From IMG/VR virus record IMGVR_UViG_2627853687_000001, positions 28,861 to 92,860 of that record: a DNA stretch of 64,000 nt. One strand, written 5' to 3'. Position 1 is the first letter of the stretch; the number at the start of each line of letters is the position of its first letter. A program made the translations under genes and the position numbers. The notes under the pieces were generated by a model. That model was not told the origin of the DNA. It ran no database searches and saw only the letters and a list, made by a program, of their open reading frames with translations. Source of the DNA: a virus. Lineage: Duplodnaviria; Caudoviricetes. Shown piece by piece: positions 1 to 64,000 of this stretch.

Positions 1-114
1 TACAACGGTGAGTTTCACATCCAGCGCGGTGATATCCCACGCTGCAGCGCCGTCCGAACCACGGAACGGCAGAACGGCGTCTGGTGTGAGGCGTTTGATC
101 TTAACTTGTGGCAT
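1..114 (-). CDS. dut: dUTPase, N-terminal part (runs off window edge)
   Basis: Hand-translated from ATG at 114: MPQVKIKRLTPDAVLPFRGSDGAAAWDITALD, matching the dUTPase N-terminus/motif I (xP.RGS.GAAG.DL). Not in the ORF track. Confidence 0.75.
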   Translation of the reverse strand, partial: MPQVKIKRLTPDAVLPFRGSDGAAAWDITALDVKLTVV

Positions 115-592
115 GACTTAACTCCGGTGATTTAAAGGTGTAGTGGCGGCGTTTACGAACAGAGTCCTCATACAGTGGGACGTCTGTGTACTCCACCAGC
201 CCGCGTGCAATGAGTTTCTTAACGGACTGCAGGAAAAGGGAATGGCTTACGTCAAACTCCTGACGCACGTTTCTGGCGGTGATGAACCGGCGCTTGTCGA
301 GCAGCATCAGAATGTACTCTTCAATCTTCCCCATCTTCAGGGGTGTCAGGCTGGTGGCATACGCGGCAGACACGGCCAGGGTGTATTCGTTATCAATGGA
401 TCGCGCAATCAGCCCGTTTTTTTGCAGGTCCAGCAGCGTTCCCCGGATAACGTGCGTTGACGTGTCGGGCAGGGCGCGGGTAAAGCGACGGCGCGTGGCG
501 ATACGCTCATCCTTCAGCAGCAGCAGCACGGCTGAGGCCGTTTCCGGATAGCGTGCGCGGAAAATTTTAAGTTTTGGTAAAAGGCGCTTCAA
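101..592 (-). CDS. tandem winged-helix protein, P1 Mat-like
   Basis: Two wHTH-like segments (IRGTLLDLQKNGLI; SVKKLIARGLV). Lies downstream of cre as mat does in P1. Start uncertain (TTG). Confidence 0.5.
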   Translation of the reverse strand: MKRLLPKLKIFRARYPETASAVLLLLKDERIATRRRFTRALPDTSTHVIRGTLLDLQKNGLIARSIDNEYTLAVSAAYATSLTPLKMGKIEEYILMLLDKRRFITARNVRQEFDVSHSLFLQSVKKLIARGLVEYTDVPLYEDSVRKRRHYTFKSPELSHATS

Positions 593-674
593 AGTTCTGT
601 TATCCTTGCCAGTGGTTTATTTCGGATACCTACATCCAGTGGTTAACGTTTGAACCTGATTGATTGAACGGAAT

Positions 675-702
675 AAGGGAGCCAGCGATGGTTCCCTTTT
701 TC
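675..702. terminator. intrinsic terminator-like hairpin
   Basis: aagggagcc-agcgat-ggttccctt followed by a T run. Confidence 0.5.
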
Positions 703-703
703 T

Positions 704-1162
704 TTAGTCCTGCGTCCACTTCTGGCCCGTATCCACGCACACCACGCCGTGACACACGCGCCCCTGATCCAGCCTGAAAGCCATGCCCCCTAGCTTGCTG
801 CGCCTGCGGCAGAACTGTGCGCCAGACAGATAGGCGTGCGGTACGCCGGAATCAATCGCGCCTTCCTCTGTACACTGGCCGTCTTCTGCGTCGGCATAGC
901 CACGCGCAAACTCGCTCAGCACTTCGCGCCGGTCCTCAAAGCGGATGATCTCGCCGTGGTCCTGGTCGCGTGCGTACTCGATCGCGCCGTACTTAACGAG
1001 CGATGCAATGGTTTTGGGGTGCCTGAATATTTCTTCGCCCCAGTACTGGCCGGTGCAGGAATCAACGTAAGAGCCGCTGGAATAGGTGCCGATAGGGTTA
1101 GAGATGTCGTGTGCCATAGCCACTGCCACGAAGAAGTTAACGACGTTGCCGGTAACAGACAT
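704..1162 (-). CDS. hypothetical phage protein
   Basis: 152 aa ORF coupled to the upstream ORF by a TAATG overlap at 1162. Confidence 0.65.
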   Translation of the reverse strand: MSVTGNVVNFFVAVAMAHDISNPIGTYSSGSYVDSCTGQYWGEEIFRHPKTIASLVKYGAIEYARDQDHGEIIRFEDRREVLSEFARGYADAEDGQCTEEGAIDSGVPHAYLSGAQFCRRRSKLGGMAFRLDQGRVCHGVVCVDTGQKWTQD

Positions 1163-1494
1163 TATTTCCCCATAAAGAGCCGTTCCCGGCTGCTGAAGGT
1201 GTTTGTTTCCTGCCGGGTGAATACGTTGTCCACCAGCCCGACAAATGTGGCAAATTCACTTCTGTAATACTCCAGTAGCTTATTTGCGGCGCGTTCGGTG
1301 AGGTATTCCACGTAGTACCAGGCACTGTATTGGTCGATCCTGGGTTTTTCGAGGGTCAGCAATGGGACAGATTCTGACAGCGTAGAAACGCCATACTCCA
1401 CCAGCGCCACGCCGTCGCGCTCGATGGCGGTAAAGGTCAGCTGGTGGCCGTCAATGATGAATGTGCGTGTCAGTAAGATTTGTTGTCTGGCCAT
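1162..1494 (-). CDS. hypothetical phage protein
   Basis: 110 aa ATG ORF downstream of cre, preceded by an operator-like motif at 1556-1573. Confidence 0.65.
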   Translation of the reverse strand: MARQQILLTRTFIIDGHQLTFTAIERDGVALVEYGVSTLSESVPLLTLEKPRIDQYSAWYYVEYLTERAANKLLEYYRSEFATFVGLVDNVFTRQETNTFSSRERLFMGK

Positions 1495-1587
1495 CGGTAT
1501 TCGCAGGATGCGGGATGGCCTGAATTGTGGGGGATAAAAGCTACCGTTACAATTATTATTTCTTTAGATTTCGATAAACTTAATTCT

Positions 1588-2619
1588 CTATTCTCCGTCC
1601 AGTATTCCCGACATTTTGCCTTTCTGGCTTTCAGAGCGACGCAGGTAGCGCATAACGGTTTTTGGGTCCTGCCATGTGCCTTCCTGCATGATCTGCGTAA
1701 TTGTGGCGTCGCGTTCTGCCATATCCATCGCCGCACCTACGCGGGCGCTGTGACCGGACCATTTCGCATAACGGCCTTTATTGTCCTGTACCGGCTCTTT
1801 ACCCAGCAGATCCCAGGCGTCTTTGAATATCTTCTCAGTTGCCGGTGCTGACATAGGCTTTTCAGACACGCCAGCCGTGTTGTTGTGCCGGACCGGCCCA
1901 AAAACCATCGCGTCAGGATGATGAATCAGCCCGGATAGCTCCAGCCAGTGCAGCAGGTGACCGGCAGCGGCGCGGCTGAGGTGCTTAATCACGCCAGCCG
2001 CCGTGACCATCGTCTTTGTGTGAGACAGGTTAATGATCACATGGCCACTGTCGCTGATATCCAGATCGCGCACCCGGATTCGGCTGAGCTCGGACATACG
2101 GCACAGGGTGTTGTAGGCGACAAACAGGAATGCCAGGTTGCGCTGATCGGTCAGCCGTTCGGACCGGCCCATCAGGTGCGACAGTAGCTGCAGGTCTGGC
2201 AGTCGGAACGGCACAGCCTGGCCGGTGCGCTCACCCTGCAGAACGGCTTCACGCCGGATGCGTTTCAGGGAGCGTTTCAGGTCCACGCTTCCCCTGAGTT
2301 CAGGGAGTCCACTTTCCCGGCACAGCATGTTCATCATGGCGTAATGCTTGTCGATGGTGCTGGATGCCAGGCCGCTTTCTGCCATGTCGAGGAAGTATTC
2401 CCGCGCCAGATCCGGGTCGATCGGCAGATACCCAACGTCACGCTCATTACACCAGAAGGCCCAGCGGCGGATGACAGATAAAAGGTCGCGGAAAGTATTC
2501 TCGGAATAAGCGGCCTTATCTGCGATGAATCTCCGCAGGTTATTAGCAATGTCTTCCGGCGTTAATTGAGTTAATTCTGCCGGGAGAGCGCCGGTTTTTA
2601 TTTGAGCCAGATGTTTCAT
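1588..2619 (-). CDS. cre: Cre/Dre-family tyrosine site-specific recombinase
   Basis: 343 aa; RNLAFLFVAYNTLCRMSE (catalytic R), TKT (K), WSGHSARVGAA (H-x-x-R), W and MRY (Y), collinear with Cre/Dre. Confidence 0.97.
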   Translation of the reverse strand: MKHLAQIKTGALPAELTQLTPEDIANNLRRFIADKAAYSENTFRDLLSVIRRWAFWCNERDVGYLPIDPDLAREYFLDMAESGLASSTIDKHYAMMNMLCRESGLPELRGSVDLKRSLKRIRREAVLQGERTGQAVPFRLPDLQLLSHLMGRSERLTDQRNLAFLFVAYNTLCRMSELSRIRVRDLDISDSGHVIINLSHTKTMVTAAGVIKHLSRAAAGHLLHWLELSGLIHHPDAMVFGPVRHNNTAGVSEKPMSAPATEKIFKDAWDLLGKEPVQDNKGRYAKWSGHSARVGAAMDMAERDATITQIMQEGTWQDPKTVMRYLRRSESQKGKMSGILDGE

Positions 2620-2809
2620 TTATATATTCCATCCCAAATCAGAGAGACAACGCTACGCGAAATCTACGAAAACAGCAGGGGTGTCATGCGTCAGATTTCA
2701 CGTAGCGACGCCTGATGCAAAACCGCTCACAAAGCACTCAGTTTGCCAGCGGTTCCGCTTACCTGATCATTTGATCATCAAACACTGATCAAGCATACAT
2801 GAAACAGGG

Positions 2810-2843
2810 GTAACTTTATATAAGGCTTATTATTTAAAGTTTC
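2810..2843. other. lox/rox/pox-like 34-bp recombination site
   Basis: GTAACTTTATATA-AGGCTTAT-TATTTAAAGTTTC: 13-bp arms (11/13 inverted match), 8-bp asymmetric spacer, located between cre and c1 like loxP. Confidence 0.9.
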
Positions 2844-3120
2844 CTTTTTCGGCACATTTTGCCCGATGCCTGCTTTAGAGAGTAGCTAAATCGAAAAATT
2901 TGCAAATTCGTTACGTTATTGTTCGTGATCGCCAGGGTGCCTTCATATATGATCATTTGGCATTCATTTGATTGCTTTCCGAAACTGTTATCACTGGAAA
3001 CCTTCGGGTGGCACTCGTAGTGCCGGGTAACAGACACACACTTTTTGCACACAGTTTCATTAGCGAGCCTGTACAGCAGAAATATCTGACAGATGCCAAA
3101 TGCAGACTATTCTTATTATT

Positions 3121-3170
3121 GCAATTCTAAGGAGAGTTAATTTTACATGGCTACTGTTTCTGTCTATATT
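3121..3170 (+). promoter_or_regulatory. c1 promoter with adjacent C1-type operator
   Basis: GCAATTCTAAGGAGAG motif directly followed by TTTACA-17-TATATT. Confidence 0.6.
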
Positions 3171-3228
3171 CGCCTGCATTAAGTCCAGAGAGACTTGTAC
3201 CGCTCATTAATATTTTTGGAATACAATT

Positions 3229-4308
3229 ATGCCTAACTTCAGCGATGTAGAATTTGAGAAGCGTTATAAACATTTTCTACAGGTACAAAAAGAGTGGCTG
3301 ACTCTCATCACGGACAACCAGATTTTTAGCGATAGAAACTCCCTGGGTGAAGAATGCCGCCCGATTGGCTTTATCACTGACAAGAAAGCCTTTAAGCGTG
3401 CCGAGCACCTGCTGGCTGACTGGCAGAGCTTTGCAGACCTGGCAGAAGAAAAGCGCAAAGAGCGCTCTATCGCGATCACCACGAACCTCTATCTGCCGGT
3501 TCCTGTACTGATCACCAATCCAAAGCACGTCACTATTAACCGCTTCCGTGCAACGGCCACCGCGAACCACACCCGCGAAGATATCCTTAAGCGTTATGAG
3601 AAGCAGATAAACAAGCTGCGTAAAGTTCCTTTTGCTGCCGGTGCAATCATGTCGCTGGAAGATGAAATGAAAGGGATTGAAGCTGCAGCGCCAGGCGCAA
3701 TGTACCGCGCACGCACTAGCAACTATTCTGATATCCAAGTAACAGCGCGCTATACCGATGATAAGAAAGATGAAGGTGAATCTTTCCGCTATGGCGCACA
3801 TGGGATGCTGATTTACGGCGACAAGCTGGATAAAGAGCGCGATATCAAGCTGAACGTTACGAGTAACGGTAATTACACGTCGCCATACGATGCTATCTCA
3901 CCCGTACCATGTTCAATCCTGCCTAATGCCAAGCTGTACACCATGGAAGACGTGGAATATAGCAAGGTGCTGGCCGCGCAGCGTTCCTCAGTGGCGTACA
4001 CCGTAAACACACGCCGTGCTCAGTTTGAGAACAGGGCAAAGGCTAAGATTGCGAAGGCAAAAGACGCAGCGGAAGCGCGTCTGTTTAAAGCTGAAATCGA
4101 AGAAAACCGCGATTTGCTGGAGAAGCTGGAAGCCTACGACTGGGCGCTCCTGGATAAGAAGGTAGCCGCTGGTGATACAGAACAGTTGACGATGCCTGAA
4201 ATCCGTAAGCGTTACGGCGGAGAAGAGCCTCGCGCCGGAAAGAATATGCGTAACATGTACAGCCTGCTGCGTGAACTGGAAAGTAACCTGAAAAATCAGG
4301 ACAAATAA
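3229..4308 (+). CDS. c1: C1 primary repressor homolog
   Basis: Blocks RPIGFI, LYLPVPVL and SPYDAISPVPCSILPNAKLY.MEDVE resemble P1 C1. Convergent with pacB next to lox/cre as in P1. C-terminus is longer. Confidence 0.8.
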   Translation: MPNFSDVEFEKRYKHFLQVQKEWLTLITDNQIFSDRNSLGEECRPIGFITDKKAFKRAEHLLADWQSFADLAEEKRKERSIAITTNLYLPVPVLITNPKHVTINRFRATATANHTREDILKRYEKQINKLRKVPFAAGAIMSLEDEMKGIEAAAPGAMYRARTSNYSDIQVTARYTDDKKDEGESFRYGAHGMLIYGDKLDKERDIKLNVTSNGNYTSPYDAISPVPCSILPNAKLYTMEDVEYSKVLAAQRSSVAYTVNTRRAQFENRAKAKIAKAKDAAEARLFKAEIEENRDLLEKLEAYDWALLDKKVAAGDTEQLTMPEIRKRYGGEEPRAGKNMRNMYSLLRELESNLKNQDK

Positions 4309-4338
4309 TCAGTATTCTGCCACCAGCAGGGAAAACAG

Positions 4339-4362
4339 AAGGGCGCACAAGCGCCCTTTTTT
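4339..4362 (+). terminator. intrinsic terminator after c1
   Basis: aagggcgc-acaa-gcgccctt + tttt. Confidence 0.8.
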
Positions 4363-4431
4363 ATAGCTATTAATCAACCTGCCTGTGTCTTTCTTATCCG
4401 TTTACTGACTATAGTGGTTATCTGCTGGTGG

Positions 4432-5943
4432 TCAGGTCAGCAACGCATCCAGCTCTGACAGTTCATCCAGCTTGCTCTGTGTGAAATCGGCCATATCTTC
4501 GCTCAGTTCGGCCTCAGCCGGACGGTAGCCAATCAGGAAAATGAAGCAGTAAGTATCCCAGCGGTCAGGCGACTTGATGTTAAGTTTCTGGCGCATCTGT
4601 GGCTTAGGCACCATCATGATCCGCCCCATTTCATCCATAAAGTACGGAATCTTTGAGGCCTGCTCTGCCGTGTGCTGTGAGATATCTATGCGCATCCTGC
4701 CCGACCGGATCGCATCAGCGGCCATGATGTTCGACCAGGCGCGCTGGTTCTTGAATCGCTCCCTCACCTTCTTACTGAATGGCGGCTGGCCCCAGCGGAT
4801 GCTGACAGCGTTAACGCCCCTGCGCTCCAGCTGCTTAAGCGTACCCGAACCCACGCCGTCACCATCGACCGCAATGGTAATGCCCGGATAGCGCTCCTGC
4901 GTGCATTCATTGGCGATGTAGTCACCGAATGAGATCGGGTCCATCGTACCGGGCATTTCCACCAGCTTAAACGACACGACACGGCGCGCATCACCGTACC
5001 CGGATACTTTACAGATGTTGAGTATCGACTTATCACGCCCGTTACCGACGTCAGCGGTAGCAACCCAGCCCCAGCCCTTCTCCAGAAACACTTTGCGGCG
5101 TGCTGCGCGATCGCACTCGTCACGCCCCAGCAGATAGCCGCTGACGTTGCGCGGGAAGCGGCCCAGCACCTTCACCATGTATTCCAGTGAGTCGCGGCCC
5201 CCGTACTCCACCAGCTTTTCACGGATGAATTTCAGGGTAACGTGCGGCGCTTCCTCGGAATTGAGGACAATGGCATTCCAGAAGCCGTTAGGGTTATCCG
5301 CGTGTCTGGCTAACGAATGGTGCGAGTCATAGAAGTAACCACTGGGGCGAGTAGGCTGCGACATCATCAGCATGCGGTTATCTTCTTCTGTCAGCGCACC
5401 ACGCATGATTGCGATCGCTTTGTCAGAGATACCCGACGCCTCATCAAGGATCAGCAGAATGTGCGCGGCGTGCTCACCGGCAAGCGCTTCCTCGTTACCC
5501 AGGCGATAGCCCTTACACAGCACCTCCCATATACCCTTACGCGACTTCTCATAAAACATCGTGTCAGTCAGGGTGAAGTAGTTTTGTAGCCACGGGTGAC
5601 GTCTGGAGGCGTTCGCCCAGTAGGTTTTGACGTACTTGAATACGCCGGTCTTAACCTGCCCGATTTTGTTGGCCACGATGATTACACGGGCATCCGGATA
5701 CATGAGCATGTAGATAAGCAGCATCATGGCCGTAAGGGATGATTTACCGGTACCGTGTCCGGACGTCACTGTAGTCTGACTCCCCGTCTCCTGTACGGAG
5801 TTCATGATCTCTTCCTGCTGCCAGGTGGGGATCATGCCAAATAGCTCAACGACGGCCAGCGCCCAGTTGTAGCGGTAGCGGATAACCATATCCCGCCAGC
5901 GCAGGTCAGTGGTGACGCTCTTTATGCGCTTCTGGCCACCCAT
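4432..5943 (-). CDS. pacB: terminase large subunit
   Basis: Walker A SGHGTGKS, Walker B ILDEASG, RNase H-like ADVG...KSPDRWD. Confidence 0.95.
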   Translation of the reverse strand: MGGQKRIKSVTTDLRWRDMVIRYRYNWALAVVELFGMIPTWQQEEIMNSVQETGSQTTVTSGHGTGKSSLTAMMLLIYMLMYPDARVIIVANKIGQVKTGVFKYVKTYWANASRRHPWLQNYFTLTDTMFYEKSRKGIWEVLCKGYRLGNEEALAGEHAAHILLILDEASGISDKAIAIMRGALTEEDNRMLMMSQPTRPSGYFYDSHHSLARHADNPNGFWNAIVLNSEEAPHVTLKFIREKLVEYGGRDSLEYMVKVLGRFPRNVSGYLLGRDECDRAARRKVFLEKGWGWVATADVGNGRDKSILNICKVSGYGDARRVVSFKLVEMPGTMDPISFGDYIANECTQERYPGITIAVDGDGVGSGTLKQLERRGVNAVSIRWGQPPFSKKVRERFKNQRAWSNIMAADAIRSGRMRIDISQHTAEQASKIPYFMDEMGRIMMVPKPQMRQKLNIKSPDRWDTYCFIFLIGYRPAEAELSEDMADFTQSKLDELSELDALLT

Positions 5944-7220
5944 CAGGCTTCGTCCTCGCCCGGTATAACGTCTATCTCAGGCGGCATGTCGTCTATGTCG
6001 TCGCCGTACAGCTCCGCCGTGGCCATGTAGTCAAAGTTGCCGTTGAGATTACCCTCGCCCGCTGTTTCGCCGGCGCGGTTCTCTCCGTCTGCCTGGACGT
6101 CACCAAATCCGCCGCCATCAACCAGCGCTGCCACTTCCGCACGGCGCGACTCAACAAACGCCGCGCTATTGGCCTGCTGTTCCCGGAACTTACGCGCATC
6201 CCGGTCCAGTTCGTCCTCAGTGACCGCGCCGCGCTCATCAACTGGCGGTTCGGCGTTCTTGAGCTCGTTCTCAAGGCGTCTGGATAGTGACTCTGGCAGT
6301 TTGATACCGTGCCGCTCGATGTACTCCGCCGTCTCCAGTAAATCCCAGTCCTTTTCCTCGCGCAGCTGATAGGCACGGCTGATCACCTCACCGGCGTTAT
6401 GAGTCAGCGCATGCTTCTCATTGTCTCGCCGGTTCTTATCGGTGCCGCTGGCGATCGCCGCTACCCGTGTGGCGTGGTCATTGACGAGATAGCCGACCTC
6501 GATCATCAGCTTTGTCATTTTCAGGATGGGATGTGGTCCGCCGCCGCCTTCGTCATCATCCTTTTTGCCGCCGTTCTTCAGGTTGTCGGCTTCCAGCTCA
6601 AACAGTTCGACCGCACGCGCCGTGGTGCGCTTCAGCAGGTCCATGTGGGCCAGTGAGTCAAACAGCACTGTCATGGCGCTGGCTTCGACACCCTCGCCCA
6701 GCACCTCTAAAGCCGCTTCATAATCCTGCGGCCGCGGGTAGCCACGCCGGTTGGCGACCAGCTTAGTCTCGTTACCTTCCTCAAAGGGTTTACCCTCCCC
6801 GCGGGGCTTCGGGGTGTGCTTCGGGCGCCCGGAATCTTGAACACTGTCATTTATGATCTTTTTGGCGTGTGAAGCATTGGGCTTTTTCTTCGCGCCAGGC
6901 TGCGCTGCTGTCTCTTCGCGTGGTTCCAGTACCCCCTCTAAAGCCGTGCTGTGCCTGAGTTTTCGCCCGTTTTGGCGGATGATCAGGTCTTCTTTTCTGG
7001 TGTGACCATTCTGATGATCAGAAGCGTGATCACTCAAATGATCATGATTGTGATCACCAGCCTGATCACGCATTGCGGCCAGCGCTTTGCCGTTCAGCTC
7101 CCGGCGTGCGGTGTTAAACGGCAGACCGTAGTGCTCACAGTACTCTTTGACGGTTATCCCGCTCTGCGCCTTCTGCTCGATGAAGGCTTTTCTGTGGTCA
7201 TCCCAGTTAACTTTGGACAT
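5943..7220 (-). CDS. pacA: terminase small subunit
   Basis: N-terminal HTH (ITVKEYCEHYGLPFNTARREL), DH repeats encoded by the pac hexamers, coupled to pacB. Confidence 0.9.
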   Translation of the reverse strand: MSKVNWDDHRKAFIEQKAQSGITVKEYCEHYGLPFNTARRELNGKALAAMRDQAGDHNHDHLSDHASDHQNGHTRKEDLIIRQNGRKLRHSTALEGVLEPREETAAQPGAKKKPNASHAKKIINDSVQDSGRPKHTPKPRGEGKPFEEGNETKLVANRRGYPRPQDYEAALEVLGEGVEASAMTVLFDSLAHMDLLKRTTARAVELFELEADNLKNGGKKDDDEGGGGPHPILKMTKLMIEVGYLVNDHATRVAAIASGTDKNRRDNEKHALTHNAGEVISRAYQLREEKDWDLLETAEYIERHGIKLPESLSRRLENELKNAEPPVDERGAVTEDELDRDARKFREQQANSAAFVESRRAEVAALVDGGGFGDVQADGENRAGETAGEGNLNGNFDYMATAELYGDDIDDMPPEIDVIPGEDEA

Positions 7221-7296
7221 GGTTTATCGTTCAAAAGAGGCCAATAAACCGGGATGGTATGGAGTCTGTAATTTGCAGTGATCACAATAATGATCA
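6980..7296. repeat. pac site: TGATCA hexamer arrays
   Basis: TGATCA at 6980, 7015, 7027, 7039, 7051, 7063, then 7279 and 7291 (12-bp period within clusters), at the 5' end of pacA like P1 pac. Confidence 0.85.
7254..7274 (-). promoter_or_regulatory. late-promoter motif upstream of pacA
   Basis: AAATTACAGACTCCATACCAT, one of 7 aligned copies upstream of late genes. Confidence 0.75.
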
Positions 7297-7405
7297 GGTA
7301 CTACACAAACGCGCTGGAAAGTTACCGTTTAAGTGTCATTTTTTTAAAATTAGTGATACTTTTAAACCTCAATCAAAGTACGAAATAAACCACTGGATAA
7401 TTTAA

Positions 7406-8530
7406 ATGACTAATAAAAAAGCTGTTTTAGTAGCTGTAGATGCGGGTTCAGGTAACGTTACGATTGCCTATGAGGAAAACGGCCAATGGCTTTCCCTCAT
7501 TACCCCTTCATTGGTCCATGAGGGCCACCAGCAGTCCTACTCAAACCATGCGTCAGCTACCTGGTTTACCGAAAATGATAATGGGAACGAAGCAGCCTAT
7601 ACCGTCGTTAAAAAGGGCTTTACTGACCTGTACGACACCTGCGACCCGGACTACCAGATTTCCGCCCCACACCGTGTGCTGGTTCATGAATGCCTGAAAC
7701 GTGCTGGCATCGTGGATTGCGACGTCATCCTGGGTGAAACCCTGCCAATCGGGCAGTTCTACAGCGGCACCGGCGTTATCAATCAGGACCGTATCAACCG
7801 CAAAGTTGAAAGCCTGAAAAAGCCTGTGCGCAACTACAGCGGCGACGTCGCGCCAGCGCGTATAAGACACGTTGAAGTCTTCCCGGAAGCCGTACCGGCG
7901 ATTCTGGCCGCACAGACAGAGTTTCCTGATCTGGAGCAGGCACAGACCATTCTCGTGATTGATATCGGCCGATTCACCTGTGATATCGCTATCGTGGATG
8001 AAGAGCTGGTGCCAATTAAAAAGGCCAGCTTTGAGCACGGCATTCAGAAGATGATCAACCGCGTTCTGGTGCTGCTGCAGGAGTTTGAAAAGACTTCCGG
8101 GCGCTCATTCAACGCAGAAGAAATCCCGGTTGGCATCGTGGACGACATTATCCGTCAGGGCTATATCGGTTCACGTATGGAAGCCGCTAAAGACAAGCGT
8201 ATCGACGTAACCAGCGTTATCGATCAGGCAGCGGGGGAACTGGCGTCAGAAATCTGGCGTGACGTGCGTTCTTTACTGCGCAACGTAATTGCCCTTGATG
8301 CTGTTCTGGTTGTTGGTGGCGGTGCTAACTATCTGGCTGGCCGTCAGGCAGGCCTGAGCGACCATACAGCTGATTGGCACGATATGGTCATCATCCCGGC
8401 ACAGCCAGAGCTTTCCATTGCGCGTGGCGTATTCATGGCGCTTATGTCGTCAGAGGATGAGCTGCGCGAAACGATCAAAGAGACGGCAAAAGTAAGCGAC
8501 ATTAAAAGCCGCGCCAGCGATAAAGGTTAA
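7406..8530 (+). CDS. parM: ParM/StbA actin-like plasmid segregation ATPase
   Basis: Actin-fold motifs VDAGSG, PEAVPA, IDIGRFTCD, VGGGAN. Confidence 0.92.
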   Translation: MTNKKAVLVAVDAGSGNVTIAYEENGQWLSLITPSLVHEGHQQSYSNHASATWFTENDNGNEAAYTVVKKGFTDLYDTCDPDYQISAPHRVLVHECLKRAGIVDCDVILGETLPIGQFYSGTGVINQDRINRKVESLKKPVRNYSGDVAPARIRHVEVFPEAVPAILAAQTEFPDLEQAQTILVIDIGRFTCDIAIVDEELVPIKKASFEHGIQKMINRVLVLLQEFEKTSGRSFNAEEIPVGIVDDIIRQGYIGSRMEAAKDKRIDVTSVIDQAAGELASEIWRDVRSLLRNVIALDAVLVVGGGANYLAGRQAGLSDHTADWHDMVIIPAQPELSIARGVFMALMSSEDELRETIKETAKVSDIKSRASDKG

Positions 8531-8532
8531 CT

Positions 8533-9066
8533 ATGAGTCAGGTATTAAGATTAAGTGGGCTGGAGGACGACGGGTTACTCACCGGCGCTGCTCTGGCTGA
8601 ATATAACCGGTTGCAGACCAACGCGGCCAAGCGTAGCTATCTGGTGCGCCTGGTGCGCAGTGGCTACGCGCTGGATGAAATGGGCCTGAGTCCCGTCATC
8701 GAGCTGTTGCAGACAACGGATGGCAAGAAGTTCCTGAAAATGTCTGAGCGTGAGCGCCTGCAGCGTCTGCTTACCATGATTAGCGCCCTCCTGGGTGAAA
8801 GCGCTGGCGTGCCGGTTGCTGCTGCCCCACCAGCGACAGAAAAGGCTATGCCGGAGTCCGTCGAGCCACCAGCGGCAGAATCTGCGCCAGTGGAACCCGT
8901 CGCTGCAGCTGAGCCTGCACAGCCAGTCGCTACGTCTGCCCGGAGTTCATCTGAGTCTCTGGAAGATGATGATAGGCCACAGGCATGGGGCAATCCGGCT
9001 ATGGCTAACGCAGGCAAGGCACGCAGCCTGCTTAACGCTAACAAAAAGAACGTCGGACAGTCCTGA
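8533..9066 (+). CDS. ParR/StbB-like centromere-binding adaptor
   Basis: Starts 2 bp after parM; N-terminal helical domain (LVRSGYAL) with a disordered Pro/Ala-rich C-terminus. Confidence 0.7.
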   Translation: MSQVLRLSGLEDDGLLTGAALAEYNRLQTNAAKRSYLVRLVRSGYALDEMGLSPVIELLQTTDGKKFLKMSERERLQRLLTMISALLGESAGVPVAAAPPATEKAMPESVEPPAAESAPVEPVAAAEPAQPVATSARSSSESLEDDDRPQAWGNPAMANAGKARSLLNANKKNVGQS

Positions 9067-9082
9067 TTACCCTCAGCCCCGT

Positions 9083-9490
9083 TCACATGAGCGGGGCATT
9101 TTCGATTCTTCCCCTTCTGCACATATCCATCAGTTCCCTTGCCAGCGCGCATACTGACAGCTGTTCCAGTTCCTTTTTTTGGAGAACCATCTTCGTGGCG
9201 CTTTCCACGCACAGCGATTCGTAATTCAGATCCTTTCTTCCGCGCACCTTGAAGATATAGCCGTTCATGGCCTCCAGGCGATACTGCCGGGGATAGGCGT
9301 CAGGGTGAACCCGGCACTGTGCGAACGGGGAACGGACAAAAGAGCGCAGGATATTGGAGATAATGCCGGTATTCACCACTAAGTGCGGGTATTCCGTTTC
9401 CACCAGCCTGGTAACTTCGGCCACTGTCATGTAGTCCCGCCTGCGTATTAACAGATCGGCCACCTCTATACTGCTCACCTTTTTGTCCAT
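9083..9490 (-). CDS. lpa: late promoter activator (gp10) homolog
   Basis: KVSSIEVADLLIR...ETEYPHL...YPRQYRL resembles P1 Lpa; upstream of pacA; operator motif at 9518. Confidence 0.8.
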   Translation of the reverse strand: MDKKVSSIEVADLLIRRRDYMTVAEVTRLVETEYPHLVVNTGIISNILRSFVRSPFAQCRVHPDAYPRQYRLEAMNGYIFKVRGRKDLNYESLCVESATKMVLQKKELEQLSVCALARELMDMCRRGRIENAPLM

Positions 9491-9888
9491 GTACTGCTCC
9501 GCTTGAATTAACTACAAGCAATTCTAAGGATTGTATAATTCGAGCAAGTGCGAACGGCGTAAATATCGCCATTATTAGGAGGTATGAGCGGGTATTCAGG
9601 ACAAATCCGTGTGCAAAAAGTGTTTAGCTAAACTGGTTGGTGGCTTTATCCGGGAGAGAAGATTGTAGCGCTGGCAGTATCTGGCAGTGGTTGCGGCGGT
9701 GAATGTCAGTACCATTGATTAATATATCTTCTGGCCGGGCATGGGCGCGAATCCAGATGCTTTACTTAGAGTTTCAATCAAATCAGGCGGGCTGATAGTG
9801 CCGGATGAGGGTTTTCACCCGGCAGGAGCTGAATCAGGCAGTCAGTGGATGCTTTTCAGGCAGTGGCTTACCACACTGGACCATAAAG

Positions 9889-10239
9889 TTACCATGTCAC
9901 GTGCGAGCGTCTGAATAATGCCGTCGTAGTGCTGTTTTGGCGCAGCTTCCCCGTCGTCACCCACGAAAACCAGCCCCATAGCCGTACACCTTTGGTGATA
10001 TCCACGCTGTAAGCAAATCTGGGAGTTGATTCGAAGTGCGCCACCAGCTGTTCTGCACGCCATGCGAAGCACACGCCACAGATTTTGCTGAGCTCAAGCG
10101 TCACTGTGCCGCCAACGAGCATAGTTGAGGTTTCGGAACCTGCGCAGGAATTACTGTGTTTGCATGAGATTGACGTGATTTTGCAGTTATCAGCACGCCA
10201 GGCCAGCTGAGCCAGCCAGATAATTTTCTGCATTTCCAT
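9889..10239 (-). CDS. hypothetical protein (possibly frameshifted with 9842-10072)
   Basis: TAATG overlap with the upstream gene at 10239. Confidence 0.45.
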   Translation of the reverse strand: MEMQKIIWLAQLAWRADNCKITSISCKHSNSCAGSETSTMLVGGTVTLELSKICGVCFAWRAEQLVAHFESTPRFAYSVDITKGVRLWGWFSWVTTGKLRQNSTTTALFRRSHVTW

Positions 10240-10823
10240 TACACCAGCTTCCAGTCGTTTGCGAGAATATCGGTAGAAGCCGGCGCCCAGTCAGAGACGG
10301 TCAGCTGTTCTGCATCAATGAGTAGCAGCTGGGGCATCTGCGTGACAGTAGCCTCCGGGTTGCAGTCAAAGTAACGAGCCGGTACGCCGTACATGTCTGT
10401 CCCGTTCAGTGTGGCGCGCATCATGCCTCTGCTGAGGCGCAGATATACACCCTTCCCCCACGCTGCCCGCGCTACCTTGCAGCCCTCTGACAGCCATAAC
10501 TGCGCCACGGCCAACGGTGCGTGCTCCTGCCTGAAATTCAGTTCGCCGGTATTAATCATCGCTTCGTTGCGCAAGATCAGATCGTTGAGCTTAATCAGCG
10601 CAACACAGGCGGCGTGGTTCAGTGTTTCGCCATGACCGGTCATTGTCAGGCCGCTTTTACTAATAATGGCTGCATAACCGTCATTTTTGGTCTCAGACGT
10701 ATCTGTAATGGTATATCCGAGGCGTTCAATCACGGCCAGGAGTGCCATGTAGTCGCCTGCATAGTCGGCTTCTGCATCTGCAATCATGCCGATGGTTGCG
10801 TTTAACTGTTGAGCGGTCATCAT
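10239..10823 (-). CDS. DUF2829/Tad2-like domain protein with N-terminal extension
   Basis: C-terminal GCKVARAAWGKGVYL...WAPASTDILANDWKLV matches the DUF2829 signature. Confidence 0.8.
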   Translation of the reverse strand: MMTAQQLNATIGMIADAEADYAGDYMALLAVIERLGYTITDTSETKNDGYAAIISKSGLTMTGHGETLNHAACVALIKLNDLILRNEAMINTGELNFRQEHAPLAVAQLWLSEGCKVARAAWGKGVYLRLSRGMMRATLNGTDMYGVPARYFDCNPEATVTQMPQLLLIDAEQLTVSDWAPASTDILANDWKLV

Positions 10824-10825
10824 TA

Positions 10826-11113
10826 TCAGTAGTCTCGTTTCTGTTTGCGCTTCTGCGCTGCCTGTCTTTGTTTCTTCACGCCTGCATTGTTTGTGGCCAA
10901 ACGACGTATTCCCTGTTCGATCTCTTCCTGCACGGTTGGCCGGGTCTCCTCCACCACCAGCGTTCTGACCTGCGGGACGGGAAAGGTTGGCGGACGACGG
11001 GCAATCCAGCTGAGGCTTCCCATAATTGCCCCCATCAGTGCGATCTTCTTCATGCGTTTTCTCTTCCTGCAGGCGTGCAGAATCCCCGGCAGGCGCCGGT
11101 GATTAAATTTCAC
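10826..11113 (-). CDS. small basic hypothetical protein
   Basis: ORF ends 2 bp before the next start; the true start may be MKKIAL at 11053. Confidence 0.55.
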   Translation of the reverse strand: MKFNHRRLPGILHACRKRKRMKKIALMGAIMGSLSWIARRPPTFPVPQVRTLVVEETRPTVQEEIEQGIRRLATNNAGVKKQRQAAQKRKQKRDY

Positions 11114-11187
11114 CTGGTTAAATCCGGCGTGGGATACGCGCGGCGGTAATCTGATGCCTGTACCGGCGCATGGCCGGGTGGCTGTAA

Positions 11188-11293
11188 TGGCATTGTGCTG
11201 TCCGGATTCGAACCGGCTACCGTCCGTTTGTCCCCATCAGGCCTAACGGCTATTACATGGAACGGCGGTTGCTTCCGTTAAGCGACAACACAA
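11188..11293 (-). ncRNA. tRNA-like RNA with expanded anticodon arm
   Basis: Acceptor TGTGTTG/CAGCACA, D arm GCTT-AACGG-AAGC, T arm CCGG-TTCGAAT-CCGG, ~55-nt arm at the anticodon position, 3' ATGCCA. Confidence 0.65.
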
Positions 11294-11335
11294 CGGTAAA
11301 AGCACATTGCAGGCGCTCTTACCTGTTGTCCTGTA

Positions 11336-11458
11336 TCAGCCCGCCACCAGCTGCGCGATAAGCCACTTATGACCGGCAAACAGTCCGGCATTAAGCAGGC
11401 AGTGAAACATGACAAACTGCATGGCTCTGATGATCTTTGTGTAGGTGCTGTCACTCAT
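11336..11458 (-). CDS. 40-aa small hydrophobic peptide
   Basis: MSDSTYTKIIRAMQFVMFHCLLNAGLFAGHKWLIAQLVAG, weak SD (GGA/GAG), lies between RNA modules. Confidence 0.45.
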   Translation of the reverse strand: MSDSTYTKIIRAMQFVMFHCLLNAGLFAGHKWLIAQLVAG

Positions 11459-11525
11459 GCGCTCTGCGTCCGGATAAACTGACTGTCTGACACTGATAAT
11501 GCCTGACATATCAGGTATAGCGTTA

Positions 11526-11665
11526 GTGGTGGCCGGTGCCATATCCGGCAAGTAACCCCTCAAGTGACTGGTCAACCTGGTTACTGGCGGCTTTAACCCC
11601 TGTGTACGCGACTGAAGAAGCGGGGGCCAGTCTTGCGATCGCAGCAGCAACTGCGAATGCACCAC
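11526..11665 (-). ncRNA. cloverleaf-like structured RNA module
   Basis: GTGGTG/CACCAC closing stem, TCGCAG-TTGCTG-CTGCGA arm, GCCGG-ATATGGCA-CCGGC arm abutting the closing stem. Confidence 0.5.
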
Positions 11666-11742
11666 AACGGATAGAGCACTGACCATTCCTAGTCCAATGG
11701 CGCTCTGCGCAAAGCATCAATGCTCTTTCCTGTTAGTGTGCC

Positions 11743-11871
11743 TTATTTGCGGCGCTGCTTCTTCCTGCCGCCGCTTACCGCCTTGATGAATGTCTCGATG
11801 GCATAGATGGCCACCAGCGCATAAATCACGGTGAGAAACGGGTGCTCTGCAGCAAACTCTGATAACGACAT
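11743..11871 (-). CDS. 42-aa single-TM peptide with basic tail
   Basis: MSLSEFAAEHPFLTVIYALVAIYAIETFIKAVSGGRKKQRRK with AGGA SD; below the ORF-track cutoff. Confidence 0.6.
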   Translation of the reverse strand: MSLSEFAAEHPFLTVIYALVAIYAIETFIKAVSGGRKKQRRK

Positions 11872-11930
11872 ATCGCGTCCTGTCGTGGGAAATGAGGTTG
11901 TTGTGATCGTTTTCCGTTAGCGCGATTGTT

Positions 11931-12042
11931 CCATGAGGCGGGACTTAAACCCGCTTTGCTTTCGCAGCCCATCGCTGACCGCCTGTGTTGATTCACAGAC
12001 AAGGCTTTCGCCCCGTGGATTCCAGATCCACAACTCCTACGG
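11931..12042 (-). ncRNA. cloverleaf-like structured RNA module with GNRA loops
   Basis: GTGGA-TCTGGAA-TCCAC, GGGC-GAAA-GCCT, TGC-GAAA-GCA and T-arm-like GCGGG-TTTAAGT-CCCGC, enclosed by a GTTGTGGTGATCG/CGATCACAACAAC stem. Confidence 0.55.
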
Positions 12043-12245
12043 TGTGTGAAAGCGATCACCACAACGGTCGAGAACACTGAGCAACCACGCGCCAGTTGTT
12101 ATTTCAGTCACCTGCCAGTGTCCTCGCCGTTATGGGCTGGACTTTCCCAGCAGTCACGGCGTGTTGAGGTCTGCCGATACCCTGCCCCGCCACCAGCCAA
12201 ATTAGCCAGTAAACAGGGCATCGCCTGGTGTTGACGTGTAATGCA

Positions 12246-12360
12246 TGGGGGGCTGGTGCCACCAGCTGTCCGATACGGAATCTACGGACGGGTCATGTAA
12301 AGGAATTTGCAAAGCGTCAGGTAACTGTTCCGTCCCACGTGCGCACAGCCGCATTCCCCC
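12246..12360 (-). ncRNA. cloverleaf-like structured RNA module
   Basis: GGGGG/CCCCC(CA) closing stem, TGCG-GCTGTG-CGCA, GGACGG/CCGTCC long arm, GCTGG-TGGCA-CCAGC arm. Confidence 0.5.
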
Positions 12361-12437
12361 ATTTGTGAGCGCGCTGACAGAGGTAATCTTTCGCCAAACG
12401 CCAGTAAAACGACAGAAGCATCAGCGCGCTCACAAAT
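12361..12437. repeat. perfect 17-bp inverted repeat
   Basis: ATTTGTGAGCGCGCTGA (12361-12377) / TCAGCGCGCTCACAAAT (12421-12437). Confidence 0.95.
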
Positions 12438-12611
12438 AGTGATCCCTTACGAGGATCAGGCGGGAACATGTTTAAGCCTCATGGGGCGTTCTATGCGCGG
12501 GATTAGTCCATCAACCGCGTTCACTGCCATGACAGGAGGGGCTACTTGCCGTTCACCCTACTCATAACACACCCGGAAAAAGCTAATAACCGGGTGCGGC
12601 CCGTTACGAAC

Positions 12612-12675
12612 TGGTGCAGGTTGGCGGAATTGAACCGCCGACAATGGAACACTCTACCGACTGAGCTAAACCTGC
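12612..12675 (-). tRNA. 64-nt tRNA-like gene lacking the anticodon stem (pseudo-tRNA or decoy)
   Basis: GCAGGTT TA GCTC AGTCGGTA GAGT G TTCCATTGTC GGCGG TTCAATT CCGCC AACCTGC A CCA: intact acceptor, D and T arms plus encoded CCA, with only 10 nt where ~22 are expected. Confidence 0.8.
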
Positions 12676-13024
12676 TGAATAATTGCCGGTGCATACCCGG
12701 CGCGGACACTTAGGTATCTGGTCAACCTGCCCGCTTGCGGTAACAAATAGGTGTGGAGGCACCTGCCAGATTTGCATTGCGTTTGCCTCGCTGCCGAAGC
12801 GTTTCCCCGTTTCAGCCGTCAGCACACCTTGATGCGCTCACGGCTGAGCCTGGAAAAAAGGCCCGGAAACTACCGGGCATAAAATCCTACACACACAGCA
12901 AAGCCTACTCTGGAATAGACTTTGATTTGTGAAAAAATGCGGATTAAACAGACAGTTATGCCTAACCCGCCAAATGCCTATCATGATTTTGTATAGAGCC
13001 GAGATGCCCTTGTCAGCGGGGAGA

Positions 13025-13082
13025 AATGTACACAAAATGGAGTTATGAAGCAATGAAAATCTAAGAGTTTTCTTAGATTTTC
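13025..13082 (-). promoter_or_regulatory. sigma70 promoter with palindromic double operator
   Basis: TTGCTT-17-TACATT on the minus strand, immediately downstream of GAAAATCTAAGA-GTTT-TCTTAGATTTTC (13055-13082). Confidence 0.7.
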
Positions 13083-13110
13083 AAAGCAAAAGAAGGGAGG
13101 TATGTGAGAG

Positions 13111-14400
13111 TTAGCGGCGCTTTACTTTCGGGTTTGTAATGTTCTCAATATCGCCGTTGGCTTTCGCCCATTTTATACACCAGCTGTTCACGGCAGCGCG
13201 GATCTCCATCACAGAAGCCTCGCTTAACCCCTTCACTTTCGCCAGCTCAGCAGGGAGCTCGCCACCAGCATCGGCAACCGTCTCATATCCGGCCTTAGTC
13301 AGTGCGTTAAGGGCGCGTGTCGGTATGACCAGCTCGGAGACCGGCGAGGCTTTGCCGTCCAGAATGCGCTGGTGGAGACGTGGGAAATCCTGCGCTATGC
13401 GCTTCATGATGCGTGCGTGGAGCTCGTCGTTAACAGCGGTATCCCACATCGGCTCAAGTTCAGGCAGCAGACGGAATACCGGATTGCCCCATATACCTGG
13501 CACTACATCCATTGCAAGCATCATCGCGGTGCGGATCTGGAAATGGAAATCAGCCATTTCAATAGAGACGTCGCGGATGCCGTGGAAGACGCTCAGACCA
13601 AAGTGGAAGTTGTAGATGTAGCAGCCCACGTCACCGGAGCCGTCCGGCAGCTGAAGCAGGAACTGCTGCACGTCTTCCCGGCCATCGTGGAAATCGACAC
13701 GCTCTTTCAGGTGGTTATATAGCGCGGTTGTCTTAAGCAGGTCGTTAGCCGTCTCTGCGCGCAGGCGACGCTCATCGCCTACAACCTTATCCGCAATGTT
13801 CAGTTTGCTCTGTAAGTCCTGGCGTTTAACGCTTTCCTTTTTGCGGTCAGCGCGCATCTGCGAAATGGTTTTGTCCCGCTCGTTCAGGTCAGTTGCCAGG
13901 CGTTCAGGGTGCTTACGGCGGTACTGCGTGTGCTCCTGATTCAGCGTGGCCAGCGCCAGCTGCGCGGTCGTCAGGGCGGACTCCATATTCTGTAGCTTCG
14001 TTTCCGCTCTGATTGCCCGGTTCTCTGCTTCCAGCACGCTTTCTTTTGCCGCGTCTCTGGCTTCTTCAATGGCGTTCTGCGCATCGAGACGGATTTTCGT
14101 TATTTCGTTGTGGAGTGCGGACTGCGCGGCCAGCTGCTGCTGTACCTGCTCCAGCGCCTCGAACATCAGATTGTAGGTATCCGCTTCATAATTGAGGCGC
14201 AAACCGATATCGATCTGGATCTGCTCCAGCGCGTTAGTGCAGTTATCAAGAAGGCGCAGCTCCAGGTCATCGAGCGTCAGGCGTTTACGGACGGAATTAA
14301 GCTGGCCGTAGGCGGTGACAAAGGCCTGGTGAAGTACATCGTCATCAACGTTGCATTCAGGGAGATTTTGCAGCTGCTGGAGTGGAGCGAGAGTTGTCAT
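13111..14400 (-). CDS. PmgS-like coiled-coil protein with C-terminal RNAP alpha-CTD-like HhH domain
   Basis: Long heptad region; C-terminal VSELVIPTRALNALTKAGYETVAD...LAKVKGLSEASVMEI; size and position like P1 pmgS. Confidence 0.7.
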   Translation of the reverse strand: MTTLAPLQQLQNLPECNVDDDVLHQAFVTAYGQLNSVRKRLTLDDLELRLLDNCTNALEQIQIDIGLRLNYEADTYNLMFEALEQVQQQLAAQSALHNEITKIRLDAQNAIEEARDAAKESVLEAENRAIRAETKLQNMESALTTAQLALATLNQEHTQYRRKHPERLATDLNERDKTISQMRADRKKESVKRQDLQSKLNIADKVVGDERRLRAETANDLLKTTALYNHLKERVDFHDGREDVQQFLLQLPDGSGDVGCYIYNFHFGLSVFHGIRDVSIEMADFHFQIRTAMMLAMDVVPGIWGNPVFRLLPELEPMWDTAVNDELHARIMKRIAQDFPRLHQRILDGKASPVSELVIPTRALNALTKAGYETVADAGGELPAELAKVKGLSEASVMEIRAAVNSWCIKWAKANGDIENITNPKVKRR

Positions 14401-14434
14401 AGTGAGAATCAGATCCGCGTTTGAATTGCGGCGG

Positions 14435-14480
14435 ATGATAACTCGAAATTAACCACTGTCTAAGACTTTTCTTAGATTTC
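14435..14480 (-). promoter_or_regulatory. promoter with double operator upstream of the pmgS-like gene
   Basis: TCTAAGA-CTTT-TCTTAGA palindrome overlapping TAGACA-16-TATCAT. Confidence 0.6.
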
Positions 14481-14541
14481 ATTGAATGATTGAGGGAGGA
14501 TAGCTGGTGGCATTGTCCCGGACTCCGCCACCAGCAGAGGA

Positions 14542-14838
14542 TTAGAACAGTTTTAACGCCGCTATGACTAGGGCGGCTACAGTGACAATCATCACAACAT
14601 TCAACAGTACAGACGGCACTTTGATCTCGCCGGTCTCATACTCTGCCTGCGTCATGCGGCCCAGGTAACTGTGCGAGACCAGCACTGCGTTTTCGTCAAA
14701 GCTCAGCGTAACCCGGACATTCTCCAGCACCTGACGGGATACCTGTCGCGTGGCCAGCTGGACCACACCGGATCGCATTTTGCCGTTGTCGCCCATGTAA
14801 CAGACCGAATGGTAATGAAATGGCTTATTCAGGCCCAT
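14542..14838 (-). CDS. small protein with C-terminal TM helix
   Basis: 98 aa, hydrophobic C-terminus, coupled to the upstream ORF. Confidence 0.7.
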   Translation of the reverse strand: MGLNKPFHYHSVCYMGDNGKMRSGVVQLATRQVSRQVLENVRVTLSFDENAVLVSHSYLGRMTQAEYETGEIKVPSVLLNVVMIVTVAALVIAALKLF

Positions 14839-15356
14839 CAGCTGATAACTACCCAGTCACAGACGCGCATATCTTCAATGCTCATATCATGCATTTCTGT
14901 AGTGCCGTCCGGATGAGTCAGTTCCAGCACGTCACAGCCTTCATGCTCCTGCTCCAGCGACACAAAATAACCCGGCTTCCACGCTTCACGACGCATCAGC
15001 AAAGCCGGATCTTCTTTCATTTTCAGCAAGGCCTGGTCATAGCTGCACGCAATGGCACCGATACCAATTTTGCTCAAAGATTCGATCTGTGCCGTAGTCA
15101 TGCGTCCGCGTCCTTCTGTTAATGATTTTCTCAAGATGTAGCTAATCCCCTTCACGCCGCCGAAATAGTTCAGCTGGCGGTTGCTCATGCCGCTGCGCGT
15201 CATAAGCTCCTGCTTAGGTACTTTAAAAATGCCGACTTCCATAGCCATGTCGGCAAAAACCGAAAGCCCCCGGCCTAAGCTGTCGCGCGTTTTATTGCGG
15301 CGCGCATACTGCTCAAACGTGGGGCATCCGGTAAAAAATTGCGCATCAAAAAGCAC
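14838..15356 (-). CDS. protein with C-terminal DUF2829/Tad2-like domain
   Basis: SYDQALLKMK...MRREAWKPGYFV...SIEDMRVCDWVVI. Confidence 0.65.
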   Translation of the reverse strand: MLFDAQFFTGCPTFEQYARRNKTRDSLGRGLSVFADMAMEVGIFKVPKQELMTRSGMSNRQLNYFGGVKGISYILRKSLTEGRGRMTTAQIESLSKIGIGAIACSYDQALLKMKEDPALLMRREAWKPGYFVSLEQEHEGCDVLELTHPDGTTEMHDMSIEDMRVCDWVVIS

Positions 15357-15947
15357 TTATTCGCTCCAGAAACCGTCGTTCTCATGCGCTGGCATTGCTT
15401 CACCGGCTGTGAGAATTGCGTACTGCTCCATCACGCTGATCGTATCTTCAGGTGAAAATGATAAAAGAACGTAATACCCCTGCTCCTTAAGGCGACGCAT
15501 CCACGTCACCTGATGCTCTGAAGGCATACGCTTACCGTGTTTCTGCTCTACCCGCATTCCGTGATAGATGCCTGCCGGTATTTCCAGGGACATATCCGGA
15601 ACGCCCCGCTTTGCGCCCTCAGCCTCAATTGCTGCGGCGGTCGCCTTTAGGCGAAATCCTCCGTTAGGTACGGCATACAGATGGTCATAAATAACCCTGT
15701 TGTGACGGTGAAAATGGTCAAAGATTCGAACCTGATCGTAGTGCTCTTGCCTGCCTTTGCGCAGATCGGGTTTTTTGACGAGAGCGGCCAGCGCTTTTGC
15801 GTGAACCGATATTTCAGTAACTGCTGCTAACCAGGCCGACGCTTTGCCGGATTTTACCGACGCTCCACCAGCAGATTTATCAGCTACTTTTGGACGGGTT
15901 TTTTGGTTTTTCTTGTAGGAGTGCAACCACTCTTCACTGAAGCGCAT
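15357..15947 (-). CDS. pmgM: VRR-NUC nuclease (P1 PmgM homolog)
   Basis: MRFSEE start; EH..QV, AVPNGG, EG.KRGVPD, GMRVEQK, SEHQ..WMRRL..QGY motifs. Confidence 0.85.
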   Translation of the reverse strand: MRFSEEWLHSYKKNQKTRPKVADKSAGGASVKSGKASAWLAAVTEISVHAKALAALVKKPDLRKGRQEHYDQVRIFDHFHRHNRVIYDHLYAVPNGGFRLKATAAAIEAEGAKRGVPDMSLEIPAGIYHGMRVEQKHGKRMPSEHQVTWMRRLKEQGYYVLLSFSPEDTISVMEQYAILTAGEAMPAHENDGFWSE

Positions 15948-16083
15948 ATCCGGATTTGCCAACCGATGATTAAATAGTCTAAAAGGTGGATCTGCGTTGG
16001 GGGGTATTTTTAACGCTGAGACGGGAAAAAACAAGCCTGTAATCTACATCTTTCAAAGATAGTGATTACAGGCAGTTATCAGT

Positions 16084-16248
16084 TTACTGGTGCGCCATCC
16101 ACATAAACATCAGGGTATAGACAAGACCGGTTGTGGACAGACCGAGTACAACGAATTTGCCGATCATATTAGGAATCGTTGTGGCTTCAGCTACTGGAGC
16201 CTTGTTTGGAGTGGTATTAACAAAATCACGCTGCGCAAAATTAATCAT
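16084..16248 (-). CDS. 54-aa small membrane peptide
   Basis: MINFAQRDFVNTTPNKAPVAEATTIPNMIGKFVVLGLSTTGLVYTLMFMWMAHQ with AGAG SD; not in the ORF track. Confidence 0.55.
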   Translation of the reverse strand: MINFAQRDFVNTTPNKAPVAEATTIPNMIGKFVVLGLSTTGLVYTLMFMWMAHQ

Positions 16249-16261
16249 GGTATATTCTCTT

Positions 16262-16340
16262 TGTTAGGTGCAGGGGTGTACGTCGCCAAACTGAACCCCT
16301 GCAAAGTGAAAGCCCGGCCATATGGTCGGGCTTTTTCTTT
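16262..16340 (+). ncRNA. candidate antisense sRNA
   Basis: Extended -10 TGGTATATT, hairpin GCAGGGG...CCCCTGC, terminator AAAGCCCGGCC-ATAT-GGTCGGGCTTTTT. Confidence 0.45.
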
Positions 16341-16361
16341 GTCGCCGCCTTGGCTGCTTAA

Positions 16362-16393
16362 TGCAATCTAAGGGTTTTCTAATTTACCGTCAA
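16362..16393 (-). promoter_or_regulatory. operator-overlapped promoter of the pmg operon
   Basis: TTGACG-17-TAGATT; the -10 box lies within the TGCAATCTAAGGG operator motif. Confidence 0.7.
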
Positions 16394-16399
16394 CAAGAT

Positions 16400-16684
16400 T
16401 CATGACTTTTTGTCACTTTTCACCTGCAACAAGGCTCCAGATGCAGTTTTCAGGCGCTCAAGTGCATCCTGCAGGGCGAAAATCCAGCTGGTTTTATCCA
16501 GTTCCCGTACCCGCTTGACCCTCTCCTTTGTGTAGGGATTAATGACCCATACCCATGTTTCATTGTCCTTGCGATCGCGCATCGTGAATACCCCAGTCGG
16601 GGGGTAAAAATTCAGCTCCGCGCAATTGGCATAGGCATAGGCTTCCAGTTCCTCCAGCTTGAGGTATTTGTTTTCTCGCGGCAC
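16400..16684 (-). CDS. lxc: Lxc (Bof) C1 co-repressor homolog
   Basis: LEAYAYAN...WVWVIN...VRE...W pattern resembles P1 Lxc; darB-ulx-lxc synteny. Confidence 0.65.
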   Translation of the reverse strand: MPRENKYLKLEELEAYAYANCAELNFYPPTGVFTMRDRKDNETWVWVINPYTKERVKRVRELDKTSWIFALQDALERLKTASGALLQVKSDKKS

Positions 16685-16692
16685 GGTGTCTC

Positions 16693-17121
16693 CTAATATC
16701 TTCTTTTTTCTATGGATTCATCATAGCTGACGTACAGATAAGGTTCAGTATCATCCGCCGACGGCACAACAGGAAGCAGATGGTAAGCACTGAATACTGC
16801 ATCGTTCTCAGTGCGCTCGTCAGCATACAGATGAGCAGCAATGATCGTGAGGGCAGGACGTGAAAGCGAGTATATTTCAGCAATATCACTTTCAACTACC
16901 TGCCCGAATTTAGTAGTAGCACGTTCCAGCAACAACGTTTTAATCGCAGGCCACCATGGACCGAAAGCCCGGTATGCGAGTCTCGCACTGCTAACGCGCT
17001 TTACTAAATTTTCCAGATAGTTTACTGAAAACGCTTCCTCGGTTCGCCCGTCCAGTGCCAGAGGTAGCAGGCTCTCGATGTAGGTTTCAGTCGGTTTAAT
17101 GGTATCAATCAGTGTGGTCAT
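16693..17121 (-). CDS. ulx: Ulx, DarB incorporation factor
   Basis: MTTLIDTIKP, YRAFGPWWPAIK.LLLER, RPALT.IAA.LY match P1 Ulx. Confidence 0.9.
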   Translation of the reverse strand: MTTLIDTIKPTETYIESLLPLALDGRTEEAFSVNYLENLVKRVSSARLAYRAFGPWWPAIKTLLLERATTKFGQVVESDIAEIYSLSRPALTIIAAHLYADERTENDAVFSAYHLLPVVPSADDTEPYLYVSYDESIEKRRY

Positions 17122-17151
17122 ATTAGACGGCCCTTTCGGGCCGCTCCTGAA

Positions 17152-20100
17152 TTATGCGTTTACAATATCGCTGCGTAATGCATCGAGATCATGGGAAGAT
17201 GGGATAAGCCAGGCGGCTTGTGTGAACTCGTTTCCGGCTACCGGATCTTCTTCAAAGTTCCAGAATTTCGCGCCGTATTTCTCTTTGATGAGGTCACGCA
17301 CGGCTTTACGCTTGAGTACCGGCGTGTCGCTGGTATCCGTCAGCACGTAGGCACCACCAGCCGGGAAGTCGATTTTAAAGGTGCGGTTCCTCCACTTGCG
17401 TGAAGCCACCAGCTCCTGCTCGTTTTTCATGACCTGGAAGCCATCGGACTGCTTCTGTACCTGTGCGGTGCGCACGGTCGTTGCCGCTGCCGCTGCAAGT
17501 CTTTGAGCCTCATCACGGCGGGCCTTCACAGCATCAGGTGACAGCTTGCCGGTAATCATCCCTTTGTAGTCATCCCACGTTACGGCGTAATCCCGGTATC
17601 CGCCTTTCTCGATCTGCTCCAGCCACGCATAAACCTCATTTAACCGGCTCATAACGGCGGAGGATGAGGTAAATGTTTCGGCACTGATCGCTGCTTCATC
17701 GAGCGCGCCCAGTGAAACGCCGGCACGCAGATAAACTGCAGCAGGCGATTCGGTAATGGTGGCCGGTCGAGTAATGTCAGATTGCGCATCAAATTTCGAC
17801 TTCACCAGCAGCAATGCAATCCCTGCCTGGCTGTCACGCTCGCTCATCTGGCGGAACTGCTGCAGCGCGGCGGCGGCATACTGCTCTGTCAGTGACCTGA
17901 TTGCCTGCATCTTGCCGTCGGCCATCTCGTTACGCAGCTGGTCGAATATCACTTCATACTCATTACGGTTGGAGAAACCTTCCATGCCGTTACGGAACTG
18001 GCGAACACTGATCGAGTTGCTCCAGTAGTAACGGTCCTGCCCTGCGCCCAGGAAAGCGGCGTGTGCTTCTTCATCCGTTGCGCCGGTCATCGTCCGCTTT
18101 CTGGAGTCGTTTGCTTCAAACTCAGCCACCAGCCGCTTAAAGACTTTGACCACTTCCGCCATGCCCGCCTGCTTCCCGTAAGCCTGCAATGCCGTGTCGT
18201 AGTTGCGGCCAAACATCGCCTTGAAGAAGCCTTGCGCGCTGTAGATGTTGTTATCCACGCTGTACTGATAAAGCTCGCGCTTCAGCTGCTCGTCGCTGTG
18301 GTCCGGATACAGCCACGCTTCAGCCGGTCGCTCTTCGCTGGCGCTGATCGTGCCGCTGAGGTAAGCCAGTTTCAGCCTGCCGTCGCTGTCACGGTACAGC
18401 CATCCGTCTGTGCGCACATTCAGGACGCCCGCGTGAATGGCCGCGTAGAAGTCAGCACGGCTCAGCCCGTCCGCCAGGTCTATCGGATCGATGCCCTTCG
18501 CTGCTGTCTGGAGCGCTTTTGCCTGGTCACTGGTGATATCCACGCGGTCGCCCACCAGCGCAGACGGCATTTCAGCAAAGCCACCGACATTCGGACCGGT
18601 ATAGCAGCGCAGCGGCTTGTGGATCAGCTCAACCTCAACTGTATTTTTCTCCGGGAAGAATTTGCGAATCTGGAATACGCCCTTTTCTTCGCGGTCATCG
18701 TTGAGCCAGATTTCATAAGTCGCGCCAATTCGCAGCAGCTGGCCATCAGGCAGTTTCATGTACTGCTCCGGGGCGCGCAGCACGTCCGGATCGACTTCCA
18801 GTGCGCCGGACTTGATTGCGCGCTCTACTTCCCCGCGGGAGCGCTTGATGGTGCTGGCCGCACTTTTGGAGCGAGTCAGCGCCTTGCGTGCGCCGCCCAG
18901 CTCCTGCTCCAGCTTCTTCTGCTTCGCCAGGCCATCACGGAGTGCAGCACGCGCTACGCGACGGTCCTGACCGCGCCACTGATCCGCTGACCGTTTGCCA
19001 TACTTCTCAACTTCGAGGTTATAGGCGGCTTCAGCTTCGGTGACGTCCTCGCGATAGCCATCAATCTCGCCGTTGATCGCATCAAAGGCAGCAGACAGCT
19101 TGGTAATGTTGTCTTCAAGCACTTCAACGGGTGTAGCAGCCGCAACGCTTGCCTTCAGGTAGATGTCCAGCGCGGCAGCGGCTTCACGCTCGGCCTGCTG
19201 GCGGTCCGCTTCACGCTTCGCTTTCAGCTGTGCATCCACGCGGGCGCGGCGCTCTTCCGGGTTAGCGGCCAGCAGCAGGCTCTGCTCTTCTTTGGACTCA
19301 ACATCACCGTTTTTAATGCTGGAAACGTCAGATTTCATGACGTCGTTGATCCAGTTTTTCTTGCGCTGCAGCGTCTCCAGGCGGAACTCGTCAAATGACC
19401 CTTTGCCACAGTAGTAATGCACGCGCATGGTGTCGCGCTCGGAGCCCACGCGGGCGCCGCGTCCGTTACGCTGGTCGATACTGGCTGGCGTCCAGGGGAG
19501 TGTCAGATGGTGCGTATCAGCGGTGCCTTTGTGCAGGTTAATCCCCACTTCGGCCTTTTTGTTGCAGATGATGATTGGCGTACGGCCTTCGTTGTAGTCG
19601 GCGGCGATCCCTTCCATCCCGGCCAGCGAGGCGTCACTCATTGCGGCCTGATAATCCTCATAGCGCGCCAGTTCTTCGTAGTACTTATCCCATGCGCCGT
19701 CCTTAAAACTGCCGTCCGCTTTTTCCACCGGCTCAACCGGTTTCTTCACGGGTTTAACCTTCACGCCGGACGCTTTACTGACTGTCGTGGCATTGATAAT
19801 GCCTACCTGCTGCTCTGTCAGGCCCAGGGCGCTGGCGATAATGCGGCGCAGCTTGTTATGCTGGGACTTCTCATCCATGAAAATGATCTGCTTACCGTCC
19901 GGCAGGCCTGCCTTCAGGTTCTCAATCAGCGCGGCATACTTTGGCGGTACCGGGTGAGAGACATTTTGCATACTGATACCGGCAGCAGCGATTGCGTCCA
20001 GTACCTGCTGTTCCAGCGTGTCGCTCACCACTAGCTCCACGACGCCGCCGCGATCCTTCAGCGTGGTTTTGACTACCTTGCTGGTGCGCGTATCGGTAAG

Positions 20101-23100
20101 GCCGGTTTCCGCATCCTCAGTGGTCTCTTCATCATCACCGGCAAGAAGCTGGCCACCGGCCTCACCCGGCAGCGCACGCGCCACCTGTTTCGCCAGCTCT
20201 ACGTCCTCTTCACGGAAGCGGAACGTGATAGCGGAGCGGTACAGGTCCGGATCTATAACCACCTTATCCATGTCGCGGATAACAGAGAAAATGAAATCGT
20301 CTTCGTTTTGCACAATGGAAATATGGCCATCGCCATTGTCCTGTACGATTTCCTTTTGCCCAATACGGCTGGCGCGCACGCGGAGCTCTTCATAAAGCTC
20401 CTTCTGGTCCCGCGTCATTGGCACGCCAACGGTTTTCTCGTCGAGGCCTGGGATCTTCACGCTGTCTTTCACGTCAGCAGCAGATTTAAGCGTCGTCCAG
20501 CGATGGAAGATGCCGCGCAGACCATCAAGGTTTTTGAAGCCCACCAGCCCCTGCTTGTCTTCCAGTTCGCCTGAAATCTTCTGGACAGTAACGGTGTCGG
20601 TTTCACCGAATACGCGTACAAAGTCATCCGGCGTCAGTATCCCCATCGCCTTCCACTCATCCAGCGACACGACGTGTGACAGCATGTTAAAGGCGTCAAT
20701 CGGGGAGTTAACCAGCGGCGTTGCGGTCAGCATAACGACGCCGCGGCCGTTGTACTTTTTCATCATGTACTGGCTTTTTACGGCCATATCGCGGGCAATC
20801 TTTGAGACAGACGGATTAGGCAGGTAGGCCAGCTGGCCTGCTTCGCGTCCGGCGCTGTGCGAGTTGCGGTAGTTATGCCCTTCGTCTGCGATCACGCTGT
20901 CAAAGTGCATATCCTCAAAGTAAGGGATCTGGCTCTTTTTCTTCGTGCCGGTATCTGCTGCTTTATCGCGGAGTTTGTTACGGGACGTGGCGGCGCGGTG
21001 CGTGGACTTCATCAGATCCGTGCGGCCATTTTCAATCTGGTTGAAGACCGCCTGGTTGGAGTTTTCCTCAATCGTCTCCGGACGCATTGGGATATCGCCA
21101 AACTGCTCTTTAGTCATTATCACGGCGCGGTAGTTGGATACCGGGATCATGTTCATGCGCTCAAGCACAGTTGCGGCCGCGGACTCTTTCACCACGTTAC
21201 GCATCACCGGCTGGCCGTCTTTGTCCAGTTTCGGCTCATTGTTCTCATCGCGCTCTTGGGCCTGCATGATCTGGCCATCTTCGCCGCGCACTTCATCCAG
21301 CCCGACAAACAGCATGTTCTGGAAGGCTTCGGCACTGTAGAAACTCTGCGCTTCGTGATACCAGTTCTGGAGGACGGCTTTCGGCACGACGTAGACGGTT
21401 CGCTTACTGCGCCCTACCTCGTAGTTGTAGGCTTCCAGCGCCAGCGCCGTCGTGGTTTTACCCAGGCCTGTGCCAAAGCCCATGATGCCGCGGCCGTCTT
21501 CTGACAGGCGCCGGACTTCGGCATTCTGATAGCTAAGCGGGAGACGTTTGCCGCTGATCTGCTGCAGTTGCAGCGAAGAAGAAGAATGCTCAAACGGAAC
21601 GTAGCCGTTAAAGGCGTCGTTGTAATCACTGACAACGTTTTCAACGTCCGGATGCGTGCGAAGCCAGTCATTGAAATGCGACTCCAGCTCACTGATTCGC
21701 TTCAGGTACACATTGGCGTTTACCCCGCGTGGCTTCACGCCGTTGAGGTAATTTTCCAGCTGGTTGTAGAAGCCATCTTTGTAGCTGGCGCGCTTGAACT
21801 CGGTCACGCCGCCTTTACTGGTGACAGATCGAACCTGATAGCCAGAGAAAACGCCGTCCTTGCCCGCATAGTTGTCTTCTGCGGTCAGATAGCCATTGTC
21901 GTTTGCCAGATCCTGCGTGTATTTGAAGTCATCAAAACCCTGCTCGATCAGGAACTCTTTGATCAGGCGACGGTCCAGCCAGCGGGCATTGAGGTTTACC
22001 GTAATGTCTTCAACCGGCGTGTGCTTGCGCTTCTCGTTAATGGCTTCCAGCTGGCGGACATAGTTCGCCTTTACCGGGCCATCCGGCGCATCATCAATTA
22101 GCCCCGCCAGGCGGGAGACTTTGCCGCGCACGTTGCCGCTGGTGGCGCGTGCCAGCGGCATGATGTTGCCGTTGCCATCGAGGGCGATCTCCGGGAACGT
22201 CGCCAGGTGCGCCAGCAGCGCGTCGTCATCTTCCGGCAGTTGGCTGGTAAACGCGGCACGGAAAGCGGCCAGCGCAACCGGGACCATATCAACATCGCTG
22301 AAAAGGTGTGATACCACCTGCTCCGGGCTGGCGAAATCGACTGCCACGGCTTCGCTGCGGTCGATGGTGCCGTTCAGCAGCGCGGACAAATCGCCGTCAC
22401 GGCTCACGTTAGCCTGAAAACTCAGCCATCCTTTCGCGCTGGCGTCAGACAGCCCCGCCAGTTTCAGGCCTTTCGGCGTGCCGTACTGGCCCAATTCTTC
22501 GCTCACCAGACGGGCAGCGTCGGCAATGATGCCGCTGGCGTCGCCGCCCAGCATCTGCGTATTCAGCGCGTCATTGATACGCAAACCGATGATCGAGGCA
22601 CGCATAACGCGCCAGCGGTGGCCCGGTTTCTGCTGCATGGCGAAACGGATCGCAGCATGGGTGCGATCGTCAAACAGCTGTGGGTATTCGACGCTGGCGG
22701 CGTACAATTCGCGGCTATCGAGCGACAGCATGCCGTTAATGGTGCGCGTTTTTGTCTGAAGATCGCCAAACGTGGCCGCGCCGAAACGCTTCGCATCAAT
22801 CCCGCTCGATGCCGTGGTGGCGTCTTTGATAAACCGGGTGCCGTCATAGGTGTGCCAGACGCCAGCCATGAGGCGCTTATCACCTTCAACTGGCGACTGC
22901 CAGACGGCGGCAGGCGTACCCAGCCGATCCCAGTCAATGCGGCTGTCAAAGCGGCGTGACAGCGCGGCCTTCATTGCCTCATTGGTCAGCTGGCCATCTT
23001 TTTTAACCACCAGAATATTATTGAAGTCAGATCGCTCGGTTTCACCGTGAACAAAGCGACGGCCTTCAGTTTCAAACCACTTGCCCCGGATGAACGTTGG

Positions 23101-24021
23101 CCACAGGATGTTTGCCGCCTCAAGAGACTGATCATCGCTGTCATGCACCAGCTGAGTCAGCGCCTCGGTATGCTTGCGCAGTACCCACACATCCACCACC
23201 GTTGCGGTACCGCTTTCGGCAAACGTGCCGGACGGCATGCGGTGCGCGCCTAGGAACTCCGCCACGCGGGAGACGCGATCGCGCAACTTCTTGTTGTTGC
23301 CGCCGCCGTCGGTCATGCCGTTAGGAACCACCAGCACCACCAGCCCGCCGAATTTCACCTTGTCGATGGTGCGCATCACAAAGTAATGGCCAACGTTGGT
23401 TTCATCGCGGTAAGCCGGGTCGAGCTCGGCAAAGCCTGTGCGCGAGTCGCCAAACGGTACGTTACCTACGGCATGGTCATAGCTGTTATCCGGCACGGAT
23501 GCTGCCAGCTTCTCAAATGCGCCCAGGCGAACATCGTCCTCCGGGTGCAGCAGCTGGTTGATACGTCCGGACGTGTCAGAAATCTCTGCTGACGTCATCA
23601 TAGCGCCAGCCGGTTTTGTCTCCTGAAAAACGCCGGTACCGGCTGACGGCTCCAACATGTGACCGCTGGTTATGCCGTAATCGGAAAACAGATCCCAGAT
23701 GCCTTCCGCCATGAATGGCGGCGTGTAGTATTCGTACTGACTGCCGCCGCTTCCTTCCAGACCGCCCTCACCACTGTAGCCCGCCAGTATCCGGCGCTGT
23801 TCATCAGTCAGTTTGTTGCCGTTGAAGCCCTGCGGCAGAGAGTTAAGCAGTGCGATCGCATTGTCGTTTGCGCTCCGGCGCTCACGCTGCAGGCTCACGC
23901 CTTCACGCTTGGTCACGCCAAACGCGACTACGGTCCGCTGTTTGTGCAGGCGCATGACCAGCCGGATCAGTTCTTCAATCGATCCCGCCTCCTGCAGCGC
24001 CCTGTTTGCTGGATTTTCCAC
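17152..24021 (-). CDS. darB: DarB antirestriction protein (methyltransferase + SNF2 helicase)
   Basis: EYYTP/LEPSAGTG/GNVPFG MTase motifs; GTGLGKT, DEGH, TATP and QRNGRGARVG helicase motifs; 2289 aa. Confidence 0.95.
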   Translation of the reverse strand: MENPANRALQEAGSIEELIRLVMRLHKQRTVVAFGVTKREGVSLQRERRSANDNAIALLNSLPQGFNGNKLTDEQRRILAGYSGEGGLEGSGGSQYEYYTPPFMAEGIWDLFSDYGITSGHMLEPSAGTGVFQETKPAGAMMTSAEISDTSGRINQLLHPEDDVRLGAFEKLAASVPDNSYDHAVGNVPFGDSRTGFAELDPAYRDETNVGHYFVMRTIDKVKFGGLVVLVVPNGMTDGGGNNKKLRDRVSRVAEFLGAHRMPSGTFAESGTATVVDVWVLRKHTEALTQLVHDSDDQSLEAANILWPTFIRGKWFETEGRRFVHGETERSDFNNILVVKKDGQLTNEAMKAALSRRFDSRIDWDRLGTPAAVWQSPVEGDKRLMAGVWHTYDGTRFIKDATTASSGIDAKRFGAATFGDLQTKTRTINGMLSLDSRELYAASVEYPQLFDDRTHAAIRFAMQQKPGHRWRVMRASIIGLRINDALNTQMLGGDASGIIADAARLVSEELGQYGTPKGLKLAGLSDASAKGWLSFQANVSRDGDLSALLNGTIDRSEAVAVDFASPEQVVSHLFSDVDMVPVALAAFRAAFTSQLPEDDDALLAHLATFPEIALDGNGNIMPLARATSGNVRGKVSRLAGLIDDAPDGPVKANYVRQLEAINEKRKHTPVEDITVNLNARWLDRRLIKEFLIEQGFDDFKYTQDLANDNGYLTAEDNYAGKDGVFSGYQVRSVTSKGGVTEFKRASYKDGFYNQLENYLNGVKPRGVNANVYLKRISELESHFNDWLRTHPDVENVVSDYNDAFNGYVPFEHSSSSLQLQQISGKRLPLSYQNAEVRRLSEDGRGIMGFGTGLGKTTTALALEAYNYEVGRSKRTVYVVPKAVLQNWYHEAQSFYSAEAFQNMLFVGLDEVRGEDGQIMQAQERDENNEPKLDKDGQPVMRNVVKESAAATVLERMNMIPVSNYRAVIMTKEQFGDIPMRPETIEENSNQAVFNQIENGRTDLMKSTHRAATSRNKLRDKAADTGTKKKSQIPYFEDMHFDSVIADEGHNYRNSHSAGREAGQLAYLPNPSVSKIARDMAVKSQYMMKKYNGRGVVMLTATPLVNSPIDAFNMLSHVVSLDEWKAMGILTPDDFVRVFGETDTVTVQKISGELEDKQGLVGFKNLDGLRGIFHRWTTLKSAADVKDSVKIPGLDEKTVGVPMTRDQKELYEELRVRASRIGQKEIVQDNGDGHISIVQNEDDFIFSVIRDMDKVVIDPDLYRSAITFRFREEDVELAKQVARALPGEAGGQLLAGDDEETTEDAETGLTDTRTSKVVKTTLKDRGGVVELVVSDTLEQQVLDAIAAAGISMQNVSHPVPPKYAALIENLKAGLPDGKQIIFMDEKSQHNKLRRIIASALGLTEQQVGIINATTVSKASGVKVKPVKKPVEPVEKADGSFKDGAWDKYYEELARYEDYQAAMSDASLAGMEGIAADYNEGRTPIIICNKKAEVGINLHKGTADTHHLTLPWTPASIDQRNGRGARVGSERDTMRVHYYCGKGSFDEFRLETLQRKKNWINDVMKSDVSSIKNGDVESKEEQSLLLAANPEERRARVDAQLKAKREADRQQAEREAAAALDIYLKASVAAATPVEVLEDNITKLSAAFDAINGEIDGYREDVTEAEAAYNLEVEKYGKRSADQWRGQDRRVARAALRDGLAKQKKLEQELGGARKALTRSKSAASTIKRSRGEVERAIKSGALEVDPDVLRAPEQYMKLPDGQLLRIGATYEIWLNDDREEKGVFQIRKFFPEKNTVEVELIHKPLRCYTGPNVGGFAEMPSALVGDRVDITSDQAKALQTAAKGIDPIDLADGLSRADFYAAIHAGVLNVRTDGWLYRDSDGRLKLAYLSGTISASEERPAEAWLYPDHSDEQLKRELYQYSVDNNIYSAQGFFKAMFGRNYDTALQAYGKQAGMAEVVKVFKRLVAEFEANDSRKRTMTGATDEEAHAAFLGAGQDRYYWSNSISVRQFRNGMEGFSNRNEYEVIFDQLRNEMADGKMQAIRSLTEQYAAAALQQFRQMSERDSQAGIALLLVKSKFDAQSDITRPATITESPAAVYLRAGVSLGALDEAAISAETFTSSSAVMSRLNEVYAWLEQIEKGGYRDYAVTWDDYKGMITGKLSPDAVKARRDEAQRLAAAAATTVRTAQVQKQSDGFQVMKNEQELVASRKWRNRTFKIDFPAGGAYVLTDTSDTPVLKRKAVRDLIKEKYGAKFWNFEEDPVAGNEFTQAAWLIPSSHDLDALRSDIVNA

Positions 24022-24100
24022 TGTGTAACTTTCCCTCAGATTGCATAAAGCGAATATGCTTTATTATATTCTAAGGGTTTATTAAATATGGGGTATAACT

Positions 24101-25798
24101 TTGGCTACTAAAAAAAAGGCATCGTCTGTTTTAGGAGCACTTAGGCAGGCATTCCGGGGCGCGACGACAGAAGCACCGCAAAGCCTGGCATGGACTAACG
24201 GGCAAAACGTGGTTGTCTCTCGCTCCGGGCTGGCGGCGATGGCATACAACGAGGGAAAGGCGGGGGAAATGACCTCTGCCGGTGACAGTCTTTACCTGGG
24301 CGCGGAGTTGCCGCTGGACCGGCTGCAGCGCTATGCGATTCTGGAGGAAATGGCTAACAGCCCGACGTGCTCAGCCGCGCTGAATATCCACATTGGCCAC
24401 GCACTCGCGCCGGACAAAAAAACCGGCCTGGCGTTCTCTATCGTGCCGGTTGATCCGTCCGACGCAGAGGGCGCGGCACGGGCCAAAGAGCTACAGGACG
24501 ATCTTGGCGCAATGATTAATCGGCATCTGCCGTCGCTGGCTATGACCATGGCGATTTTCGGCGTCTCTTATGTCCGCCCCTATGCCCGAACCGGCAAGGG
24601 GATCACCAGTCTGGAAAACAGCTATTACTCGTTGCCCTACTTCATTCAGGAGTTTTATAAAGGTGATCAGCTGGTGGGCTTTGGCGGAGATTATGTGCTG
24701 TCACCTGACACCCATACCCGCACGCTGTCTACGCCGTGGTCCCTGGTCCCGATGAAAAATCCGTACTGGACGCCCACGCGCAACGTTCAGCCGGTGACGT
24801 CCGGGAATCGCGGTTACTCTTTGCTGTCGGAGGAAGAAGATAAGGAAGTTTCGGAGACGCAGAACTACGGCACCAGCTTCCTGGCGCATGCCTATGAACC
24901 CTTCCTGAATCTGGTCGGCGCGCTGAATGCCCTGAAGGCAACGCGCTACAACGCAGCCAAAATTGACCGCCTGATTGCCCTTACGACTAACTCACTCGAT
25001 CCGGTTGTGGGCGCGAACTACACCCGCACTGTGTCGCAGACGCTCAAGCGCCACGGCGAAGCGCTCCAGAAAAAAGCGGTGAACGGTAACACCATGCCTA
25101 CCGTGATGAACCATGTGATCCCGGTGATGGGTGATGGCAAGAACGGGATTACGATTGATACGCAGTCGATACCCGCCGACATTAGCGGCATTGAGGACGT
25201 CATGTTTCACCTGCGCCAGCTTTGTGCCGCGCTCGGTATCGACTCAACTATGCTGGGCTGGGCCGATCAGATGGCAGGCGGACTGGGTGAAGGCGGCTGG
25301 ATTCAGACGGCCATTCAGGCGGCACTCCGTGCGCAGTGGCTGCGACAGGGTGCGCAGGAGATGATTTACCGACTGATCGACATTCACCTGGCGTTCAAAT
25401 ACGGCAAGGTGTACCCGGTCAATGACCGCCCCTATGTTGTGCAGTTCAACTCAATGAATACCGCCATTCAGGAAGAAGAAAGCCGCGAAATGGACGCCCG
25501 CGCCAACTTCATTACTCTGATGGTGCAGGTTATGGACGCCTTGCAGGCCAACAATAAGCTGGCGGAGAACGACACGTTTATGCGCTACCTGTTCGGCGAT
25601 CAGCTTAAGATGGACGGCAGTACGCTCGACAAGATGCTGGCGGAGTTTGAGAAAAGCCGGAAGAAGGCGGATGCGCAGGAGGATGAAGGCGGCGGCGGCA
25701 TGATGAACGAATCCGCCCCAGATGGGACCGATCCGGCCAGCTGGACACACGCAGAGCTGGTGGCGTTTGCGCGCTATGTGACGGCACCCGGTAACTGA
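24101..25798 (+). CDS. prt: portal protein
   Basis: 565 aa, divergent from darB as in P1, portal-like helical protein; TTG start. Confidence 0.85.
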   Translation: MATKKKASSVLGALRQAFRGATTEAPQSLAWTNGQNVVVSRSGLAAMAYNEGKAGEMTSAGDSLYLGAELPLDRLQRYAILEEMANSPTCSAALNIHIGHALAPDKKTGLAFSIVPVDPSDAEGAARAKELQDDLGAMINRHLPSLAMTMAIFGVSYVRPYARTGKGITSLENSYYSLPYFIQEFYKGDQLVGFGGDYVLSPDTHTRTLSTPWSLVPMKNPYWTPTRNVQPVTSGNRGYSLLSEEEDKEVSETQNYGTSFLAHAYEPFLNLVGALNALKATRYNAAKIDRLIALTTNSLDPVVGANYTRTVSQTLKRHGEALQKKAVNGNTMPTVMNHVIPVMGDGKNGITIDTQSIPADISGIEDVMFHLRQLCAALGIDSTMLGWADQMAGGLGEGGWIQTAIQAALRAQWLRQGAQEMIYRLIDIHLAFKYGKVYPVNDRPYVVQFNSMNTAIQEEESREMDARANFITLMVQVMDALQANNKLAENDTFMRYLFGDQLKMDGSTLDKMLAEFEKSRKKADAQEDEGGGGMMNESAPDGTDPASWTHAELVAFARYVTAPGN

Positions 25799-25959
25799 CT
25801 GTAGGTAAAAAAAAGACCGCACACCACATCCAGGGGGGGTTGTGCGGTTGATAAACGCCTTATCAATGCGGATACATTCGGGATGAAAATAGAGAGGTAT
25901 TGATGTTGCCATTAACTTCGCTGGCAGAGAACGATGGATACCAGTGAAACTAATCCTTA

Positions 25960-26220
25960 TCAGCTTATTTTCTTTTCCGGCTTCGTGGCCTGTTTTGATA
26001 AAAGAAACACGTCTGATCTATTCGCCATTATATCGGGCTTATTGGCACAGAGAGGACATGCCCTGACACCCGTGTAATTTATCCTTGCTACGCTAAGCAC
26101 CTGATTTAACGTGTAGCAGCTGCTGATAAAAGCACGGTCCCATTCAGCGGGCAGCTGCGGACAGTCAAGCCGGTGCAACAGTAACCCGCTGTTAGCGTGG
26201 TCATTAACGTATAATTTCAT
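25960..26220 (-). CDS. small putative Zn-binding protein (H-x3-C...C-P-x-C)
   Basis: MKLYVND...LLHRLDC..LP...ACPLC; paralog of 26832-27311. Confidence 0.6.
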   Translation of the reverse strand: MKLYVNDHANSGLLLHRLDCPQLPAEWDRAFISSCYTLNQVLSVARINYTGVRACPLCANKPDIMANRSDVFLLSKQATKPEKKIS

Positions 26221-26831
26221 GGCCTTATACATGCCATATCCTATTGCTGTGTGTGACAAAATCACCATTTAAAATATGAGCCAGTTCCGACTGTCCTTAG
26301 CCTGAATTAGCAGCTTCCGAGTCTATGCGAAATTTATATAACTGCCTTTTTCACATTAGCTCATCTGCGTTAACAAAAGTTACCACTTTCCTTTTAATTT
26401 AAAAAACATTTTTTGACGGGCTATATATTTGCATTGACCTAGCGAAAGTTATTTCGCAATTGAATGAAAGTCATTAATAGTCGCTAAAGTGCTGATATTC
26501 GGCTTGCACTGATCAAATATGTCGCAATATCAGAAAATCCGTTCGGAATTGTTACGCGTAAAAAAAACCATACAAACCTGAGTAAATTCGACGTTTGTTT
26601 GTAGACAAAAAATCTTCAACAAAAAATATGACAATATAAACGATAAGTTTATCTAATTTACTGAATAATTTTTTCAGCGAAATACATATAACGGCAATAA
26701 TACATAAGCGTAATTATTAGGCATGATTACAAATGATTAATCTCAGGCACAAAAAACCGCACGCGGTTAAACCTGCATGCGGTTATATTCCGGCTGCGTT
26801 TAACGGCTTTGCGCTGCCGTATCAGATGCAA

Positions 26832-27311
26832 CTAATTAGGCCAGTCATAAACAAAGTGCTGCACGGCCACGGCTTTCAGACCACTTTTAATTTTAACGAC
26901 CTGCTGCGGTCCGGGCTGCTGCTCAGCAATGGCAAGTTTCATTATGGCTGCGGCAGGCTTAACGGCTGGCATCTTATCTGATTCACATTTTCGTGCCGCT
27001 ATCGCCGGCGCTTTCTTTACTGTGGGCGCAGGCCTCTTTGCCTGTTCGGCAACGGGCTTATTGCTGAGGTTTGCAAACTGCTCTTCACGGGCATCAGTCT
27101 TTTCGGGGTTTTGTTTTTGCAAACAGACCGGACAGCGCTCTGTATTTTTATGATGCACAACAGCTACGGTCATTGCCTGCTGAGACGTATACAGGGTGCC
27201 GATAAATATCCGGCTTTCAGGGGACTTCGGGAGCAGATGACAGCTTTCGCGGTGCAGCAGCGTGCCACTTTCATAATGAAATGCGACATAATATTTCTTT
27301 GCTTTTAACAT
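26832..27311 (-). CDS. putative Zn-binding protein with low-complexity tail
   Basis: KKYYVA...LLHRESCHLLP...RIFIGTLYT..QA..VA...CPVC. Confidence 0.65.
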   Translation of the reverse strand: MLKAKKYYVAFHYESGTLLHRESCHLLPKSPESRIFIGTLYTSQQAMTVAVVHHKNTERCPVCLQKQNPEKTDAREEQFANLSNKPVAEQAKRPAPTVKKAPAIAARKCESDKMPAVKPAAAIMKLAIAEQQPGPQQVVKIKSGLKAVAVQHFVYDWPN

Positions 27312-27537
27312 GCTAATTCCTTGAGCAGTATTAACCCTGCATAAACGGGTGAAAGATAATGATATTGATTCTTATTATTGTGTTTTATTTACAGGCATGA
27401 GCTAACTGTATATTCAGCCTGGTACTGAAATATACTTGCCCGAAAGAGACGCCCCGATACACAGCGCTAATTAAACTAAATTAACCGCAGGAACCTGAGT
27501 CAGCTCTAATTTGTTTTACTAAGGAAAATTAACCGCC

Positions 27538-27795
27538 TCAGTGTAGCAGAGAAATTACCTGCCAGTCTGAGGAAAGAATATCGTCAGGCGTGGGATCGTA
27601 AAAGAATAGCGCGCCGGATTCGCCCATGATGACAAATATCATCTGTCTGTCAGCGTCGTTTTGGGTAAATACGTGAACGGGAGTGCGGCCCCATTTTGCA
27701 CGACGGCAGATAGCACTTTCAGTCTGACTGATGGCAGTCATAGCGCGGTCAAAACGTAATGTCGCCGGGGATGGCGTGTCGGGGGTATCAGTCAT
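27538..27795 (-). CDS. stand-alone DUF2829/Tad2-like protein
   Basis: FDRAM...CRRAKWG...YDPTPDDILSSDWQVI; strong SD AAGGAG. Confidence 0.75.
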   Translation of the reverse strand: MTDTPDTPSPATLRFDRAMTAISQTESAICRRAKWGRTPVHVFTQNDADRQMIFVIMGESGALFFYDPTPDDILSSDWQVISLLH

Positions 27796-27928
27796 GAAAT
27801 GCTCCTTGTGCGAAAAGAAGCGTCACTACAGGAGGTTCCAATCTCCGGGTGGTGACGTTGACAGGGTTGGAACTACCGGTGCACAAGAAAACCGGCCTAC
27901 CCGAAGGTAGCCCCACCAACGCCACCAT
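27788..27928 (-). CDS. ash-family leader peptide / C4 target region
   Basis: MVALVGLPSGRPVFLCTGSSNPVNVTT is ash-type; its stop overlaps the next start (ATGACTGA). Confidence 0.65.
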   Translation of the reverse strand: MVALVGLPSGRPVFLCTGSSNPVNVTTRRLEPPVVTLLFAQGAFHD

Positions 27929-27958
27929 AGATACGCCCGGAATAATCCGGACGTGGTA

Positions 27959-28035
27959 GCGCCGAAGGCACTATGTGCCAGTTCTCATGCTTTTACAGGG
28001 TTCCAAGCCTGGCCGCTGAATCTCTTCTGCGGCGC
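27959..28035 (-). ncRNA. C4-type (P1 C4 / P4 CI) antisense RNA
   Basis: GCGCCG/CGGCGC closing stem; loop TTGGAAC complementary to downstream GTTCCAA (27867-27873); promoter TTGAAT-16-TATAGT at 28040-28067. Confidence 0.75.
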
Positions 28036-28134
28036 GCACACTATATCTGCCGTGCTGATAAATTCAATATGTCTCATGTGAAATTAACCACTGGTCATTA
28101 GATCCAGACGAGATTAAAGAATCGCTAACCCCAT

Positions 28135-28155
28135 AAATTACAACCTTTCTACCAT
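28135..28155 (+). promoter_or_regulatory. late-promoter motif upstream of pro
   Basis: AAATTACAACCTTTCTACCAT. Confidence 0.65.
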
Positions 28156-28225
28156 CCCACCGTGCAGGCAATCGCCAGCGCTGCCGCCGCTTTTCGGGGC
28201 ATCCCAACGAATTTAAGAGGAAGTT

Positions 28226-29227
28226 ATGGAAGCACTCCGCACGGTAACGGATCGTTTTTCCCTGATTGATAAAATCCGCCGCTTTACTCCACAGAATGAC
28301 CGCAATTACCTGCTGCGATCGGTGCGCGAAACGTTCGCCAGCCCGGAAACTCAGGAGCGCATTCAGCTGGGGGAAATGTTCGGCTATTACGGCCACGGAC
28401 GTCGCGCCGCATATTACGCGAAGACCGGACGGCTAAACCTGCCGGAATTTGCAGTCGTCATGATTGACGGTAAGCCGGTCACGCTGGAAAACGTACCATC
28501 AAACCGCACGCTGGAGGCCAGCGTGGATGATAACGGCATCGTGACTCACATTCAGGAGATTCTGGACACCGAGCCCGGCAACATCGTTGACGGCATGAAC
28601 CGTTCCCGCGCTGGTGGCTGGTCATGGGCGACTGGCGGCGACGATAACGCCATTTCAAAAGTGACAAGCTTTCACGGCTTCGACTATGTGACCAATCCAA
28701 ACTATATCAGCCAGGATCACCCCGCTCTGCTGCTGGAATCGGCCAATGAACGTGCCGACGCAATGCATGCGGGGCTAATGGAAAAGGGGTATTCAGAAAA
28801 TCAGGCGGCTGACATTATCCAGCACTTTGAAACCCTGCGTAGCCAGACGGCCATGCTGGAATCGGCGGATTCTTCGCTGCTGGAATCGGCGCTCCACATC
28901 GAGCACGGCAAGCGTCTGGAGCTGGAGGAACGTCTGCGCAGCGTGCAACTGATGATCGAGAGTGCAGGCACCGTGGCAAAGGCGCGACGTCGGATTATGA
29001 AGGATGCTCTGGCTAACATGCCGCTGTTTTTAAGTAAAGCCCAGCAGACGGCATTATGCCGTATGGACACGCCTGAAGACGCGCAGATTGTCGCTGCAAT
29101 GTTGGAATCAATCGGCACAAATGCGACGGCAACACTGCCAATCGGATCAGCCCACCAGCACACATTACCGCAAACGCGCCCGCCAGCTGTGGACTCAACA
29201 CCACTGCTATGGATTAACCCAAAATAA
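28226..29227 (+). CDS. pro: prohead protease
   Basis: GYYGHG (His), GGWSWA (Ser), GFDYVTNPNY; follows the portal in P1 gene order. Confidence 0.88.
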   Translation: MEALRTVTDRFSLIDKIRRFTPQNDRNYLLRSVRETFASPETQERIQLGEMFGYYGHGRRAAYYAKTGRLNLPEFAVVMIDGKPVTLENVPSNRTLEASVDDNGIVTHIQEILDTEPGNIVDGMNRSRAGGWSWATGGDDNAISKVTSFHGFDYVTNPNYISQDHPALLLESANERADAMHAGLMEKGYSENQAADIIQHFETLRSQTAMLESADSSLLESALHIEHGKRLELEERLRSVQLMIESAGTVAKARRRIMKDALANMPLFLSKAQQTALCRMDTPEDAQIVAAMLESIGTNATATLPIGSAHQHTLPQTRPPAVDSTPLLWINPK

Positions 29228-29239
29228 TTAGGCAGGAAG

Positions 29240-29271
29240 AAAATCGTGCCCTGAAAACTGGGGCACGTTTT
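29240..29271. terminator. terminator after pro
   Basis: aaaatcgtgccc-tgaaaactg-gggcacgtttt. Confidence 0.65.
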
Positions 29272-29304
29272 AGTCAAAACTAAAAATTAGGAAAAAACTG
29301 AGTG

Positions 29305-29611
29305 TTGATCCTTTTTCGGATCGCGTTTATCATCCGCGCTCAAATTCAGTTTGACGACTGAATGAGAAGACGAAAAAAAATCGCCTGTTGACGCAGACGA
29401 TTTTTAAACAACTTTGTGTGGTCTTCGACAACCACACCGGCGTTGTGCCGTTCAACTTCTTTGGTCGGAAGTTGCCCTTAATTCCCCGTAGCAAGGTACC
29501 CCTAGCAAGGAACCGAAATGATTAGAGCCACAAAAACAAAAGTGACAACAATCACCGACTGGAAGGAACCAAAAGCGTGTCTATAGTAGCTAATAGCGCC
29601 GATCCCGGCAA
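29305..29611. promoter_or_regulatory. repL leader with sense promoter, hairpins and antisense promoter
   Basis: Plus strand TTGATC-17-TATCAT (29305-29333); minus strand TTGCCG-17-TACTAT (29611-29583); bidirectional terminator-like hairpin at 29373-29405. Confidence 0.65.
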
Positions 29612-30470
29612 CACTTTTCCCGCATATCGCTCAAATAACGAGCACAGATCTATCCGAATTTCCGGCTTCAATCTCACTCACATAATCGAACTTTCCCCAC
29701 TACCAAAATCACTTACACGCGTTTTGAAATTTGCCTGCAACCTGGCTGGTTCAACATCTGACTTCATCATCGTTAAGTCACTCAGAAATCTGGCTGAAGA
29801 TGCGGGGTGCAGTATCTCTACCGTTCAGCGCGCTTATCGCTTAGCCGTCAAGCTGGGTATCCTCAGCTATGAAGAACAGCGAGACGCTAAAAATCATAGC
29901 GTCAGCAAGCCCAGTAAATACAAATTCACCAGCAAAGCGCTGTCGTTTGTTCGTGCAAGTCTGGATGCACTGAAAGAAGCCAATCTGGAGCCTTCCGGAC
30001 GTCAAACTATTGTCAGGAAAGTTGTTGCTAAAGTATTCTTTAAAAACGATTTTTTTCACGTCATCCCTAGTCAAAATGAACAGGCCACCCCTGGTCAAAG
30101 TGACCAACAAGAAGTAAGAGATCACTCCAGTAAAAGAAAAATATTAAATGTGGAACCATCAAATTCTGACACGCTGGAAATGACTACAGACAAGCCTGAG
30201 ACGTCAGCACCTGCTAAAAAGTTTGGTTTTTATCAGAATACACAGAAGCAATTGGCAGCCGCATCGTCAGCTGCACAGAGCGAACGTCGCGCAGAAGAAT
30301 TTCAGCGCAAAGGCGGAATACTGCATGAAGCGTATCAGGCGTTGAAGTCCAGTTTTAAAACTAAGTCCACTGGTGATCGAAGCCCAAAAAGCCGCCGCTA
30401 TGTTGACTCGTTAAGCGGCGACTACTCAAACGTTGACTATGCGATCCCTGAAGGCTGGCGCGGCTGTTAG
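29577..30470 (+). CDS. repL: RepL lytic replication initiator
   Basis: SGFNL...NLA.STS.F.I.KS...LAEDAGCSISTVQRA...V.LGIL...Y.FT HTH and C-terminal AIPEGWRG match P1 RepL. Confidence 0.88.
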   Translation: MSIVANSADPGNTFPAYRSNNEHRSIRISGFNLTHIIELSPLPKSLTRVLKFACNLAGSTSDFIIVKSLRNLAEDAGCSISTVQRAYRLAVKLGILSYEEQRDAKNHSVSKPSKYKFTSKALSFVRASLDALKEANLEPSGRQTIVRKVVAKVFFKNDFFHVIPSQNEQATPGQSDQQEVRDHSSKRKILNVEPSNSDTLEMTTDKPETSAPAKKFGFYQNTQKQLAAASSAAQSERRAEEFQRKGGILHEAYQALKSSFKTKSTGDRSPKSRRYVDSLSGDYSNVDYAIPEGWRGC

Positions 30471-30958
30471 TCGGTAATTACACCTCCGGCTTTCTGGTAG
30501 GCATTGAGTAGCGTCTCAATGGCATGCGTTTTCTGACCATACGGCGATCCGGTCAGTGAGGCCCAGATATCGTTAGTTTTACCAATTGCCGTGCGGATAC
30601 GTCCGGCCAGTACGTCAGCATAAGCACCCTGCTCTTTCAGCAGCTGATCGAGTAAGCGCTCTTGTGAGGCAGGACTAAAATCAGGCAAGTTCAGCTGTTT
30701 TTTGTAGGCAGGCCAGTAGCGGTAAAGCTGCTGATAACGACCCGCTGCGGTGGATGCCAGGCCATGGTTGTTAAGCTCTTTTGCACGGCGATGTGTAAAC
30801 GGGTGATCGCTGAAGTCGGTAAAGACTTCGCCCTGCTTTTCGCCCAGCCCTGTCACAATGACGTCATAGCCATTCATGCGGGTTAACGGGTGTGTGCTTG
30901 TGCCTTCGGAAAAGGCCAGCATGTCGCCAAAGGCTATACGATTTGGGGATTGATCCAT
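30467..30958 (-). CDS. lambda R-type endolysin (lytic transglycosylase)
   Basis: AFGDMLAFSEGT, GYDVIV, FTDFSDHP, STAAGRYQ, DFSPASQ, WASL.GSPYGQ; start MDQSP follows a late promoter. Confidence 0.92.
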   Translation of the reverse strand: MDQSPNRIAFGDMLAFSEGTSTHPLTRMNGYDVIVTGLGEKQGEVFTDFSDHPFTHRRAKELNNHGLASTAAGRYQQLYRYWPAYKKQLNLPDFSPASQERLLDQLLKEQGAYADVLAGRIRTAIGKTNDIWASLTGSPYGQKTHAIETLLNAYQKAGGVITD

Positions 30959-30992
30959 GGTGGTTCCGCTCTCTGTGTTGATGAAGAGCCGG

Positions 30993-31013
30993 ACTGTATG
31001 AAGTTTGTAATTT
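30993..31013 (-). promoter_or_regulatory. late-promoter motif upstream of endolysin
   Basis: AAATTACAAACTTCATACAGT. Confidence 0.75.
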
Positions 31014-31049
31014 GCAGTGGTTGAAAAAAAGACCGCATTGCGCGGCAAT

Positions 31050-32307
31050 CGTATGTTGGCTCATAGCGGACATTAAGCAACTACCGTCCGCTATGTGCCA
31101 GAAGTGGAAGTTGCTAACCTTCTATTGGTAAGCATAAAAAATACCTGCCTTCCGAGGAGGAGGGCAGGTATAAAACGCGATGGTAGCGTATTGTGCTGTT
31201 ATATAGTTTTCGATGTTGTGAGGAAGACGCCTGGCAATCCCGTCAGACATCCTCCCGTCACTGAGCGGTAGGAGCGCTCACCTATGACACAACACTATCT
31301 ATATTAATTACTTAAGAGTCAGTCGCAAGCGTAAGCGGTAAATTGATTAAAACCCGACGGAAAAAAACTGGCGAGGGACCGACATGTACCGCGCCCATCT
31401 CTGCAGGCTTAGTGATGGGTGATTCGAAAAGGTCCGGCATATCTGCTTTGTGCCAGAAGCGGACGTTAACTTTGTTCAATGTATCACTCCTGAAATTGGA
31501 CAGAACAATTTTCAACCACACGTGTTTCTGTTTTCCGTTCAGAGTGGAAAAATCATTGCATATTAATGGGGTGTGTTTATTTTTGGTGCTTAAATCAACA
31601 GCATATATGGCTCTTTAATGATGCAAGTGATACTTGTTCGACACGCTGAAACAGAGTGGAATGTTAAGGGCATTATTCAGGGACATTGTGATAGCGCATT
31701 GACTCGTCGGGGGGAGCGCCAAACATCAGCCTTACTGGCAGCGTTTTCAGCGAGTGATTACCATATAGAATGTGTTTACGCTTCTACACTTGCCCGAGCC
31801 TGGCACATGGGGCAGAGCCTGGCGGAGAACTTTGGTTGCTCACTGATAGCTGAGCCGGCTCTGAAAGAACAGTCATTTGGTCAGTTTGAAGGCATGACAA
31901 CCGTACAACTCCTGCAGCACAATCCGGACGCAGCAAAGGCGTTATTCAAACTTGATGCAGAGTATTGTCCGCCAGGGGGTGAGTCTCTCTCACTTGCATC
32001 GCAGCGAATTATGCATTTTTTATCCAATCTGGAAAAAAACCCACATCGTCAAACAATTTGTATTGTGTCTCACGGGCGGGTCATTCAGGGCGTGCTTGCG
32101 ATTCTAAAAAGTGGAGCTGTGGATGATTTTCACAGGTATGCACAACCCAACGCGAGTTACTCCGTTTTTGACCTGATTAATGGAAGATGTGTCGCTCTCA
32201 GGTGGGGAATTGCTACACATTTACGTCTGCTGGATTAGCCGTTACCTTTCAGTCATTCAAAGCTATCATGATTTAAGCACAGGGTCCGCTCTTCGCTCAA
32301 AGCAGAC
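31050..32307. repeat. dispersed ~24-bp imperfect palindromes GTCCGCT-N10-AGC(G/A)GAC
   Basis: Copies at ~31050-31074 (partial), 31086-31110, 31441-31465 and 32284-32307. Confidence 0.65.
31618..32238 (+). CDS. histidine phosphatase (GpmB/CobC family) moron
   Basis: RHAETEWN, LKEQSFGQFEG, PPGGES, VSHG motifs; lower GC; opposite strand to neighbours. Confidence 0.92.
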   Translation: MMQVILVRHAETEWNVKGIIQGHCDSALTRRGERQTSALLAAFSASDYHIECVYASTLARAWHMGQSLAENFGCSLIAEPALKEQSFGQFEGMTTVQLLQHNPDAAKALFKLDAEYCPPGGESLSLASQRIMHFLSNLEKNPHRQTICIVSHGRVIQGVLAILKSGAVDDFHRYAQPNASYSVFDLINGRCVALRWGIATHLRLLD

Positions 32308-32382
32308 GGTCAAATTTAATGATGTGATGCCAGTAAAACCGTCAGCTCAAGTCTGATCTGACGCATTATGAGCCATCAAAAA

Positions 32383-33759
32383 TTAGGCCTGTACAGGAGT
32401 GCTGACAGACTCGAACATGGCAAAGTTCAGGCCTTTTCCTTCACCAAATTCCTCTTCGATCTCCCCGGATACGGCGGTCAGGACGTCTGTCAGCGTCAGC
32501 TCACCGCCACCGAACATATCCCCCAGCGCCTGCTGCTGGTGTAACAACTCGTCGTTGATCATCTGCGCCATCTTTTTAAACGCGGCCCCGATACGTTTTG
32601 CGCTGCGGTTGTTTGCCACGATAAACAGCGCCAGCGCTTCGGCCTCTTTGCTGGATTCTTCAAATAATCCCTGCTGCGCCAGTACTTCCTGTATGGCCTG
32701 TCCGCTGTCTTTAGCCTGGCGAACCAGCTTGATAGCATCCTGCAACGCGGCGATTGCCTGCTGATCGAGACCATCAACCGACTGCACACCATCCACCAGC
32801 CCGGTGACGGCCTGCCGGTGAACGTCGCCGGATAGCATCTGCATCTGTGCAAACTCGCTTGCCGCCGTGTTGAGCGCTGTTAGGATATTGCGCATTTCCG
32901 GGTCCGGCTCTTCGGATACCAGCTTAACCAGCCGTTCGTCTTTGTAGGCACGGGCAAAGATCGCATTCTGCATGCGGTCAATCAGCTGCTTCGTCGGGCG
33001 CCCGTCTTCGGTCAGTAGGCCTGCGGTCGCTGTGTCGCCAATCTCTTTCATGAATGCCCGGATAAAGCCGTCGTTTGAGCGTGCCAGAAGGTTGCCGTCG
33101 TCGGACGGATTGAAGATGGCCATCAGACGCTCATCGAGCATTTCGGCATCGACAAAGGCCTTCTCACTCGCCGCCATTTCCTGCAAATCGGAGAGGTTGG
33201 AGTCTTTCGCAAACTGCGCACGGTCAACGTCGGTAATGCGCTCACGCACCAGTACCGGCATATCCATCTGCGCGATATCCGACGCTTTAAGGCCGAAATC
33301 TTTTGCGTGCTCAATCAGATACTGGCGGTACTCGTCGGCCTGCCCCTGCTCATAGGCGCGGGTGATCCCCATCGAGCGCCCGTTACCCGACTCAACCACG
33401 TTATCTGCGCCCACGATTGGCGCGCCGTGGCTGCTCATGCCTGAATCAGTCAGCTTTGCCGGTCGGAGGTTGCCCGCGATTTTAGATACCTGCACTTTAC
33501 TGGTCAGGCGCGTGCGGTCGCGTGGCTGCAACTCAGCCGGGAAAAGCGGGTTTATTGTGCCGTCGAGGTTGTTAGAAATAATCAGGTGGCGCGCATCAAC
33601 CACCTTAAACGCCGTCTTTACCTCCTGCCCTTTGCCGGTAACGACATATGACGATCGCCCCGTTGTGGTCTGTGCTTTACGCAGTGAGCCCACCAGCCCG
33701 ATCAGGGCAAATATGCTGCCAGCGTCGCTCAGCAGATTTCGTAATTTCTCGTTAAGCAT
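32383..33759 (-). CDS. ddrB: DdrB (short form, ParB-like domain only)
   Basis: LQPRDRTR, SSHGAPIVG, VESGNGR and QEMAASEKA match the P1 DdrB N-terminal half. Confidence 0.88.
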   Translation of the reverse strand: MLNEKLRNLLSDAGSIFALIGLVGSLRKAQTTTGRSSYVVTGKGQEVKTAFKVVDARHLIISNNLDGTINPLFPAELQPRDRTRLTSKVQVSKIAGNLRPAKLTDSGMSSHGAPIVGADNVVESGNGRSMGITRAYEQGQADEYRQYLIEHAKDFGLKASDIAQMDMPVLVRERITDVDRAQFAKDSNLSDLQEMAASEKAFVDAEMLDERLMAIFNPSDDGNLLARSNDGFIRAFMKEIGDTATAGLLTEDGRPTKQLIDRMQNAIFARAYKDERLVKLVSEEPDPEMRNILTALNTAASEFAQMQMLSGDVHRQAVTGLVDGVQSVDGLDQQAIAALQDAIKLVRQAKDSGQAIQEVLAQQGLFEESSKEAEALALFIVANNRSAKRIGAAFKKMAQMINDELLHQQQALGDMFGGGELTLTDVLTAVSGEIEEEFGEGKGLNFAMFESVSTPVQA

Positions 33760-33775
33760 TTTGTTCCCAGGAATA

Positions 33776-33797
33776 AAAACCCCGCCGAAACGGGGTT
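33776..33797 (-). terminator. terminator between ddrA and ddrB
   Basis: aacccc-gtttcggc-ggggtt + ttt on the minus strand. Confidence 0.65.
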
Positions 33798-33802
33798 GAT
33801 GT

Positions 33803-34198
33803 TTAAGCAGCGAGGCCGCTGGCGGCTATCCAGCTGGCGGTCTGTTGTCTCGCGTCGTCGAGCTCCAGATAAACGCCGATGTAGTCACCGACACGGCGCA
33901 GCGTCTCAACAAAATCCAGTTGCGCCTGGCTGATGAACTTACCGGCCAGAAAGTCAGTAACAACTTCGGGAACGGGCTGATCTTCCTTCACGGGTTCCGG
34001 CTGTGGCTCAGTGACCGGCGCGGGTGCCGGTTCGCTGGTGGCGGGTGCTGGCGCAACGCCATAACCCAGCTGGAGCATGATCGCCTCCATCTGGTCATTG
34101 AGATCCAGAAGGTCCAGCCCCTTAACAGTCGGGGCTTTGATAATCAGCTCGTCCAGCTGGTCGGCTAAATCCAGCTTTTGCAGTGCGGTTAAGGTCAT
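33803..34198 (-). CDS. ddrA: DdrA
   Basis: MTLTALQKLDLADQLDEL...LDLNDQME.IM.QLGYG...QTASWIAA matches P1 DdrA. Confidence 0.85.
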   Translation of the reverse strand: MTLTALQKLDLADQLDELIIKAPTVKGLDLLDLNDQMEAIMLQLGYGVAPAPATSEPAPAPVTEPQPEPVKEDQPVPEVVTDFLAGKFISQAQLDFVETLRRVGDYIGVYLELDDARQQTASWIAASGLAA

Positions 34199-36471
34199 GC
34201 GGCCACCCCGTTACGCTGCACGGCCACCAGCAGATCGCTAAGATGCTGCACGGCGTCATTGACCAGCGATTCGTTTTCATCGAATACACCCGCGGCCGTC
34301 AGTGCGGCAATGGCCTCACGGACCTGGGTACGGCCAGCACGGATCACGTCCATATCGTCGGTATCGAGCGAAGTCAGCCCCTGAAGGTAATCAATCGCCT
34401 TCTGCGCCTGGGTGTCTGCTTCCGGCACTGGCTCAGGCTGCGGTTCTGGTTGTGGCTCTGGCTGCGGGGCTGGCTCTGGCTCAGAGGTGCTTAGTTCCTC
34501 CACCAGCGGAATACGCTTGCCGGTGATCATCGCGGCTTCTACAGCCTTCAGATAATCAGGGCTTTGATTAACCTCCACATAGTCCGCCGCTTGCTTCATC
34601 TGATCACTGCCATAACCCAGCGCTTCGGCCCAGGCATTTACCAAGTCTGACGCCCAGCCTACAAGATCGCCCAAGCGTTTCGCCGCCATCCAGAACGGGT
34701 CTATGTTTTCACGATCGTCAGTCACGTCGGTCTCCTCCTGCTTTGGTTCACCTGCTGCAAGGATCTGCAATCTGGCGTTAATGGCCTGATTGAAATAGGT
34801 CAGGTCTTCACCTTCCGGGTAGGCCACGCCAGTCAGGTTTTTACGGGCAACCATGCGCACCTGTTTTGCGTAGGTGTCCGGGTCTTCTGAGAACATTTCC
34901 AGATACTGTGCGGCGTAATCGCTCATCTTGTCGGCCACGTTTACGGCCAGCGCATCGAGATCCGCATGCGTAGGGATCAGCTTCAGCTCAAAGTCAGCAA
35001 TCTCTTTGTCAGTAAGCGGACGGTCGTAGGAAATAATGCCGTTACGCGCAACGCCGCTGTATGGCAGGCCTTCTGCTGGCTGGTCTGCAACGGAAGCATA
35101 TTCAGGCGGTACCGCGCCGATACCCACTGGCCGGTTTACCAGCGCATAGCGCCAGACGGCTGCGGGTGTGACAGGTTGTGGCTCTGGCTGTGGTTCTGAT
35201 TGCGGCTCTGGTTGTGGCTCTGGCTGTGGTTCTGATTGCGGCTCTGGTTGTGGCTCTGGCTGTGGTTCTGATTGCGGCTCTGGCTGTGGTTCTGGTTGCG
35301 GCGCCGGTTCAGGTTGTGGCTCCTGCGTCAAAACTGGCTCAGCACTGACACGGTATTTATCCGCCGCGCCGGCGCGGTAGGCCTTCAGCAGTTTGGTAGC
35401 CGCTTTACCCATATCCCCGCCCTGGCTGGATTTGGACGGCATTTCAAACGTGGTCCCGTCCGCTTCGGTGATGATCACCTTGCCTTCGAGCTCGCCGTCC
35501 GGGTCATAGCTGTGATAGCGGACGGTCGCGCCATTGCTCAGAGTCGCCTGCCCGTCCATGTTCAGCCGCGCTTTAACCTGGATAGTGCGGTCGCTGAAAG
35601 TGTCCGTGTTTTCAGGCTCACTGGCTTTCGCTTGCTGCAACGCCGCCAGCTGGCCGGTAAGGTCGGCATTGATCTGGCGCTGGGCTGCGACTTTGCCGCG
35701 CAGCGTCTGCTCATTATCCTGCTGCATCTGCACGCGTGCGGTCTGTGTATCCACCACTTCCAGCAGTGCAGACTGCTGATCTGCCAGCTTGTCCGTTTCG
35801 GCCTGTGTGGTTTCCACTTCTGCGCGTAACTTCGTCTGTGCATCCTTCTGCTTTGTGAACTTGCCGCTATTCTTCTCAATCAGGTTGGAAAGCGCCTGAG
35901 TGACCTGCTGCAGCGACACATCCCGTCCACTGATGGGGGCCACAATGTGTGTCACGTCGCGCTTATTGATCAGGAACTGAAACGCCACCAGCGTATCCTG
36001 ATTGCGGATCTTGCCGTTGTCAGCGGTCGGAGAGTGGAACACCAGCGACACGCTCTGCCCGTCTGATAATGGAATCAGCGCACTCATAACCGGTATGCTG
36101 GCCACACGGCGAACCTTACCAATCACCGCGCCGCCCACGGTTTTTTGCCCGGTAGTATCAGCGCCGGCATCGTCAGTACCGGCGCTAATATTGGTCCCGT
36201 TCAGGCCACGGTTTAACGCTTTCACAAAGGCACGCATGGTCTGCGCCAGACGCATGCGCTCAGTGCTGATCGCCTCAAACATCGCACCCGGCACCAGACT
36301 TTCATTTCCCAGGTAGGTGTGATCTATATCGTCGATAGTGGCGCTTTCCAGCATCATATCCGCGCTGCTGCCGGTCATCAGGCCGTCATAAACCGCCTGC
36401 GCCAGCACTGCGCCCGGTGTGCGGCTCTGGAGGTCCAGCACCATACGGTTGCTTAAAATCTCATTCATCAT
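34195..36471 (-). CDS. darA: DarA antirestriction/head morphogenesis protein
   Basis: DarA_N (LSDGQSVSLVFHSPT...FLINKRDVTHIVAP), coiled coil, DarA_C-like YAL..RP.GIGAVP...YDRPLT. Confidence 0.92.
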   Translation of the reverse strand: MMNEILSNRMVLDLQSRTPGAVLAQAVYDGLMTGSSADMMLESATIDDIDHTYLGNESLVPGAMFEAISTERMRLAQTMRAFVKALNRGLNGTNISAGTDDAGADTTGQKTVGGAVIGKVRRVASIPVMSALIPLSDGQSVSLVFHSPTADNGKIRNQDTLVAFQFLINKRDVTHIVAPISGRDVSLQQVTQALSNLIEKNSGKFTKQKDAQTKLRAEVETTQAETDKLADQQSALLEVVDTQTARVQMQQDNEQTLRGKVAAQRQINADLTGQLAALQQAKASEPENTDTFSDRTIQVKARLNMDGQATLSNGATVRYHSYDPDGELEGKVIITEADGTTFEMPSKSSQGGDMGKAATKLLKAYRAGAADKYRVSAEPVLTQEPQPEPAPQPEPQPEPQSEPQPEPQPEPQSEPQPEPQPEPQSEPQPEPQPVTPAAVWRYALVNRPVGIGAVPPEYASVADQPAEGLPYSGVARNGIISYDRPLTDKEIADFELKLIPTHADLDALAVNVADKMSDYAAQYLEMFSEDPDTYAKQVRMVARKNLTGVAYPEGEDLTYFNQAINARLQILAAGEPKQEETDVTDDRENIDPFWMAAKRLGDLVGWASDLVNAWAEALGYGSDQMKQAADYVEVNQSPDYLKAVEAAMITGKRIPLVEELSTSEPEPAPQPEPQPEPQPEPVPEADTQAQKAIDYLQGLTSLDTDDMDVIRAGRTQVREAIAALTAAGVFDENESLVNDAVQHLSDLLVAVQRNGVAA
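35174..35321. repeat. coding tandem repeat (EPQP)n in darA
   Basis: Three exact 36-bp units ggttgtggctctggctgtggttctgattgcggctct (35174-35281) plus degenerate copies. Confidence 0.9.
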
Positions 36472-37085
36472 GCTGCCTCTTCCAGTTGGGCGATCTGCTC
36501 TTTCAGCTGGCGGGTGATCGCCTGCTCCTGATTAAGCTCGGTCTGTAAGCTGTCCGCGTTTTTCTGTGCCGCATCGGCATCCCGCGTCAGCTGGTCAGCC
36601 TTCGCCTGGGTGTCTGCGATACCCGCTTTATAGGCGTCACGCTGCTGGCGCACTTCGGCCAGCAGCTGAACTGACGATTTCACGCCGCGTTTTGGCTGCG
36701 GTGTGTCGTCCTTGCTGGCGGCGACACGTGCCATCTTGCGCGCCAGCGCCTTCTGAAATGCCGTCGAGCCTTTCTTAAACAGCGCGGCCAGCTGGCGGCC
36801 GAGATCGGGGATTGTGGTGACGTGGGTAAATGGCACGTTTTTCCCGTTCAGCTTCAGGCCGGAAATGTCGCCGCTATCGTTGACCTGCACGGTCATGACC
36901 TGCTCATCCATACCGGTGAGGCTGAAGGTTTTAGTGGGTACACCATCCTTTTTACGGGCTGCGCCGGCGGCGGTGATTTTGGCTACCTCAAAGCCGCTGG
37001 TGGCGATCGCCTTTTTCAGCTTCGCCAGGCCCTTCTCGTTGAGCTCGTCAAAGCTCAGCAGGACATAGGTCTTAGGATTCGACAC
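36468..37085 (-). CDS. hdf: Hdf, DarA-associated head protein
   Basis: FDELNEKGL, QVNDSGDISGLKLNGK, C-terminal coiled coil; lydB-hdf-darA synteny. Confidence 0.85.
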   Translation of the reverse strand: MSNPKTYVLLSFDELNEKGLAKLKKAIATSGFEVAKITAAGAARKKDGVPTKTFSLTGMDEQVMTVQVNDSGDISGLKLNGKNVPFTHVTTIPDLGRQLAALFKKGSTAFQKALARKMARVAASKDDTPQPKRGVKSSVQLLAEVRQQRDAYKAGIADTQAKADQLTRDADAAQKNADSLQTELNQEQAITRQLKEQIAQLEEAA

Positions 37086-37527
37086 AGTATTCCCCCTGCT
37101 CTGACTTACTCAGCTGATAGGTTCTGGTGACGGTATCCTGCAACGGGAAAATACGGTAAAGAGGGTTAAGACGGCTGTTACCGTGCGTGACACGCACTGT
37201 CAGATACCATTCACCTGGCTCCAGATAACGCGTATCGATCAGCAGAAACTCTTCACTCACACCTTTAGGCGAGAGGTCCAGCGTGCGCTGCTTGCCGGAG
37301 ATAACCACTGTCGGATCGTTACTGTCGCGCAGCCAGTACTCGATTTTTGCCCCCGCTAGTTTACCCGCGCAGGCAATATTAAAGCGGACCGGGAACGCCA
37401 GAGCGTTGTCACGTACCACAGCTACACCGCAACTCAGTAATGCCACTTTTTTACGGGCAATCGCGCAGCGATCAAATACCATCGCCGCCGCCATCGCTGT
37501 AATAAACAGATTCTGGTAATCAATCAT
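37072..37527 (-). CDS. lydB: LydB antiholin-like protein
   Basis: Follows lydA; N-terminal hydrophobic segment; NSRLNPLYRIFP. Confidence 0.75.
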   Translation of the reverse strand: MIDYQNLFITAMAAAMVFDRCAIARKKVALLSCGVAVVRDNALAFPVRFNIACAGKLAGAKIEYWLRDSNDPTVVISGKQRTLDLSPKGVSEEFLLIDTRYLEPGEWYLTVRVTHGNSRLNPLYRIFPLQDTVTRTYQLSKSEQGEYCVES

Positions 37528-37841
37528 TGGCCGGAGCCTCCTTTTGACCCAAATACGCCGTTTATTGCCGCAATGAGTCGTTCTTTAAATACAGTTGAGA
37601 GTTCACGCCAGTTGTTGCTTGCAACTAACACGGCGAGATAAATCACGATTTCGTCCAGTCCTTGCTGTCGCGCAAAAAAATAAGCCGTCAGTCCGGTAAT
37701 CAGCGCCAGCACCAGCTCGGTGGTGAAATTGAATACGTTTGGTTTGATCCGGTATTCGCGCACTCCCAGCAGGAATACGCCTGTGCCGCTTAGCAAAGAC
37801 AGGAGAAGCGAAACCGCGAGCATTTTTTCTACATCGGTCAC
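37524..37841 (-). CDS. lydA: LydA holin
   Basis: 105 aa with 3 TM segments, first gene of the dar operon. Confidence 0.8.
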   Translation of the reverse strand: MTDVEKMLAVSLLLSLLSGTGVFLLGVREYRIKPNVFNFTTELVLALITGLTAYFFARQQGLDEIVIYLAVLVASNNWRELSTVFKERLIAAINGVFGSKGGSGQ

Positions 37842-37876
37842 ATACCCCCCTTAGCACCTGGTAATCAGGTGGCGTG

Positions 37877-37897
37877 AGGGTACGGAGTCTGTAATTT
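37877..37897 (-). promoter_or_regulatory. late-promoter motif of the lydA-dar operon
   Basis: AAATTACAGACTCCGTACCCT. Confidence 0.75.
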
Positions 37898-37909
37898 AGA
37901 GAGGTAAAG

Positions 37910-37936
37910 AAAAACAGCGCCTGGAGGCGCTGTTTT
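37910..37936. terminator. bidirectional terminator after the tail fibre operon
   Basis: aaaaacagcgcc-tgga-ggcgctgtttt. Confidence 0.8.
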
Positions 37937-37944
37937 GAGGGAGA

Positions 37945-38535
37945 TTAGATTGCTGCTGGTGGCGCAGGCCAGGCAGATTCCGGCACGTTGCCGATATCGG
38001 TCTCTTTCAGCTGCCGGATGTAGGCCATCCACTCCACCAGCTGCAACTTGTCGTTATCCGGAAGGATGCCAAGCGCCAGCTCCGCCTGCCAGTCACTGAT
38101 AAAGGCCCGCGCTTTTGCCAGCAGTGAACTTCTGGTGCGCTCAGCCATTTCCTGCAGCTCTGCGGCAGAGTGTTTATAAGCCTCCACTTTGCCATTACGG
38201 TAAACCCATCCGCCTAATCTATCCATGCCGTCTGGAATATCCGAAGCGGCCACCTCTGCCACCCAGCAGTTGATCGGCCACAGTTTTGAAGCATCCGTGT
38301 CAAAGCTGACTACCCGACCTGCTTCGTCGTACACAATTTTCATCGTGTCTGGTGAATACAGTTTTTGCGATTCATACCAGTCCTGACCGCTTTTGCAACG
38401 GACGAAAATGATATTCATGTTATTGAGCGACTGTAGTCTGGCGGCCTCAACTTTTTCTTCATCAGTGGAAGATTCAGTAACGACCGGCACATCCGGTGTA
38501 TATTTTTTAAATGGTCCAAAATTTAACATGTTCAT
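37945..38535 (-). CDS. tail fibre assembly chaperone (gpU/Tfa)
   Basis: GQDWYESQ, WQAELALGI, W.AYI..L, WPAPP. Confidence 0.9.
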   Translation of the reverse strand: MNMLNFGPFKKYTPDVPVVTESSTDEEKVEAARLQSLNNMNIIFVRCKSGQDWYESQKLYSPDTMKIVYDEAGRVVSFDTDASKLWPINCWVAEVAASDIPDGMDRLGGWVYRNGKVEAYKHSAAELQEMAERTRSSLLAKARAFISDWQAELALGILPDNDKLQLVEWMAYIRQLKETDIGNVPESAWPAPPAAI

Positions 38536-38537
38536 CC

Positions 38538-41500
38538 TTACGCAAAGCCTGCTGTATACCAGCCACCGTTAATACAGTACTGAACACAACGCGCCGTCAC
38601 GACGTCGATATATTGGTCCTGGTTGTCGTTCCTGGCAGACGTTATAACGTAGCCGCTCTCTTCAGTAATACCGGGGCCGTTCCAGGTTGATGCTTGTTTA
38701 AAACCGGCAAATCTGACGGCACTAACATATCGTGCTGCGATGTAGTTATTGATGAATCCTCCCCAGACCGGGCCATAGATATTGCCATCCGCATGCATGA
38801 CCGACTGACCATTACCGGAATACACCACATTACCGGCAAAAAGATTGCCAGCAGCACTGACATTCCCACGTGCTGAAAAGTGTCCACCAACAACGTCGCC
38901 ACCAGCATTAATATTTCCATTTGCTGAGAAGTTACCACCTACATTGACATTGTGGTTCATAAGGACGTCGCCATTGATGCCATTAAAGCTGAACGGCCTT
39001 AGAGTATTAAATGCCCCATCCGGATCATTCTGGTTTGTGACCAGCATGTAATAATTTGAGCCATCAAACCGGTGCAGCATTCCGATGCCTTTGCCACCAG
39101 TCGGACGAATGCGTAAATCCGGGTCTTCTTGAACTACTTTTCCGTATACATAAAGTTTGTTCGTGGTAAAACGGGCCGTTTTAACATTGTTTGTATAAAC
39201 ATCCATAGTTCCATCATCAGGACATAATAAACCTGTATCGGCGTCGCCAATATTTATGGAACCGTGATCGTCAGCAAAAACGCCTGTTCCGATATTTCCG
39301 ATGCTCATATGTGTTGCTGTAAAAAGTCGGCCTCGGATAAAAGTGTCAGTCTCAAAGTGCGCGTCTTTATCAACAACAAGTGACCCAACTAAATGCGACG
39401 CTGCATTGATATTGAGATGACCGGCAACAATATTCATTGTTGCCTGCCCCGAAGCAGTCGCATTAGTCGTATCGACCAGAATACGGGCGTCGTAGTCATT
39501 CATCTGTGCAGTTGATGAATTGAAGTCGATATACGGAGTTGCTGAAATTAGGCTTACCTGGCCTCTGAACTCCGCAGCGTTGAAAGACCTAAATAAATCG
39601 CTTACTTCCAGTCCGCCTTTTACCGACAACGCGATATAACTGGCTGGAGGGGCAGTATCCACTCCGCCTATAATTGTCTGACCGCGCAGATAGTTTGGTG
39701 CCGTTCCCTGCATATACAGGTTCCACCGATTTAATCCTGCGCGTTGCGTCATCATCCCTTCAAATGCATAGGCCGCTTTAATGCTAAGATTGGCTTTGTC
39801 AAACACGCGGAAAGACGACATTAGACCTACAGTGGCGTTGGCGTTAACAACAGTGCTGTTACCCCAGAACTCGACAACTTCAGGCAAGTTTTGTCCACTG
39901 CTTCCGTCACCTACTGACATTTCCACACCAAAACCAATGCCACGGACTGTCGCGTCTGCACCGAGATTGGTATAAGCCATTGCAGCAATCTGAGTCGTTC
40001 CAGTCAGATTACCTTTGCCCGGTGCTGTGCTTCCAATCGTCAGCATGCGTCCGGTGCTGTCACTGCTACCGCCAAGTGCCAGATGTCCTTTATCGCTGAA
40101 GAGCGCGATATTCTGGTTCCACGTTACGCCATTATTCCGGTTATCCACATCGAGACGCAGGCTACTGCCCTCGCCTCTCAGGCGAAAGCCAGCTGCTTCT
40201 GCGTCACGATCGATGAAAGTGACTGTAGGCGCAAAGCTGTTAACCGTGATCCCCTGAGTACCATCACTGCTGCTGCCCGTTACCACCAGCGCGGCATTGG
40301 TCAGATCGCCTACCGCTGTTGCCCCCTTCGCCAGCACGTTTACCGGGCCGGTAAAGTCAGCGCCTCTGTTTACCGTAAGGTTGCCGCCGACCGTGGCATT
40401 ATTGCGGAGGTTCATTGTCGAAACGTTGGTTTCGGCAGTGCCATCGCCCGCCAGGGTAAGCCACGTACTTGTAACAGAGTTGCCCCAGGTAACGGTATCG
40501 GTGTTGTCCGTAGACTGGCCCATATACCAGTGCAGCGTATTGTCAGCCTTTCGCCCGCGCAGGTAGTAGGCTTTGTCTTTAGTTTTAGGCTTCAGTTGCA
40601 GCGCAATAGTGTCAGCGGTAAACAGGGCCGCGCCATCAGACGACAGACCGCCGCCACCGGTAATAGTCAGCCCGCCAGCACCCTGCAGCGTGGTTAAGCC
40701 ATCTCCACTGTTGAGAACCAGACGCGTCGTAATAACGCCTGTTGATGCACGCGCATCAATCGAAATTTTACCGCCGCCATGCGGCATGTTTGTAGTTGTT
40801 ATGCCACCGAGAATCCTGCCGCTCCAGGCATCACCACTAACTGCCGCCACGCGGCCTACAATCTGCATTACGTCTGTTTCGTATGCGGGAGGCTTATCAT
40901 CCAGCTGATCGGTCCGCAAAAACGTCATGGAAGGCACTGACGGCTCAGACCGGATCACACCAATACGGAAACCGGCGCTGATTTGAGAACCGACGTCGAG
41001 ATTTTTTGAAACCGTCAGCTTCGGCGTGTTGATATTGGTCAGCTTGCTGGTACTGGTAATATCGTTGTTATCACCTGCCGCTGCCGCGCCCGCCTTTACC
41101 AGATCGGCCAGTGTCATGCTGGCGCTGTCCATCACCTTGCGCCAGCCGTTTTGGTCTGAACCCACTGTCAGCCCGGACCACACCCAGTCGCCTGAAACCT
41201 TAGCGGCCACACGCAGATACATTACGCCACCCTGCGCCGCCAGCAGCTGCAGCAGTGACGCGTCGGCATCATATTTCCGTCGCATGTTGAATAGCTGGCC
41301 ACGCAGCGTCTGCATGGTTTTGCCAAGATCAATCGGGCCGTCACTGAAGGTGCCGCTCAGTGTCCAGAAGGCATTTTGCTCAGTCACAGACACGTCAGCC
41401 AGTAAGGTGATTTTGCTGTCCAGTACCAGCGACGGCGCTCCCAGGCCAAATGCGCCCACGGCCATCAGCGCACCCGCCGTCATATCCAGCGGGTTTTTCT

Positions 41501-42302
41501 GCTGATCCGCCTGCGCGGCGGTACCGAGACCGAGATTTTCCCGCGCCTCTGGCACGTCTGGCAGATCAGCTAGATTCTCACTGGCGACCAGCTGCTTCTC
41601 ATTGACCAGCTGATCCAGCTCGATGTTTTTACGGAACATCGCTTTGTCGTGAATATCCGAGCCGTTATTGGCAATGACCATGTTGTTATCGATCATGCCT
41701 TTAAGGATTTTTAGCCCCTTAAGGTTAGCCGCAATCAGCTCATCGTCGCTGGTGTAAATCGAATCCAGCGTGATACCGACCTGCCGGTTGATACGGTAGT
41801 TGGTGACGATCATCGCCTGCGTAACCTGCGTGGTGCCGGTTGGCACAAGTACGCGGCAAAGCTCCAGCTGGTTCGGCGTCAGCGCAACTGAGATATCCTG
41901 CGCAAAGACGCGTGCGGCCTCAACTGTGGAGGTGATATCTACCTGATCTGTCTTCACGCCCAGCTTATAGTTTGCTTCCAGCACGATACGGGTAGTTTTG
42001 CCCGCCATGACCGGCAACGTCAGATCGGCCAGATGCTGCACGGTGATCTGATGTGCGTTTACGTCGATTGAGGCCGCGCCCTGACCGCCTTCAGCCCCTT
42101 TTGAGGTAACGACGATATTCAGCCCGGAACCGGCAACCGGCGCAAACCCCAGGTAAAATCCGGATCGCACAATGCCCTTTAGCTTGCGGTTTAAAGCGGA
42201 ACTGGTGTAGGTCTCCAGGTACTGCATATCCGCTGATAGCGGCGCGGTGCCATACGCTTTCCCCGCCATAACGCCGATATCGGTAATTTCATTACTGCTC
42301 AT
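38538..42302 (-). CDS. tail fibre protein S
   Basis: P1 S-like N-terminus (ADMQYLETYTSSALNRKLKGIV), ARENLGLG/GAFGLG, fibre repeats, C-terminal DGNIYGPVWGG...VQY.ING.WYT. Confidence 0.92.
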   Translation of the reverse strand: MSSNEITDIGVMAGKAYGTAPLSADMQYLETYTSSALNRKLKGIVRSGFYLGFAPVAGSGLNIVVTSKGAEGGQGAASIDVNAHQITVQHLADLTLPVMAGKTTRIVLEANYKLGVKTDQVDITSTVEAARVFAQDISVALTPNQLELCRVLVPTGTTQVTQAMIVTNYRINRQVGITLDSIYTSDDELIAANLKGLKILKGMIDNNMVIANNGSDIHDKAMFRKNIELDQLVNEKQLVASENLADLPDVPEARENLGLGTAAQADQQKNPLDMTAGALMAVGAFGLGAPSLVLDSKITLLADVSVTEQNAFWTLSGTFSDGPIDLGKTMQTLRGQLFNMRRKYDADASLLQLLAAQGGVMYLRVAAKVSGDWVWSGLTVGSDQNGWRKVMDSASMTLADLVKAGAAAAGDNNDITSTSKLTNINTPKLTVSKNLDVGSQISAGFRIGVIRSEPSVPSMTFLRTDQLDDKPPAYETDVMQIVGRVAAVSGDAWSGRILGGITTTNMPHGGGKISIDARASTGVITTRLVLNSGDGLTTLQGAGGLTITGGGGLSSDGAALFTADTIALQLKPKTKDKAYYLRGRKADNTLHWYMGQSTDNTDTVTWGNSVTSTWLTLAGDGTAETNVSTMNLRNNATVGGNLTVNRGADFTGPVNVLAKGATAVGDLTNAALVVTGSSSDGTQGITVNSFAPTVTFIDRDAEAAGFRLRGEGSSLRLDVDNRNNGVTWNQNIALFSDKGHLALGGSSDSTGRMLTIGSTAPGKGNLTGTTQIAAMAYTNLGADATVRGIGFGVEMSVGDGSSGQNLPEVVEFWGNSTVVNANATVGLMSSFRVFDKANLSIKAAYAFEGMMTQRAGLNRWNLYMQGTAPNYLRGQTIIGGVDTAPPASYIALSVKGGLEVSDLFRSFNAAEFRGQVSLISATPYIDFNSSTAQMNDYDARILVDTTNATASGQATMNIVAGHLNINAASHLVGSLVVDKDAHFETDTFIRGRLFTATHMSIGNIGTGVFADDHGSINIGDADTGLLCPDDGTMDVYTNNVKTARFTTNKLYVYGKVVQEDPDLRIRPTGGKGIGMLHRFDGSNYYMLVTNQNDPDGAFNTLRPFSFNGINGDVLMNHNVNVGGNFSANGNINAGGDVVGGHFSARGNVSAAGNLFAGNVVYSGNGQSVMHADGNIYGPVWGGFINNYIAARYVSAVRFAGFKQASTWNGPGITEESGYVITSARNDNQDQYIDVVTARCVQYCINGGWYTAGFA

Positions 42303-42307
42303 GTGCG

Positions 42308-42751
42308 CTACGCCGTTTTCTGTTCGATGGTGACGATAAGACGGTAGGCCTTACCACGGAATACGGTGTCCTGCTGCAGGCACAGCACGGCAAAGGCGTT
42401 GCCGTCAGCGTCCACCAGCGTAAGCGTATTGAGATCATAGGCTTTGCCTTCCGGAAGAATGGCTTCATCCAGCTGAATGGTGATCGAGATATCCGCGCCG
42501 GTGCTGGTAAGAACCAGAGGCGTTTCAGTGAATTTACCGGTCAGGTTGTCGTTGCTGAACGTGGAGGGAATATCCGCGATGTTCCAGCCGCCAGCGGCGT
42601 TACTGCTGACGAGCGTTGACTTGCCCCAGTAGGCTTTCACCATCTGGAAGCGGGAACCCTTGCCGATGGAGGATTCAGCGCGACGGATGTAGTAGTAATC
42701 CAGCAGCTTCGCTTTAAACAGCTTGCTGCTGACAGAGATAGTATCAGCCAT
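42308..42751 (-). CDS. tail fibre-associated protein R
   Basis: LLDYYY.RRAESSI; immediately upstream of S as in P1. Confidence 0.8.
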   Translation of the reverse strand: MADTISVSSKLFKAKLLDYYYIRRAESSIGKGSRFQMVKAYWGKSTLVSSNAAGGWNIADIPSTFSNDNLTGKFTETPLVLTSTGADISITIQLDEAILPEGKAYDLNTLTLVDADGNAFAVLCLQQDTVFRGKAYRLIVTIEQKTA

Positions 42752-42781
42752 AAAAAAAGCCTCTCAGAGTTAAGAGGCCAG

Positions 42782-42802
42782 AGGGTATGGAGTTCGTAAA
42801 AT
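42782..42802 (-). promoter_or_regulatory. late-promoter motif of the R-S-U operon
   Basis: ATTTTACGAACTCCATACCCT. Confidence 0.65.
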
Positions 42803-42813
42803 CCGATGGTCAA

Positions 42814-43905
42814 CTACGCGACAAATTGCTCATAAAAAAGCGTCGCGATCGTGCTGTTGCCGCTGCCGTCGTCGGGCAGAGCCAGAACAAACTCCGGCAT
42901 GCCGTCAAAGGGAAACGCCATTGTCACGCTACTGCCGTCCGTGCTGGTGGCTGTGACGCCCTGGCTGTTGCCCTTCTGGATACCAACGTATTGCACGCCA
43001 CCGTCCGTGAATAACCGGGCGCGGCTGTCACTGGCAGCGCTGGCAATATCAATGGGCGCTGGCGCGGCGTCAGGCCTTGCGAGGTAGTCATTAGTCCAGG
43101 CGTCTGCGGCAAACATATCGTAGCGTTCGCAGCGCTTAACCTGACGTAACGGCACGGTGGGAATATCGAACTGCTGCTGTGTGGCCATGTGCAGGTTTTT
43201 GATCTCCGACTGGAGATCGGCGTAAGACAATTTGGCCTGATAGTCGATACCGGCGCTGATAAGCGTGATGTTTTCAGCGTCTGCGCTCATCTCAAACGAG
43301 ATGAATAGCGCTACACCGTCAAACACGATGTGAAGCGGCAGCAGCGGAGCAATGATACGGTCAAATTGCGTTAGCAGCTTCTGAACAGCTTCACCCTGCT
43401 CCAGATAACCATAACGCTCATAAAGCTCATTCAGCGCTACCGAGATTTGCGCACGTGACGTCAGGAAGAACTCGCCATATTTTGCTTCAGCAATCGCCAG
43501 GCCTTCTTTTGTGGTGAAGAAGGTGCCATAGGGGGCCAGATCCTGATCTACCGGCGCATACAACTCCTGCCAGCTGACCGGCAGGTTATCGAACTCGCGC
43601 CAGAATGTAGAGGTGATCGGCTTATCGGTGCCTTTAAAATGCACTTCGTCCAGGCGCTGTGCCAGCAGTATGGGCCTGCTGGTATCCGTGGTCTCCGCAA
43701 CAATGAAGAAACGGCCGTATTCGCTCATGCGCAGCGTCAGATCGTCCTTGTCCATCGTGTAATAACTTTTGCGGTTGGTAATACGTTCCAGAATCGGCTC
43801 TACCGTTTCCTCAAAAATGCCCTGAAGCGTGTTAGCAAAGCCCGACCATAACTCAGAGCCTTGCTTTTCCTTTGTAAGACGGTCTTTTACCCAGTTTCTG
43901 ATCAT
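42814..43905 (-). CDS. baseplate wedge protein gp16
   Basis: LERITNRKS, QRLDEVHFKGT, GEFFLTSR match P1 gp16. Confidence 0.85.
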   Translation of the reverse strand: MIRNWVKDRLTKEKQGSELWSGFANTLQGIFEETVEPILERITNRKSYYTMDKDDLTLRMSEYGRFFIVAETTDTSRPILLAQRLDEVHFKGTDKPITSTFWREFDNLPVSWQELYAPVDQDLAPYGTFFTTKEGLAIAEAKYGEFFLTSRAQISVALNELYERYGYLEQGEAVQKLLTQFDRIIAPLLPLHIVFDGVALFISFEMSADAENITLISAGIDYQAKLSYADLQSEIKNLHMATQQQFDIPTVPLRQVKRCERYDMFAADAWTNDYLARPDAAPAPIDIASAASDSRARLFTDGGVQYVGIQKGNSQGVTATSTDGSSVTMAFPFDGMPEFVLALPDDGSGNSTIATLFYEQFVA

Positions 43906-43914
43906 GGCCGTGCC

Positions 43915-45348
43915 TTACAGGTAGTTAATATCAAACGTGGAGTTAGCCACATCGAGATAGATAAAATCATTCAGCTGCAGGGCCGTTTTCATATCGTGCG
44001 GGGTCAGCTCATAGGAGATAAACAGGTTCAGCTCTTCGATAACGCGCCAGAGGTCTTTCACCTGCACCTGTGAGAAGTGCTTACCGGCAGCAACGCCATT
44101 CTGATCGCTGTCGCCAAACGTTGTTGCATCCCGTCCAAACCGGGCCTCAAGCGCTTCCTGAACGGCTTTTTTAGCGTCTGACAGAATGACGTTCTTCTTG
44201 GCCAGCGCGGTCAGTGAGATCGTGAATGGCTCTTCCTGTGTCCGGACGTAGCGGAACTTCTTATTGATCTCATTCGGAATAGACGTGACGGCTGTCATGA
44301 GCATGGTTTCAAGCTCAGCCTGCGTGTACCCTGGCTTATGACCGCAGAAGAAAATCGTGTTGATATTGCTCAGTGACTTAATGCCGGTGGATAGCTCCTG
44401 CTCCTGCTCACCCCAGGCACTGATCCACGACATACCCGGTACAGCACGATTCAGGAAGTACTTGTAGTCACCGCCCCACACTACCTGCTCATCATAGGCC
44501 ACGTAGTACTGCGCCCGGTTGCGCGTTTCCTCAGTGCTTTCAAAGCCACTTCCGCCCGTGATTGGCGTCGTGGTCACGACTTCTATCTTGCTGTTCAAGT
44601 CGGCAATGTTGCCCGCTGGCGTCAGCTTCTGGCCCTGCGTCAGCGTGGTGTCGCCCCGGCTGCACCACACATCCAGATCAACCTTACTGCCGGTCTTCGG
44701 CATCTTCCCGATCGCACCGTCACCAAAGCGCACGCCCAGCTGCTCAGAGGGTTTGTAAACCAGCACGTAATGCTGGCTGGTGCCACGGGATAGACGAAAC
44801 AGCGGGTTATTTTCCCACAGCGATTTGTTCTCGTTTTCCGTCACAAATACGTCCATCGAGACCGTTTCCTCCGTAATATCACGCGGCAGCATAACCGTGT
44901 AAAACGGCGCTTCGGCGTCGATTGCAGAGGATACGTTGACGTGTTCCATCTGGCGGACGTCGTTAACGACGACGCTGCGGCCAGCGGGGATGATCACCAC
45001 ATCGGTTGTGACGTAAGGCAACTGTGCATTCGACAGAAACTCCGCGTAGATCGGCAACTGAATGACTTCATCCGTTTTGTTGGTGATCTTCACACTGCCC
45101 CACGACGGCGTGATTAAGTGACCGAGGTAATTGCGGTCCTCGGCTGCGGCCAGAATGCTTGAGCGCTTCGTTGCGGTGGAGATAAACCCCTCCGTCAGGC
45201 CGCGCTCAGCGGTAGTCTGTGCGGCATAGATAATCTGTGCACCAAACACGGCCATCATCTGAATGAACTGGCTGTTGGTAAACTTTCTCCACCAGCTGTT
45301 GGCCTGCAGCTTTCCGTTAAAATTTTCCAGTAACTCCTGAATACTCAC
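43915..45348 (-). CDS. bplA: baseplate J-like protein BplA
   Basis: EGFISTAT.RSSILAAAEDR, VRFGDG..GK.P, GGS..ES.EE.R. Confidence 0.88.
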   Translation of the reverse strand: MSIQELLENFNGKLQANSWWRKFTNSQFIQMMAVFGAQIIYAAQTTAERGLTEGFISTATKRSSILAAAEDRNYLGHLITPSWGSVKITNKTDEVIQLPIYAEFLSNAQLPYVTTDVVIIPAGRSVVVNDVRQMEHVNVSSAIDAEAPFYTVMLPRDITEETVSMDVFVTENENKSLWENNPLFRLSRGTSQHYVLVYKPSEQLGVRFGDGAIGKMPKTGSKVDLDVWCSRGDTTLTQGQKLTPAGNIADLNSKIEVVTTTPITGGSGFESTEETRNRAQYYVAYDEQVVWGGDYKYFLNRAVPGMSWISAWGEQEQELSTGIKSLSNINTIFFCGHKPGYTQAELETMLMTAVTSIPNEINKKFRYVRTQEEPFTISLTALAKKNVILSDAKKAVQEALEARFGRDATTFGDSDQNGVAAGKHFSQVQVKDLWRVIEELNLFISYELTPHDMKTALQLNDFIYLDVANSTFDINYL

Positions 45349-45360
45349 AATTTACTCCGA

Positions 45361-45720
45361 TTAACTTTTGTTCATGGATACGGTCAGCGGACCGTTTGAT
45401 GTAATGAATGTGATTTGCCAGGTATCAACGTTTTCTGGCGCGCAGCGGATAGCACGCAGACCCAGCCCAGGCAGATCGATACGCAGCTTCCTGATAAGCG
45501 CAGCCTCCACTGCAACCTCTGTTAAGTGGCCGGTTTCAGAACCGACCGGCTCATGTTTGAAGTCCTGCATGGTGTTACCCCATCCCGGCAGGCCGTAAAC
45601 GCTGCCCTGTGGCGTTCTAAGCCATTCCTCAAGCCGGGCAAGCCATGCATCTGACTCTCCGGCTTTCACCACCACGCCGCCCTGATCCACGCGCATCAGG
45701 CAGTCAATTTCGTTTTGCAT
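45361..45720 (-). CDS. pmgA: baseplate gp25-like protein PmgA
   Basis: EWLRTPQGSVYGLPGWGN; lies between sit and bplA. Confidence 0.8.
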   Translation of the reverse strand: MQNEIDCLMRVDQGGVVVKAGESDAWLARLEEWLRTPQGSVYGLPGWGNTMQDFKHEPVGSETGHLTEVAVEAALIRKLRIDLPGLGLRAIRCAPENVDTWQITFITSNGPLTVSMNKS

Positions 45721-45723
45721 GCG

Positions 45724-48700
45724 TTAGTCCTGCAGTAGTTCGTTGAGCGCCGCATCGTTGATGCTCAGCGTTGATGAGGTGCGGGGTGCCGGTTGCGCTG
45801 TGTTAACCACTTTGTCCGGTGCCGTATCGCTCTTTTTCTTCGTAACGCCCAGCAGTGCCTCCAACTGGGTACGCATACCTTTCAGCTCTTTAAGCATGTC
45901 CTGATCGTGATTGCTGGTGTCGCCGCTCATCATCGGGCGCATGCCGCTGCGAGGAAGATCCGTTACGTTCTGGATCTGTGCCGGGTGATTAAGAAGAGGC
46001 TGCTGTGCTGGCCGTGTCTGCGCCGCACTGCCGCCACTCAGGTATGACTTACCGGCGCTGGCCAGCGACTCAGTGCCACTGTCGAGCCAGCCGCCAGCCT
46101 TACTTGTCAGTGGAGATATGGCGCGGAGCACGCCCGGATCGGTAATGCCTGCCTGGTCCAGTACGCTGCTTACCATGTCGTTGCCGCTGAAGCCTCCCAG
46201 CGTCTGACTGAGCGTGTCACCGACTGCGGGCATGATTGAAGCACTGACCGCTTTAGCGCCGTCCATAGCCCCGCCCAGCATGCGATCAAACAGCCCGTTG
46301 CCTTCTGCTGGTGCGGCTGGTGCCTGTGTGCTGGCCACAGTGATAGGCGTGTCAGACGTGGCTGATCCGGGACGTGCGCGCACGTTGCCGGTTGAGACAT
46401 GAGATACAGCGGCGGGACGGGAACGGCTGGCTATCTGGTCAGGTGCCAGCGCGGCCAGCTGTAGGCCTGCCGGAAGTGATTGGCCGCCAGGAAGGGACAA
46501 GCCGCTGGTGGGACGCTTGCGCGACATACCGGCCACGCCCATTGATTCAGTCGCGCCCTTCACTTTCCCGTCAGCCCACTCGTTAAGCGCTTTAACCTGC
46601 CCCCAAGCGCCTGCTCCAGCGTGTTTGATTTTGTCAGCCGCGCTGCTGGCCGGCTTATCCTTACCGGCCTCTTTTGCTGCAGCAACCTGCGAGACCGTAG
46701 GCGCTGCCTGGGCCGCTGCTGGCACTGGTGCGGGGGCTGCTGCTGGTGCCGTAACAGGTACGGGAACAGCTGCCGGTGCGGCGGCAGGTGCCACTGCGCC
46801 AGCCGTCAGCTTCACCTTATCGCCAGCTGAATAGAGCGAATCCGCCGCTATGGGCGCCTGCCCCTGCTTCGCACGCGCTTCATTTACCGACTTAAGGGAT
46901 TCATCACTGAATTTCCCGCCGACCCACTTACCATTTTCATTGTGGCCAATGGCGTTTGTCATGAAATCGTTAGTGACCTGCGGATTGCCGCCCTCAATGG
47001 TGGCAATACCTCGCATCATCTGCGTCATGACTTTGGGATCTTTAAGATTCAGCTGTTCATCACCACGCACGCCCAGCTTTTTCGAGAGTGAATCCACATA
47101 TTGTGACGTGTCGTTTTCACTTTCAGGCGCATACAGCTTGATAATGTCCTGTACGGTATTCAGCTTCTTGTAACCTGCTGCTTTAGACGTTCCTTCTGAG
47201 TAGCTTGTCAGCTGGTTAGCCAGCGCCCTGAATCCTTCCTCTGGCGTATTGAACCTGGCAAACCGGGCCTCACCTTTACCGTTTTTGGCCTCCAGGCTTG
47301 CGCCCTCCTGTCCCACATAGTTCAGGTTGCCAAAGTTGTTGTTACGGAAGGATCGGACCTTCGCATTAGCACCACCAATATTGAGATCAGCGCCAATGCT
47401 GTTCTGCGCAACGTCGGCATAGTCAGCGGAGCTTTTACCCTGCGTACCAACGCCGTCCTCGCCCCACTCGCCACCCTGCAACTGTGTACCGAGGCGGTTT
47501 ATAGCCGTGACGGTTTTAGTGGTGCCATCGGTGATCGCTTTCGTCTGCTCCGCGCTGGTGCCAGTCAGCTTGTCATATACGCCTGACGCGCTGGTTGAGA
47601 AGGCGCTGAACATGTCGCCCGCTTTACTCAGCCCGGAATCCAGCCCTTTCGCAATGTCGCCGGTATCAAACATCAGTGATTTTGCTACCCCGTCCATACC
47701 CAGTGCAGACGCACCTGACGCCAGCAGGCCGGACGCACCAGAGACCAGTCCACCCATGTTCAGCACGTTTGCTGCTGTGTACTCACTTTTCTGTCTGCCA
47801 CTGACCGAATCGCCTTCTTTAAGGCCAAAGGCTTTCTGCTGCCCCTCCGTGTCGTTGTACCCCTCGTATGCGTCCATGCCAGCGCCGATTACGGTCCCGA
47901 CCAGCGGAATCGCTTTAAGGGCAGTTTTACCGGCAACTTTACCGGCCACCTTTAGTCCGCCTTTTTCTGCGGTCTTATCTGCTTCTGCTTCAGTAGTTTC
48001 CTCAGCTACTTTGAGACCCGTTTTGCCTGCGGTATTCTCTGCGACTTTTAAACCGCCCTTTTCAGTAGTTTTTTCCGCTGCGGCCTGCGTGGCTTTCTCA
48101 CCCGCCTTTGCCGATTCACCGCCCGCCAGGCCACCAGCTGCAAGTGTTGCAGCAGCTGCAGTTGTCGTGGCTGCTACGCCGCCAATCGTTGCCGCTTTTT
48201 TGCCACCCTTGAGCACACTCAGCGCTTTCGACAGCAGGCTTTTCTTTTTCGGCTTAGGTTTGGGTTTAGAGGCATCGGGCTTGCCTTTACCGTCCGGCAG
48301 CAGATCACCAGCTGCGTCAGCAACATCAGCTGCAGCTGACAGCGCACCGCGTTTACGGCCGCGGCGTTTACGCCTGCCGGGGATCAGCGAATCCAGCAGC
48401 CCCGCGCCATCCTTGCGCGACGCATGGGACAGCTTTTTGACTTCCTCGCGCACATCGTCCAGGGCATCCACAATGCGATCGTCATTGGCGGCGATAACTT
48501 TGGTCTGTTCCTGCGTTACCTGAATAGCCTTAGCCTGTTGAGCGTTTTTAAAGCCGTCAGCTGATTTTGGCTTACCGATAACTGGTGGCGTTCTGGCCTC
48601 GGTTGTTACAGGTGGATGCGTTAACGGCGGCTCCATTTTCAGCGCGGCGTTACCTTCGGTTTTGCCCTGCATGAAGTTTTTCAGCGTCACGACATTCTTT

Positions 48701-49500
48701 CCAACTTCGGCAGAAATGTCGTACATGCCTTTACCCATCATCCATAGCGGACCACCAGCAGCCGTGCCAGCAATGTCTGCGCCTGAAGACATTCCATCGC
48801 TGTTTGATTCGGTGGCAGATTCCAGCATGCTACTCAGCGATCGGAAAAATCCCTGCTGCTGCTTTTGCTCAGCGCGGCGCGCATTTTTATCCTGCGTTAC
48901 AGCAGACGCAGCGGCAGAATCTGTGCGTGATTTAAAGCGGCCACCGGCATCACGCCCAGGCGTATTACCAACTGTTGCCGTGGTGTCAGAGTCTCTATCA
49001 GAACCAGTTTTTAACTGACGTTGAGAGTGTTTATTTCTGACGTTTGTAACGCCACCCGATACGCCTAAGATTTCTTTTTTATTACCTTTAGAAGGTAATT
49101 TATCTTCTTTTTCTAATCCTTTAGACTGCCTCCAGCGCTTCAAAGAGACTGCATTGCTAACTTCATTACTTTCAGAATGTTTTTTTTCATCTTTCGCGTG
49201 CTTTTTTGTGACGCTTAAACGGTTATTTTTTTCTGACGGTAATTTTTCTTCATTTTTTTCATTATTAGTTTCTTTTGATACGTCTTTTTTTGAGGTTTTA
49301 GTTTCTTTACCAGCTGAATAACCCCTTCCTGTAAGCGATCTTGTTACACGAATTCCTGAATGATCCCCACGCTCATTTTCAGGGTGAGAAGGGCGTAACT
49401 TTGCAATTTCCTGCCGGATTAAAGCCATTTCTTTAAGCTGGTCGCGGCTGGCATGCTCGATAACACCAATAATCTTGTCTAATTCTTTAAAATTATTCAT
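45724..49500 (-). CDS. sit: Sit tape measure protein with lysozyme-like domain
   Basis: Ala/Gly-rich >1200 aa, KAIPLVGTVIG, RNNNFGNL...YAP.SENDT..Y domain; ATG at 49500. Confidence 0.88.
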   Translation of the reverse strand: MNNFKELDKIIGVIEHASRDQLKEMALIRQEIAKLRPSHPENERGDHSGIRVTRSLTGRGYSAGKETKTSKKDVSKETNNEKNEEKLPSEKNNRLSVTKKHAKDEKKHSESNEVSNAVSLKRWRQSKGLEKEDKLPSKGNKKEILGVSGGVTNVRNKHSQRQLKTGSDRDSDTTATVGNTPGRDAGGRFKSRTDSAAASAVTQDKNARRAEQKQQQGFFRSLSSMLESATESNSDGMSSGADIAGTAAGGPLWMMGKGMYDISAEVGKNVVTLKNFMQGKTEGNAALKMEPPLTHPPVTTEARTPPVIGKPKSADGFKNAQQAKAIQVTQEQTKVIAANDDRIVDALDDVREEVKKLSHASRKDGAGLLDSLIPGRRKRRGRKRGALSAAADVADAAGDLLPDGKGKPDASKPKPKPKKKSLLSKALSVLKGGKKAATIGGVAATTTAAAATLAAGGLAGGESAKAGEKATQAAAEKTTEKGGLKVAENTAGKTGLKVAEETTEAEADKTAEKGGLKVAGKVAGKTALKAIPLVGTVIGAGMDAYEGYNDTEGQQKAFGLKEGDSVSGRQKSEYTAANVLNMGGLVSGASGLLASGASALGMDGVAKSLMFDTGDIAKGLDSGLSKAGDMFSAFSTSASGVYDKLTGTSAEQTKAITDGTTKTVTAINRLGTQLQGGEWGEDGVGTQGKSSADYADVAQNSIGADLNIGGANAKVRSFRNNNFGNLNYVGQEGASLEAKNGKGEARFARFNTPEEGFRALANQLTSYSEGTSKAAGYKKLNTVQDIIKLYAPESENDTSQYVDSLSKKLGVRGDEQLNLKDPKVMTQMMRGIATIEGGNPQVTNDFMTNAIGHNENGKWVGGKFSDESLKSVNEARAKQGQAPIAADSLYSAGDKVKLTAGAVAPAAAPAAVPVPVTAPAAAPAPVPAAAQAAPTVSQVAAAKEAGKDKPASSAADKIKHAGAGAWGQVKALNEWADGKVKGATESMGVAGMSRKRPTSGLSLPGGQSLPAGLQLAALAPDQIASRSRPAAVSHVSTGNVRARPGSATSDTPITVASTQAPAAPAEGNGLFDRMLGGAMDGAKAVSASIMPAVGDTLSQTLGGFSGNDMVSSVLDQAGITDPGVLRAISPLTSKAGGWLDSGTESLASAGKSYLSGGSAAQTRPAQQPLLNHPAQIQNVTDLPRSGMRPMMSGDTSNHDQDMLKELKGMRTQLEALLGVTKKKSDTAPDKVVNTAQPAPRTSSTLSINDAALNELLQD

Positions 49501-49690
49501 TGAGATCTGCTTCTGCTCTGTTTCAGTTGTTCTGTGAGCGTGTTGTTCATCTGAATAGCGCGCCAAAGCGGTAGTGCATCAACGTCACCAACGGGCTGAC
49601 GTGCAGTCAGCGTCAGGTTGTCAATGATGGTTAACCATCCACTGAGGTGAAAATCGTGGAACAAAAAATCCAGAGCGAAATGGGATATAC
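49497..49690 (-). CDS. probable frameshift extension (T part) of the tail assembly chaperone
   Basis: Frame +1 to pmgB with no start of its own; SGWLTIIDNL...DVDALPLWRAIQM; stop overlaps the sit ATG. Confidence 0.6.
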
Positions 49691-50439
49691 AGTTGAGTCG
49701 TGTTCTTCTGCATGCCCTCCTTTCCACAGGCACACGGCGGGAGCAGAAGCTGGACTTCGCCCTGTGTGATTTGCATCAGCAGGCCGTGGCGCAGGTTGCG
49801 CTGCATCAGCTGAATGTGTGCCACCAGCGGCGCGAACTCGAGATCGGGAACCATGCCTTCCAGAATGTCGAAGCGGCGATTTGCGGCCTCTTCGTAGTCT
49901 TGCGGATCGTCATCGAGCGCAGTACAAAGCGCGAACTCCGCAATGCGCATGCGCATAATGGCGGCTTCATAATCCGGCGCGTCAGCATCAGGCAGACCGG
50001 CGCGCATACGCTCCAGCATTTCCTGCCCGCGCCCGGTCAGCGGCTTGAGCGTCCACTCAGTTGGTACGCCATTTACAGGGACATTCACGCGCTCATAGGG
50101 TGCTATGGTCAGCAGCTCTACGGTCTCCGCCAGTTCGCTCAGATCGAAGTCATAGGTGTGCAGTTCCTTGCAGTGCTCGCAGCTGTAGTGAAACGCCTCC
50201 ATGTTGTCAGCACGGCTGTTAATCATGATCCACCACAGCGCTGTGCGGCGTTCCTGTGCGGTCCAGTCGCGGCTGTCATTAATCGGACCTTCCTGTAATG
50301 CATTCAGGTATTCCGTAACGCGCCGCTCGTCACCTAACACATCGGGAGAGCAGTATTTCAGGGCATCTTTGATCACCGGCTGTCGGAAGATAATTTCAGT
50401 AGCAGGGCGCGACGCCAGCGGCAGTGGAGGAATGATCAC
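49621..50439 (-). CDS. pmgB: tail assembly chaperone PmgB
   Basis: PL.SRP...FRQP, WTAQ.R.TALWWI, CEHC; directly upstream of the tape measure gene. Confidence 0.75.
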   Translation of the reverse strand: MIIPPLPLASRPATEIIFRQPVIKDALKYCSPDVLGDERRVTEYLNALQEGPINDSRDWTAQERRTALWWIMINSRADNMEAFHYSCEHCKELHTYDFDLSELAETVELLTIAPYERVNVPVNGVPTEWTLKPLTGRGQEMLERMRAGLPDADAPDYEAAIMRMRIAEFALCTALDDDPQDYEEAANRRFDILEGMVPDLEFAPLVAHIQLMQRNLRHGLLMQITQGEVQLLLPPCACGKEGMQKNTTQLYIPFRSGFFVPRFSPQWMVNHH

Positions 50440-50450
50440 TGTGTTGTCCT

Positions 50451-51173
50451 TCAGAATTTAATGAGGTTTGATGCAGACGATTGAACCTGGTTTGTAATTC
50501 CCCCGGTTACTCCTTTCAGCAATCCGTTTGCGAGGCTTCCGGCGCTGGTGTACTTCACGAATGTCACTGGAATAGTGGCAAACTCGCCCACGGCATCACG
50601 GGCGCGGGAGATCTCGCCGATCGTGGTGATAAAGCCTTTCATTTCCTCTTCAAGCGAGGTGCGGCCATCCTGTGAGACGCGGTAGATCCGGACGTTAAGC
50701 AGATACGCTGGTGGGAGGTTAAACGTGCCATCTCCGTTGGAGATACGTGCACGGCGCTCCTTAAACTTCTGGAGGATTTCGCCATCCTCATTGTCACGGA
50801 CAGTCATCGAGACAGAGCCCGCCGTAACATGCGTGGGCTTCACAAACTCAGTACCGCCAATCAGCTTGCTTTCGGTCTCAACGTTGCCTGTGCTGTAGGT
50901 GATATCTTTCACGTACATATCCACGCGGAAGAAACCGTCTATCTCAATGTTCCACTGCCAGCCCTGCGCGTAACGGATGCGCATAGCCATTTCCAGTATT
51001 GTTTTAGCGTTGGCCAGCTCAGGCGGCAGACCGGCATACGATGCACCGCTACCGCCGCTCATGGTGGCAGATGCACGGGAGAGGATGTTGGAGATCAGGT
51101 TACTACCGGCCTGCTTGGCCGTACTGGAGGCAAAACCTTTAATGTTCCCGGCCAGACCGTTAAAAAAGCTCAT
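50451..51173 (-). CDS. tub: Tub tail tube initiator
   Basis: GWQWNIEIDG, KDITY, KPT..TAGSVSMTVRD; synteny. Confidence 0.75.
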   Translation of the reverse strand: MSFFNGLAGNIKGFASSTAKQAGSNLISNILSRASATMSGGSGASYAGLPPELANAKTILEMAMRIRYAQGWQWNIEIDGFFRVDMYVKDITYSTGNVETESKLIGGTEFVKPTHVTAGSVSMTVRDNEDGEILQKFKERRARISNGDGTFNLPPAYLLNVRIYRVSQDGRTSLEEEMKGFITTIGEISRARDAVGEFATIPVTFVKYTSAGSLANGLLKGVTGGITNQVQSSASNLIKF

Positions 51174-51182
51174 AGCGCCCCC

Positions 51183-51734
51183 TTACCAGGTGCTCATTGC
51201 GGGGATGATTGCGCGAGTAGCGGCGATCTGCATTTCCAGATCGGCTTTACGCTGGTGAAGCGTGGCCTCGTCTGGCAGAAACGATGCGTCAAACTTACCG
51301 GCGATATGCAGGCGGCGCAGGCGCTCAACATTCGGAATAGCGATTAGCATTTCCAGGTAGTCTTCGATCAGCCCGGTAATGTCTGGCGGTAGCTGTGTCT
51401 CTTTGTAATCGCAGTCACGAATATTGCGGAAGTAGAGCAGGGTAAACGGCCATTTCTCGCGGCCAGTCAGCTCAAGCTCAATGGTTGATTCATAGGGATC
51501 GGCATATACCAGCGCACCATTGAAATCGTTCACGTTTACCAGTGACAGGTAATCAGACGGAAAAGGGAGGCTTGCGCCCCCCGATTTCTCAATGCGTTTA
51601 CGGCCTGGTACACCGGCCCGATCCTGATAGACGCCGAGTGCCTGGCGGAGAAGGCTGGTTAACAGCGCCTCTTCATCCACCAGCAGCGTCGTGAAGCGCG
51701 CTTTTACGGCCTCAAGCAGTTCGACCGGCGTCAT
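51183..51734 (-). CDS. pmgC: PmgC head-tail adaptor
   Basis: MTP.ELLE.VK.RFT.L, LLRQALGVYQDRAG; synteny. Confidence 0.75.
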   Translation of the reverse strand: MTPVELLEAVKARFTTLLVDEEALLTSLLRQALGVYQDRAGVPGRKRIEKSGGASLPFPSDYLSLVNVNDFNGALVYADPYESTIELELTGREKWPFTLLYFRNIRDCDYKETQLPPDITGLIEDYLEMLIAIPNVERLRRLHIAGKFDASFLPDEATLHQRKADLEMQIAATRAIIPAMSTW

Positions 51735-51736
51735 GG

Positions 51737-52228
51737 TTATTCAGCCCAGTTGTAGACAACGCGCAGCGGCAGCTTAACGGCAGCAGTGGTGTCTTCAGAG
51801 CCAAAGTCCACAGAATCCGAGTACACCTTGCAGTGCAGGTAGCTGCGTGTCAGGCCAGCGCTGTCACCGCCGTTAGACTCTGCTGCTGCAGCAAAGGTGA
51901 TATCAACGTATTCCTTGTTAAGGACCATCTGGCGGACCGCTGCAAATACGTCGCCTTTGATGGTCTCAACACAGGTCATCTGGAACTCACCAGAGTTTTT
52001 AAGGGTGCCATGCTGGTTAAACTTCATGCCACCTGGTGCCACGTCTTCCACATCCTCACGGGCCATTTCCGGCAACTGTGTGGTACGGACCAGAATCGAC
52101 AGGTTTGGGTAGCCTTTAACAGTCACCCAGTACTCAGAGCCGATAAGTTTTTCACCCGCTGCAAGGTTCTGGTTAAAGCGTTTTTTCAGAAAAGCCGTGT
52201 CGGCTTTCGTATTGGAAAATCCGGACAT
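51737..52228 (-). CDS. bplB: tail tube protein BplB
   Basis: LVRT.QLPEM.REDVED..P.G.KFNQHG...NSGE, VYNW. Confidence 0.88.
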   Translation of the reverse strand: MSGFSNTKADTAFLKKRFNQNLAAGEKLIGSEYWVTVKGYPNLSILVRTTQLPEMAREDVEDVAPGGMKFNQHGTLKNSGEFQMTCVETIKGDVFAAVRQMVLNKEYVDITFAAAAESNGGDSAGLTRSYLHCKVYSDSVDFGSEDTTAAVKLPLRVVYNWAE

Positions 52229-52238
52229 AATGTGTTCC

Positions 52239-52829
52239 TCAGATAAACATATATGGAATATCAGACTGGTTCTGGACGCTCAGGCCGGAGCACTGGAGCG
52301 TGACGGTGTTGTGGGTGTAATGCCCGTCAGCTGTGCGTGGCGCGTCCAGCTGATAGCCGACGCTACGGATCACCACATCCATCAGCTTCAGGCGACGACC
52401 AACGTCCATGATCACGGGGAGAGGACGGCGGCCACCCGGCATGGCGGCATTCAGTTCAGGCGAGGCCATCTGCTGCAACGTCATGATTGCGTCCATGACT
52501 TCCACCTTTGCGTTCGTGGTAGCCATCAGGTCTACAACGATGCTGAACTCAGGCGGCTGCTGACCTTCCCAGATAAGCAGGGAGTTAAATTCCGACTTCG
52601 ACGTATTGCCGCTTGCGGCCTGCACGCCACCCGCCAGCTTGCCGCCAGCAGCACTCACTGCACCGGCGACGCCGCCCAGCGAGTCATTGGCAAACGGAGA
52701 TTCCCACATGGATTCAATGCTGGCGGTTGAGCCTTCCCCGATGTAGCCCACAACCATCGCCGTTTCTGACGTGATATAGATTTTCAGGAAGGGGCTGACC
52801 CCATCTGGCATGATTGCACCGCAGATCAT
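52239..52829 (-). CDS. pmgG: PmgG tail/baseplate tube-like protein
   Basis: DGVSPFLK, WESPF, QMASPEL, GGR.P; lies between gp21 and bplB. Confidence 0.8.
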   Translation of the reverse strand: MICGAIMPDGVSPFLKIYITSETAMVVGYIGEGSTASIESMWESPFANDSLGGVAGAVSAAGGKLAGGVQAASGNTSKSEFNSLLIWEGQQPPEFSIVVDLMATTNAKVEVMDAIMTLQQMASPELNAAMPGGRRPLPVIMDVGRRLKLMDVVIRSVGYQLDAPRTADGHYTHNTVTLQCSGLSVQNQSDIPYMFI

Positions 52830-52872
52830 CGCGCTATCCTCATTGCAGCCGGGATCACCCGGCTGCTATCCC

Positions 52873-53583
52873 CTACAGGCCGCGTTTTTTGCGCAGTTTC
52901 AGTGATTTTTTACGGTGCGCATTCGCCATCGAGCTGTGCGCCTTAGTACGGGCCTTTTTCAGCGCCTGCTTCTGGAGCGAGGTCATGCGGCGCTTCTTCG
53001 GACGCTTGCGAATCAGTGTTAACACGCCATCGCGCACGGCTTTGAAGGTGGACGACTCAAGCATGGCTTCGCCGCCTTCACCGCCAGCCACGGTGTAATC
53101 TGCGATCGCTTCATCGTCTTCAGTCAGGCCGGAAAGCGCCTCGTAAACGCTCTCAGCGGCGCTGTCATCGTCGTCATCGATCATGCTGGTGACGTCATCC
53201 TGATCTGCACCCATCGCAACAGCGGCATTTGCCAGCTCGCCGAGCGCGGCGTTAAAGGCATCAACCTGCGCGTCATCCAGATCGTCGTCTTCAGACAGCG
53301 AATCCAGTCCGGCCAGCACCAGTGCCAGCGCTTCAAAGCTGTCAGCATCGGCTTCGCCGTCCTCAACCCAGCCCGCCAGCAGAGAGGCCGCAACCGAGCG
53401 GGCGTCTTCGCCAGCTCGACGCTGTACGGCTTCAAACATCGCCATAGTGCGATCCAGTGCGCCGTTGCCTAAGCCCGCGCTTTCCAGCATGGAATCTTTT
53501 ACGGCTGGCTCTTCAGCTGCAGCAGGTTTTTCGAATGCAGCGCCCAGCAGGCCATGCGTTCTGTGATTAAAAATGTTGTTCAT
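52873..53583 (-). CDS. gp21 homolog (acidic core, basic tail; probable head scaffold/core)
   Basis: Start MNNIFN; Asp-rich middle, Lys/Arg-rich C-terminus, three MxE[S/A] motifs. Confidence 0.75.
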   Translation of the reverse strand: MNNIFNHRTHGLLGAAFEKPAAAEEPAVKDSMLESAGLGNGALDRTMAMFEAVQRRAGEDARSVAASLLAGWVEDGEADADSFEALALVLAGLDSLSEDDDLDDAQVDAFNAALGELANAAVAMGADQDDVTSMIDDDDDSAAESVYEALSGLTEDDEAIADYTVAGGEGGEAMLESSTFKAVRDGVLTLIRKRPKKRRMTSLQKQALKKARTKAHSSMANAHRKKSLKLRKKRGL

Positions 53584-53594
53584 AATTTCCTCTG

Positions 53595-55172
53595 TTAACG
53601 GAACAGCGTTGGCTTGCCGACGATGCGGCGGGAAGAGCCGGTAGGGCAGACAGACCAGGAGGCTTCCCACAAGTCGATATCTTTCTGCACGACGGAGACA
53701 ACAAATGGCTCAGTGCCTTGCGTGACGTCACGCGGCTTAACCAGGGCTTCAGCGGCAACGAAACGCTCCAGCAGGTCTTTTAAGCCCTCAGTCAGGCCTC
53801 TGAAGGTGATACCGTCCGGTTCATGCTTCAGCGCTTCTGCCACGTCATAAAAACCGCGTGCGATCGCGTTCATCAGTGAACTGATGTGCTGCAGGCGCAG
53901 GTAGTTGTTTTTAGCGAACGTGGTCAGGGAGTCGTCGATATACATGTTCCCGGCTTTGTCGAGGCTGACCGGGTTGATGCGCGCAGTCACAAAGGCTTCG
54001 CGGTCGATCTCGTCCAGATTCGGGATAGGCTTGATGTTCTGACGGTTGATGATTGCGCGGGATACGCCAGCCGGTGAGTAATGCCAACCGCCGACGTCGG
54101 AGACCAGCGCCACGCCTTTCGCTTTCGCCACAAACGCGTCACAGGAAATACCCCAGTTAACGTTAGTGCCGGTGAATGCGTCGCGTGCGGTATACGGCCA
54201 GTAGTAGCGTGCTGGCTGGTGTGAACCGCCGAGGCCGTGGCCCAGCGCTTCTGCCATCGCCGCTGCTGACAGCTGCGCACCATGTACGTCGTAGAACATG
54301 TCGGTTCGGGTGTCTTCCGCCAGCTTGACCAGCGCCGCGATCACGGTCGGGTCATAGCAGCCCAGCGACAGTACAGCCGTCCAGGAGAACATGGATTTAC
54401 GCAGAACTGTCAGGGCTTTGGTGTAGTCAGCCGTGGCAATAGCAGTCAGGTCGCCATCAACGCCGCCACTGAATTGCATGTTGTCAAAGCCTTCAGTGAT
54501 AGGCTGCATCAGCGTTTCAACGTCGTCCGACACGATAGCGCGCAGACGGGTTGAGCCATTTTCCAGCGCGGTCGGCAGGAAGGCAGGCGAACCCATGTCG
54601 CTGGTGGCGTTGGTGTTGAATGAAATCTGGTGAGATTCCAGCACTGATTCACCGCCAGCCGCGTCAACTTCCTTCAGCGTCAGGATGTAGAAGCCCGGTG
54701 CCGTCGTGTCAGTTTCCATGCTCAGAGTGCGGTTTGCTGAGGCGTCGCCATCATCAATGTAAATCATCGCTGCAGCGCCAGCCGCAAGAACCGGATCGGA
54801 AGACGGTGCAAAGTTGCTGGCCACCACGCTCAGCTCTCGCATGGTAGTGTCAGCCATCAGGGACAGGGCAGGGATCTTCATACCCGGTGCCGCCACGCGG
54901 ACCACATAACCATCACCGCCGTTAACGGCAGTCGCTACGTGACGCAGTGGCTCAAACGCCGCACCGCTGCGTGGGTGAATGGCTTCGCCCAGCACTGATT
55001 GATAGTTATCAGCAGTGACGCGCAGCACAGTGCCGATTTTGCCGCGACGGGCAATGACCAGACCGGCAAAGACGGACGCACCGCCAGATGCAACGGAAGT
55101 CGTCGCATCAGCGTTGACTTCCTGCACCGCAATGCCGGACGCCTGGCCCACAGAAAAACGAATCTTATTCAT
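53595..55172 (-). CDS. tail sheath protein gp22
   Basis: HYSPAG..RAII, RINPV, IDDSLT, YLR..H.SSLMN, PTGSSRRI. Confidence 0.92.
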   Translation of the reverse strand: MNKIRFSVGQASGIAVQEVNADATTSVASGGASVFAGLVIARRGKIGTVLRVTADNYQSVLGEAIHPRSGAAFEPLRHVATAVNGGDGYVVRVAAPGMKIPALSLMADTTMRELSVVASNFAPSSDPVLAAGAAAMIYIDDGDASANRTLSMETDTTAPGFYILTLKEVDAAGGESVLESHQISFNTNATSDMGSPAFLPTALENGSTRLRAIVSDDVETLMQPITEGFDNMQFSGGVDGDLTAIATADYTKALTVLRKSMFSWTAVLSLGCYDPTVIAALVKLAEDTRTDMFYDVHGAQLSAAAMAEALGHGLGGSHQPARYYWPYTARDAFTGTNVNWGISCDAFVAKAKGVALVSDVGGWHYSPAGVSRAIINRQNIKPIPNLDEIDREAFVTARINPVSLDKAGNMYIDDSLTTFAKNNYLRLQHISSLMNAIARGFYDVAEALKHEPDGITFRGLTEGLKDLLERFVAAEALVKPRDVTQGTEPFVVSVVQKDIDLWEASWSVCPTGSSRRIVGKPTLFR

Positions 55173-55191
55173 GTGAAATGTCCATGAAATG

Positions 55192-55217
55192 CCCCCTTAA
55201 CGGAGGCGTTAAGGGGG
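55192..55217. terminator. hairpin after major capsid gene
   Basis: cccccttaacg-gagg-cgttaaggggg. Confidence 0.55.
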
Positions 55218-55218
55218 A

Positions 55219-56958
55219 TTAGCTGCCGGTGCCGGTGGCAGCTGCTGCAGGAGCGGTTTCGCCTTCGATCTGCTTACCGGTCAGCATGTTGTAAGCACCG
55301 ACTTTGGTGTTGGTCAGGGTCAGCTTGGCGAAGTAGTTTTCACCATTACGCGGGTGCAGCTCGTTAAGGGAAGAGCCCCACAGCGTTGTGCGGTTGACCA
55401 GTGAAGGGTTGGTTTCATGGACATACGGAATGGCTGGAACAGCGTCGCCGGCGATTAGGCCTGCGTCACCGATGGAATCACCGCGGCCGTAGAAAAGAAT
55501 GTCTTCTTTACCCAGCGCCACGCCGTTTGCAACGAACTGATCGCAGATAGCGGTAGGGACTTCGAAGATCTGATAGATACCAAACAATGTGCCGATACGC
55601 TGGATGTACGGTGACTGCACAAAGTTAGGATCAGCCTGGAAGACGTTAGCAGGCAGGCTTTTGAGGAAGTTAGCCGCCTCGCCACCAGCGAAGCCGCCAC
55701 GGATACCGGCTTTACGGGTGCGGTTAACCATGTCGGTGCTCAGCTGGGTGATCGCGTGCTTCATCAGGCCTACCCACGATTCGTAGGTCTGACCTTCCGG
55801 CAGTGCCACGTCAAATTCACGGTCATAGACGTTATGGAAAGCCATTGTGCGCAGGCGCATCATGTCCTGCTCATGGCTCAGCCAGTTGCGCATAGCGGTA
55901 AACTGGGTAGAAGACAGGTTGATGCCAAATTCACGGCTCAGATCCGACGCTGCCATAACAGTGTGCTCAGACGCGATCACGAACTGTGAGGGCTTAACGG
56001 TGAACTCACGCATGGACTGGTTGATAACAGGGATCAGGCCTGGTGCTTTCTCTACGTTGATCTCAACCTGTGCCGCCAGCTCAGTACCTTTAGCCGGTGC
56101 ATCGGTGAAGGTCACAGCGATGGTGCCTTTCTCGTAATCAACCTTACAGGTAGCCGCAAACACGTTGCCTTTAACGTCTTTGTCGGAGAAATACAGGTTG
56201 CCATCGCCGTCATCGACTTTGCCCGGACGACGGTTGATCAGCAGCTTGGCGCGGCCAGCACGGATAGGCATATCCGCGCCTTCGACTGTCTTAAGGGAGA
56301 AGGTGAAGGTCTTCTTAGTGCCGTCCGGCTGCATTGCGGCAGGGAAGGGATACAGGCGCTTCATCTGCGAGTACACAGCAGCAGACTGCATGTGCATCTC
56401 GTCACCCTGCTCAAAGGTGCCGAACTTGGTACCGGCGACGTTCAGGAGCTCGTAAATCTTCGCTTCGTCTCGCTCACACGGAACAAAGGTACACGCGTCG
56501 CTGGTGGCCGCGCCCAGCACCGCTGGCAGGATCAGTGCGGCAAACTGCGCCTGACGCATAACGCCATCAGAGGTGCGCATGTCAGCTGCGACAGATTCAA
56601 ACATCGCTTTGCCGCTGCCTTCGTGCTTTTCAGCCGCTGATTCGAACATCAGATTTTCCAGCGCACGGCTGGCGTTCGCCAACTGGTCAGCTGGTGGATA
56701 GTGACCGTGACGCTCTTTGTACTCGATCATGCTCGACGCCCAGGCGGTGCCGACAATACGGCAGAACTCCGGGTTAGCACCTTCAAACATCGGGTCCTGG
56801 CCTGCAGCATTGCCAATGTTCTGAGACATTTCGATGCGATCAGCAATCATCGCGCCAGAAGCATTGCGTTGTGCATCAACGGTAAAAGCCATGACACGCG
56901 AGGCGCGGGTCATGATGTCCTGCTCACGCATACGTGCAGGGGTAATATCTTTGCTCAC
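55219..56958 (-). CDS. major capsid protein gp23
   Basis: 579 aa; ALILP..LGAATSDACTF.P, GDAVPAIP, NRTTLWG; upstream of the sheath gene as in P1. Confidence 0.92.
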   Translation of the reverse strand: MSKDITPARMREQDIMTRASRVMAFTVDAQRNASGAMIADRIEMSQNIGNAAGQDPMFEGANPEFCRIVGTAWASSMIEYKERHGHYPPADQLANASRALENLMFESAAEKHEGSGKAMFESVAADMRTSDGVMRQAQFAALILPAVLGAATSDACTFVPCERDEAKIYELLNVAGTKFGTFEQGDEMHMQSAAVYSQMKRLYPFPAAMQPDGTKKTFTFSLKTVEGADMPIRAGRAKLLINRRPGKVDDGDGNLYFSDKDVKGNVFAATCKVDYEKGTIAVTFTDAPAKGTELAAQVEINVEKAPGLIPVINQSMREFTVKPSQFVIASEHTVMAASDLSREFGINLSSTQFTAMRNWLSHEQDMMRLRTMAFHNVYDREFDVALPEGQTYESWVGLMKHAITQLSTDMVNRTRKAGIRGGFAGGEAANFLKSLPANVFQADPNFVQSPYIQRIGTLFGIYQIFEVPTAICDQFVANGVALGKEDILFYGRGDSIGDAGLIAGDAVPAIPYVHETNPSLVNRTTLWGSSLNELHPRNGENYFAKLTLTNTKVGAYNMLTGKQIEGETAPAAAATGTGS

Positions 56959-57009
56959 AATTCAGCCCTTTTTTCAGGGCGCGGCTGCGAGGGAATTTTT
57001 GACGAGGCA

Positions 57010-57030
57010 AATTTATGCGGTTTGTACTTT
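57010..57030 (-). promoter_or_regulatory. late-promoter motif upstream of gp23
   Basis: AAAGTACAAACCGCATAAATT. Confidence 0.7.
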
Positions 57031-57127
57031 GCGGTGTGAGAGAGGCAAGAAAAGATTTTAAAATCTAAGGATAATTTTTATGTTTTGATGTACCTTTCCG
57101 GCATGTAATTGACCACTGGTAATCCTC

Positions 57128-57550
57128 ATGTCTTATAAGCTCTATTTTCAGTACGCCAACGGCACCAAATCCCACACATTAGCAACCGGAAGCCAGCGCG
57201 ACGCCCGTCACCATCTGGACTATCTGCTCAGCGAAAAAGAGCCACGTTCGCTGGCTAAGCAGATCGTCATCATGTACGGCGTTGAAATCATCATGGAGGC
57301 ATGCCCGACGTTAGAGGACGACGCTATTCGCGGTATGGCGCGCTGGCGCAGGGCAGGGAATACGCAGCAGATGCACACCCCGGTAACAGCGTCCATTTAC
57401 ATGCCACTCGCGGCGCGTGAATTTCTGGTTAATCAGGGTGACGGCTCCCTGGCGGCGGGCATGCGTAAAATAATGCTGGAGATTGGCGGGCCAGAAGTCG
57501 CAGCGGGTTATATGGTAGAAAATCAGGCCGAAACCGTCGCAGAGGCATAA
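57128..57550 (+). CDS. hypothetical protein with possible C-terminal ribbon-helix-helix
   Basis: ASIYMP..AREFL...GDGSLAAGMRKI; operator motif at 57059. Confidence 0.65.
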   Translation: MSYKLYFQYANGTKSHTLATGSQRDARHHLDYLLSEKEPRSLAKQIVIMYGVEIIMEACPTLEDDAIRGMARWRRAGNTQQMHTPVTASIYMPLAAREFLVNQGDGSLAAGMRKIMLEIGGPEVAAGYMVENQAETVAEA

Positions 57551-57552
57551 AG

Positions 57553-57578
57553 AAAAACAGCCCCGAAGGGCTGCTTTC
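57553..57578. terminator. bidirectional terminator
   Basis: aaaaacagccc-cgaa-gggctgcttt. Confidence 0.75.
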
Positions 57579-57879
57579 AGAGGCTGACGTTATGGTCTGA
57601 TATCAGGCCATTTCGCCGGTTGCATTCATCGACTAATGTCAGTATCCGCGCCACATAAGCGGGTAATTGGTCAGTGAATCCGGGGATGTTTTCATCCACC
57701 TGGCACGGCTGGTAAACCTGTGCCTTCTGCGGCGGCAGTTCCACCAGCTTTGTGACCGTCACGACTTCGGGTGTTAATGGCACGGGCTTTGTCCCGGAGC
57801 ATGCGAATAACGCTGGCAGGCAAAGCAGTATGATTAACACCAGCAAGCAGTATCGCACGGTTGATTTCATCAATTTCAT
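57577..57879 (-). CDS. o-spanin lipoprotein (Mlp-like)
   Basis: Signal peptide with lipobox LFAC, Pro-rich region, ECN.R; overlaps the 3' end of the i-spanin gene. Confidence 0.8.
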   Translation of the reverse strand: MKLMKSTVRYCLLVLIILLCLPALFACSGTKPVPLTPEVVTVTKLVELPPQKAQVYQPCQVDENIPGFTDQLPAYVARILTLVDECNRRNGLISDHNVSL

Positions 57880-58216
57880 TCTGACTATCCTCTTTAAGTT
57901 TCTCTAATTCCTGCTCCAGCTCCGCCTGTTTCTGCACGTATTCCTGCCGGTCCTTTTCCCGCTTAGCCAGTGTCTGCTGCAGCGTGGCCAACTGCGTCTG
58001 CTGATCCGAAAGCGCGGTTTTCAGCGTACTGTTATTGCCGGTGAGCGTTTTGTTATTAGCGGTTAGCGTGGTGTTGTTCGACTCCAATTCCGCGACGTGC
58101 GCAAAATGGTCCGTAATTGTCACGTAGCCCTTATGGCCCAGCAGCAGCAAAGCCGCGCAGAACGCCACGGCGACAGCGCGTTTAAGCCAGCCGATGAGGG
58201 TGATTTCACTGAACAT
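57692..58216 (-). CDS. i-spanin (PpfA-like)
   Basis: N-terminal TM, long coiled coil, LPASVIRML. Confidence 0.8.
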   Translation of the reverse strand: MFSEITLIGWLKRAVAVAFCAALLLLGHKGYVTITDHFAHVAELESNNTTLTANNKTLTGNNSTLKTALSDQQTQLATLQQTLAKREKDRQEYVQKQAELEQELEKLKEDSQNEIDEINRAILLAGVNHTALPASVIRMLRDKARAINTRSRDGHKAGGTAAAEGTGLPAVPGG

Positions 58217-58269
58217 GGTTATTCCTGTGTAAGCGCAGCCATGACGGCTGCGTGCATGAGAGAGGGCAA

Positions 58270-58554
58270 TCAGTTCACCTGAAATCCGGCATCGCCTGTT
58301 GCGACTGTCGATCCGCATGAAACCTGATCGTCAACGCACACAATGCCTTTGCCATTGATGGTGAACCATGGACGGCCAGAGACCGCCTTACCGTTGTGGG
58401 TGCTTTTGCCGTCCGTGTGGTCCTTAAACAGCTTGCCATCCACCAGCACGGACTTGCCGTTGATAGACAGCCCAGCGTCAGCCTCAGCAGTCTGGCGCGA
58501 AGGGAATGAACCGTGTCCGGAGCAAACGGAATCCAGCGTACCGGCAGCAGGCAT
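58270..58554 (-). CDS. PAAR-like spike tip protein (UpfC-like)
   Basis: CSGHG.FP.R, INGK x2, H..H, D.VSCG. Confidence 0.88.
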   Translation of the reverse strand: MPAAGTLDSVCSGHGSFPSRQTAEADAGLSINGKSVLVDGKLFKDHTDGKSTHNGKAVSGRPWFTINGKGIVCVDDQVSCGSTVATGDAGFQVN

Positions 58555-58588
58555 CAGACCGCCCCGGCGCCGGAGCGCGCGTTACTGG

Positions 58589-59170
58589 TCATTGCGACTC
58601 CATCAGATCATAAAAATCATCCGGGATATCACTGAAGGTCACGAACAGACCCAGCCAGACGGCACGGCTTGCATCGGTGATATAGCGCGACAGCTTGACG
58701 GTACTCAGTACCTTCTCAACCCATTTGATCTGCATCAGCTGGTCTGCCGGAGACATTTCGCTCCAGGCGTCGGTAGACATATCGCGGCCCAGGTTAAGCG
58801 CATAGATTGCGGACCACATGACGGGCATAAGATCGACGGTCTCAGGCTCATCGGATAGTGAGTCCTTCATGTCCATATAGAACTCAGTTGTCGCCAGACA
58901 GATGTAAGCCGGGATCAGCAGATAGCGATGTTCAGGACGCATGGCCATCATGCGCACGCGGGTATCTTCCGCCGTAGCATTTGCCATCGTCTGCTCAATC
59001 ATGGTGTTGCGCGTGGTGCGCTGTGACGGAGTAAGACGCCAATACGGCGTTTCCATCAGCGTGCGCGTTTCACGCGAATAATCGTACTCATAGGAAAACT
59101 GCGGATCTTCGCGCAGTGCCATGTTCAGGTTATGGAACAGCTCAAAATGCGTGGCTTTACGGTTGCTCAT
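58589..59170 (-). CDS. hypothetical late protein
   Basis: 193 aa ATG ORF behind a late-promoter motif. Confidence 0.7.
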   Translation of the reverse strand: MSNRKATHFELFHNLNMALREDPQFSYEYDYSRETRTLMETPYWRLTPSQRTTRNTMIEQTMANATAEDTRVRMMAMRPEHRYLLIPAYICLATTEFYMDMKDSLSDEPETVDLMPVMWSAIYALNLGRDMSTDAWSEMSPADQLMQIKWVEKVLSTVKLSRYITDASRAVWLGLFVTFSDIPDDFYDLMESQ

Positions 59171-59200
59171 AATTCATCCGATTTGGTTAGTGGAGCGGGG

Positions 59201-59221
59201 AGAATATGAGGTTTGTAATTT
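59201..59221 (-). promoter_or_regulatory. late-promoter motif of the PAAR/spanin operon
   Basis: AAATTACAAACCTCATATTCT. Confidence 0.75.
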
Positions 59222-59363
59222 TGAAGGGTGAAAGGCGGCAACCTGACATGATTTTAAAGTATAAAGATTTTATAATAATTAATTTAAGTTTTCGCCACTT
59301 TTCCCTTATAGTCTGGCTTCGCGGCAGGTGGTGCCGACGCTTACAGACGAAAAGGAACGTAAA

Positions 59364-59771
59364 ATGAATGATGTTTATGGACGAATGATCCCCACTGTTG
59401 GCCTGCCTATCCAGAAAACCGTGCTGGCATCATCTGAAAGAACCGGTGTGCAGTTGCTGGACTGTGGCGAAGATTGCCAAGGGCGCTATGAAGTGGTTGC
59501 TGCAAATGTGCTGGTGGCCTGCACCGACAGTTACGCGAGAGCAAGAGACTACTATTTCAAAGAAACCAGCCGTGTGAGTGCTGAATGTCAGACTGCTTAC
59601 AATGTAAGGGCCAGAGAAGCAAAGGCGGCAGGGCTTGTTGGCTATCTTTTCCGTGAATATGCCTGTGAGCACATCACGATGGAGCAGGCGCTACAGTTGC
59701 TAAATACACCGCGAGGCATTCCGGCAGAATCACTACCAGCCTTCTGGGATACCGGGATGAAGCTAACCTAA
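59364..59771 (+). CDS. hypothetical protein
   Basis: AAGGA SD before ATG at 59364. Confidence 0.6.
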   Translation: MNDVYGRMIPTVGLPIQKTVLASSERTGVQLLDCGEDCQGRYEVVAANVLVACTDSYARARDYYFKETSRVSAECQTAYNVRAREAKAAGLVGYLFREYACEHITMEQALQLLNTPRGIPAESLPAFWDTGMKLT

Positions 59772-59908
59772 GATTTGGCGGTTTCTTAACACATTTATAT
59801 GATCCGGAAGTCCTTTATAGTGCCAAAGGAAGTTGATGTATGAGAGTCATGCACGTATATAATTGCGTTAGAATGACTTAACGTTTTAAGGATGAAAGGT
59901 AAAGCACC

Positions 59909-60223
59909 ATGACAGTTAATGAATCAGAGTTATTGAAGTCCGGTTTTACTGATGCTGATTTGAAAAAAATCAAAAATAATATTGAAAGCTATGGTGGAAC
60001 GCTGGACGAAGCAGTAGTGGATTTAAAAAACAGATTTAGAGTCCTGTTATGGATGGTTTCAGCCTGCACGCTAGTATTTGTATTTCTTCTCTGTTTCTCG
60101 ACTAAGCCATACATTTTAGGTGGAGGCTTATCTCTGCTGCTCGGTGTAGTCATTGTGACGTTTATTCAACCGCCAGTGCTGGCCTGGAAATCATGGCGCT
60201 ACTGGCGGTCGAAAAAGGCTTAG
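59909..60223 (+). CDS. small 2-TM membrane protein
   Basis: Soluble N-terminus plus two hydrophobic helices; convergent and overlapping with the DUF4225 gene. Confidence 0.75.
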   Translation: MTVNESELLKSGFTDADLKKIKNNIESYGGTLDEAVVDLKNRFRVLLWMVSACTLVFVFLLCFSTKPYILGGGLSLLLGVVIVTFIQPPVLAWKSWRYWRSKKA

Positions 60224-61050
60224 CTTGATTGGTTACTTATGCTGAGTAAATCGAATGTCACCTTAGCCGATACACCCCAGCCGATTATTTTCATGGTCAG
60301 CTTTGGACGGCTCATGGTGTCAATCTTACGGAAGTAATCACGGGGCAGCCATCTGAAAAGCCGCCATGCGCCAGGCTTTCTCGCCAGCCCCCAAACGCTA
60401 TAAATACTGGCTGTGAGCGTTACCGTATTGTAGAAAGCCAGTCCTGACTCTGGTTTAAATCCCATGAATTTTGCAGCCTGCATTGCCCCATCGGCAAACA
60501 TGCCTTCTGTTTGTACGTCAGACAGGTTGGTAATAAGTTCTTTCGACAGGCCATTAAGCCCGTCAACAACGAGAACGGCACCAGCCAGTACGCCAAGAGG
60601 TGTCATTGACGCGATCATCAAAGCACCGCCAACAACAGCAAAACCTGAAAGCGCGACATGAACAGCGGAAATCATGTAACCCACAATTTTGTTGTTTTCG
60701 CGTACAAACTCCACTTTGGCATAGAGTTGTGCTGCCTTTGTGAGCAGTAATCTTCCTTGCTCTTCAAGGTTTTCTGTTTCAGATCTTAGCTGTTTAACGC
60801 ACTCCAGACATTCTTCATCAGATTTTGCTTGTCGGGCGGCGGCAAACTGCTTATCAACAACCGATTTTATTTCCTGGACAAACTGCATCCGGGTAAGCCC
60901 ATCGTTAAGGTGTAAGGCTGACAGCCTGTTAGCTGTATTAATCAGCTTTCTGGCTTCAAGGTTGACCATTTTTTCAGCCCAGGCTTTATTCCTTCCACCT
61001 GAGCGCATCATTTCAAGCAAGGCTGCGTCCATTTTTATCTCCCTGTACAT
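60220..61050 (-). CDS. DUF4225-family membrane protein
   Basis: Helical N-terminus, Gly-rich hydrophobic hairpin (GGALMI...GVLAGAVLVVDGLN), A.FMGF, WRLFR.LP.DY. Confidence 0.7.
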   Translation of the reverse strand: MYREIKMDAALLEMMRSGGRNKAWAEKMVNLEARKLINTANRLSALHLNDGLTRMQFVQEIKSVVDKQFAAARQAKSDEECLECVKQLRSETENLEEQGRLLLTKAAQLYAKVEFVRENNKIVGYMISAVHVALSGFAVVGGALMIASMTPLGVLAGAVLVVDGLNGLSKELITNLSDVQTEGMFADGAMQAAKFMGFKPESGLAFYNTVTLTASIYSVWGLARKPGAWRLFRWLPRDYFRKIDTMSRPKLTMKIIGWGVSAKVTFDLLSISNQSS

Positions 61051-61177
61051 TACATCATCAATAATACTCGCTGATTACTTGCTGTAAACAATGGCAGACC
61101 GTTTCATCGGCTATCGATGATAATCCAATAAAAATTGGCATCAAAAATACGTGCTCTGCTGATAGTCAAACAAAGAC

Positions 61178-61201
61178 AAAAAACCCGCATAAAGCGGGTT
61201 T
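61178..61201. terminator. terminator after dmt
   Basis: aaaaaacccgc-ataaa-gcgggttt. Confidence 0.75.
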
Positions 61202-61209
61202 AGTTCGTT

Positions 61210-63714
61210 TCAGAGAGCGGCAATTATGTCGTTAACTGTTTTGCGCGTCTCACTTTTGCAGGACACAGATCGACGTGTGGCCAGCGGGGCGATTCTGAAG
61301 CCATTGCTGATGTATAGATGCAGAATGGCAGGTGCGCTGCTGTTTGTGATAACCACTTTAGCCCCGCGGTCCCGCGCTGCAACCAGGCACTCCACCAGCC
61401 GCACCTGATCCGCAAACGTGAATGAGGTCCCACTGTAGGCCGTAAACCCGGCTTCGTCCGGCAGAGGCTCATATGGCGGATCACAAAACACTACGTCACC
61501 TTCACCCGCCTGCGCGATCACATCCTCAAATCCGGCACACATAAACGTCATTTCTTTCTGCATGCCGGTGAAGTGCGCCAGTTCATCCATCGGGAAGTAG
61601 TTCGCTTCACCCTTTTTATTCCAGCCCACGTTAAACAGGCCTTTTTGATTGTACCGGCACAAACCGTTGTAGCTGGTGCGCATTAGCGCGAGGAAAAGCG
61701 CTGCATGGCGAACAGCGTGTGCTTTGCGCCCGTTAAATTCGGTTCGGATTGCATCATGTGCCTTACCGGATATGCAGCCTCGCTCCAGCTGGTAGGCCGT
61801 CTTAATTACGGCATCAGGATTGCCCTGCAGCTGATTGAACAGGTTAATCAGGTCCGGGTTAACGTCACCCAACAGGTTGCGCTTAAAGCCTGCGTTGATA
61901 AAGACCGTGCCGCTGCCGACGAAGGGCTCAATGAGACGATCGCCGGTTGGAAGCATCGCCCTGATTTCATCCAGTACAGAGTGTTTGCCACCCGCCCATT
62001 TCAGGAATGAGCGGGGGTATTTGTCGTCCGCAATCCTGCGCGCCGGCGCACGCTTTTTCTTTGCCGATGGTGGAGCGGGAAGAGCTGCTGGCTGAGGCTC
62101 GATTTCATCCGCCACCAGCATAATCTGATTAGCAATCCGATCCCCAATCCAGCGCATAACCGGCACGGGCATGGAGTTCCCGATCGCTTTGTAGCGAGGA
62201 CCATCAGCCGCCAGCCGGTGTGCCTCGTCTTCTTGCATGTCGGGGTGTGTCAGGCGAAGGTATGCGAGCTCATCAGCGGCAAGGGTGTTGCGCTTCTTTT
62301 CGGGGATCAGGGTCCAGCCATCCGGGAAGCCTTGAAGACGCTCACACTCTTTAGGCGTCAGGCGACGCACTTCGCACTGGCTGACAACGGATGGATAGCC
62401 CTGACCGGGTTTACCTCCACCCGCTGACAGCGCGCCGGTGATCTGGCCGTCACCGTTAAACAACCGGAGCTCGCCACGTGTGTTCTCGGCAAAAGCGGCA
62501 TGTTCAACACATCGGGCAACACACGGCGCAGCGTCACCTTTCCCCGTTTCCCCCGATTCAGCGCTGAGCGCATGGCAAACGTCAGCCATGTCGCCACGGC
62601 CATTTCGCGCTATGCGCGTCTGGAAGCCGTAAGCAACAGTCGGCGTGCCGCGCCCGGAACCATCCTCAGAGGCATCGTATCCTTCAGCGGTCAGGGTGTG
62701 GCTTACCTCACCAGTAGCACTCTGCACAGCAAACGTCTCAACATCAAAATCATTGCGCTGACCTTTGGCTGTCAGGCACGCTGCTACATCCAGCGCCCCG
62801 GAGCAATTGCCACCGCCAAACGCAGAAATTAAATGACCGGCTGCAGCATGAGAGAAATCAGGGCCACCGACTCCAGTTCCACATGCAGTAAGAGGGCCAG
62901 CAACTGTCAAACCGCCGTTAAGTTCGAAGTCTCCAAGCCCGCCACCTGCTGAAGCGCGTGAAGTAATAGTTCCGGTAGTTTCCTCTGGCGATTTTCGGCT
63001 CGGCGGAGAATCCCGGCGCACGCCGTCGAACTCAAGAAGTACTTCTGCGGGATCAAAGTCGTTTCGAGCACTTGAGACAACGAACACACGGCGGCGGCGT
63101 TGGGCCACTCCGAAGTATTGGGCATCAAGCAGTCGCCAGGCGAGTTTGCGCTGTCGTCCAATAACACAACCAGACTTTGGCCACTTTGCCACGTGCTTAC
63201 AGGCGCTTTTTTTCCAGCGCCAGCCGGGTCCGTGTTTACCTGGTTCAGGTTCTGGACCTGGTTCGAACGCTTCATTTTCTCCAGCCATACCGGCAAGGAA
63301 GTATCCAAACGCGTTGTCTTCGGTGCTGAGACTTCCCGGCACGTTTTCCCACAGGTGGACGGCTGGTGGTTCGCCGTTTGAAGCTCTTTTTTCGTCAATG
63401 GCATTCGCTAAATCTACATAGGCAAGAGTGAGTTGACCGCGTGGGTCATCAAGGCTTTTACGGAGTCCGGCGATAGAGAACGCCTGGCACGGGGTGCCGC
63501 CCACCATCACGGCGGGGGCAGGGATAGAGCCAGCGCGAACGCCAGCGGCAATCTTTGTCATATCGCCCAGGTTAGGGATGGCGGGATAGTGGTGCGCCAG
63601 TACGGCCGCGGGAAACTTTTCAATCTCCGCGAACCATACCGCTTTCCATCCCAGCCCTTCCCACGCCACGCTGGCCGCTTCAATGCCCGAACAAACAGAG
63701 CCGTAAGTAATCAT
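61210..63714 (-). CDS. dmt: Dmt: fused C5-cytosine and Dam-like N6-adenine methyltransferase
   Basis: SVCSGIE, GGTPCQ, ENVPG, QRRRR, RLQGFP, IGNS; then [19 protein letters not shown]. Confidence 0.93.
62907..63404 (-). CDS. nested alternative-frame beta-polypeptide of the C5 methyltransferase
   Basis: [11 protein letters not shown]...CSLSQVLET...YFLS...GILRRA..R...LP..L..AL resembles M.EcoHK31I beta; start uncertain. Confidence 0.7.
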   Translation of the reverse strand: MPLTKKELQTANHQPSTCGKTCREVSAPKTTRLDTSLPVWLEKMKRSNQVQNLNQVNTDPAGAGKKAPVSTWQSGQSLVVLLDDSANSPGDCLMPNTSEWPNAAAVCSLSQVLETTLIPQKYFLSSTACAGILRRAENRQRKLPELLLHALQQVAGLETSNLTAV

Positions 63715-64000
63715 GCGATCACCTCTTCAGCGGCATGACGCACAAGCGCTGCTGGTGGCTTCTCAAAACTAATACGGCTCACGGCTATGTCAAAGTAGCC
63801 ATCATCCATTTCAATGCCAACGAAGCGAAATCCGTTACGCACAGCGGCTTTGCCGGTCGTGCCGCTACCCATGAATGGATCGAGTATCACGCCACCAGCA
63901 GGCGTGACCAAGCGACACAGGTACTCCATCAGAGCGACGGGTTTTACTGTCGGATGATAGTTGCCCTGCATGCTGTTTCCGCCGTTCTCGTGCTGGCGGG
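63711..64000 (-). CDS. N4/N6 DNA methyltransferase, C-terminal part (begins beyond the window)
   Basis: [24 protein letters not shown]; frame open to the window edge. Confidence 0.9.

What the first reader, a model, noticed from the sequence alone, without database searches (positions are those of the whole stretch)
11150..13082. Repressor-controlled array of tRNA-like RNAs, each preceded by a long stem
Seen: ~1.9 kb with only two tiny ORFs, downstream of a TTGCTT-17-TACATT promoter and a palindromic operator. On the minus strand a module repeats four times. A long imperfect duplex (12361-12437; ~12058-12135; ~11660-11740; ~11286-11329) is directly followed by, and partly overlaps, a cloverleaf in which a T-arm-like hairpin abuts the closing stem (12246-12360; 11931-12042; 11526-11665; 11188-11293). 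A fifth, arm-less tRNA lies at 12612-12675. None has a normal anticodon arm. Inference: this is a lytic-phase polycistronic RNA processed by RNase III and RNase P into a family of tRNA mimics. Such mimics could be decoys for tRNA-targeting defence toxins or anticodon nucleases, or scaffolds displaying variable loops. It is co-transcribed with a Tad2-like gene, which fits an anti-defence operon. I know of no description of such an array in P1-like phages.
Basis: partly seen in the sequence, partly recalled or inferred. Interest (0 to 1): 0.9.

Follow-up and report, generated by a model that had tools for sequence, protein, structure and literature searches.

The report
Phage early-operon leader: structured RNA array
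This gene-poor stretch of a Pantoea P1-like phage-plasmid is a conserved string of folded RNAs, including tRNA look-alikes that cannot read codons, and it is the local version of a known kind of phage operon leader that host enzymes probably cut into pieces.

Summary
On the minus strand, 13083-11190 carries a conserved promoter beside a palindromic operator. It also carries two terminators, five (not four) hairpin-plus-body modules, a CCA-ending tRNA without an anticodon arm, a ~135-nt conserved element and two real peptide genes (42 and 40 aa).

The modules are not one family.
- Only the arm-less RNA (Rfam tRNA, 49 bits) and module 4 (24.5 bits here, 45.9 bits in a relative) are tRNA-like.
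- Module 1 is homologous to the dicF-dicB spacer of E. coli Qin and to sub-threshold STnc100-like elements.
- Modules 0 and 3 share a core with P1's annotated "dicF-like region" and with the domain in front of DicF.

The long hairpins resemble the hairpin where RNase III makes the 190-nt DicF precursor. The locus parallels the P1 ban-operon leader: C1 operator, dicF-like region, tRNAs, tciABC. ORF42 resembles TciC.

Compensatory changes support modules 0, 1, 2 and 4 and the arm-less tRNA. Module 3 is invariant.

My reading is an early polycistronic RNA cut by RNase III and probably RNase P. A decoy role is untested, and I obtained no expression data.

This scan has reported related arrays on other DNA. 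I class this as a new variant of a known kind.

The parts
13054..13083 (-). Palindromic operator-like site TCTAAGA-N4-TCTTAGA, directly upstream of the -35
   Evidence: 13+13 nt perfect inverted repeat (I10). The same motif stands upstream of the 429-aa gene at about 14455-14480. Copies with 1-2 mismatches flank the C1-like gene and lie upstream of lpa. It resembles the divalent P1 operator Op72ab. The genome encodes a distant C1 homologue. Binding was not tested.
13025..13053 (-). Sigma-70-type promoter TTGCTT-17-TACATT
   Evidence: Read from the sequence. The hexamers are conserved in 8 of 8 aligned relatives while the flanks vary. It was not listed by the consensus scan.
12853..13020 (-). 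Leader with two intrinsic terminators (stems 12970-12939 and 12878-12861); likely one or two short terminated RNAs
   Evidence: Terminator scan. Both hairpins and their T-runs are kept in relatives, with altered stem sequence in L003 and L018.
12802..12857 (-). Hairpin H0
   Evidence: Inverted repeat I2. Fold z -4.96. 2 of 14 pairs carry compensatory changes (helix 1).
12685..12810 (-).
   Evidence: Shares a core (CAGGTTGACCA ... YTRAGKG, 33 invariant columns in 5 sequences) with module 3, the P1 'dicF-like region' and the K-12 domain in front of DicF. An internal hairpin has 4 of 5 pairs with compensatory changes (helix 5).
12612..12675 (-). CCA-ending tRNA-like RNA without an anticodon arm (allele A)
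   Evidence: Rfam tRNA 49 bits against a gathering score of 29, with 3 nt in place of 15. ARAGORN finds none. Two alleles occur, 6 of 12 loci each. 3 of 7 acceptor pairs and 1 of 5 T-stem pairs are compensatory.
12440..12600 (-). Small hairpin plus conserved element c (core 12580-12440)
   Evidence: 98-100% identical in most relatives. The core pattern occurs in 46 viral contigs, including 40-48 kb prophage-sized contigs, and in 6 species genomes. nhmmer gives 31 of 70 hits outside the Pantoea-type group. One covarying pair was counted, and a covarying 3' hairpin was seen by eye. No Rfam match.
12361..12437 (-). Hairpin H1
   Evidence: 17-bp perfect arms (I3). Fold z -6.74.
12246..12360 (-). 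Body M1: relative of the Qin dicF-dicB spacer and STnc100-like element
   Evidence: Alignment A13 with K-12 Qin, P1, L034 and L029 has 33 invariant columns. 6 of 16 tested pairs are compensatory and 99.1% of cells are paired, against 80.1% in shuffles. The Rfam STnc100 model itself gives no hit.
12058..12135 (-). Hairpin H2 (CCAUAACGG...CCGUUGUGG)
   Evidence: Fold z -5.17. 2 of 20 main-stem pairs and 4 more pairs in its side stems are compensatory. It resembles the K-12 hairpin that holds the mapped RNase III cut.
11897..12065 (-). Body M2: ~170-nt multi-helix RNA closed by an 18-bp stem, with two GAAA loops and a T-arm-like hairpin GCGGG-UUUAAGU-CCCGC
   Evidence: Inverted repeat I4 and fold. 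Nearly invariant in 12 relatives, with one internal hairpin showing 2 compensatory pairs. Its 20-nt core pattern occurs in 17 viral contigs, and nhmmer found no hit outside the Pantoea-type group.
11743..11871 (-). ORF42, a small membrane peptide resembling P1 TciC
   Evidence: Intact in 18 of 18 loci. Variable sites by codon position are 14/9/26. 31% identity to P1 TciC over 32 aa, pairwise E 2e-6.
11662..11739 (-). Hairpin H3
   Evidence: Fold z -2.77. It is replaced by other sequence in L003, L016, L018 and L021.
11526..11672 (-). Body M3: second 'dicF-like leader domain'
   Evidence: Shares its core with M0, the P1 dicF-like region and the K-12 pre-DicF domain. It is almost invariant in 12 loci, so there are no compensatory changes to count: 0 of 52 pairs.
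11336..11458 (-). ORF40, a small hydrophobic peptide of unknown family
   Evidence: Found in 17 of 17 loci with a match. Variable sites by codon position are 8/5/24. No Pfam or NCBIfam hit.
11290..11329 (-). Hairpin H4
   Evidence: Fold z -4.97. Listed as terminator-like but without a T-run.
11193..11292 (-). Body M4: tRNA-like RNA with acceptor, D and T arms and a ~55-nt branched arm in place of the anticodon arm
   Evidence: Rfam tRNA 24.5 bits here and 45.9 bits for the orthologue in L003. 5 pairs of the long arm carry compensatory changes, and 95.3% of cells are paired across 15 sequences.

Best explanation
The interval is the largely untranslated, highly folded leader of a repressor-controlled early operon of a Pantoea P1-like phage-plasmid. 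It is the counterpart of the P1 ban-operon leader (C1 operator Op72ab, 'dicF-like region', tRNA genes, tciABC). It also parallels the dicBF-type early-left leaders of lambdoid prophages.

Proposed sequence of events:
- Transcription runs leftward from a conserved promoter next to a divalent operator for the element's C1-like repressor (inferred).
- Two terminators can end it early as short RNAs (inferred).
- Read-through RNA carries five hairpin-plus-body modules, an anticodon-arm-less CCA-ending tRNA-like RNA, a conserved ~135-nt element and two small peptide genes.
- RNase III cuts the long hairpins (inferred from likeness to the mapped K-12 site).
- RNase P and the 3'-end enzymes trim the tRNA-like pieces (inferred).

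The products would be stable folded RNAs and short mRNAs with protected ends. The tRNA-like pieces keep what processing enzymes recognise (acceptor stem, T arm, D arm) and have lost or replaced the decoding arm. They therefore act as processing or stability cassettes, or have an unknown non-decoding job, and are not adaptors in translation.

Shown: conservation, homologies, folds and compensatory changes. Not shown: transcription, cleavage, or any trans-acting function.
For: Synteny and homology:
- The same array sits between the same genes in 6 to 10 plasmid records and 19 viral contigs.
- Enterobacter, Leclercia and E. coli P1-like plasmids carry element c plus tRNA genes at the same place.
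- The P1 record shows Op72ab, a dicF-like region, tRNA-Asn and tRNA-Thr, tciABC, tRNA-Ile and ban.
- ORF42 resembles TciC. TerB and DUF3927 genes, which I take as tciA/tciB-like (the P1 record calls TciA TerB-like; the DUF3927 match to TciB rests on size and position only), are inserted in relatives exactly at the end of module 2.
- M0 and M3 share a core with the P1 dicF-like region and the K-12 pre-DicF domain.
- M1 shares both ends with the K-12 dicF-dicB spacer, a P1 element and sub-threshold STnc100 hits.

RNase III:
- The 190-nt DicF species needs RNase III (passages of 10.1101/2023.04.14.536235).
- Counting 190 nt back from the DicF 3' end lands in the 3' strand of a K-12 hairpin that begins CCAUAACG and ends CCGGUUGUGG, like H2.

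Structure:
- The five hairpins fold with z from -2.8 to -6.7.
- Cells with compensatory changes against shuffles: 11 vs 3.8 (A3), 41 vs 17.4 (A8), 18 vs 3.8 (A6) and 20 vs 8.4 (A13). In each case 0 of 500 shuffles reached the observed value.

Selection:
- In L014 the modules are 90-95% identical while the spacers and promoter region are 73-86%.

Repressor:
- A C1 homologue is present (E 1.8e-10).
- The operator motif recurs at the neighbouring promoter and near the C1-like gene and lpa.
Against: - There are no expression or cleavage data. The two RNA-library runs that hold the stretch carry it inside a 98-kb contig, so DNA carry-over cannot be excluded, and two raw-read runs had no reads.
- Module 3 is invariant and gives no structural test. 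Its fold is no better than shuffles (z -0.68).
- The element c region also folds no better than shuffles (z -0.35).
- The structures tested were partly derived from the same alignments, which inflates the contrast with slid controls.
- The relatives are few (12-15 distinct) and related, so shuffle controls overstate significance.
- The promoter is weak by consensus and was not listed by the scan.
- The operator lies upstream of the -35 rather than over the promoter.
- Two terminators stand between the promoter and the array, so how RNA polymerase reaches the modules is unexplained.
- The near-total sequence conservation of M2, M3 and element c suggests a function beyond being cut.
- The RNase III site position in K-12 is my arithmetic from a gel-estimated length.
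Confidence: 0.6

Rival explanations
1. tRNA-mimic decoys. The processed tRNA-like RNAs soak up or inhibit host enzymes or defence toxins that act on tRNAs, such as anticodon nucleases or enzymes acting on the acceptor end, and so protect the phage.
For: - Two unrelated alleles of the arm-less RNA, one with a type-I D arm and one with a Leu-like type-II D arm, both keep the acceptor stem, T arm and CCA but lack a decoding arm. This looks like selection for a non-decoding tRNA shape.
- The alleles do not follow the relatedness of the loci: L003 has A and its close relative L018 has B.
- A Tad2-like gene lies downstream.
Against: - No tool result bears on binding or protection.
- Without an anticodon loop the RNAs lack the target site of anticodon nucleases.
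- Only 2 to 3 of the 7 structured elements are tRNA-like.
- The same features are explained by selection for processing signals alone.
- One literature search gave no described case of such decoys.
Confidence: 0.12
2. DNA-level role. The conserved junctions (CCGTTGTGKTG and the module ends) are mainly recombination linkers that let accessory cassettes be swapped, and the RNA folds are secondary.
For: - Breakpoints between relatives fall at module ends: 11896/11886, 11718/11681 and 11527/11506.
- L008 joins hairpin H2 directly to body M4 through the shared motif.
- The motif occurs three times in the window (D2).
- The arm-less tRNA alleles are swapped between conserved flanks.
- Different genes sit in the array in different relatives: TerB plus DUF3927, or a serine protease or SPFH protein.
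Against: Compensatory changes keep RNA helices, which DNA linkers do not need. Recombination at conserved sequence is an expected by-product of any repeated conserved RNA.
Confidence: 0.1
3. Regulatory leader. Element c, possibly with the hairpins, modifies RNA polymerase or Rho/Nus factors so that transcription passes the terminators. This would be a put-like processive antitermination device, and the rest is passenger RNA.
For: - In E. coli prophage L072, element c lies about 140 nt downstream of a strong promoter next to the repressor gene and upstream of two terminators.
- The core is nearly invariant across genera.
- Terminators are present in the window's leader.
Against: - There is no sequence likeness to HK022 putL or putR beyond one 10-nt word, by eye only.
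- In the window, element c lies downstream of both terminators, not before them.
- K-12 Qin has the hairpin and body modules but gave no element c match.
Confidence: 0.1
4. Decaying tRNA gene cluster. The tRNA-like pieces are pseudogenes left from a P1-type tRNA cluster and have no function.
For: Relatives have ordinary tRNA genes in the same locus: tRNA-Met in L024 and L025, tRNA-Ile in L073 (PGAP label; ARAGORN reads it as Met, anticodon CAT), and Asn, Thr and Ile in P1. Allele B looks like a shortened copy of their 86-nt tRNA-like gene.
Against: Acceptor and T stems are kept by compensatory changes and CCA is retained. The long arm of M4 is kept by 5 compensatory pairs. The modules are more conserved than the spacers.
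Confidence: 0.08

Closest known systems
Leader of the phage P1 ban operon (GenBank AF234172: Op72ab, 'dicF-like region', tRNA-Asn, tRNA-Thr, tciA/B/C, tRNA-Ile, ban)
   Same: - A palindromic two-half-site operator sits at the promoter.
- A long gene-poor leader follows.
- There is a dicF-like domain (shared core) and an STnc100-like element (at 33.4 bits).
- Hairpins of the CACAAC...GTTG type are present.
- tRNA(-like) genes are present.
- There is a TciC-like peptide, and relatives have TerB- and DUF3927-type genes that I take as tciA/tciB-like.
   Different: - P1 has three ordinary tRNAs at 65-75 bits. The window has none that could decode.
- The operon here ends in a 95-aa ORF and a Tad2-like gene rather than ban.
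- The genomic position differs: next to lpa and pacA-type genes.
- The window has two copies of the dicF-like domain, the large M2 RNA and element c. I did not test whether P1 has element c.
dicBF operon leader of E. coli K-12 prophage Qin (DicF, Rfam RF00039; 190-nt RNase III-dependent precursor)
   Same: - The promoter is repressor-controlled.
- A long hairpin ending in GGUUGUGG is followed by a closed multi-helix domain with the CAGGUUGACCA...UUAAGUG core.
- An M1-type element follows, before the next gene.
- RNase III and RNase E processing into small RNA is documented there (passages).
   Different: No DicF-like sRNA was found in the window: no RF00039 hit at E<=10. The window has tRNA-like pieces, M2 and element c, which the Qin stretch lacks.
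STnc100 (Rfam RF02076) and the related PasD prophage sRNAs
   Same: M1 shares the closing stem, the GAAUGCGGCU..GCGCACG hairpin and the terminal GGCACC hairpin with loci that score 33-42 bits on RF02076. The location is a prophage or phage leader.
   Different: The window sequence does not reach E<=10 with the Rfam model, and its middle part is different. The function of STnc100 is itself unknown, on passages of PMC12370729 and of the preprint 10.64898/2026.05.13.724894.
tRNA-like RNase P substrates that are not tRNAs: P1/P7 C4 antisense RNA precursor, and MALAT1 mascRNA
   Same: An acceptor/T-arm-like shape is used as a processing signal for a non-decoding RNA. C4 is present in this same genome (27845-27932, 84 bits).
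   Different: No sequence relation to C4. Cleavage was not tested. The references were seen only as a review passage and a reference list.

Membership tests
tRNA (Rfam RF00005) | Covariance-model score at or above the gathering score (29 bits) | tested here: met
   12675-12615 scores 49 bits. Module 4 scores 24.5 bits in the window, below the cut-off, but its orthologue in L003 scores 45.9 bits.
tRNA (functional adaptor) | Anticodon stem-loop with a 7-nt loop presenting an anticodon | tested here: not met
   In the arm-less RNA, 3 nt stand where 15 belong, and ARAGORN finds nothing even at a lowered threshold. In M4 a branched arm of about 55 nt replaces it. The 4-bp stem that ARAGORN draws for allele B is not kept among relatives.
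STnc100 (RF02076) | Match to the Rfam model | tested here: not met
   No hit at E<=10 in 2.3 kb or in 951 nt. Relatedness rests on alignment A13 to loci with sub-threshold hits.
DicF (RF00039) | Match to the Rfam model | tested here: not met
   No hit at E<=10 in the window stretch. L034 has a 28.3-bit sub-threshold hit.
'dicF-like region' / pre-DicF leader domain (informal; a P1 record feature, in no RNA library) | Closed multi-helix domain with the conserved core ...AAG.NTGGC...CAGGTTGACCA-N5-YTRAG.G... | tested here: met
   M0 and M3 align with P1 68791-68892 and its flanks, the K-12 region 5' of dicF, and L025. There are 33 invariant columns in 5 sequences. nhmmer links M3 and M0 to L025, L054 and L058.
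RNase III processing hairpins of phage polycistronic RNAs | Cleavage by RNase III within a duplex of about 20 bp or more | not testable with these tools
   Duplex lengths of 11-20+ bp and likeness of H2 to the K-12 hairpin are shown. Cleavage is documented only for K-12.
P1 C1-controlled operator | Bound by the C1 repressor; a 17-bp asymmetric site, paired in inverted orientation in divalent operators | tested here: inconclusive
   The palindrome resembles Op72ab in layout (TCTAAGA-N4-TCTTAGA against TCTAATA-N4-TATTAGT). The 13-nt motif gives 21 matches at up to 3 mismatches against 11.7 +/- 3.4 expected, and 2 of 100 shuffles reach that number. The C1 homologue is only 22% identical.
HK022 put antiterminator RNA | Two-stem-loop RNA just downstream of pL or pR with the put sequence | tested here: not met
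   putL and putR were read from the HK022 record. No likeness to element c beyond one 10-nt word, compared by eye only.
RprA (RF00034) | Match to the Rfam model | tested here: not met
   No hit in the window at E<=10. Only a shared word UUGCUGUGUGU before terminator T2. L072 has a 46.8-bit hit against a gathering score of 70.

The most novel reading that the evidence does not exclude
The CCA-ending tRNA shapes without a decoding arm are the point of the locus. They come in two interchangeable alleles derived from different tRNA types, plus the long-armed M4.

On this reading they are processed like tRNAs and perhaps even charged. Allele B and its 86-nt relatives have a Leu-like D arm and A73. 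Leucyl-tRNA synthetase does not need the anticodon arm: shown for Aquifex in PMC2377443, and for E. coli I only recall it. They would then act as sponges, inhibitors or amino-acid donors for a host or defence enzyme that reads the tRNA elbow or acceptor end. That would be a phage counter-defence made of RNA.
Probability: 0.12. Interest if true: 0.85.

Novelty: new variant of a known kind. Interest (0 to 1): 0.5.

Why it matters
Temperate phages of enterobacteria carry long gene-free leaders behind their repressor-controlled early promoters. Only one product of such leaders, DicF, has been studied in depth.

This locus shows that the same building blocks are shared between P1-like phage-plasmids and lambdoid prophages and are shuffled as cassettes:
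- RNase III-type hairpins
- the pre-DicF domain
- STnc100-like elements
- tRNA-like pieces
- a widespread ~135-nt element

Apart from STnc100 and DicF themselves, these building blocks matched no Rfam family in my searches, so genome annotation leaves the stretches blank.

The arm-less, CCA-ending tRNA with two alleles is a clean natural test case. It asks what a tRNA shape is kept for when decoding is lost: processing signal, stability element or decoy. If the pieces have trans-acting roles, they would be a new layer of phage control over the host.

Tried and rejected
- Small toxin ORF idea. A 50-aa hydrophobic ORF (12469-12317) looked Hok-like to me. Its start codon is ACG or AAG in L002, L021, L003 and L018 and it has no Pfam hit, so I rejected it.
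- Integron attC idea. By eye the hairpin ends do not fit the R-box consensus as I recall it, and I made no search for an integrase. Dropped without a formal test.
- Rfam. No family matched modules 0-3 or element c at E<=10.
- Phage collection. No match to the 2-kb stretch in 'near' or 'distant' mode, and none to the L032 copy of element c.
- Antisense targets in the phage's own genome. 13-nt perfect complements numbered 12, against a mean of 5.35 and a maximum of 16 in 20 shuffles. The longest was 14 nt. This is not above chance, and host targets were not searched.
- Expression. Runs X1 and X4 (RNA libraries) hold the stretch only inside a 98-kb contig of a relative, and raw-read runs X21 and X22 had no reads on it. 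This gives no information on transcription or ends.
- Full-length parent of allele A. The 3'-half pattern occurs only in 7 contigs of the same group.
- GGAAAGWCC motif. It occurs once in the window, which is chance level. It is frequent in some lambdoid loci, where it looks like a ribosome-binding context. Dropped.
- RprA likeness of the leader. Not supported by the model.
- put likeness of element c. Not supported.
- Papers. They may hold processing-site maps for dicBF and STnc100/PasD alignments that bear on the homology claims. The P1 genome paper and Larkin et al. 2002 were not held. What I say of them is recalled or taken from the GenBank record and from reference lists.

Full report
WHAT THE WINDOW IS. 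The window is part of a 92.9-kb viral record rated complete. Its closest relatives are about 90-kb non-mobilizable plasmids of Pantoea, 81-95% identical over this stretch. It has a P1-type C4 antisense RNA, a late promoter activator gene and a distant C1 repressor homologue. It is therefore a P1-like phage-plasmid. The finding lies on the minus strand. Upstream is a 429-aa gene with an RNA polymerase alpha-CTD-like domain (13111-14400). Downstream are a 95-aa ORF and a gene with a Tad2-like domain (10239-10823; Pfam PF11195, E 4.7e-11).

CHECK OF THE OBSERVATION.
- The four long duplexes fold far better than shuffles, with z of -6.74, -5.17, -2.77 and -4.97.
- Each is followed by a multi-helix body closed by a stem.
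- Rfam calls 12675-12615 a tRNA (49 bits) in which 3 nt replace the 15-nt anticodon arm, and CCA is encoded after it.
- It calls 11292-11193 a tRNA below threshold (24.5 bits) with a 39-nt insert.
- ARAGORN finds no tRNA in 64 kb.
- The promoter hexamers are kept in 8 of 8 aligned relatives although the generic scan does not list them.
- The palindrome is perfect over 13+13 nt.

There is a fifth module: hairpin 12857-12802 and a body to about 12685. There are two intrinsic terminators early in the transcript. There is a ~135-nt element at 12580-12440, which is the best conserved piece of the whole stretch (98-100% identity in most relatives). The two tiny ORFs are true genes. They are intact in 18 of 18 and 17 of 17 loci that have a match, and their variable sites are concentrated at third codon positions (14/9/26 and 8/5/24). 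A third candidate ORF of 50 aa is not conserved.

THE ELEMENTS ARE CONSERVED AND FOLDED. In L014 the neighbouring protein is 84% identical. There the modules are 90-95% identical at the DNA level, while the spacers and promoter region are 73-86%.

Compensatory changes support these parts:
- the acceptor and T stems of the arm-less tRNA (3 of 7 and 1 of 5 pairs);
- a hairpin in module 0 (4 of 5 pairs);
- the long arm of module 4 (5 pairs);
- the hairpin and one inner helix of module 2 (8 pairs in all);
- the closing stem and terminal hairpin of module 1 when compared across phage groups (6 of 16 pairs).

In each of these four tests no shuffle out of 500 reached the observed number of compensated cells. 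These controls overstate significance for related sequences, and some of the structures came from the same alignments. Module 3 is almost invariant, so it gives no test (0 of 52 pairs), and by energy it is unremarkable (z -0.68).

THE MODULES ARE NOT ONE FAMILY. Only the arm-less RNA and module 4 are tRNA-like by a covariance model. The orthologue of module 4 in plasmid pPSP-26e passes the Rfam threshold at 45.9 bits.

Module 1 aligns at both ends with four other elements: the folded element between dicF and dicB in E. coli K-12 prophage Qin, an element between upl and tciA in P1, and two prophage loci that score 37-42 bits on STnc100, whose gathering score is 47. The Rfam STnc100 model does not reach E<=10 on the window.

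Modules 0 and 3 share a core, including CAGGTTGACCA and a downstream YTRAGKG, with three regions. These are the P1 feature annotated 'dicF-like region', the K-12 domain immediately 5' of DicF, and an Enterobacter phage-plasmid.

Module 2 is a ~170-nt RNA with an 18-bp closing stem, two GAAA loops and a T-arm-like hairpin. I found it only in the Pantoea-type group.

THE HAIRPINS AND RNASE III. Three of the hairpins end in CCGTTGTGKTG, and this word is also the 5' strand of the next closing stem (D2). The same layout occurs in a lambdoid prophage contig, L034. There element c is followed by a long hairpin ending CCGUUGUG, a 127-nt tRNA-like RNA (39.3 bits), a DicF-like stretch and an STnc100-like element.

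In K-12, a hairpin that starts CCAUAACG and ends CCGGUUGUGG precedes the pre-DicF domain. The 190-nt DicF species requires RNase III and its 5' end is an RNase III cut. I read passages of preprint 10.1101/2023.04.14.536235 for this; it cites Faubladier 1990. Counting 190 nt back from the annotated DicF 3' end puts that cut in the 3' strand of this hairpin. That count is my arithmetic. This is the basis for reading the window's hairpins as RNase III sites. It is an inference from likeness, not a result on this RNA.

THE LOCUS TYPE IS KNOWN. The P1 record shows, in order:
- a divalent C1 operator (Op72ab) overlapping the ban promoters;
- the dicF-like region ending in a terminator;
- hairpins of the same kind;
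- tRNA-Asn and tRNA-Thr;
- tciA (TerB-like), tciB and tciC;
- tRNA-Ile;
- ban.

ORF42 resembles TciC (31% over 32 aa, pairwise E 2e-6). Several relatives carry TerB and DUF3927 genes inserted exactly at the 3' end of module 2. The window's palindrome has the layout of Op72ab with a different half-site. It recurs in front of the neighbouring gene, and with 1-2 mismatches beside the C1-like gene and upstream of lpa. Enterobacter, Leclercia and E. coli P1-like plasmids have element c and tRNA genes at the same position. The stretch is therefore the Pantoea lineage's version of a C1-controlled early leader.

THE TRNA-LIKE PIECES. The arm-less RNA has two alleles between identical flanks, each in 6 of 12 loci. 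The alleles do not follow the relatedness of the loci.
- Allele A (the window) has an ordinary type-I D arm.
- Allele B is a shortened form of an 86-nt tRNA-like gene of the Enterobacter, Leclercia and E. coli plasmids. That gene has a Leu-like type-II D arm, a poor anticodon stem and no variable-arm helix. PGAP calls it Arg and ARAGORN calls it Val(AAC).
- An 84-nt 'suppressor' (anticodon TTA) sits at the module-2 boundary in L003, L018, L041 and L065. In L003 it has a mismatched anticodon stem.

This locus therefore collects tRNA shapes whose acceptor, T and D parts are kept while the decoding part is lost, replaced or degenerate. The simplest reading is that selection acts on what processing enzymes recognise. 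P1's own C4 RNA precursor is an RNase P substrate (cited in PMC4919922). A non-decoding trans function cannot be excluded.

WHAT REMAINS UNEXPLAINED.
- Two terminators stand between the promoter and the array.
- Element c, M2 and M3 are conserved at nearly every base, more than a cutting site needs.
- Element c occurs in 46 viral contigs and 6 species genomes: Pantoea, Enterobacter, Citrobacter and Pectobacterium. In an E. coli prophage it lies just after the early-left promoter next to the repressor gene.
- I found no likeness between element c and HK022 put RNAs and no Rfam match.
- No antisense target stands out in the phage genome.
- No usable expression data were found.

COMPARISON WITH EARLIER NOTES OF THIS SCAN. 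After reaching the dicBF link myself, I found that follow-ups on other genomes had described the same things: the hairpin family as RNase III-type punctuation, STnc100-like elements with long stems, and a leader domain in front of DicF and in the P1 ban leader. One of these notes gave me the lead to the P1 'dicF-like region' feature, which I then checked. Sibling Pantoea-type genomes have first-reader notes on the same array. The finding is thus a further instance, with unusually clear tRNA-like members.

VERDICT. The feature is real and conserved. It is a new variant of a known kind of phage leader. The processing model is well motivated but unproven. The decoy idea is not excluded and not supported.

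Noticed in passing
window 12440-12600 (-): Element c is a ~135-nt nearly invariant RNA-like element (core ...CCUGUCAYGGCAGUGAACGCGGU...CCCGCG.A.AGAA.GCCCCRUGAGGCUUAAA plus a covarying 3' hairpin). It occurs in 46 viral contigs and 6 species genomes of Enterobacterales and is in no Rfam family. In an E. coli prophage it sits about 140 nt downstream of the early-left promoter.
   Followed up: partly
window 12853-13020 (-): The leader starts with two conserved intrinsic terminators, so one or two short RNAs of about 85 and 165 nt may be made. The second carries UUUGCUGUGUGUGUAGG, a word shared with the 3' half of RprA, but there is no RprA model hit.
   Followed up: partly
L072 6304-6392 (E. coli prophage); also L032, L050 and L069 just after element c: A close look-alike of the 3' half of the host sRNA RprA (46.8 bits, gathering score 70), including its terminator, lies in the early-left leader of lambdoid prophages. 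It may be a phage copy of a host sRNA seed.
   Followed up: no
L008 8289-8449: A natural chimera: hairpin H2 is joined directly to tRNA-like body M4 through the shared CCGTTGTGKTG word, deleting modules 2 and 3 and both peptide genes. Hairpins and bodies are therefore interchangeable units.
   Followed up: partly
L003 4984-5067, L018 8512-8595, L041 2765-2848, L065 1334-1417: An 84-nt tRNA with anticodon TTA (ochre-suppressor-like, Rfam 50.2 bits) is inserted exactly at the 3' boundary of module 2 in some relatives. In L003 its anticodon stem has a mismatch and its long variable region has no helix.
   Followed up: partly
L024 2126-2211, L073 4925-5010, L070 2626-2708: An 86-nt tRNA-like gene of Enterobacter, Leclercia and E. 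coli P1-like plasmids has a Leu-like D arm and A73-CCA but a poor anticodon stem. Annotators disagree on it (Arg or Val). It is the longer relative of arm-less allele B.
   Followed up: partly
window 14455-14480 (-), 2660-2672, 4094-4106, 9761-9773: The operator-like motif AAATCTAAGAAAA recurs upstream of the 429-aa gene as a second palindrome. With 1-2 mismatches it also recurs on both sides of the C1-like gene (window 3256-3981) and upstream of lpa, as C1 operators do in P1.
   Followed up: partly
window 11336-11458 (-): ORF40 is a conserved 40-aa hydrophobic peptide (…FHCLLNAGLFAGHKWLIAQLVAG) with no family match, lying between modules 3 and 4.
   Followed up: partly
window 10826-11113 (-): The 95-aa ORF probably starts at an internal ATG (MKKIALMG...), giving a signal-peptide-like N-terminus. 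Its C-terminal half is variable and lysine/arginine-rich in relatives.
   Followed up: no

What the first reader, a model, noticed from the sequence alone, without database searches (positions are those of the whole stretch)
12612..12675. tRNA with intact acceptor, D and T arms plus CCA but no anticodon arm
Seen: 7/7 acceptor pairs, 5/5 T-stem pairs with a TTCAATT loop, canonical TAGCTCAGTCGGTAGAG D arm and an encoded CCA. Only TTCCATTGTC lies between the D and T arms, ~12 nt short. Inference: the absence of decay elsewhere suggests either a recent deletion or a selected elbow/acceptor-only mimic. Such an RNA could be charged or bound by EF-Tu or toxins but could not decode or be cut by anticodon nucleases.
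Basis: partly seen in the sequence, partly recalled or inferred. Interest (0 to 1): 0.75.

Follow-up and report, generated by a model that had tools for sequence, protein, structure and literature searches.

The report
Conserved tRNA-Thr copy lacking anticodon arm
A small group of Pantoea phage-plasmids carries a threonine-tRNA gene that lost its anticodon arm long ago but has kept the rest of its L-shape, so it probably serves as a tRNA-shaped handle or mimic and cannot decode.

Summary
On the minus strand at 12612-12675 lies a 64-nt tRNA-like gene with a 7-bp acceptor stem, D arm, T arm, A73 and CCA. Only 11 nt join the D and T arms. Rfam's tRNA model scores 49 bits; ARAGORN rejects it.

It derives from the P1-family phage tRNA-Thr(UGU), less 12 nt (anticodon loop plus the 3' stem strand). 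The window is a P1-like Pantoea phage-plasmid with no canonical tRNA.

The deletion is neither an assembly error nor recent. Of 26 related loci, 14 carry the same arm-less form, 12 carry a different 73-nt non-decoding tRNA-like allele, and none has an intact tRNA-Thr.

Between lineages about 26% diverged here, the element differs at 7 of 64 positions. None breaks a pair and one is a compensatory pair, while adjacent spacer and loop segments diverged heavily.

It sits 8 nt after a covarying hairpin that in P1 and many prophages precedes DicF-type sRNAs, and in a Citrobacter relative an intact tRNA. Two RNA libraries hold contigs across it.

Best reading (about 0.6): a selected, non-decoding tRNA-shaped RNA matured by RNase P, comparable to plant mitochondrial t-elements. 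A trans-acting decoy is the bolder option. A slowly decaying pseudogene remains a serious rival (about 0.33).

The parts
12612..12675 (-). 64-nt arm-less tRNA-Thr derivative ('type A'). RNA position i corresponds to window coordinate 12676-i. Acceptor 5' strand 12675-12669; U8/A9 12668-12667; D arm 12666-12651; 11-nt linker (position 26, five leftover anticodon-stem nt plus one more, and variable loop TGTC) 12650-12640; T arm 12639-12623; acceptor 3' strand 12622-12616; A73 and CCA 12615-12612.
   Evidence: Sequence; Rfam tRNA 49 bits; fold; own model R1 scores 99 bits on itself and 45 bits on P1 tRNA-Thr with a 12-nt insert.
12676..12683 (-). 8-nt A/U-rich spacer (ATTATTCA) between the upstream hairpins and G1 of the tRNA-like. 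It is the expected RNase P leader.
   Evidence: Sequence. It varies among relatives (ATTATTCA, AGTATTCA, AATATTCA, CCAATTCA, CTAATTCA) while both neighbours are conserved.
12685..12701 (-). Second upstream hairpin, GCCGG-GTATGCA-CCGGC.
   Evidence: Identical in all 26 related loci, which were found through it. P1 has a different 5-bp hairpin (AACGC/GCGTT) at the same place and the Citrobacter and Enterobacter relatives have GCCGG variants (read by eye).
12699..12737 (-). Conserved hairpin motif: a 7-bp covarying stem (GCGGGCA/TGTCCGC) around GGTTGACCAGATACCTAAG. It is shared with P1's annotated 'dicF-like region' and with many prophage loci.
   Evidence: 30 distinct versions were tabulated. 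Across 23 of them (28 allowing one mismatch) the 7 inner pairs are kept through double changes: GCGGGCA, GTAACCA, GCGGCCA, GTTGCCA and GTTGTCA, each with a matching 3' strand. P1 annotation. More than 120 viral contigs carry it.
12412..12611 (-). Downstream part of the conserved noncoding block, made of hairpin-rich modules and ending at the hairpin 12440-12458 (TGATCCTCGTAAGGGATCA).
   Evidence: Sliding identity to L003 is 52-58 of 64 against a median of 47.5. Hairpin. The same module occurs in Enterobacter and Leclercia plasmids at another position.
12445..12776 (.). Stretch covered by a 331-nt contig of an RNA-seq library (X19). A size-fractionated RNA library (X20) gives contigs 12569-12757 and 12740-12970.
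   Evidence: Contigs show neither strand nor ends, and DNA carry-over cannot be excluded.
11549..11587 (-). Second copy of the hairpin motif (stem GTAACC/GGTTAC), followed by its own GCCGG/CCGGC hairpin and then a small ORF region.

Best explanation
The element is a non-decoding derivative of the P1-family phage tRNA-Thr(UGU) that has been kept under selection since it lost its anticodon loop and the 3' strand of its anticodon stem.

Proposed working:
1. It is transcribed on the minus strand as part of a roughly 330-nt conserved noncoding unit (hairpin motif, 8-nt spacer, tRNA-like, downstream hairpin modules).
2. RNase P cuts at G1, 8 nt after the conserved hairpins, and the usual tRNA 3'-end enzymes trim to the encoded CCA.
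3. The product is a 64-nt RNA with an intact acceptor/T-arm helix, D arm, elbow and tertiary core, but nothing that can read a codon.

What is kept is exactly what RNase P, the CCA enzyme and other readers of the acceptor end or elbow need. I therefore take the minimal function to be a tRNA-shaped processing and stability handle. It would define the ends of the flanking small-RNA modules, like plant mitochondrial t-elements (about 0.35 of total probability). A trans-acting mimic or decoy role for the released RNA comes second (about 0.2).

Shown here: the anatomy, descent from tRNA-Thr, the age and conservation of the deletion, the cassette context, and presence in RNA libraries. Inferred: RNase P cleavage, the mature ends, stability, and any role.
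For: Descent:
- 451 phage records match the 64 nt, and the annotated features under the listed matches are tRNA-Thr. The 13 full-length matches span 76-nt genes with a 12-nt gap.
- P1's own tRNA-Thr is the best non-self hit of a model built from the element, at 45 bits with a 12-nt insert.
- In a Pantoea host genome the best hit is tRNA-Thr(UGU), whose acceptor stem shares 5-6 of 7 pairs with the element.

Age and conservation:
- The same deletion is in 14 of 26 related loci, with 7 distinct sequences.
- Window versus the PSNIH1 lineage is 71-76% identical over the region. The element is 57/64 identical against a median of 47.5/64 for 158 sliding windows. P(<=7 differences | 26%) = 0.003.
- Inside the same block the spacer differs at 3 of 10 positions and a nearby hairpin loop is almost wholly different with an indel. 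A recent transfer of the whole block therefore does not explain the conservation.
- None of the 7 differences breaks a pair. One is the compensatory change U6:A67 to C6:G67. The rest fall at tRNA-variable positions (20, 57 purine to purine, 60, linker). U8, A14, G15, G18, G19, A21, G46, C48 and T54-T55-C56-A58 are kept in both deep lineages.
- Over both alleles, 5 of 8 stem substitutions preserve pairing (P = 0.03 at a 25% expectation).

Slot logic:
- The upstream hairpin is supported by covariation.
- In P1 and in more than 120 prophage contigs it precedes a small RNA with a terminator.
- In a Citrobacter relative it precedes an intact tRNA(CAT) at the same spacing.
- In 12 Pantoea loci it precedes a second 73-nt tRNA-like allele. 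That allele also keeps a 7-bp acceptor stem, T arm, A73 and CCA but has no usable anticodon loop.
- Both alleles occur on identical flanks.

Expression: contigs from two RNA libraries of different studies cover the element and only part of the 801-nt stretch laid (13 and 16 of 30 bins).

Precedent:
- The window encodes a C4 antisense RNA (84 bits). The reference list of PMC5499578 cites its P1/P7 homologue's precursor as an RNase P substrate.
- The same paper describes t-elements as degenerate tRNAs with acceptor/T-arm mimics that lack the anticodon arm and act as RNase P/Z cleavage signals (passage read).
Against: - Covariation is thin: 1 of 16 pairs has a double change. The shuffle control is reached in 25 of 500 shuffles for paired cells and for the covariation score, and in 250 of 500 for pairs with a change on both sides.
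- Three tip variants damage the fold: L017 G52A, L018 G49U, and L023 G19C in the elbow. One type B variant also breaks a T-stem pair.
- One lineage (L027, L272) encodes UCA instead of CCA.
- The genome has no functional tRNA at all, so this tRNA region may simply be decaying.
- The form is narrowly distributed: 3 of 72,556 PLSDB plasmids. It was not found among 151 Erwiniaceae species genomes at E <= 1e-10, where only 76-nt tRNAs scored; at most 35 candidates per genome were scored.
- The RNA evidence is contigs only, with no strand and no ends. One 'RNA' run held the whole plasmid as a single 98-kb contig, which shows that DNA can be present in such libraries.
- The contigs run across both ends of the element, so they show unprocessed RNA or DNA, not a mature 64-mer.
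- A scan for other T-arm-like hairpins found no array of such elements.
- In P1 and Qin-type loci the hairpin works without any tRNA next to it.
Confidence: 0.58

Rival explanations
1. Pseudogene. An ancestral phage tRNA-Thr lost 12 nt by a slip or deletion, stopped working, and is drifting. It looks conserved only because it lies inside a conserved, recombining noncoding block.
For: - The whole genome has 0 canonical tRNAs, whereas P1, P7 and other relatives keep 2-4, so this lineage appears to be losing its tRNA set.
- A second tRNA-model hit at 11193-11292 is also aberrant (24.5 bits, 39-nt insert).
- Tip variants break pairs or the G19 elbow contact, and one lineage has UCA for CCA.
- The two alleles sit on identical flanks, which shows active recombination here and could homogenise the block.
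- Covariation statistics are weak.
- No function is known for an anticodon-less tRNA in bacteria. My searches listed none for phages or plasmids.
Against: - The deletion has survived a divergence of about 26% in the region with only 7 of 64 changes, none of which breaks a pair.
- Unconstrained segments a few bases away are heavily diverged.
- All tertiary-core nucleotides are kept.
- A second, independently aberrant allele keeps the same acceptor, T arm and CCA.
Confidence: 0.33
2. Trans-acting decoy or mimic. The released acceptor/elbow RNA soaks up a host or competitor factor that reads tRNA from the acceptor end. Candidates are CCA-modifying abortive-infection toxins of the AbiEii/MenT or CapRel type, acceptor-stem tRNases, or ThrRS. 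It would be invisible to anticodon nucleases and to the ribosome. The two alleles (Thr-like, and one with a class II-like D arm) would aim at different targets.
For: - The slot otherwise carries trans-acting small RNAs or real tRNAs.
- The acceptor stem copies the host tRNA-Thr(UGU) at 5-6 of 7 pairs, including G1:C72 and C2:G71. The compensatory change in the PSNIH1 lineage brings it closer to the host.
- The whole tertiary core is kept, which is more than a minimal RNase P substrate needs.
- Two alleles are maintained on the same flanks.
- Two neighbouring genes carry Tad2-like anti-defence domains.
- The idea that phage tRNAs could act as decoys for AbiE-type toxins is in print as a suggestion (PMC7725324, passages read).
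Against: - There is no direct evidence of any partner.
- ThrRS identity leans heavily on the anticodon (recalled), so charging is doubtful.
- The UCA lineage weakens a strict need for an encoded CCA.
- The distribution is narrow.
- No tRNA-targeting system was identified in the hosts.
Confidence: 0.2
3. The tRNA-like shape is incidental. The 64 nt are one domain of a larger structured RNA covering about 12776-12445, and conservation reflects that larger fold or a DNA-level site.
For: The conserved block and the RNA contig coincide (12745-12412 against 12445-12776). The flanks are conserved at least as well as the element.
Against: - The element is swapped as a unit for another tRNA-like, or for a real tRNA, in relatives while the flanks stay.
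- The downstream module occurs elsewhere without it.
- On its own it folds as three tRNA stems.
Confidence: 0.06
4. Assembly or sequencing artefact.
For: None found.
Against: The identical 12-nt-short form is present in complete plasmids of isolates, in virus contigs, and in DNA and RNA run contigs from several studies.
Confidence: 0.01

Closest known systems
Phage tRNA-Thr(UGU) of the P1/P7 'tRNA region' (ban operon leader: dicF-like region, tRNA-Asn, tRNA-Thr, tciABC, tRNA-Ile2)
   Same: Best sequence relatives. Same kind of genome and the same tciA-linked neighbourhood. Same acceptor features G1:C72, C2:G71 and A73, the same D arm, variable loop (U/A)UGUC, T arm and CCA.
   Different: 12 nt shorter, with no anticodon loop and no 3' anticodon-stem strand, so it cannot decode. 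It sits directly behind the dicF-type hairpin, not beside tRNA-Asn. ARAGORN does not call it.
Plant mitochondrial t-elements (degenerate tRNA-like cleavage signals for RNase P/RNase Z; PMC5499578, passage read; original papers seen only as references)
   Same: Acceptor-stem/T-arm mimic with a conserved T loop and at least a degenerate D arm. The A. thaliana nad6 element lacks the anticodon arm. They are embedded in longer transcripts whose ends they define.
   Different: Those are organellar, flank mRNAs, and their cleavage has been shown experimentally. Here the host is a phage-plasmid of Enterobacterales, the flanks are noncoding RNA modules, and cleavage is only inferred.
C4 antisense RNA of P1/P7 (Rfam RF01695), whose precursor is an RNase P substrate (citation seen in the reference list of PMC5499578)
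   Same: The same phage family uses RNase P to mature a small non-tRNA RNA. The window has its own C4 gene at 27845-27932.
   Different: C4 is a different locus, sequence and fold. The arm-less element does not match RF01695.
tRNA-like domain of tmRNA and the tRNA-like module of bacterial Y RNAs (YrlA)
   Same: These are natural tRNA mimics that keep the acceptor/T-arm and elbow and lack an anticodon arm.
   Different: tmRNA needs G3:U70 and an mRNA-like domain; here the pair is A3:U70, only 11 nt lie between the arms, and ARAGORN finds no tmRNA. YrlA closes its tRNA-like part with a Ro-binding helix and has no free CCA end; no RF02553 match was found in the window.
DicF-type prophage small-RNA loci (P1 'dicF-like region'; Qin-type prophages)
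   Same: The same covarying upstream hairpin with the loop GGTTGACCA....CCTAAG, followed after a short spacer by a small-RNA 'payload'.
   Different: The payload there is a base-pairing sRNA ended by an intrinsic terminator. Here it is a tRNA-shaped RNA with no terminator after it. That the common payload is DicF is my recognition from memory plus P1's annotation, not a family match in the window.

Membership tests
Canonical tRNA (Rfam RF00005 / cloverleaf) | 7-bp acceptor stem with discriminator base and 3' CCA | tested here: met
   GCAGGTT/AACCTGC is 7/7, followed by A73 and CCA.
Canonical tRNA (Rfam RF00005 / cloverleaf) | D arm with G18 G19, and T arm with the T54-T55-C56-R57-A58 loop | tested here: met
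   GCTC-AGTCGGTA-GAGT and GGCGG-TTCAATT-CCGCC.
Canonical tRNA (Rfam RF00005 / cloverleaf) | Anticodon arm: 5-bp stem and 7-nt loop with U33 and an anticodon | tested here: not met
   The model's 15 central anticodon-arm positions are matched by only 3 nt. Alignment to tRNA-Thr shows a 12-nt gap. No stem forms in the fold.
Canonical tRNA (Rfam RF00005 / cloverleaf) | Called by a tRNA gene finder / above the family threshold | tested here: inconclusive
   Rfam gives 49 bits, above the gathering score of 29. ARAGORN genes at default settings.
tRNA-Thr lineage | Closest full-length relatives are tRNA-Thr genes | tested here: met
   451 phage records match, and the annotated features under the listed matches are tRNA-Thr. 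P1 tRNA-Thr is the best non-self model hit. Host tRNA-Thr(UGU) is the best hit in a Pantoea genome.
tRNA-Thr lineage | ThrRS identity elements: G1:C72, C2:G71 and anticodon G35, U36 (the list is recalled, not taken from a call) | tested here: not met
   The acceptor elements are present and the anticodon elements are absent. Aminoacylation itself is not testable with these tools.
t-element-like RNase P/Z processing signal | Acceptor/T-arm mimic with a conserved T loop and a degenerate or absent anticodon or D arm | tested here: met
   The definition is taken from the passage in PMC5499578.
t-element-like RNase P/Z processing signal | Lies within a longer transcript next to functional RNAs | tested here: inconclusive
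   RNA-library contigs span it together with conserved flanks. Strand, ends and DNA carry-over are unresolved.
t-element-like RNase P/Z processing signal | Cleaved by RNase P at its 5' end and/or by RNase Z/exonucleases at its 3' end | not testable with these tools
   The only raw-read run laid had 0 reads on the stretch.
tmRNA tRNA-like domain | G3:U70 alanine identity pair and an mRNA-like tag domain between the D-loop and T-arm parts | tested here: not met
   The pair is A3:U70, and an 11-nt linker is all that lies between the arms. ARAGORN finds no tmRNA.
C4 antisense RNA (RF01695) | Match to the family model | tested here: not met
   The only C4 match in the window is at 27845-27932. There is none at this locus at E <= 10.

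The most novel reading that the evidence does not exclude
Phage-plasmids encode acceptor/elbow-only tRNA mimics as a trans-acting payload. The 64-nt tRNA-Thr(UGU) look-alike and its alternative 73-nt allele would be released by RNase P and act as sponges for host factors that read tRNAs from the CCA end or elbow. Examples are AbiEii/MenT- or CapRel-type abortive-infection toxins and acceptor-stem tRNases. The mimics would be unable to disturb decoding and immune to anticodon nucleases. The two alleles would be kept by recombination in one slot of an anti-defence-rich region as answers to different host systems.
Probability: 0.17. Interest if true: 0.85.

Novelty: new variant of a known kind. 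Interest (0 to 1): 0.5.

Why it matters
Phage tRNAs are currently explained by codon supply or by escape from anticodon nucleases. A tRNA gene that has been kept for a long time without any anticodon arm fits neither explanation.

If it is an RNase P handle, it would be a bacterial/phage counterpart of plant mitochondrial t-elements. It would show that the dicF-type prophage small-RNA cassette can use the tRNA-processing machinery in place of a terminator to make RNA ends.

If it acts in trans, it would be a new type of anti-defence or host-manipulating RNA.

If it is only a relic, it still documents how a phage-plasmid lineage lost its tRNA set. It also warns that Rfam-positive, ARAGORN-negative hits in phage tRNA regions need an anticodon check.

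Tried and rejected
0 of 119 returned stretches had the tRNA context, so it added nothing and used the only scan.
- Earlier notes of this scan: nothing by place or by sequence.
- The P1 genome paper is not held. P1 facts come from the GenBank annotation and two secondary papers.
- Literature searches for an anticodon-arm-less tRNA in phages, phage-plasmids or the dicF context listed no such description. This covers the held open-access library only.
- RNA runs: X15 holds the whole plasmid as one 98-kb contig at even depth, so it is not evidence of transcription. X21 (raw reads) laid 0 reads, so it is no test.
- A model search of 151 Erwiniaceae species genomes returned only ordinary 76-nt tRNAs at E <= 1e-10, so it gave no further arm-less copies.
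- A scan of the genome for T-arm-like hairpins found 8 on both strands. Only two are in this region, and the second (11938-11954) has a poor acceptor stem. The idea of a whole array of t-elements was dropped.
- A protein-coding reading of the upstream motif was rejected. The open frames through it are 22-77 codons and unrelated among loci, and no CDS is annotated under the match in 6 of 6 plasmid records.
- The 73-aa ORF 12604-12825 that runs through the element was rejected for the same reason.
- An RprA-like sRNA is seen in the Enterobacter and Citrobacter relatives (63 and 55 bits, below the gathering score of 70). It is not detected in the window at E <= 10, so I do not claim it here.
- tmRNA, Y RNA and C4 memberships were rejected (see Membership tests).
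- An attachment-site remnant was considered and dropped: the replicon is a P1-like plasmid prophage, both tRNA ends are intact, and the loss is internal.
Full report
WHAT IS THERE. The finding is on the minus strand. Window 12675 to 12612 reads GCAGGTT-TA-GCTC-AGTCGGTA-GAGT-GTTCCATTGTC-GGCGG-TTCAATT-CCGCC-AACCTGC-A-CCA. The acceptor stem is 7/7, the D stem 4/4 (one G:U) and the T stem 5/5, and A73 and CCA are encoded. Eleven nucleotides join the D and T stems where a class I tRNA has 23. Rfam's tRNA model scores 49 bits against a gathering score of 29, with E 7e-9 in 2.5 kb and 1.9e-7 over the window. The model's 15 central anticodon-arm positions, between its outermost anticodon-stem pair, are matched by only 3 nt. 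The MFE fold gives exactly the three stems (-21.7 kcal/mol, z -3.1, 0 of 200 shuffles as good). ARAGORN calls nothing in the window or in the whole 92,860-bp genome.

WHAT GENOME. The window is two thirds of a 92.9-kb virus record. It is a P1-like phage-plasmid. It carries a C4 antisense RNA at 84 bits, a late-promoter activator Lpa, and ParM, TerB/TciA and olxA in near-identical Pantoea plasmids of 87-95 kb. On the minus strand the element lies in a long noncoding stretch, more than 1 kb. Upstream is a gene for a protein with an RNA-polymerase alpha-CTD domain (13111-14400). Downstream are small ORFs of the tciA region. Two neighbouring genes carry Tad2-like anti-defence domains.

WHAT IT DERIVES FROM. 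A sensitive BLAST of the 64 nt against 50,697 phage records hits 451 records, and the annotated features under the listed matches are tRNA-Thr. The 13 full-length matches align 64 nt to 76-nt genes with a single 12-nt gap. Aligned with the tRNA-Thr(UGU) of a Klebsiella myovirus and of P1, the element keeps position 26, the 5' strand of the anticodon stem (TTCCA against CTTCA) and the variable loop (TTGTC against ATGTC). It lacks the anticodon loop and the 3' stem strand. A covariance model built from the arm-less copies (R1) scores P1's tRNA-Thr as its best non-self hit, at 45 bits with a 12-nt insertion. In a Pantoea host genome its best hit is tRNA-Thr(UGU), whose acceptor stem GCCGGCT/AGCCGGC shares 5-6 of 7 pairs with the element. 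[quoted passage not shown] The element is therefore the local descendant of the P1-family tRNA-Thr.

I collected related loci through the conserved upstream flank and through the element itself, from plasmids, virus contigs and genome contigs (extraction). There are 26 related loci besides the window's own genome. Some may be the same replicon held in two collections.
- 14 loci carry the same arm-less form ('type A', one cut by a contig end, 7 distinct sequences).
- 12 loci carry a different 73-nt element at exactly the same place ('type B', 6 distinct sequences).
- 0 loci carry an intact tRNA-Thr.

Type B keeps a 7-bp acceptor stem (GCATGGG/CCCATGC), a T arm, A73 and CCA. Its middle is aberrant. 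It either has a class II-like D arm followed by 19 unstructured nt, or one long central arm whose 7-nt loop has A where the universal U33 should be. Rfam's tRNA model does not report it at E <= 1, and R1 gives it 32 bits. Types A and B occur on identical flanks, for example L001 against L004, and L015/L024 against L013/L022. They therefore behave as alleles exchanged by recombination.

IS THE ARM-LESS FORM CONSTRAINED? The window and the PSNIH1-type lineage (L003) are only 71-76% identical over 7 kb around the site. In a global alignment of 2.5 kb, 64-nt sliding windows have a median of 47.5 identical positions, and clearly unconstrained stretches drop to 26-36. The element has 57 of 64 identical and lies in a conserved block, 12745-12412. 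Seven or fewer differences is unlikely at the regional rate (P = 0.003 at 26%).

The block is not simply young. Within it, the 10 nt before the element differ at 3 positions, and a hairpin loop 25 nt after it is almost entirely different with an indel.

The 7 differences are tRNA-aware. U6:A67 becomes C6:G67 (compensatory). The others fall at position 20, at purine 57, at position 60 and in the linker. No pair is broken, and U8, A14, G15, G18, G19, A21, G46, C48 and the T54-T55-C56-A58 positions of the T loop are untouched.

On all 7 distinct type A sequences, 98.2% of cells pair. One pair has a double change and one varies G:C to G:U. Two tips break a pair (L017 G52A, L018 G49U). The shuffle control is only weakly exceeded, in 25 of 500 shuffles for paired cells and for the covariation score, and for pairs with a change on both sides it is reached in 250 of 500.

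Counting both alleles, 5 of 8 stem substitutions preserve pairing, against about 25% expected (P = 0.03).

Against constraint: L023 has G19C in the elbow. L027 and L272 encode UCA for CCA. One type B copy breaks a T-stem pair. I read this as real but moderate purifying selection on the L-shape, with slightly damaged tips.

CONTEXT: A dicF-TYPE CASSETTE. The 45 nt upstream are identical across the Pantoea loci and form two hairpins. The first is a 7-bp stem around GGTTGACCAGATACCTAAG. Across 30 distinct versions the stem covaries (GCGGGCA, GTAACCA, GCGGCCA, GTTGCCA and GTTGTCA, each with its complement) while the loop stays constant. It is not coding: the open frames through it are short and unrelated.

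The motif lies inside the feature that the P1 record annotates as 'dicF-like region'. There it is followed after a short spacer by a small RNA ending in an intrinsic terminator. I recognise the commonest of these as DicF from memory.

In a Citrobacter P1-like plasmid the same two hairpins are followed, at the same spacing, by an intact tRNA(CAT) at 73 bits. In an Enterobacter plasmid they are followed by another hairpin RNA. The window has a second copy of the motif at 11549-11587, ahead of a small ORF.

The slot behind the hairpin is therefore a place where these elements put small-RNA payloads. In the Pantoea group the payload is a tRNA-shaped RNA that cannot decode. No terminator follows the element. 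A strong terminator lies upstream at 12861-12878, and a weak hairpin at 12440-12458 closes the conserved block.

EXPRESSION. Of the four runs laid:
- An RNA-seq library (X19) holds one isolated 331-nt contig covering 12445-12776, which is the conserved block.
- A size-fractionated RNA library (X20) from another study holds contigs 12569-12757 and 12740-12970.
- X15 holds the entire plasmid as one 98-kb contig, so it is uninformative.
- X21 (raw reads) had no reads on the stretch.

Patchy coverage that matches the conserved block suggests transcription. However, contigs give no strand and no ends, and I had no second lay for a silent control. The contigs cross both ends of the element, so they represent unprocessed RNA, or DNA.

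HOW IT MOST LIKELY WORKS. The parts kept are the acceptor/T-arm helix, the elbow, the tertiary core, A73 and (mostly) CCA. This is the set recognised by RNase P, the CCA-adding and 3'-trimming enzymes, and other factors that read the acceptor end or elbow. The part lost is what the ribosome, anticodon nucleases and anticodon-reading synthetases need.

The same phage family is cited as maturing its C4 RNA with RNase P (reference list of PMC5499578). Plant mitochondria use 't-elements', degenerate tRNAs with acceptor/T-arm mimics, of which the nad6 example lacks the anticodon arm, as RNase P/Z cleavage signals for transcript ends (passage read).

I therefore propose this sequence of events. The element is transcribed within the conserved unit. 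RNase P cuts 8 nt after the hairpins, and 3' processing trims to CCA. The minimal function is then a processing and stability handle for the neighbouring RNA modules (about 0.35). The bolder alternative is that the released 64-mer acts in trans as an acceptor-end or elbow mimic (about 0.2). That reading fits three observations: the slot otherwise holds trans-acting RNAs, the acceptor stem copies host tRNA-Thr(UGU), and two alleles are maintained near anti-defence genes. A suggestion that phage tRNAs may be decoys for AbiE-type CCA-modifying toxins is in print (PMC7725324, passages read). Together I give 'selected, RNase P-matured, non-decoding tRNA-shaped RNA' about 0.58. Anatomy, descent, age, conservation and context are shown. 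Cleavage, mature ends, stability and role are inferred.

THE MAIN RIVAL is a pseudogene (about 0.33). This genome has no working tRNA, and a second tRNA-model hit at 11193-11292 is also aberrant. Damaged tips and a UCA lineage exist. Covariation is thin. The form is confined to a small clade: 3 of 72,556 PLSDB plasmids, and none among 151 Erwiniaceae species genomes at E <= 1e-10. Recombination may partly homogenise the block.

COMPARISON AND NOVELTY. By its defining anticodon arm, the element is not a member of the canonical tRNAs. By descent it is a tRNA-Thr. By anatomy it works like, or at least looks like, a t-element. It is not a tmRNA domain (A3:U70, no tag domain), not a C4 RNA and not a YrlA-type Y RNA. 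My six literature searches listed no description of an anticodon-arm-less tRNA kept in a phage or phage-plasmid, nor of tRNA-like payloads in dicF-type cassettes. The library holds open-access papers only, and the supplements of the papers read were not available. I rate it a new variant of a known kind, of moderate interest. The anatomy and its persistence are solid, but function is not shown.

Noticed in passing
window 12699-12737 and 11549-11587 (minus); L035 (P1) 12795-12833; more than 120 virus contigs: A hairpin with an invariant loop GGTTGACCA....CCTAAG and a strongly covarying 7-bp stem is shared by P1's 'dicF-like region', Qin-type prophage loci upstream of DicF-type sRNAs, and these phage-plasmids. 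It looks like a generic leader or processing element for prophage small-RNA payloads and matches no Rfam family.
   Followed up: partly
window 11193-11292 (minus): A second, weaker tRNA-model match (24.5 bits, below the threshold of 29). It has acceptor, D and T arms, but a 39-nt extended hairpin where the anticodon loop should be, and no CCA. Similar long tRNA-like matches occur in the Citrobacter (31.3 bits) and Enterobacter (27.4 bits) relatives.
   Followed up: partly
L002 4313-4385 and 11 other loci (type B); L032 2406-2491: The alternative 73-nt allele shares its acceptor stem GCATGGG/CCCATGC with an 86-nt class II-like tRNA of a Leclercia plasmid. ARAGORN calls that one 'Val(aac)' with a poor anticodon stem. 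A second lineage of doubtful, possibly non-decoding tRNAs therefore circulates in these plasmids.
   Followed up: partly
L003 3485-3568 and L006 485-568 (minus): The PSNIH1-type plasmids carry an 84-nt gene that ARAGORN calls 'tRNA-Stop(tta)', with anticodon loop CTTTAAC and a long variable arm. It is a possible ochre-suppressor-like tRNA and is absent from the window.
   Followed up: no
L035 (P1) 12873-12977: There is a weak match to the permuted-tmRNA model (24 bits, E 0.26). By eye, the matched stretch reads in frame as ...A-N-D-D-L-M-M-V-A-A-stop, which is reminiscent of an SsrA tag. It may be chance.
   Followed up: no
window 14838-15356 and 10239-10823 (minus): Two proteins with Tad2-like (Thoeris anti-defence 2) domains flank the RNA-rich region. 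RefSeq names the second one a 'MW1434 family type I TA system toxin' in relatives.
   Followed up: no
window 12850-12935 (minus); L031 1894-1996; L033 1856-1983: The Enterobacter and Citrobacter relatives have RprA-like sRNAs (63 and 55 bits, below the gathering score of 70). By eye, the window has a similar terminator-ended module (…TTGCTGTGTGTGTAGG… followed by GCCCGG/CCGGGC and a T run). Rfam does not call it RprA.
   Followed up: partly
window 27845-27932 (minus): A C4 antisense RNA (RF01695, 84 bits), the immunity RNA of P1/P7-type phages.
   Followed up: no
window 12363-12440: A 17-bp perfect inverted repeat (ATTTGTGAGCGCGCTGA … TCAGCGCGCTCACAAAT) about 45 nt apart. Next to it (about 12318-12350, minus) lies a GGGGGAATGCGGCTGTGCGCACGTGGG module that in P1 and Leclercia relatives gives sub-threshold STnc100 matches (33 and 36 bits).
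   Followed up: no
run X15: A library labelled RNA-Seq contains the whole phage-plasmid as one 98-kb contig at even depth. This suggests DNA in the library or a mislabelled run.
   Followed up: no

Follow-up and report, generated by a model that had tools for sequence, protein, structure and literature searches.

The C4 switch of the immI region is known to control an antirepressor in phage P1; what is new at the locus described here is a Tad2-fold cargo behind C4. The source element is a P1-like phage-plasmid of Pantoea, distant from P1, with a genome of 92,860 bp. The stretch analysed, referred to below as the window, comprises 64,000 nucleotides of it (positions 28,861 to 92,860 of IMG/VR record IMGVR_UViG_2627853687_000001).

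Organisation of the cassette

All parts of the cassette lie on the minus strand and follow one another in transcript order as promoter, a1/b1 leader, C4, a2/b2 and 85-aa gene. The promoter, the C4-type RNA, its targets and the DUF2829 gene are found where the initial annotation had placed them. The features, in window coordinates, are:

28081–28094, minus strand: CCAGTGGTTAATTT, an operator-like sequence 13 nt ahead of the −35 box; candidate C1-like repressor site
28040–28067, minus strand: predicted sigma-70-type promoter, TTGAAT-16 nt-TATAGT, from a consensus scan (9/12 positions)
27982–28046, minus strand: a1/b1 leader, with upstream copies of the C4 targets
27845–27932, minus strand: C4 antisense RNA (RF01695, 84.2 bits)
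27788–27928, minus strand: 46-aa 'ash' ORF, an open frame over C4 and leader, regarded as non-coding
27835–27841, minus strand: a2 target UUGGAAC, a few nucleotides past C4 in a hairpin loop on a GGAG/CUCC stem
27802–27811, minus strand: b2 target GCACAAGGAG, including the Shine-Dalgarno sequence AAGGAG of the Tad2-like gene
27538–27795, minus strand: Tad2-fold (DUF2829) gene, 85 aa, from PF11195 and the predicted structure

The cassette had been described as lying between the portal gene and pro, which adjoin one another in P1, and both statements hold. Homologues of prt (portal) and pro, at 24101–25798 and 28226–29227, flank it, and in P1 prt (17312–19021) overlaps pro (19014–20033; P1 coordinates). 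A 159-aa ORF adjoins the cassette, and an ESM Atlas search placed it in no named family. In one relative (L006) the 85-aa gene alone separates C4 from the portal gene, and among the relatives it is the sole gene invariably found downstream of the switch. Searches of the GenBank phage collection by megablast or tblastn gave no match.

The promoter boxes, a −35 TTGAAT at 28067–28062 and a −10 TATAGT at 28045–28040, come from a scan that by itself is at chance level (5 sites against 4.7 expected). Among 19 distinct relatives the −35 box is invariant and the −10 box is retained in 18. The operator-like motif is likewise kept in relatives of the cassette; its pattern, CCAGTGGTTWATTT, occurs at 10 sites in the window with no more than two mismatches, against 0.55 expected, and none of 100 shuffles reached 10. 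The element has a C1-like repressor gene at 3229–4308, whose product is the putative ligand of the motif near the promoter.

C4, its targets and their co-variation

A search with the Rfam C4 model, which had been proposed as a check, gives 84.2 bits, far above the gathering score of 45 (E 4e-15), and the match covers model positions 1–87, its full length. The same search finds C4 as a single copy, within the window and genome-wide (92,860 bp) alike. Judged from the annotated ends of P1 C4, the mature RNA would run from about 27926 to 27848. Two of its segments are complementary to the sequences that follow it: a' (GUUCCAA, 27873–27867) pairs with a2 at 7/7 positions, and the b' loop (UUUCUUGUGC, 27890–27881) with b2 at 10/10, G-U pairs included. 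The initial annotation had recognised the complementary heptamers with their polarity reversed; in the RNA sense it is C4 that carries GUUCCAA, with UUGGAAC on both sides of it. Absent from that account was the pairing of the b' loop with b2 and with its upstream copy b1 (GCAUGAGAA). The b'/b2 pairing, which lies over the ribosome-binding site, is the decisive one and more important than a'/a2. The AAGGAG within b2 stands six bases ahead of the ATG of the 85-aa gene, and the loop/b2 duplex, at −13.8 kcal/mol, was attained by none of 1000 b2 shuffles. Since b2 is the ribosome-binding site, translation of the gene would be blocked by C4.

The same two target sequences recur in the leader, a1 (UUGGAAC, 28006–28000) within a hairpin loop and b1 at 27990–27982, the duplex of the C4 loop with b1 having an energy of −10.9 kcal/mol. 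In the predicted minimum-free-energy fold of the precursor the leader pairs with the a'/b' part of C4 (z = −4.9). A second search that had been suggested, with the Rfam c4-a1b1 model (RF03163), locates the leader at 28046–27992 (minus strand) with 27.2 bits and E 1.5e-4, short of the gathering score of 46.7; the a1/b1 sequences are there and are complementary to C4, and the leader is a candidate member of that family.

Another element of the initial annotation was an ash-type leader ORF. Its TGA does overlap the ATG of the 85-aa gene, in ATGACTGA, as had been noted, but the ORF itself does not survive closer comparison. The Phage_ASH (PF10554) match to the 46-aa ORF scores 23.9 bits where 26 would be the cut-off, and is confined to residues 1–28, which correspond to nucleotides 27928–27845 and hence to the C4 RNA. 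Other ORFs begun at an ATG within C4 align in the same register, with residue 1 or 2 at Phage_ASH position 48 or 49 in all five loci. The ATG of the 46-aa ORF, read directly, has no preceding Shine-Dalgarno sequence, and C4 processing, by homology with the annotated 5' end of P1 C4, would fall inside that ATG. In our judgement the 46-aa ORF is a conceptual translation of C4 and not a gene. A role for it as an icd-like translated coupling device is rejected on the same grounds, the match being sub-cut-off and C4-derived and the ATG being one that processing would cut. What Pfam reports as 'Ash' at such loci is, over model positions 49–76 at least, translated C4, and this bears on the 'ash family protein' labels found there.

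The pairings were compared in 19 distinct sequences drawn from 33 loci; outside that set is L005, which has the same megablast query extent (1–478) and identity (86.0%) as L007 and no annotated CDS. Across the 19 sequences, 98.8% of the a'/a2 and b'/b2 cells taken together are paired, compared with 35–50% when the partner is slid; for a'/a2 alone the figure is 98.5%. Full b'/b2 pairing is seen in 18 of the 19, and the interval from C4 to the ATG contains no indel in any of them. The a set is invariant and variation is confined to the b set, where two pairs are altered on both sides (UA to CG and GC to AU) in 5 of the 19 sequences, although these five are related and the two compensatory pairs may come from a single event. 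The covariation score of the C4/target pairing was matched by none of 500 shuffles, and b1 shifts in step with the two compensatory pairs. RNA–RNA pairing is supported by these compensatory changes, and antisense-RNA gating of the Tad2-like gene is well supported.

The compensatory changes join two loop/target specificity classes, which we term types I and II. The cognate loop/b2 duplexes have energies of −13.8 kcal/mol (type I) and −18.2 kcal/mol (type II). The type II loop pairs with the type I b2 at −8.6 kcal/mol, whereas the type I loop with the type II b2 is still fairly good at −11.5 kcal/mol. Departures from the two classes are seen in single sequences: in L008 the loop is of type II and b2 of type I, so that 2 of 10 pairs are broken and the duplex falls to −7.5 kcal/mol, L032 has a mismatched b1, and L076 carries a third b2 variant.

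These departures bear on the view that the cassette is a remnant, in which C4, still produced or produced only in the past, no longer controls its neighbour, and the gene came to lie behind C4 by chance recombination. L008 does show that mismatched combinations exist, and the b1 of L032 is in keeping with this. Against it are the 18 fully paired sequences with their compensatory changes, the constant C4-to-ATG interval, and the repeated association of C4 with DUF2829 described below, and we consider this view very improbable.

Comparison with the immI regions of P1 and P7 shows a close correspondence. All belong to the RF01695 family and share the order of elements, a b2 that overlies the first gene's ribosome-binding site, and the upstream a1/b1 copies. 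As in P1, a2 lies a few nucleotides past C4, the a2–b2 spacing is 30 nt (29 nt in P1), b2 immediately precedes the ATG of the first gene, and a repressor-operator-like motif accompanies the promoter, comparable with Oc4. P1 and P7 themselves differ by 2-nt compensatory changes, as do types I and II. The differences are equally distinct. Here the relatives vary in the b set alone, a single predicted promoter is seen, and the operator-like motif precedes the −35 box, whereas in P1 the operator overlies it. The cassette occupies the prt–pro interval and is read from the opposite strand, whereas that of P1 lies between sim and kilA/repL, and its cargo is one 85-aa Tad2-fold gene, without icd, a coupled ant or an adjoining kilA.

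Phage D6 provides a further comparison. In this P1-like phage-plasmid, too, a C4 switch is found near prt, pro and repL, but it comes after repL, shares the strand of that gene and has icd and a Roi-like antirepressor as its output, and the two PF11195 genes of D6 lie 16–68 kb from its C4 copies.

The Tad2-like cargo

The initial annotation had C4 feeding a Tad2-like gene instead of an antirepressor, and the searches bear this out. The 85-aa protein matches PF11195 marginally (27.6 bits, cut-off 25, E 4.4e-6), and the match takes in model positions 3–73 of 73. An AF2 model built from a 28-sequence alignment has a pLDDT of 88.9 and replaces an earlier model from 9 close sequences (pLDDT 52.4). 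Absence of the Tad2 fold would have counted against the proposal, and the fold is found in this predicted structure: in a Foldseek search of the PDB, ranks 1–24 among the matches listed are all Tad2, AcrIIA7, HgmTad2, SptTad2 or ModTad2 (TM 0.50–0.76, probability 1.00), the next match having an E-value of 0.33. The best structural matches in BFVD are likewise Tad2-like. Sequence searches of the PDB with the single sequence or a 9-sequence profile did not find Tad2, and the 28-sequence profile recovers it weakly (E 0.018–0.057). NCBIfam and PADLOC gave no match for the protein. A weak PHROGs match to a 'transcriptional regulator' family (E 0.0056) was also noted and is not relied on.

With the established Tad2 sponges (SPO1 Gp34.65, ModTad2, HgmTad2, SptTad2 and AcrIIA7) the protein shares its size, 85 aa compared with about 75–100 aa, the W-G and PSxxDxLxxDW-type motifs and, in the predicted model, an N-terminal helix followed by an antiparallel sheet. 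It differs in being 11–20% identical to the solved members among the matches listed. The ligand residues of SPO1 Tad2 are given as W25, N26, W73 and D79 in the available text of the Tad2 preprint (10.1101/2023.05.01.538930). In the profile alignment two of these are kept (W25 as W35 and D79 as D72), W73 corresponds to Y66, and N26, which contacts phosphate, is replaced by G36; ligand pockets do vary between Tad2 proteins. The clade has an invariant motif of its own, C-R-R-x-x-W-G...H, and at E ≤ 1e-3 counts 22 proteins among 1.84 billion cluster representatives. Most likely the 85-aa protein forms homo-oligomers that sequester a nucleotide immune signal, ligand binding and oligomerisation being predicted by analogy with the family.

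By tblastn at E ≤ 1e-5 no homologue of icd, ant1/2, kilA or sim was detected, and domains of the ANT, Bro-N, Rha and AntA types were found nowhere in the genome. The idea that Icd might be a hidden relative of Tad2 was dismissed, the hhalign probability between the 85-aa protein and Icd being 0.3%. The genome has two further PF11195 genes, neither behind C4, and C4 control is therefore no general need of such proteins.

The association of C4 with DUF2829 is not restricted to the Pantoea type. It recurs in two other phage-plasmid lineages, whose cargo is either some 34% identical or recognisable by a weak tblastn match. On a 95-kb viral contig C4 precedes a DUF2829 cargo that is 34% identical, with regulatory DNA near the Pantoea type, and in a Leclercia plasmid C4 lies directly upstream of a divergent DUF2829-like gene in a different genomic context, giving three lineages and two contexts in all. 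Searches for related loci with the queries P0024 and P0015 found no relative; P0018 led to two weakly matching loci, L038 and L039, which, like a weak match in an Anaerolineales MAG (L010), are without C4 and were not used.

In 28 C4 loci of other Enterobacterales (30 loci minus L047 and L064, which have no downstream ORF of at least 60 aa) the genes downstream are mostly antirepressors or regulators. Domain matches among their 36 ORFs are to Rha (3), Bro-N (2), AntA (1), P22_AR_C (1), Derepression (1), HTH_35 (3) and AlpA (1).

Function of the switch and alternative readings

With moderate confidence, we regard the cassette as the immI-type switch of a distant P1-like Pantoea phage-plasmid whose output has been rewired from Icd/Ant to a Tad2-fold protein. 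The single promoter, with its neighbouring operator-like motif, would give a transcript carrying a1/b1, the tRNA-like C4, a2/b2 and the 85-aa gene, from which C4 would be excised, as it is by RNase P in P1. Pairing of a' with a2 and of the b' loop with b2 would then block translation of the gene in cis and in trans. In a lysogen a steady supply of C4 would keep the gene silent, whereas in a naive cell the first transcripts would be translated until C4 accumulates, producing an early pulse. The infection-triggered, self-extinguishing pulse proposed initially is thus one that we infer from P1 immI and the Tad2 family. In four RNA runs no read or contig fell on the stretch, a result that bears neither way on expression. 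The 85-aa protein would soak up a nucleotide immune signal of the Thoeris, CBASS or Pycsar type, and its silencing in the prophage state would spare host defences and avoid triggering systems that sense sponges.

Published work offers a rationale for this logic. Sponges must be produced early, as argued in the Tad2 preprint (10.1101/2023.05.01.538930), and, in a survey of diverse homologues from three sponge families, 65 of 84 inhibited at least one of seven systems (10.1101/2025.08.24.671296). Co-expression of Tad2 homologues with Panoptes OptSE gave fewer colonies, according to a review (PMC13712596). Counting against the sponge reading, signalling defences are infrequent among sampled Pantoea genomes, with SMODS in 5 of 61 and ThsB_TIR in 3 of 61.

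Anti-CRISPR operons with Aca repressors offer a parallel, in which a counter-defence burst is followed by shut-off by a product of the same operon. Aca is a DNA-binding protein that acts on transcription; the shut-off proposed here would differ in being a processed antisense RNA that acts on translation, is capable of acting in trans and falls into sequence-defined classes.

The strongest alternative accepts the switch as real: the Tad2-fold protein would be the lysis-lysogeny effector of immI, a small antirepressor or derepression factor acting on the C1-like repressor, comparable with P1 Ant or Coi. As C4 loci mostly precede antirepressors or regulators and no recognisable antirepressor is found in this genome, the cargo could fill that role; with icd, ant and the ANT, Bro-N, Rha and AntA domains undetected, the antirepressor function is otherwise unaccounted for. 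The C4 here is a single copy, a repressor-operator-like motif stands beside its promoter, and the range of surveyed cargo, from Rha to AlpA, as well as the C4-icd-antirepressor cassette beside pro-repL in D6, the same neighbourhood as here, point in the same direction. The fold, however, belongs to a family of small-molecule sponges to which the available portions of the literature assign no regulator role, and the residues of the SPO1 pocket are partly retained. Exchange of a cargo for one that is 34% identical, under a near-unchanged switch, suits arms-race cargo better than the partner of a conserved repressor, and Tad2-type genes are given as common anti-defence cargo of P1-group phage-plasmids in the available text of a preprint (10.1101/2025.09.12.675607). 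We consider the effector role unlikely, while giving it more weight than any other alternative.

A toxin-antitoxin role has some formal attractions, in that an antisense RNA blocking translation of a small protein is the type I layout, and the gene occupies the place of P1 icd, a cell-division inhibitor. The protein would then harm the cell, as a type I toxin or in the manner of Icd, with C4 as the RNA antidote that stabilises the plasmid prophage. C4 and its target share one transcript, however, and C4 is structured and tRNA-like; the C4 of P1 is such an RNA, the opposite of a labile antitoxin. The 85-aa protein is unrelated to Icd, as the hhalign comparison above indicates, and its predicted fold is the soluble alpha/beta Tad2 fold and not a small membrane peptide. 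In RefSeq the orthologous proteins do go by the name 'MW1434 family type I TA system toxin', but other sources name the same clusters as Tad2 family, and in the available text the MW1434 name traces to a list compiled bioinformatically for S. aureus (PMC6266405). We judge this role improbable.

A further reading, which we hold to be unlikely, may be put forward tentatively. Host signalling immunity could serve as a barrier to superinfection, with the C4 of a resident element silencing in trans the sponge gene of a newcomer of the same class. The newcomer would face a Thoeris, CBASS or Pycsar-type defence unshielded while the host of the resident stays armed. The two or more loop/target classes, the recombinants and the b2 variant of L076 would then be escape variants between related elements, and the swaps of DUF2829 cargo under a near-constant switch would reflect a parallel contest with host signals.

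A literature search found no publication linking C4 with Tad2; the supplementary tables of the Tad2 papers, which lay outside its scope, may list members of the clade. The anti-defence passages of the phage-plasmid preprint (10.1101/2025.09.12.675607) do not discuss regulation of Tad2, and the available portions of the Tad2 literature leave aside the timing and restraint of counter-defence genes in temperate phages and phage-plasmids. An antisense switch before a gene of the sponge family would give a mechanism for being on at entry and off in the prophage. The motive for such silencing may be that host immunity is needed intact, and sponges can trigger Panoptes, as described in the available text of the review (PMC13712596). 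Types I and II would represent natural orthogonal RNA/target pairs, and the finding shows the immI module of P1-like elements to be a portable regulator with exchangeable cargo.

Elements of the cassette and their complementarity

The cassette follows the same plan as the P1 immI record, in which operator Oc4, promoters, a1, b1, c4, a2, b2 and icd succeed one another, with a2 a few nucleotides past c4 and b2 29 nt beyond, just ahead of icd.

Elements of the cassette, 5' to 3' (window coordinates)
28094-28081, minus strand: operator-like motif CCAGTGGTTAATTT
28067-28040, minus strand: promoter-like TTGAAT-16-TATAGT
28006-28000, minus strand: a1, UUGGAAC, in a hairpin loop of the leader
27990-27982, minus strand: b1, GCAUGAGAA, in the leader
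27932-27845, minus strand: C4 RNA
27890-27881, minus strand: b', hairpin loop of C4, UUUCUUGUGC
27873-27867, minus strand: a' of C4, GUUCCAA
27841-27835, minus strand: a2, UUGGAAC, in a hairpin loop
27811-27802, minus strand: b2, GCACAAGGAG, containing the Shine-Dalgarno sequence AAGGAG
27795 (ATG) to 27538 (end), minus strand: 85-residue open reading frame

The C4-type RNA proposed in the initial annotation is recovered by Rfam at 84.2 bits, well over the gathering score of 45, and is the only C4 in the whole genome, as in three related plasmids. The leader, for which a c4-a1b1 search had been proposed, does carry the a1 and b1 sequences but scores 27.2 bits (E 1.5e-4), below the gathering score of 46.7. 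Segment a' is the exact complement of both a1 and a2, and b' pairs with b2 over ten positions that take in the Shine-Dalgarno sequence; the predicted b'/b2 duplex, at -13.8 kcal/mol, is reached by none of 1000 shuffles of b2. The precursor is predicted to fold much more stably than its shuffles (z = -4.9), and its minimum-energy form joins the a1/b1 leader to the a'/b' part of C4, so that the leader may mask C4 until the latter is cut out.

A 46-residue open reading frame (27928-27788, minus strand) had been taken for an ash-type leader frame. Its stop does overlap the start of the 85-residue gene, an overlap explained by codons two and three of that gene, which are conserved, but its Phage_ASH (PF10554) match, at 23.9 bits under a cut-off of 26, covers only residues 1-28, which are nucleotides 27928-27845 and thus C4 RNA. 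Five other frames starting at an ATG inside C4 (at three survey loci, on the Pantoea contig L044 and on a Leclercia plasmid) were scanned, and in all five residue 1 or 2 aligns to model position 48 or 49, a common register implying that positions 49-76 of the Phage_ASH model are translated C4. The 5' end of mature C4 in the P1 record is the G of the homologous ATG, and no Shine-Dalgarno sequence precedes the ATG of the 46-residue frame. We conclude that this frame is not a gene and that the regulated ribosome-binding site is the 85-residue gene's own. Short coding sequences annotated as 'ash family protein' at C4 loci likewise overlap the RNA gene; Phage_ASH is seen at loci L040, L042, L044, L051 and L060.

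The motif CCAGTGGTTWATTT, allowing up to two mismatches, occurs at 10 sites in the window against 0.55 expected (609, 636, 1272, 5332, a facing pair at 7383/7390, 14446, 27478, 28081 and 57106), with one further site outside it, adjoining the ref homologue. The C1-like repressor encoded at 3229-4308 probably uses this motif as its operator.

Covariation among related loci

From 32 related loci (four plasmid records, two contigs of genomes and 26 of the 27 IMG/VR loci, with locus L001 in addition) the 360-nt stretch ahead of the orthologous gene was taken and compared with the window, giving 33 sequences, 19 of them distinct; C4 is at or over threshold in 16/16 scanned loci. Across the 19, 98.8% of a'/a2 and b'/b2 cells are paired, a share that drops to 35-50% if the 3' partner is displaced by one to three columns, and no shuffle of 500 has as high a covariation score. 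Two pairs are altered on both sides in 5/19 sequences, UA to CG (columns 246/324) and GC to AU (columns 249/321); the type II sequences are akin to one another, so the two compensations may represent one historical event. The a1/a'/a2 set is invariant and therefore uninformative on pairing in either direction.

The window's loop, type I, is found in 13 of the distinct sequences and the type II loop, CUCCUCGUAC, in the other six; in five of these b2 is its exact complement, GUACGAGGAG, and GUACGAGGAG also serves as b1 in all six. The exceptions are locus L008, whose loop and b1 are of type II but whose b2 is of type I (duplex -7.5 kcal/mol), and locus L032, with a type II b1 and a type I loop and b2; both are recombinants of the switch that exist in nature. 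Across the types, the U-rich loop of type I still pairs with a type II b2 at -11.5 kcal/mol, but the reverse combination, a type II loop with a type I b2, reaches only -8.6. Locus L076 carries a third variant of b2, GUACAAGGGG. When P1 and P7 are aligned, two bases differ in each of a1/a'/a2 and b1/b'/b2, in the same manner as between types I and II, and the heteroimmunity of these phages reportedly rests on those differences.

The Tad2-like protein

The assignment of the 85-residue protein to DUF2829 is upheld narrowly, at 27.6 bits against a PF11195 cut-off of 25. Its close homologues (69-81% identity) are all of 85 residues, and searching 1.84 billion cluster representatives with a profile returns only 22 proteins at E<=1e-3, indicating a small clade, to which the invariant motif C-R-R-x-x-W-G...H is particular. 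The Tad2 fold, on which the earlier interpretation depended, is borne out by the AlphaFold model (pLDDT 88.9, from a 28-sequence alignment): Foldseek ranks 1-24 against the PDB are all Tad2-family chains (SPO1 Tad2, ModTad2, SptTad2, HgmTad2 and AcrIIA7; TM 0.50-0.76), the first other match has an E of 0.33, and the viral library agrees. Among the SPO1 Tad2 ligand contacts described in 10.1101/2023.05.01.538930, profile alignment shows W25 and D79 kept (as W35 and D72), W73 replaced by Y66 and N26 by G36. Tad2 proteins are described as holding different ligands in different pockets.

PF11195 domains also form the C-termini of two further proteins, neither with a C4 ahead.

Further PF11195 genes
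10239-10823, minus strand: 194-residue open reading frame, 43.5 bits
14838-15356, minus strand: 172-residue open reading frame, 25.3 bits

At E<=0.01 there are three PF11195 matches in each of three related plasmids (one under the cut-off in plasmid W05), two in phage D6 and none in P1.

Genomic setting and possible roles

The viral record is complete at 92,860 bp, the window being its larger part. Measured against P1, the window's proteins show 21-63% identity and stand in a largely P1-like gene order. At the DNA level the nearest relatives are circular plasmids (~87-95 kb), of which five come from Pantoea and one bears an Acinetobacter label; by these similarities the source is a distant P1-like phage-plasmid. 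Its pmgC and bplB genes adjoin, whereas P1 has sim-c4-icd-ant-kilA-repL-rlfAB-pmgF between them. No open reading frame in the genome matches P1 icd, ant1/2, kilA or sim by tblastn at E<=1e-5, and no ANT, Bro-N, Rha or AntA domain is found across it, in agreement with the original proposal that a Tad2-like gene stands behind C4 instead of an antirepressor. A repL-like gene (29577-30470, plus strand; 36% identity to P1 RepL over 148 residues; HTH_36 24.7 bits, narrowly short of its cut-off, 25) directly follows pro, as in D6, whereas P1 repL lies beside kilA. D6 has the order prt-pro-repL-C4-icd-antirepressor and a second C4-icd-antirepressor elsewhere, its two PF11195 genes being far from both C4 copies. 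A tRNA gene (Rfam, 49 bits) lies at 12615-12675, minus strand.

Two open reading frames separate the Tad2-like gene from the portal gene in the window.

Frames between the Tad2-like and portal genes
26832-27311, minus strand: 159-residue open reading frame
25960-26268, minus strand: 102-residue open reading frame

They are paralogous (36% identity over a ~90-residue N-terminal domain with a CPxC motif) and evidently optional, since at locus L006 the 85-residue gene is the only gene from C4 to the portal gene. In relatives one of the frames, the other or none is present, and in L076 an AAA_21 ATPase occupies the place, so that this space looks like a variable accessory slot.

The pairing of C4 with a DUF2829-type gene is, on sequence similarity, present in two lineages beyond the Pantoea type. 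On the Leclercia plasmid, in a different neighbourhood, a C4 (76.7 bits) lies 57 nt ahead of an 83-residue frame that has no Pfam match at E<=0.001 and is 40% identical to the clade member P0024 (tblastn, E 9e-5); on a 95-kb viral contig, whose regulatory DNA is near the Pantoea type II, a C4 (84.4 bits) lies 55 nt ahead of a 34%-identical homologue, followed by an AAA_21 ATPase gene. Among 151 sampled Enterobacterales genomes 19 have C4, and from the 38 matches listed 30 loci were taken. A Pfam scan of 36 downstream frames (35 from 28 of these loci, one from the Leclercia plasmid) matches HTH_35, Rha and Ash three times each, Ankyrin and Bro-N twice, and Derepression, AntA, P22_AR_C, AlpA, ORF6C and Tad2-like once; the sole Tad2-like match is L044, a Pantoea P1-like contig identical with L008 of the upstream set. 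The cargo of C4 is thus usually an antirepressor or regulator.

That usual cargo, together with the lack of any other antirepressor in this genome, suggests as the main alternative that the 85-residue protein now holds the antirepressor role. Against a sponge gated by C4 stand the borderline sequence membership, the glycine in place of SPO1 N26, the two other PF11195 genes, neither behind C4, and the infrequency of signalling defences in the sampled host genus (SMODS in 5/61 genomes, ThsB_TIR in 3/61). Among phage-plasmids, Tad2-type genes are reported for the majority of the D6 group and for roughly half of the P1 group (10.1101/2025.09.12.675607). A toxin-like role has little support: orthologues are named either 'Thoeris anti-defense Tad2 family protein' or, in RefSeq plasmids, 'MW1434 family type I TA system toxin' (e.g. 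L001 5446-5703), a name whose origin is a bioinformatic list for S. aureus (PMC6266405), and profile comparison finds the protein unrelated to Icd. A decayed remnant is unlikely, the cassette being conserved across relatives.

By analogy with P1, C4 would be excised from its precursor and act in trans, keeping the gene silent in the lysogen and allowing a burst at entry; by analogy with the Tad2 family, the product would be a sponge for an immune nucleotide. Such a scheme fits the literature, in which sponges are described as needed early (10.1101/2023.05.01.538930) and Tad2 homologues as costly together with Panoptes (PMC13712596). A search of article texts found no published link of C4/immI with Tad2. 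Each is known in its own right, and we rate their coupling in this phage-plasmid as the new part.
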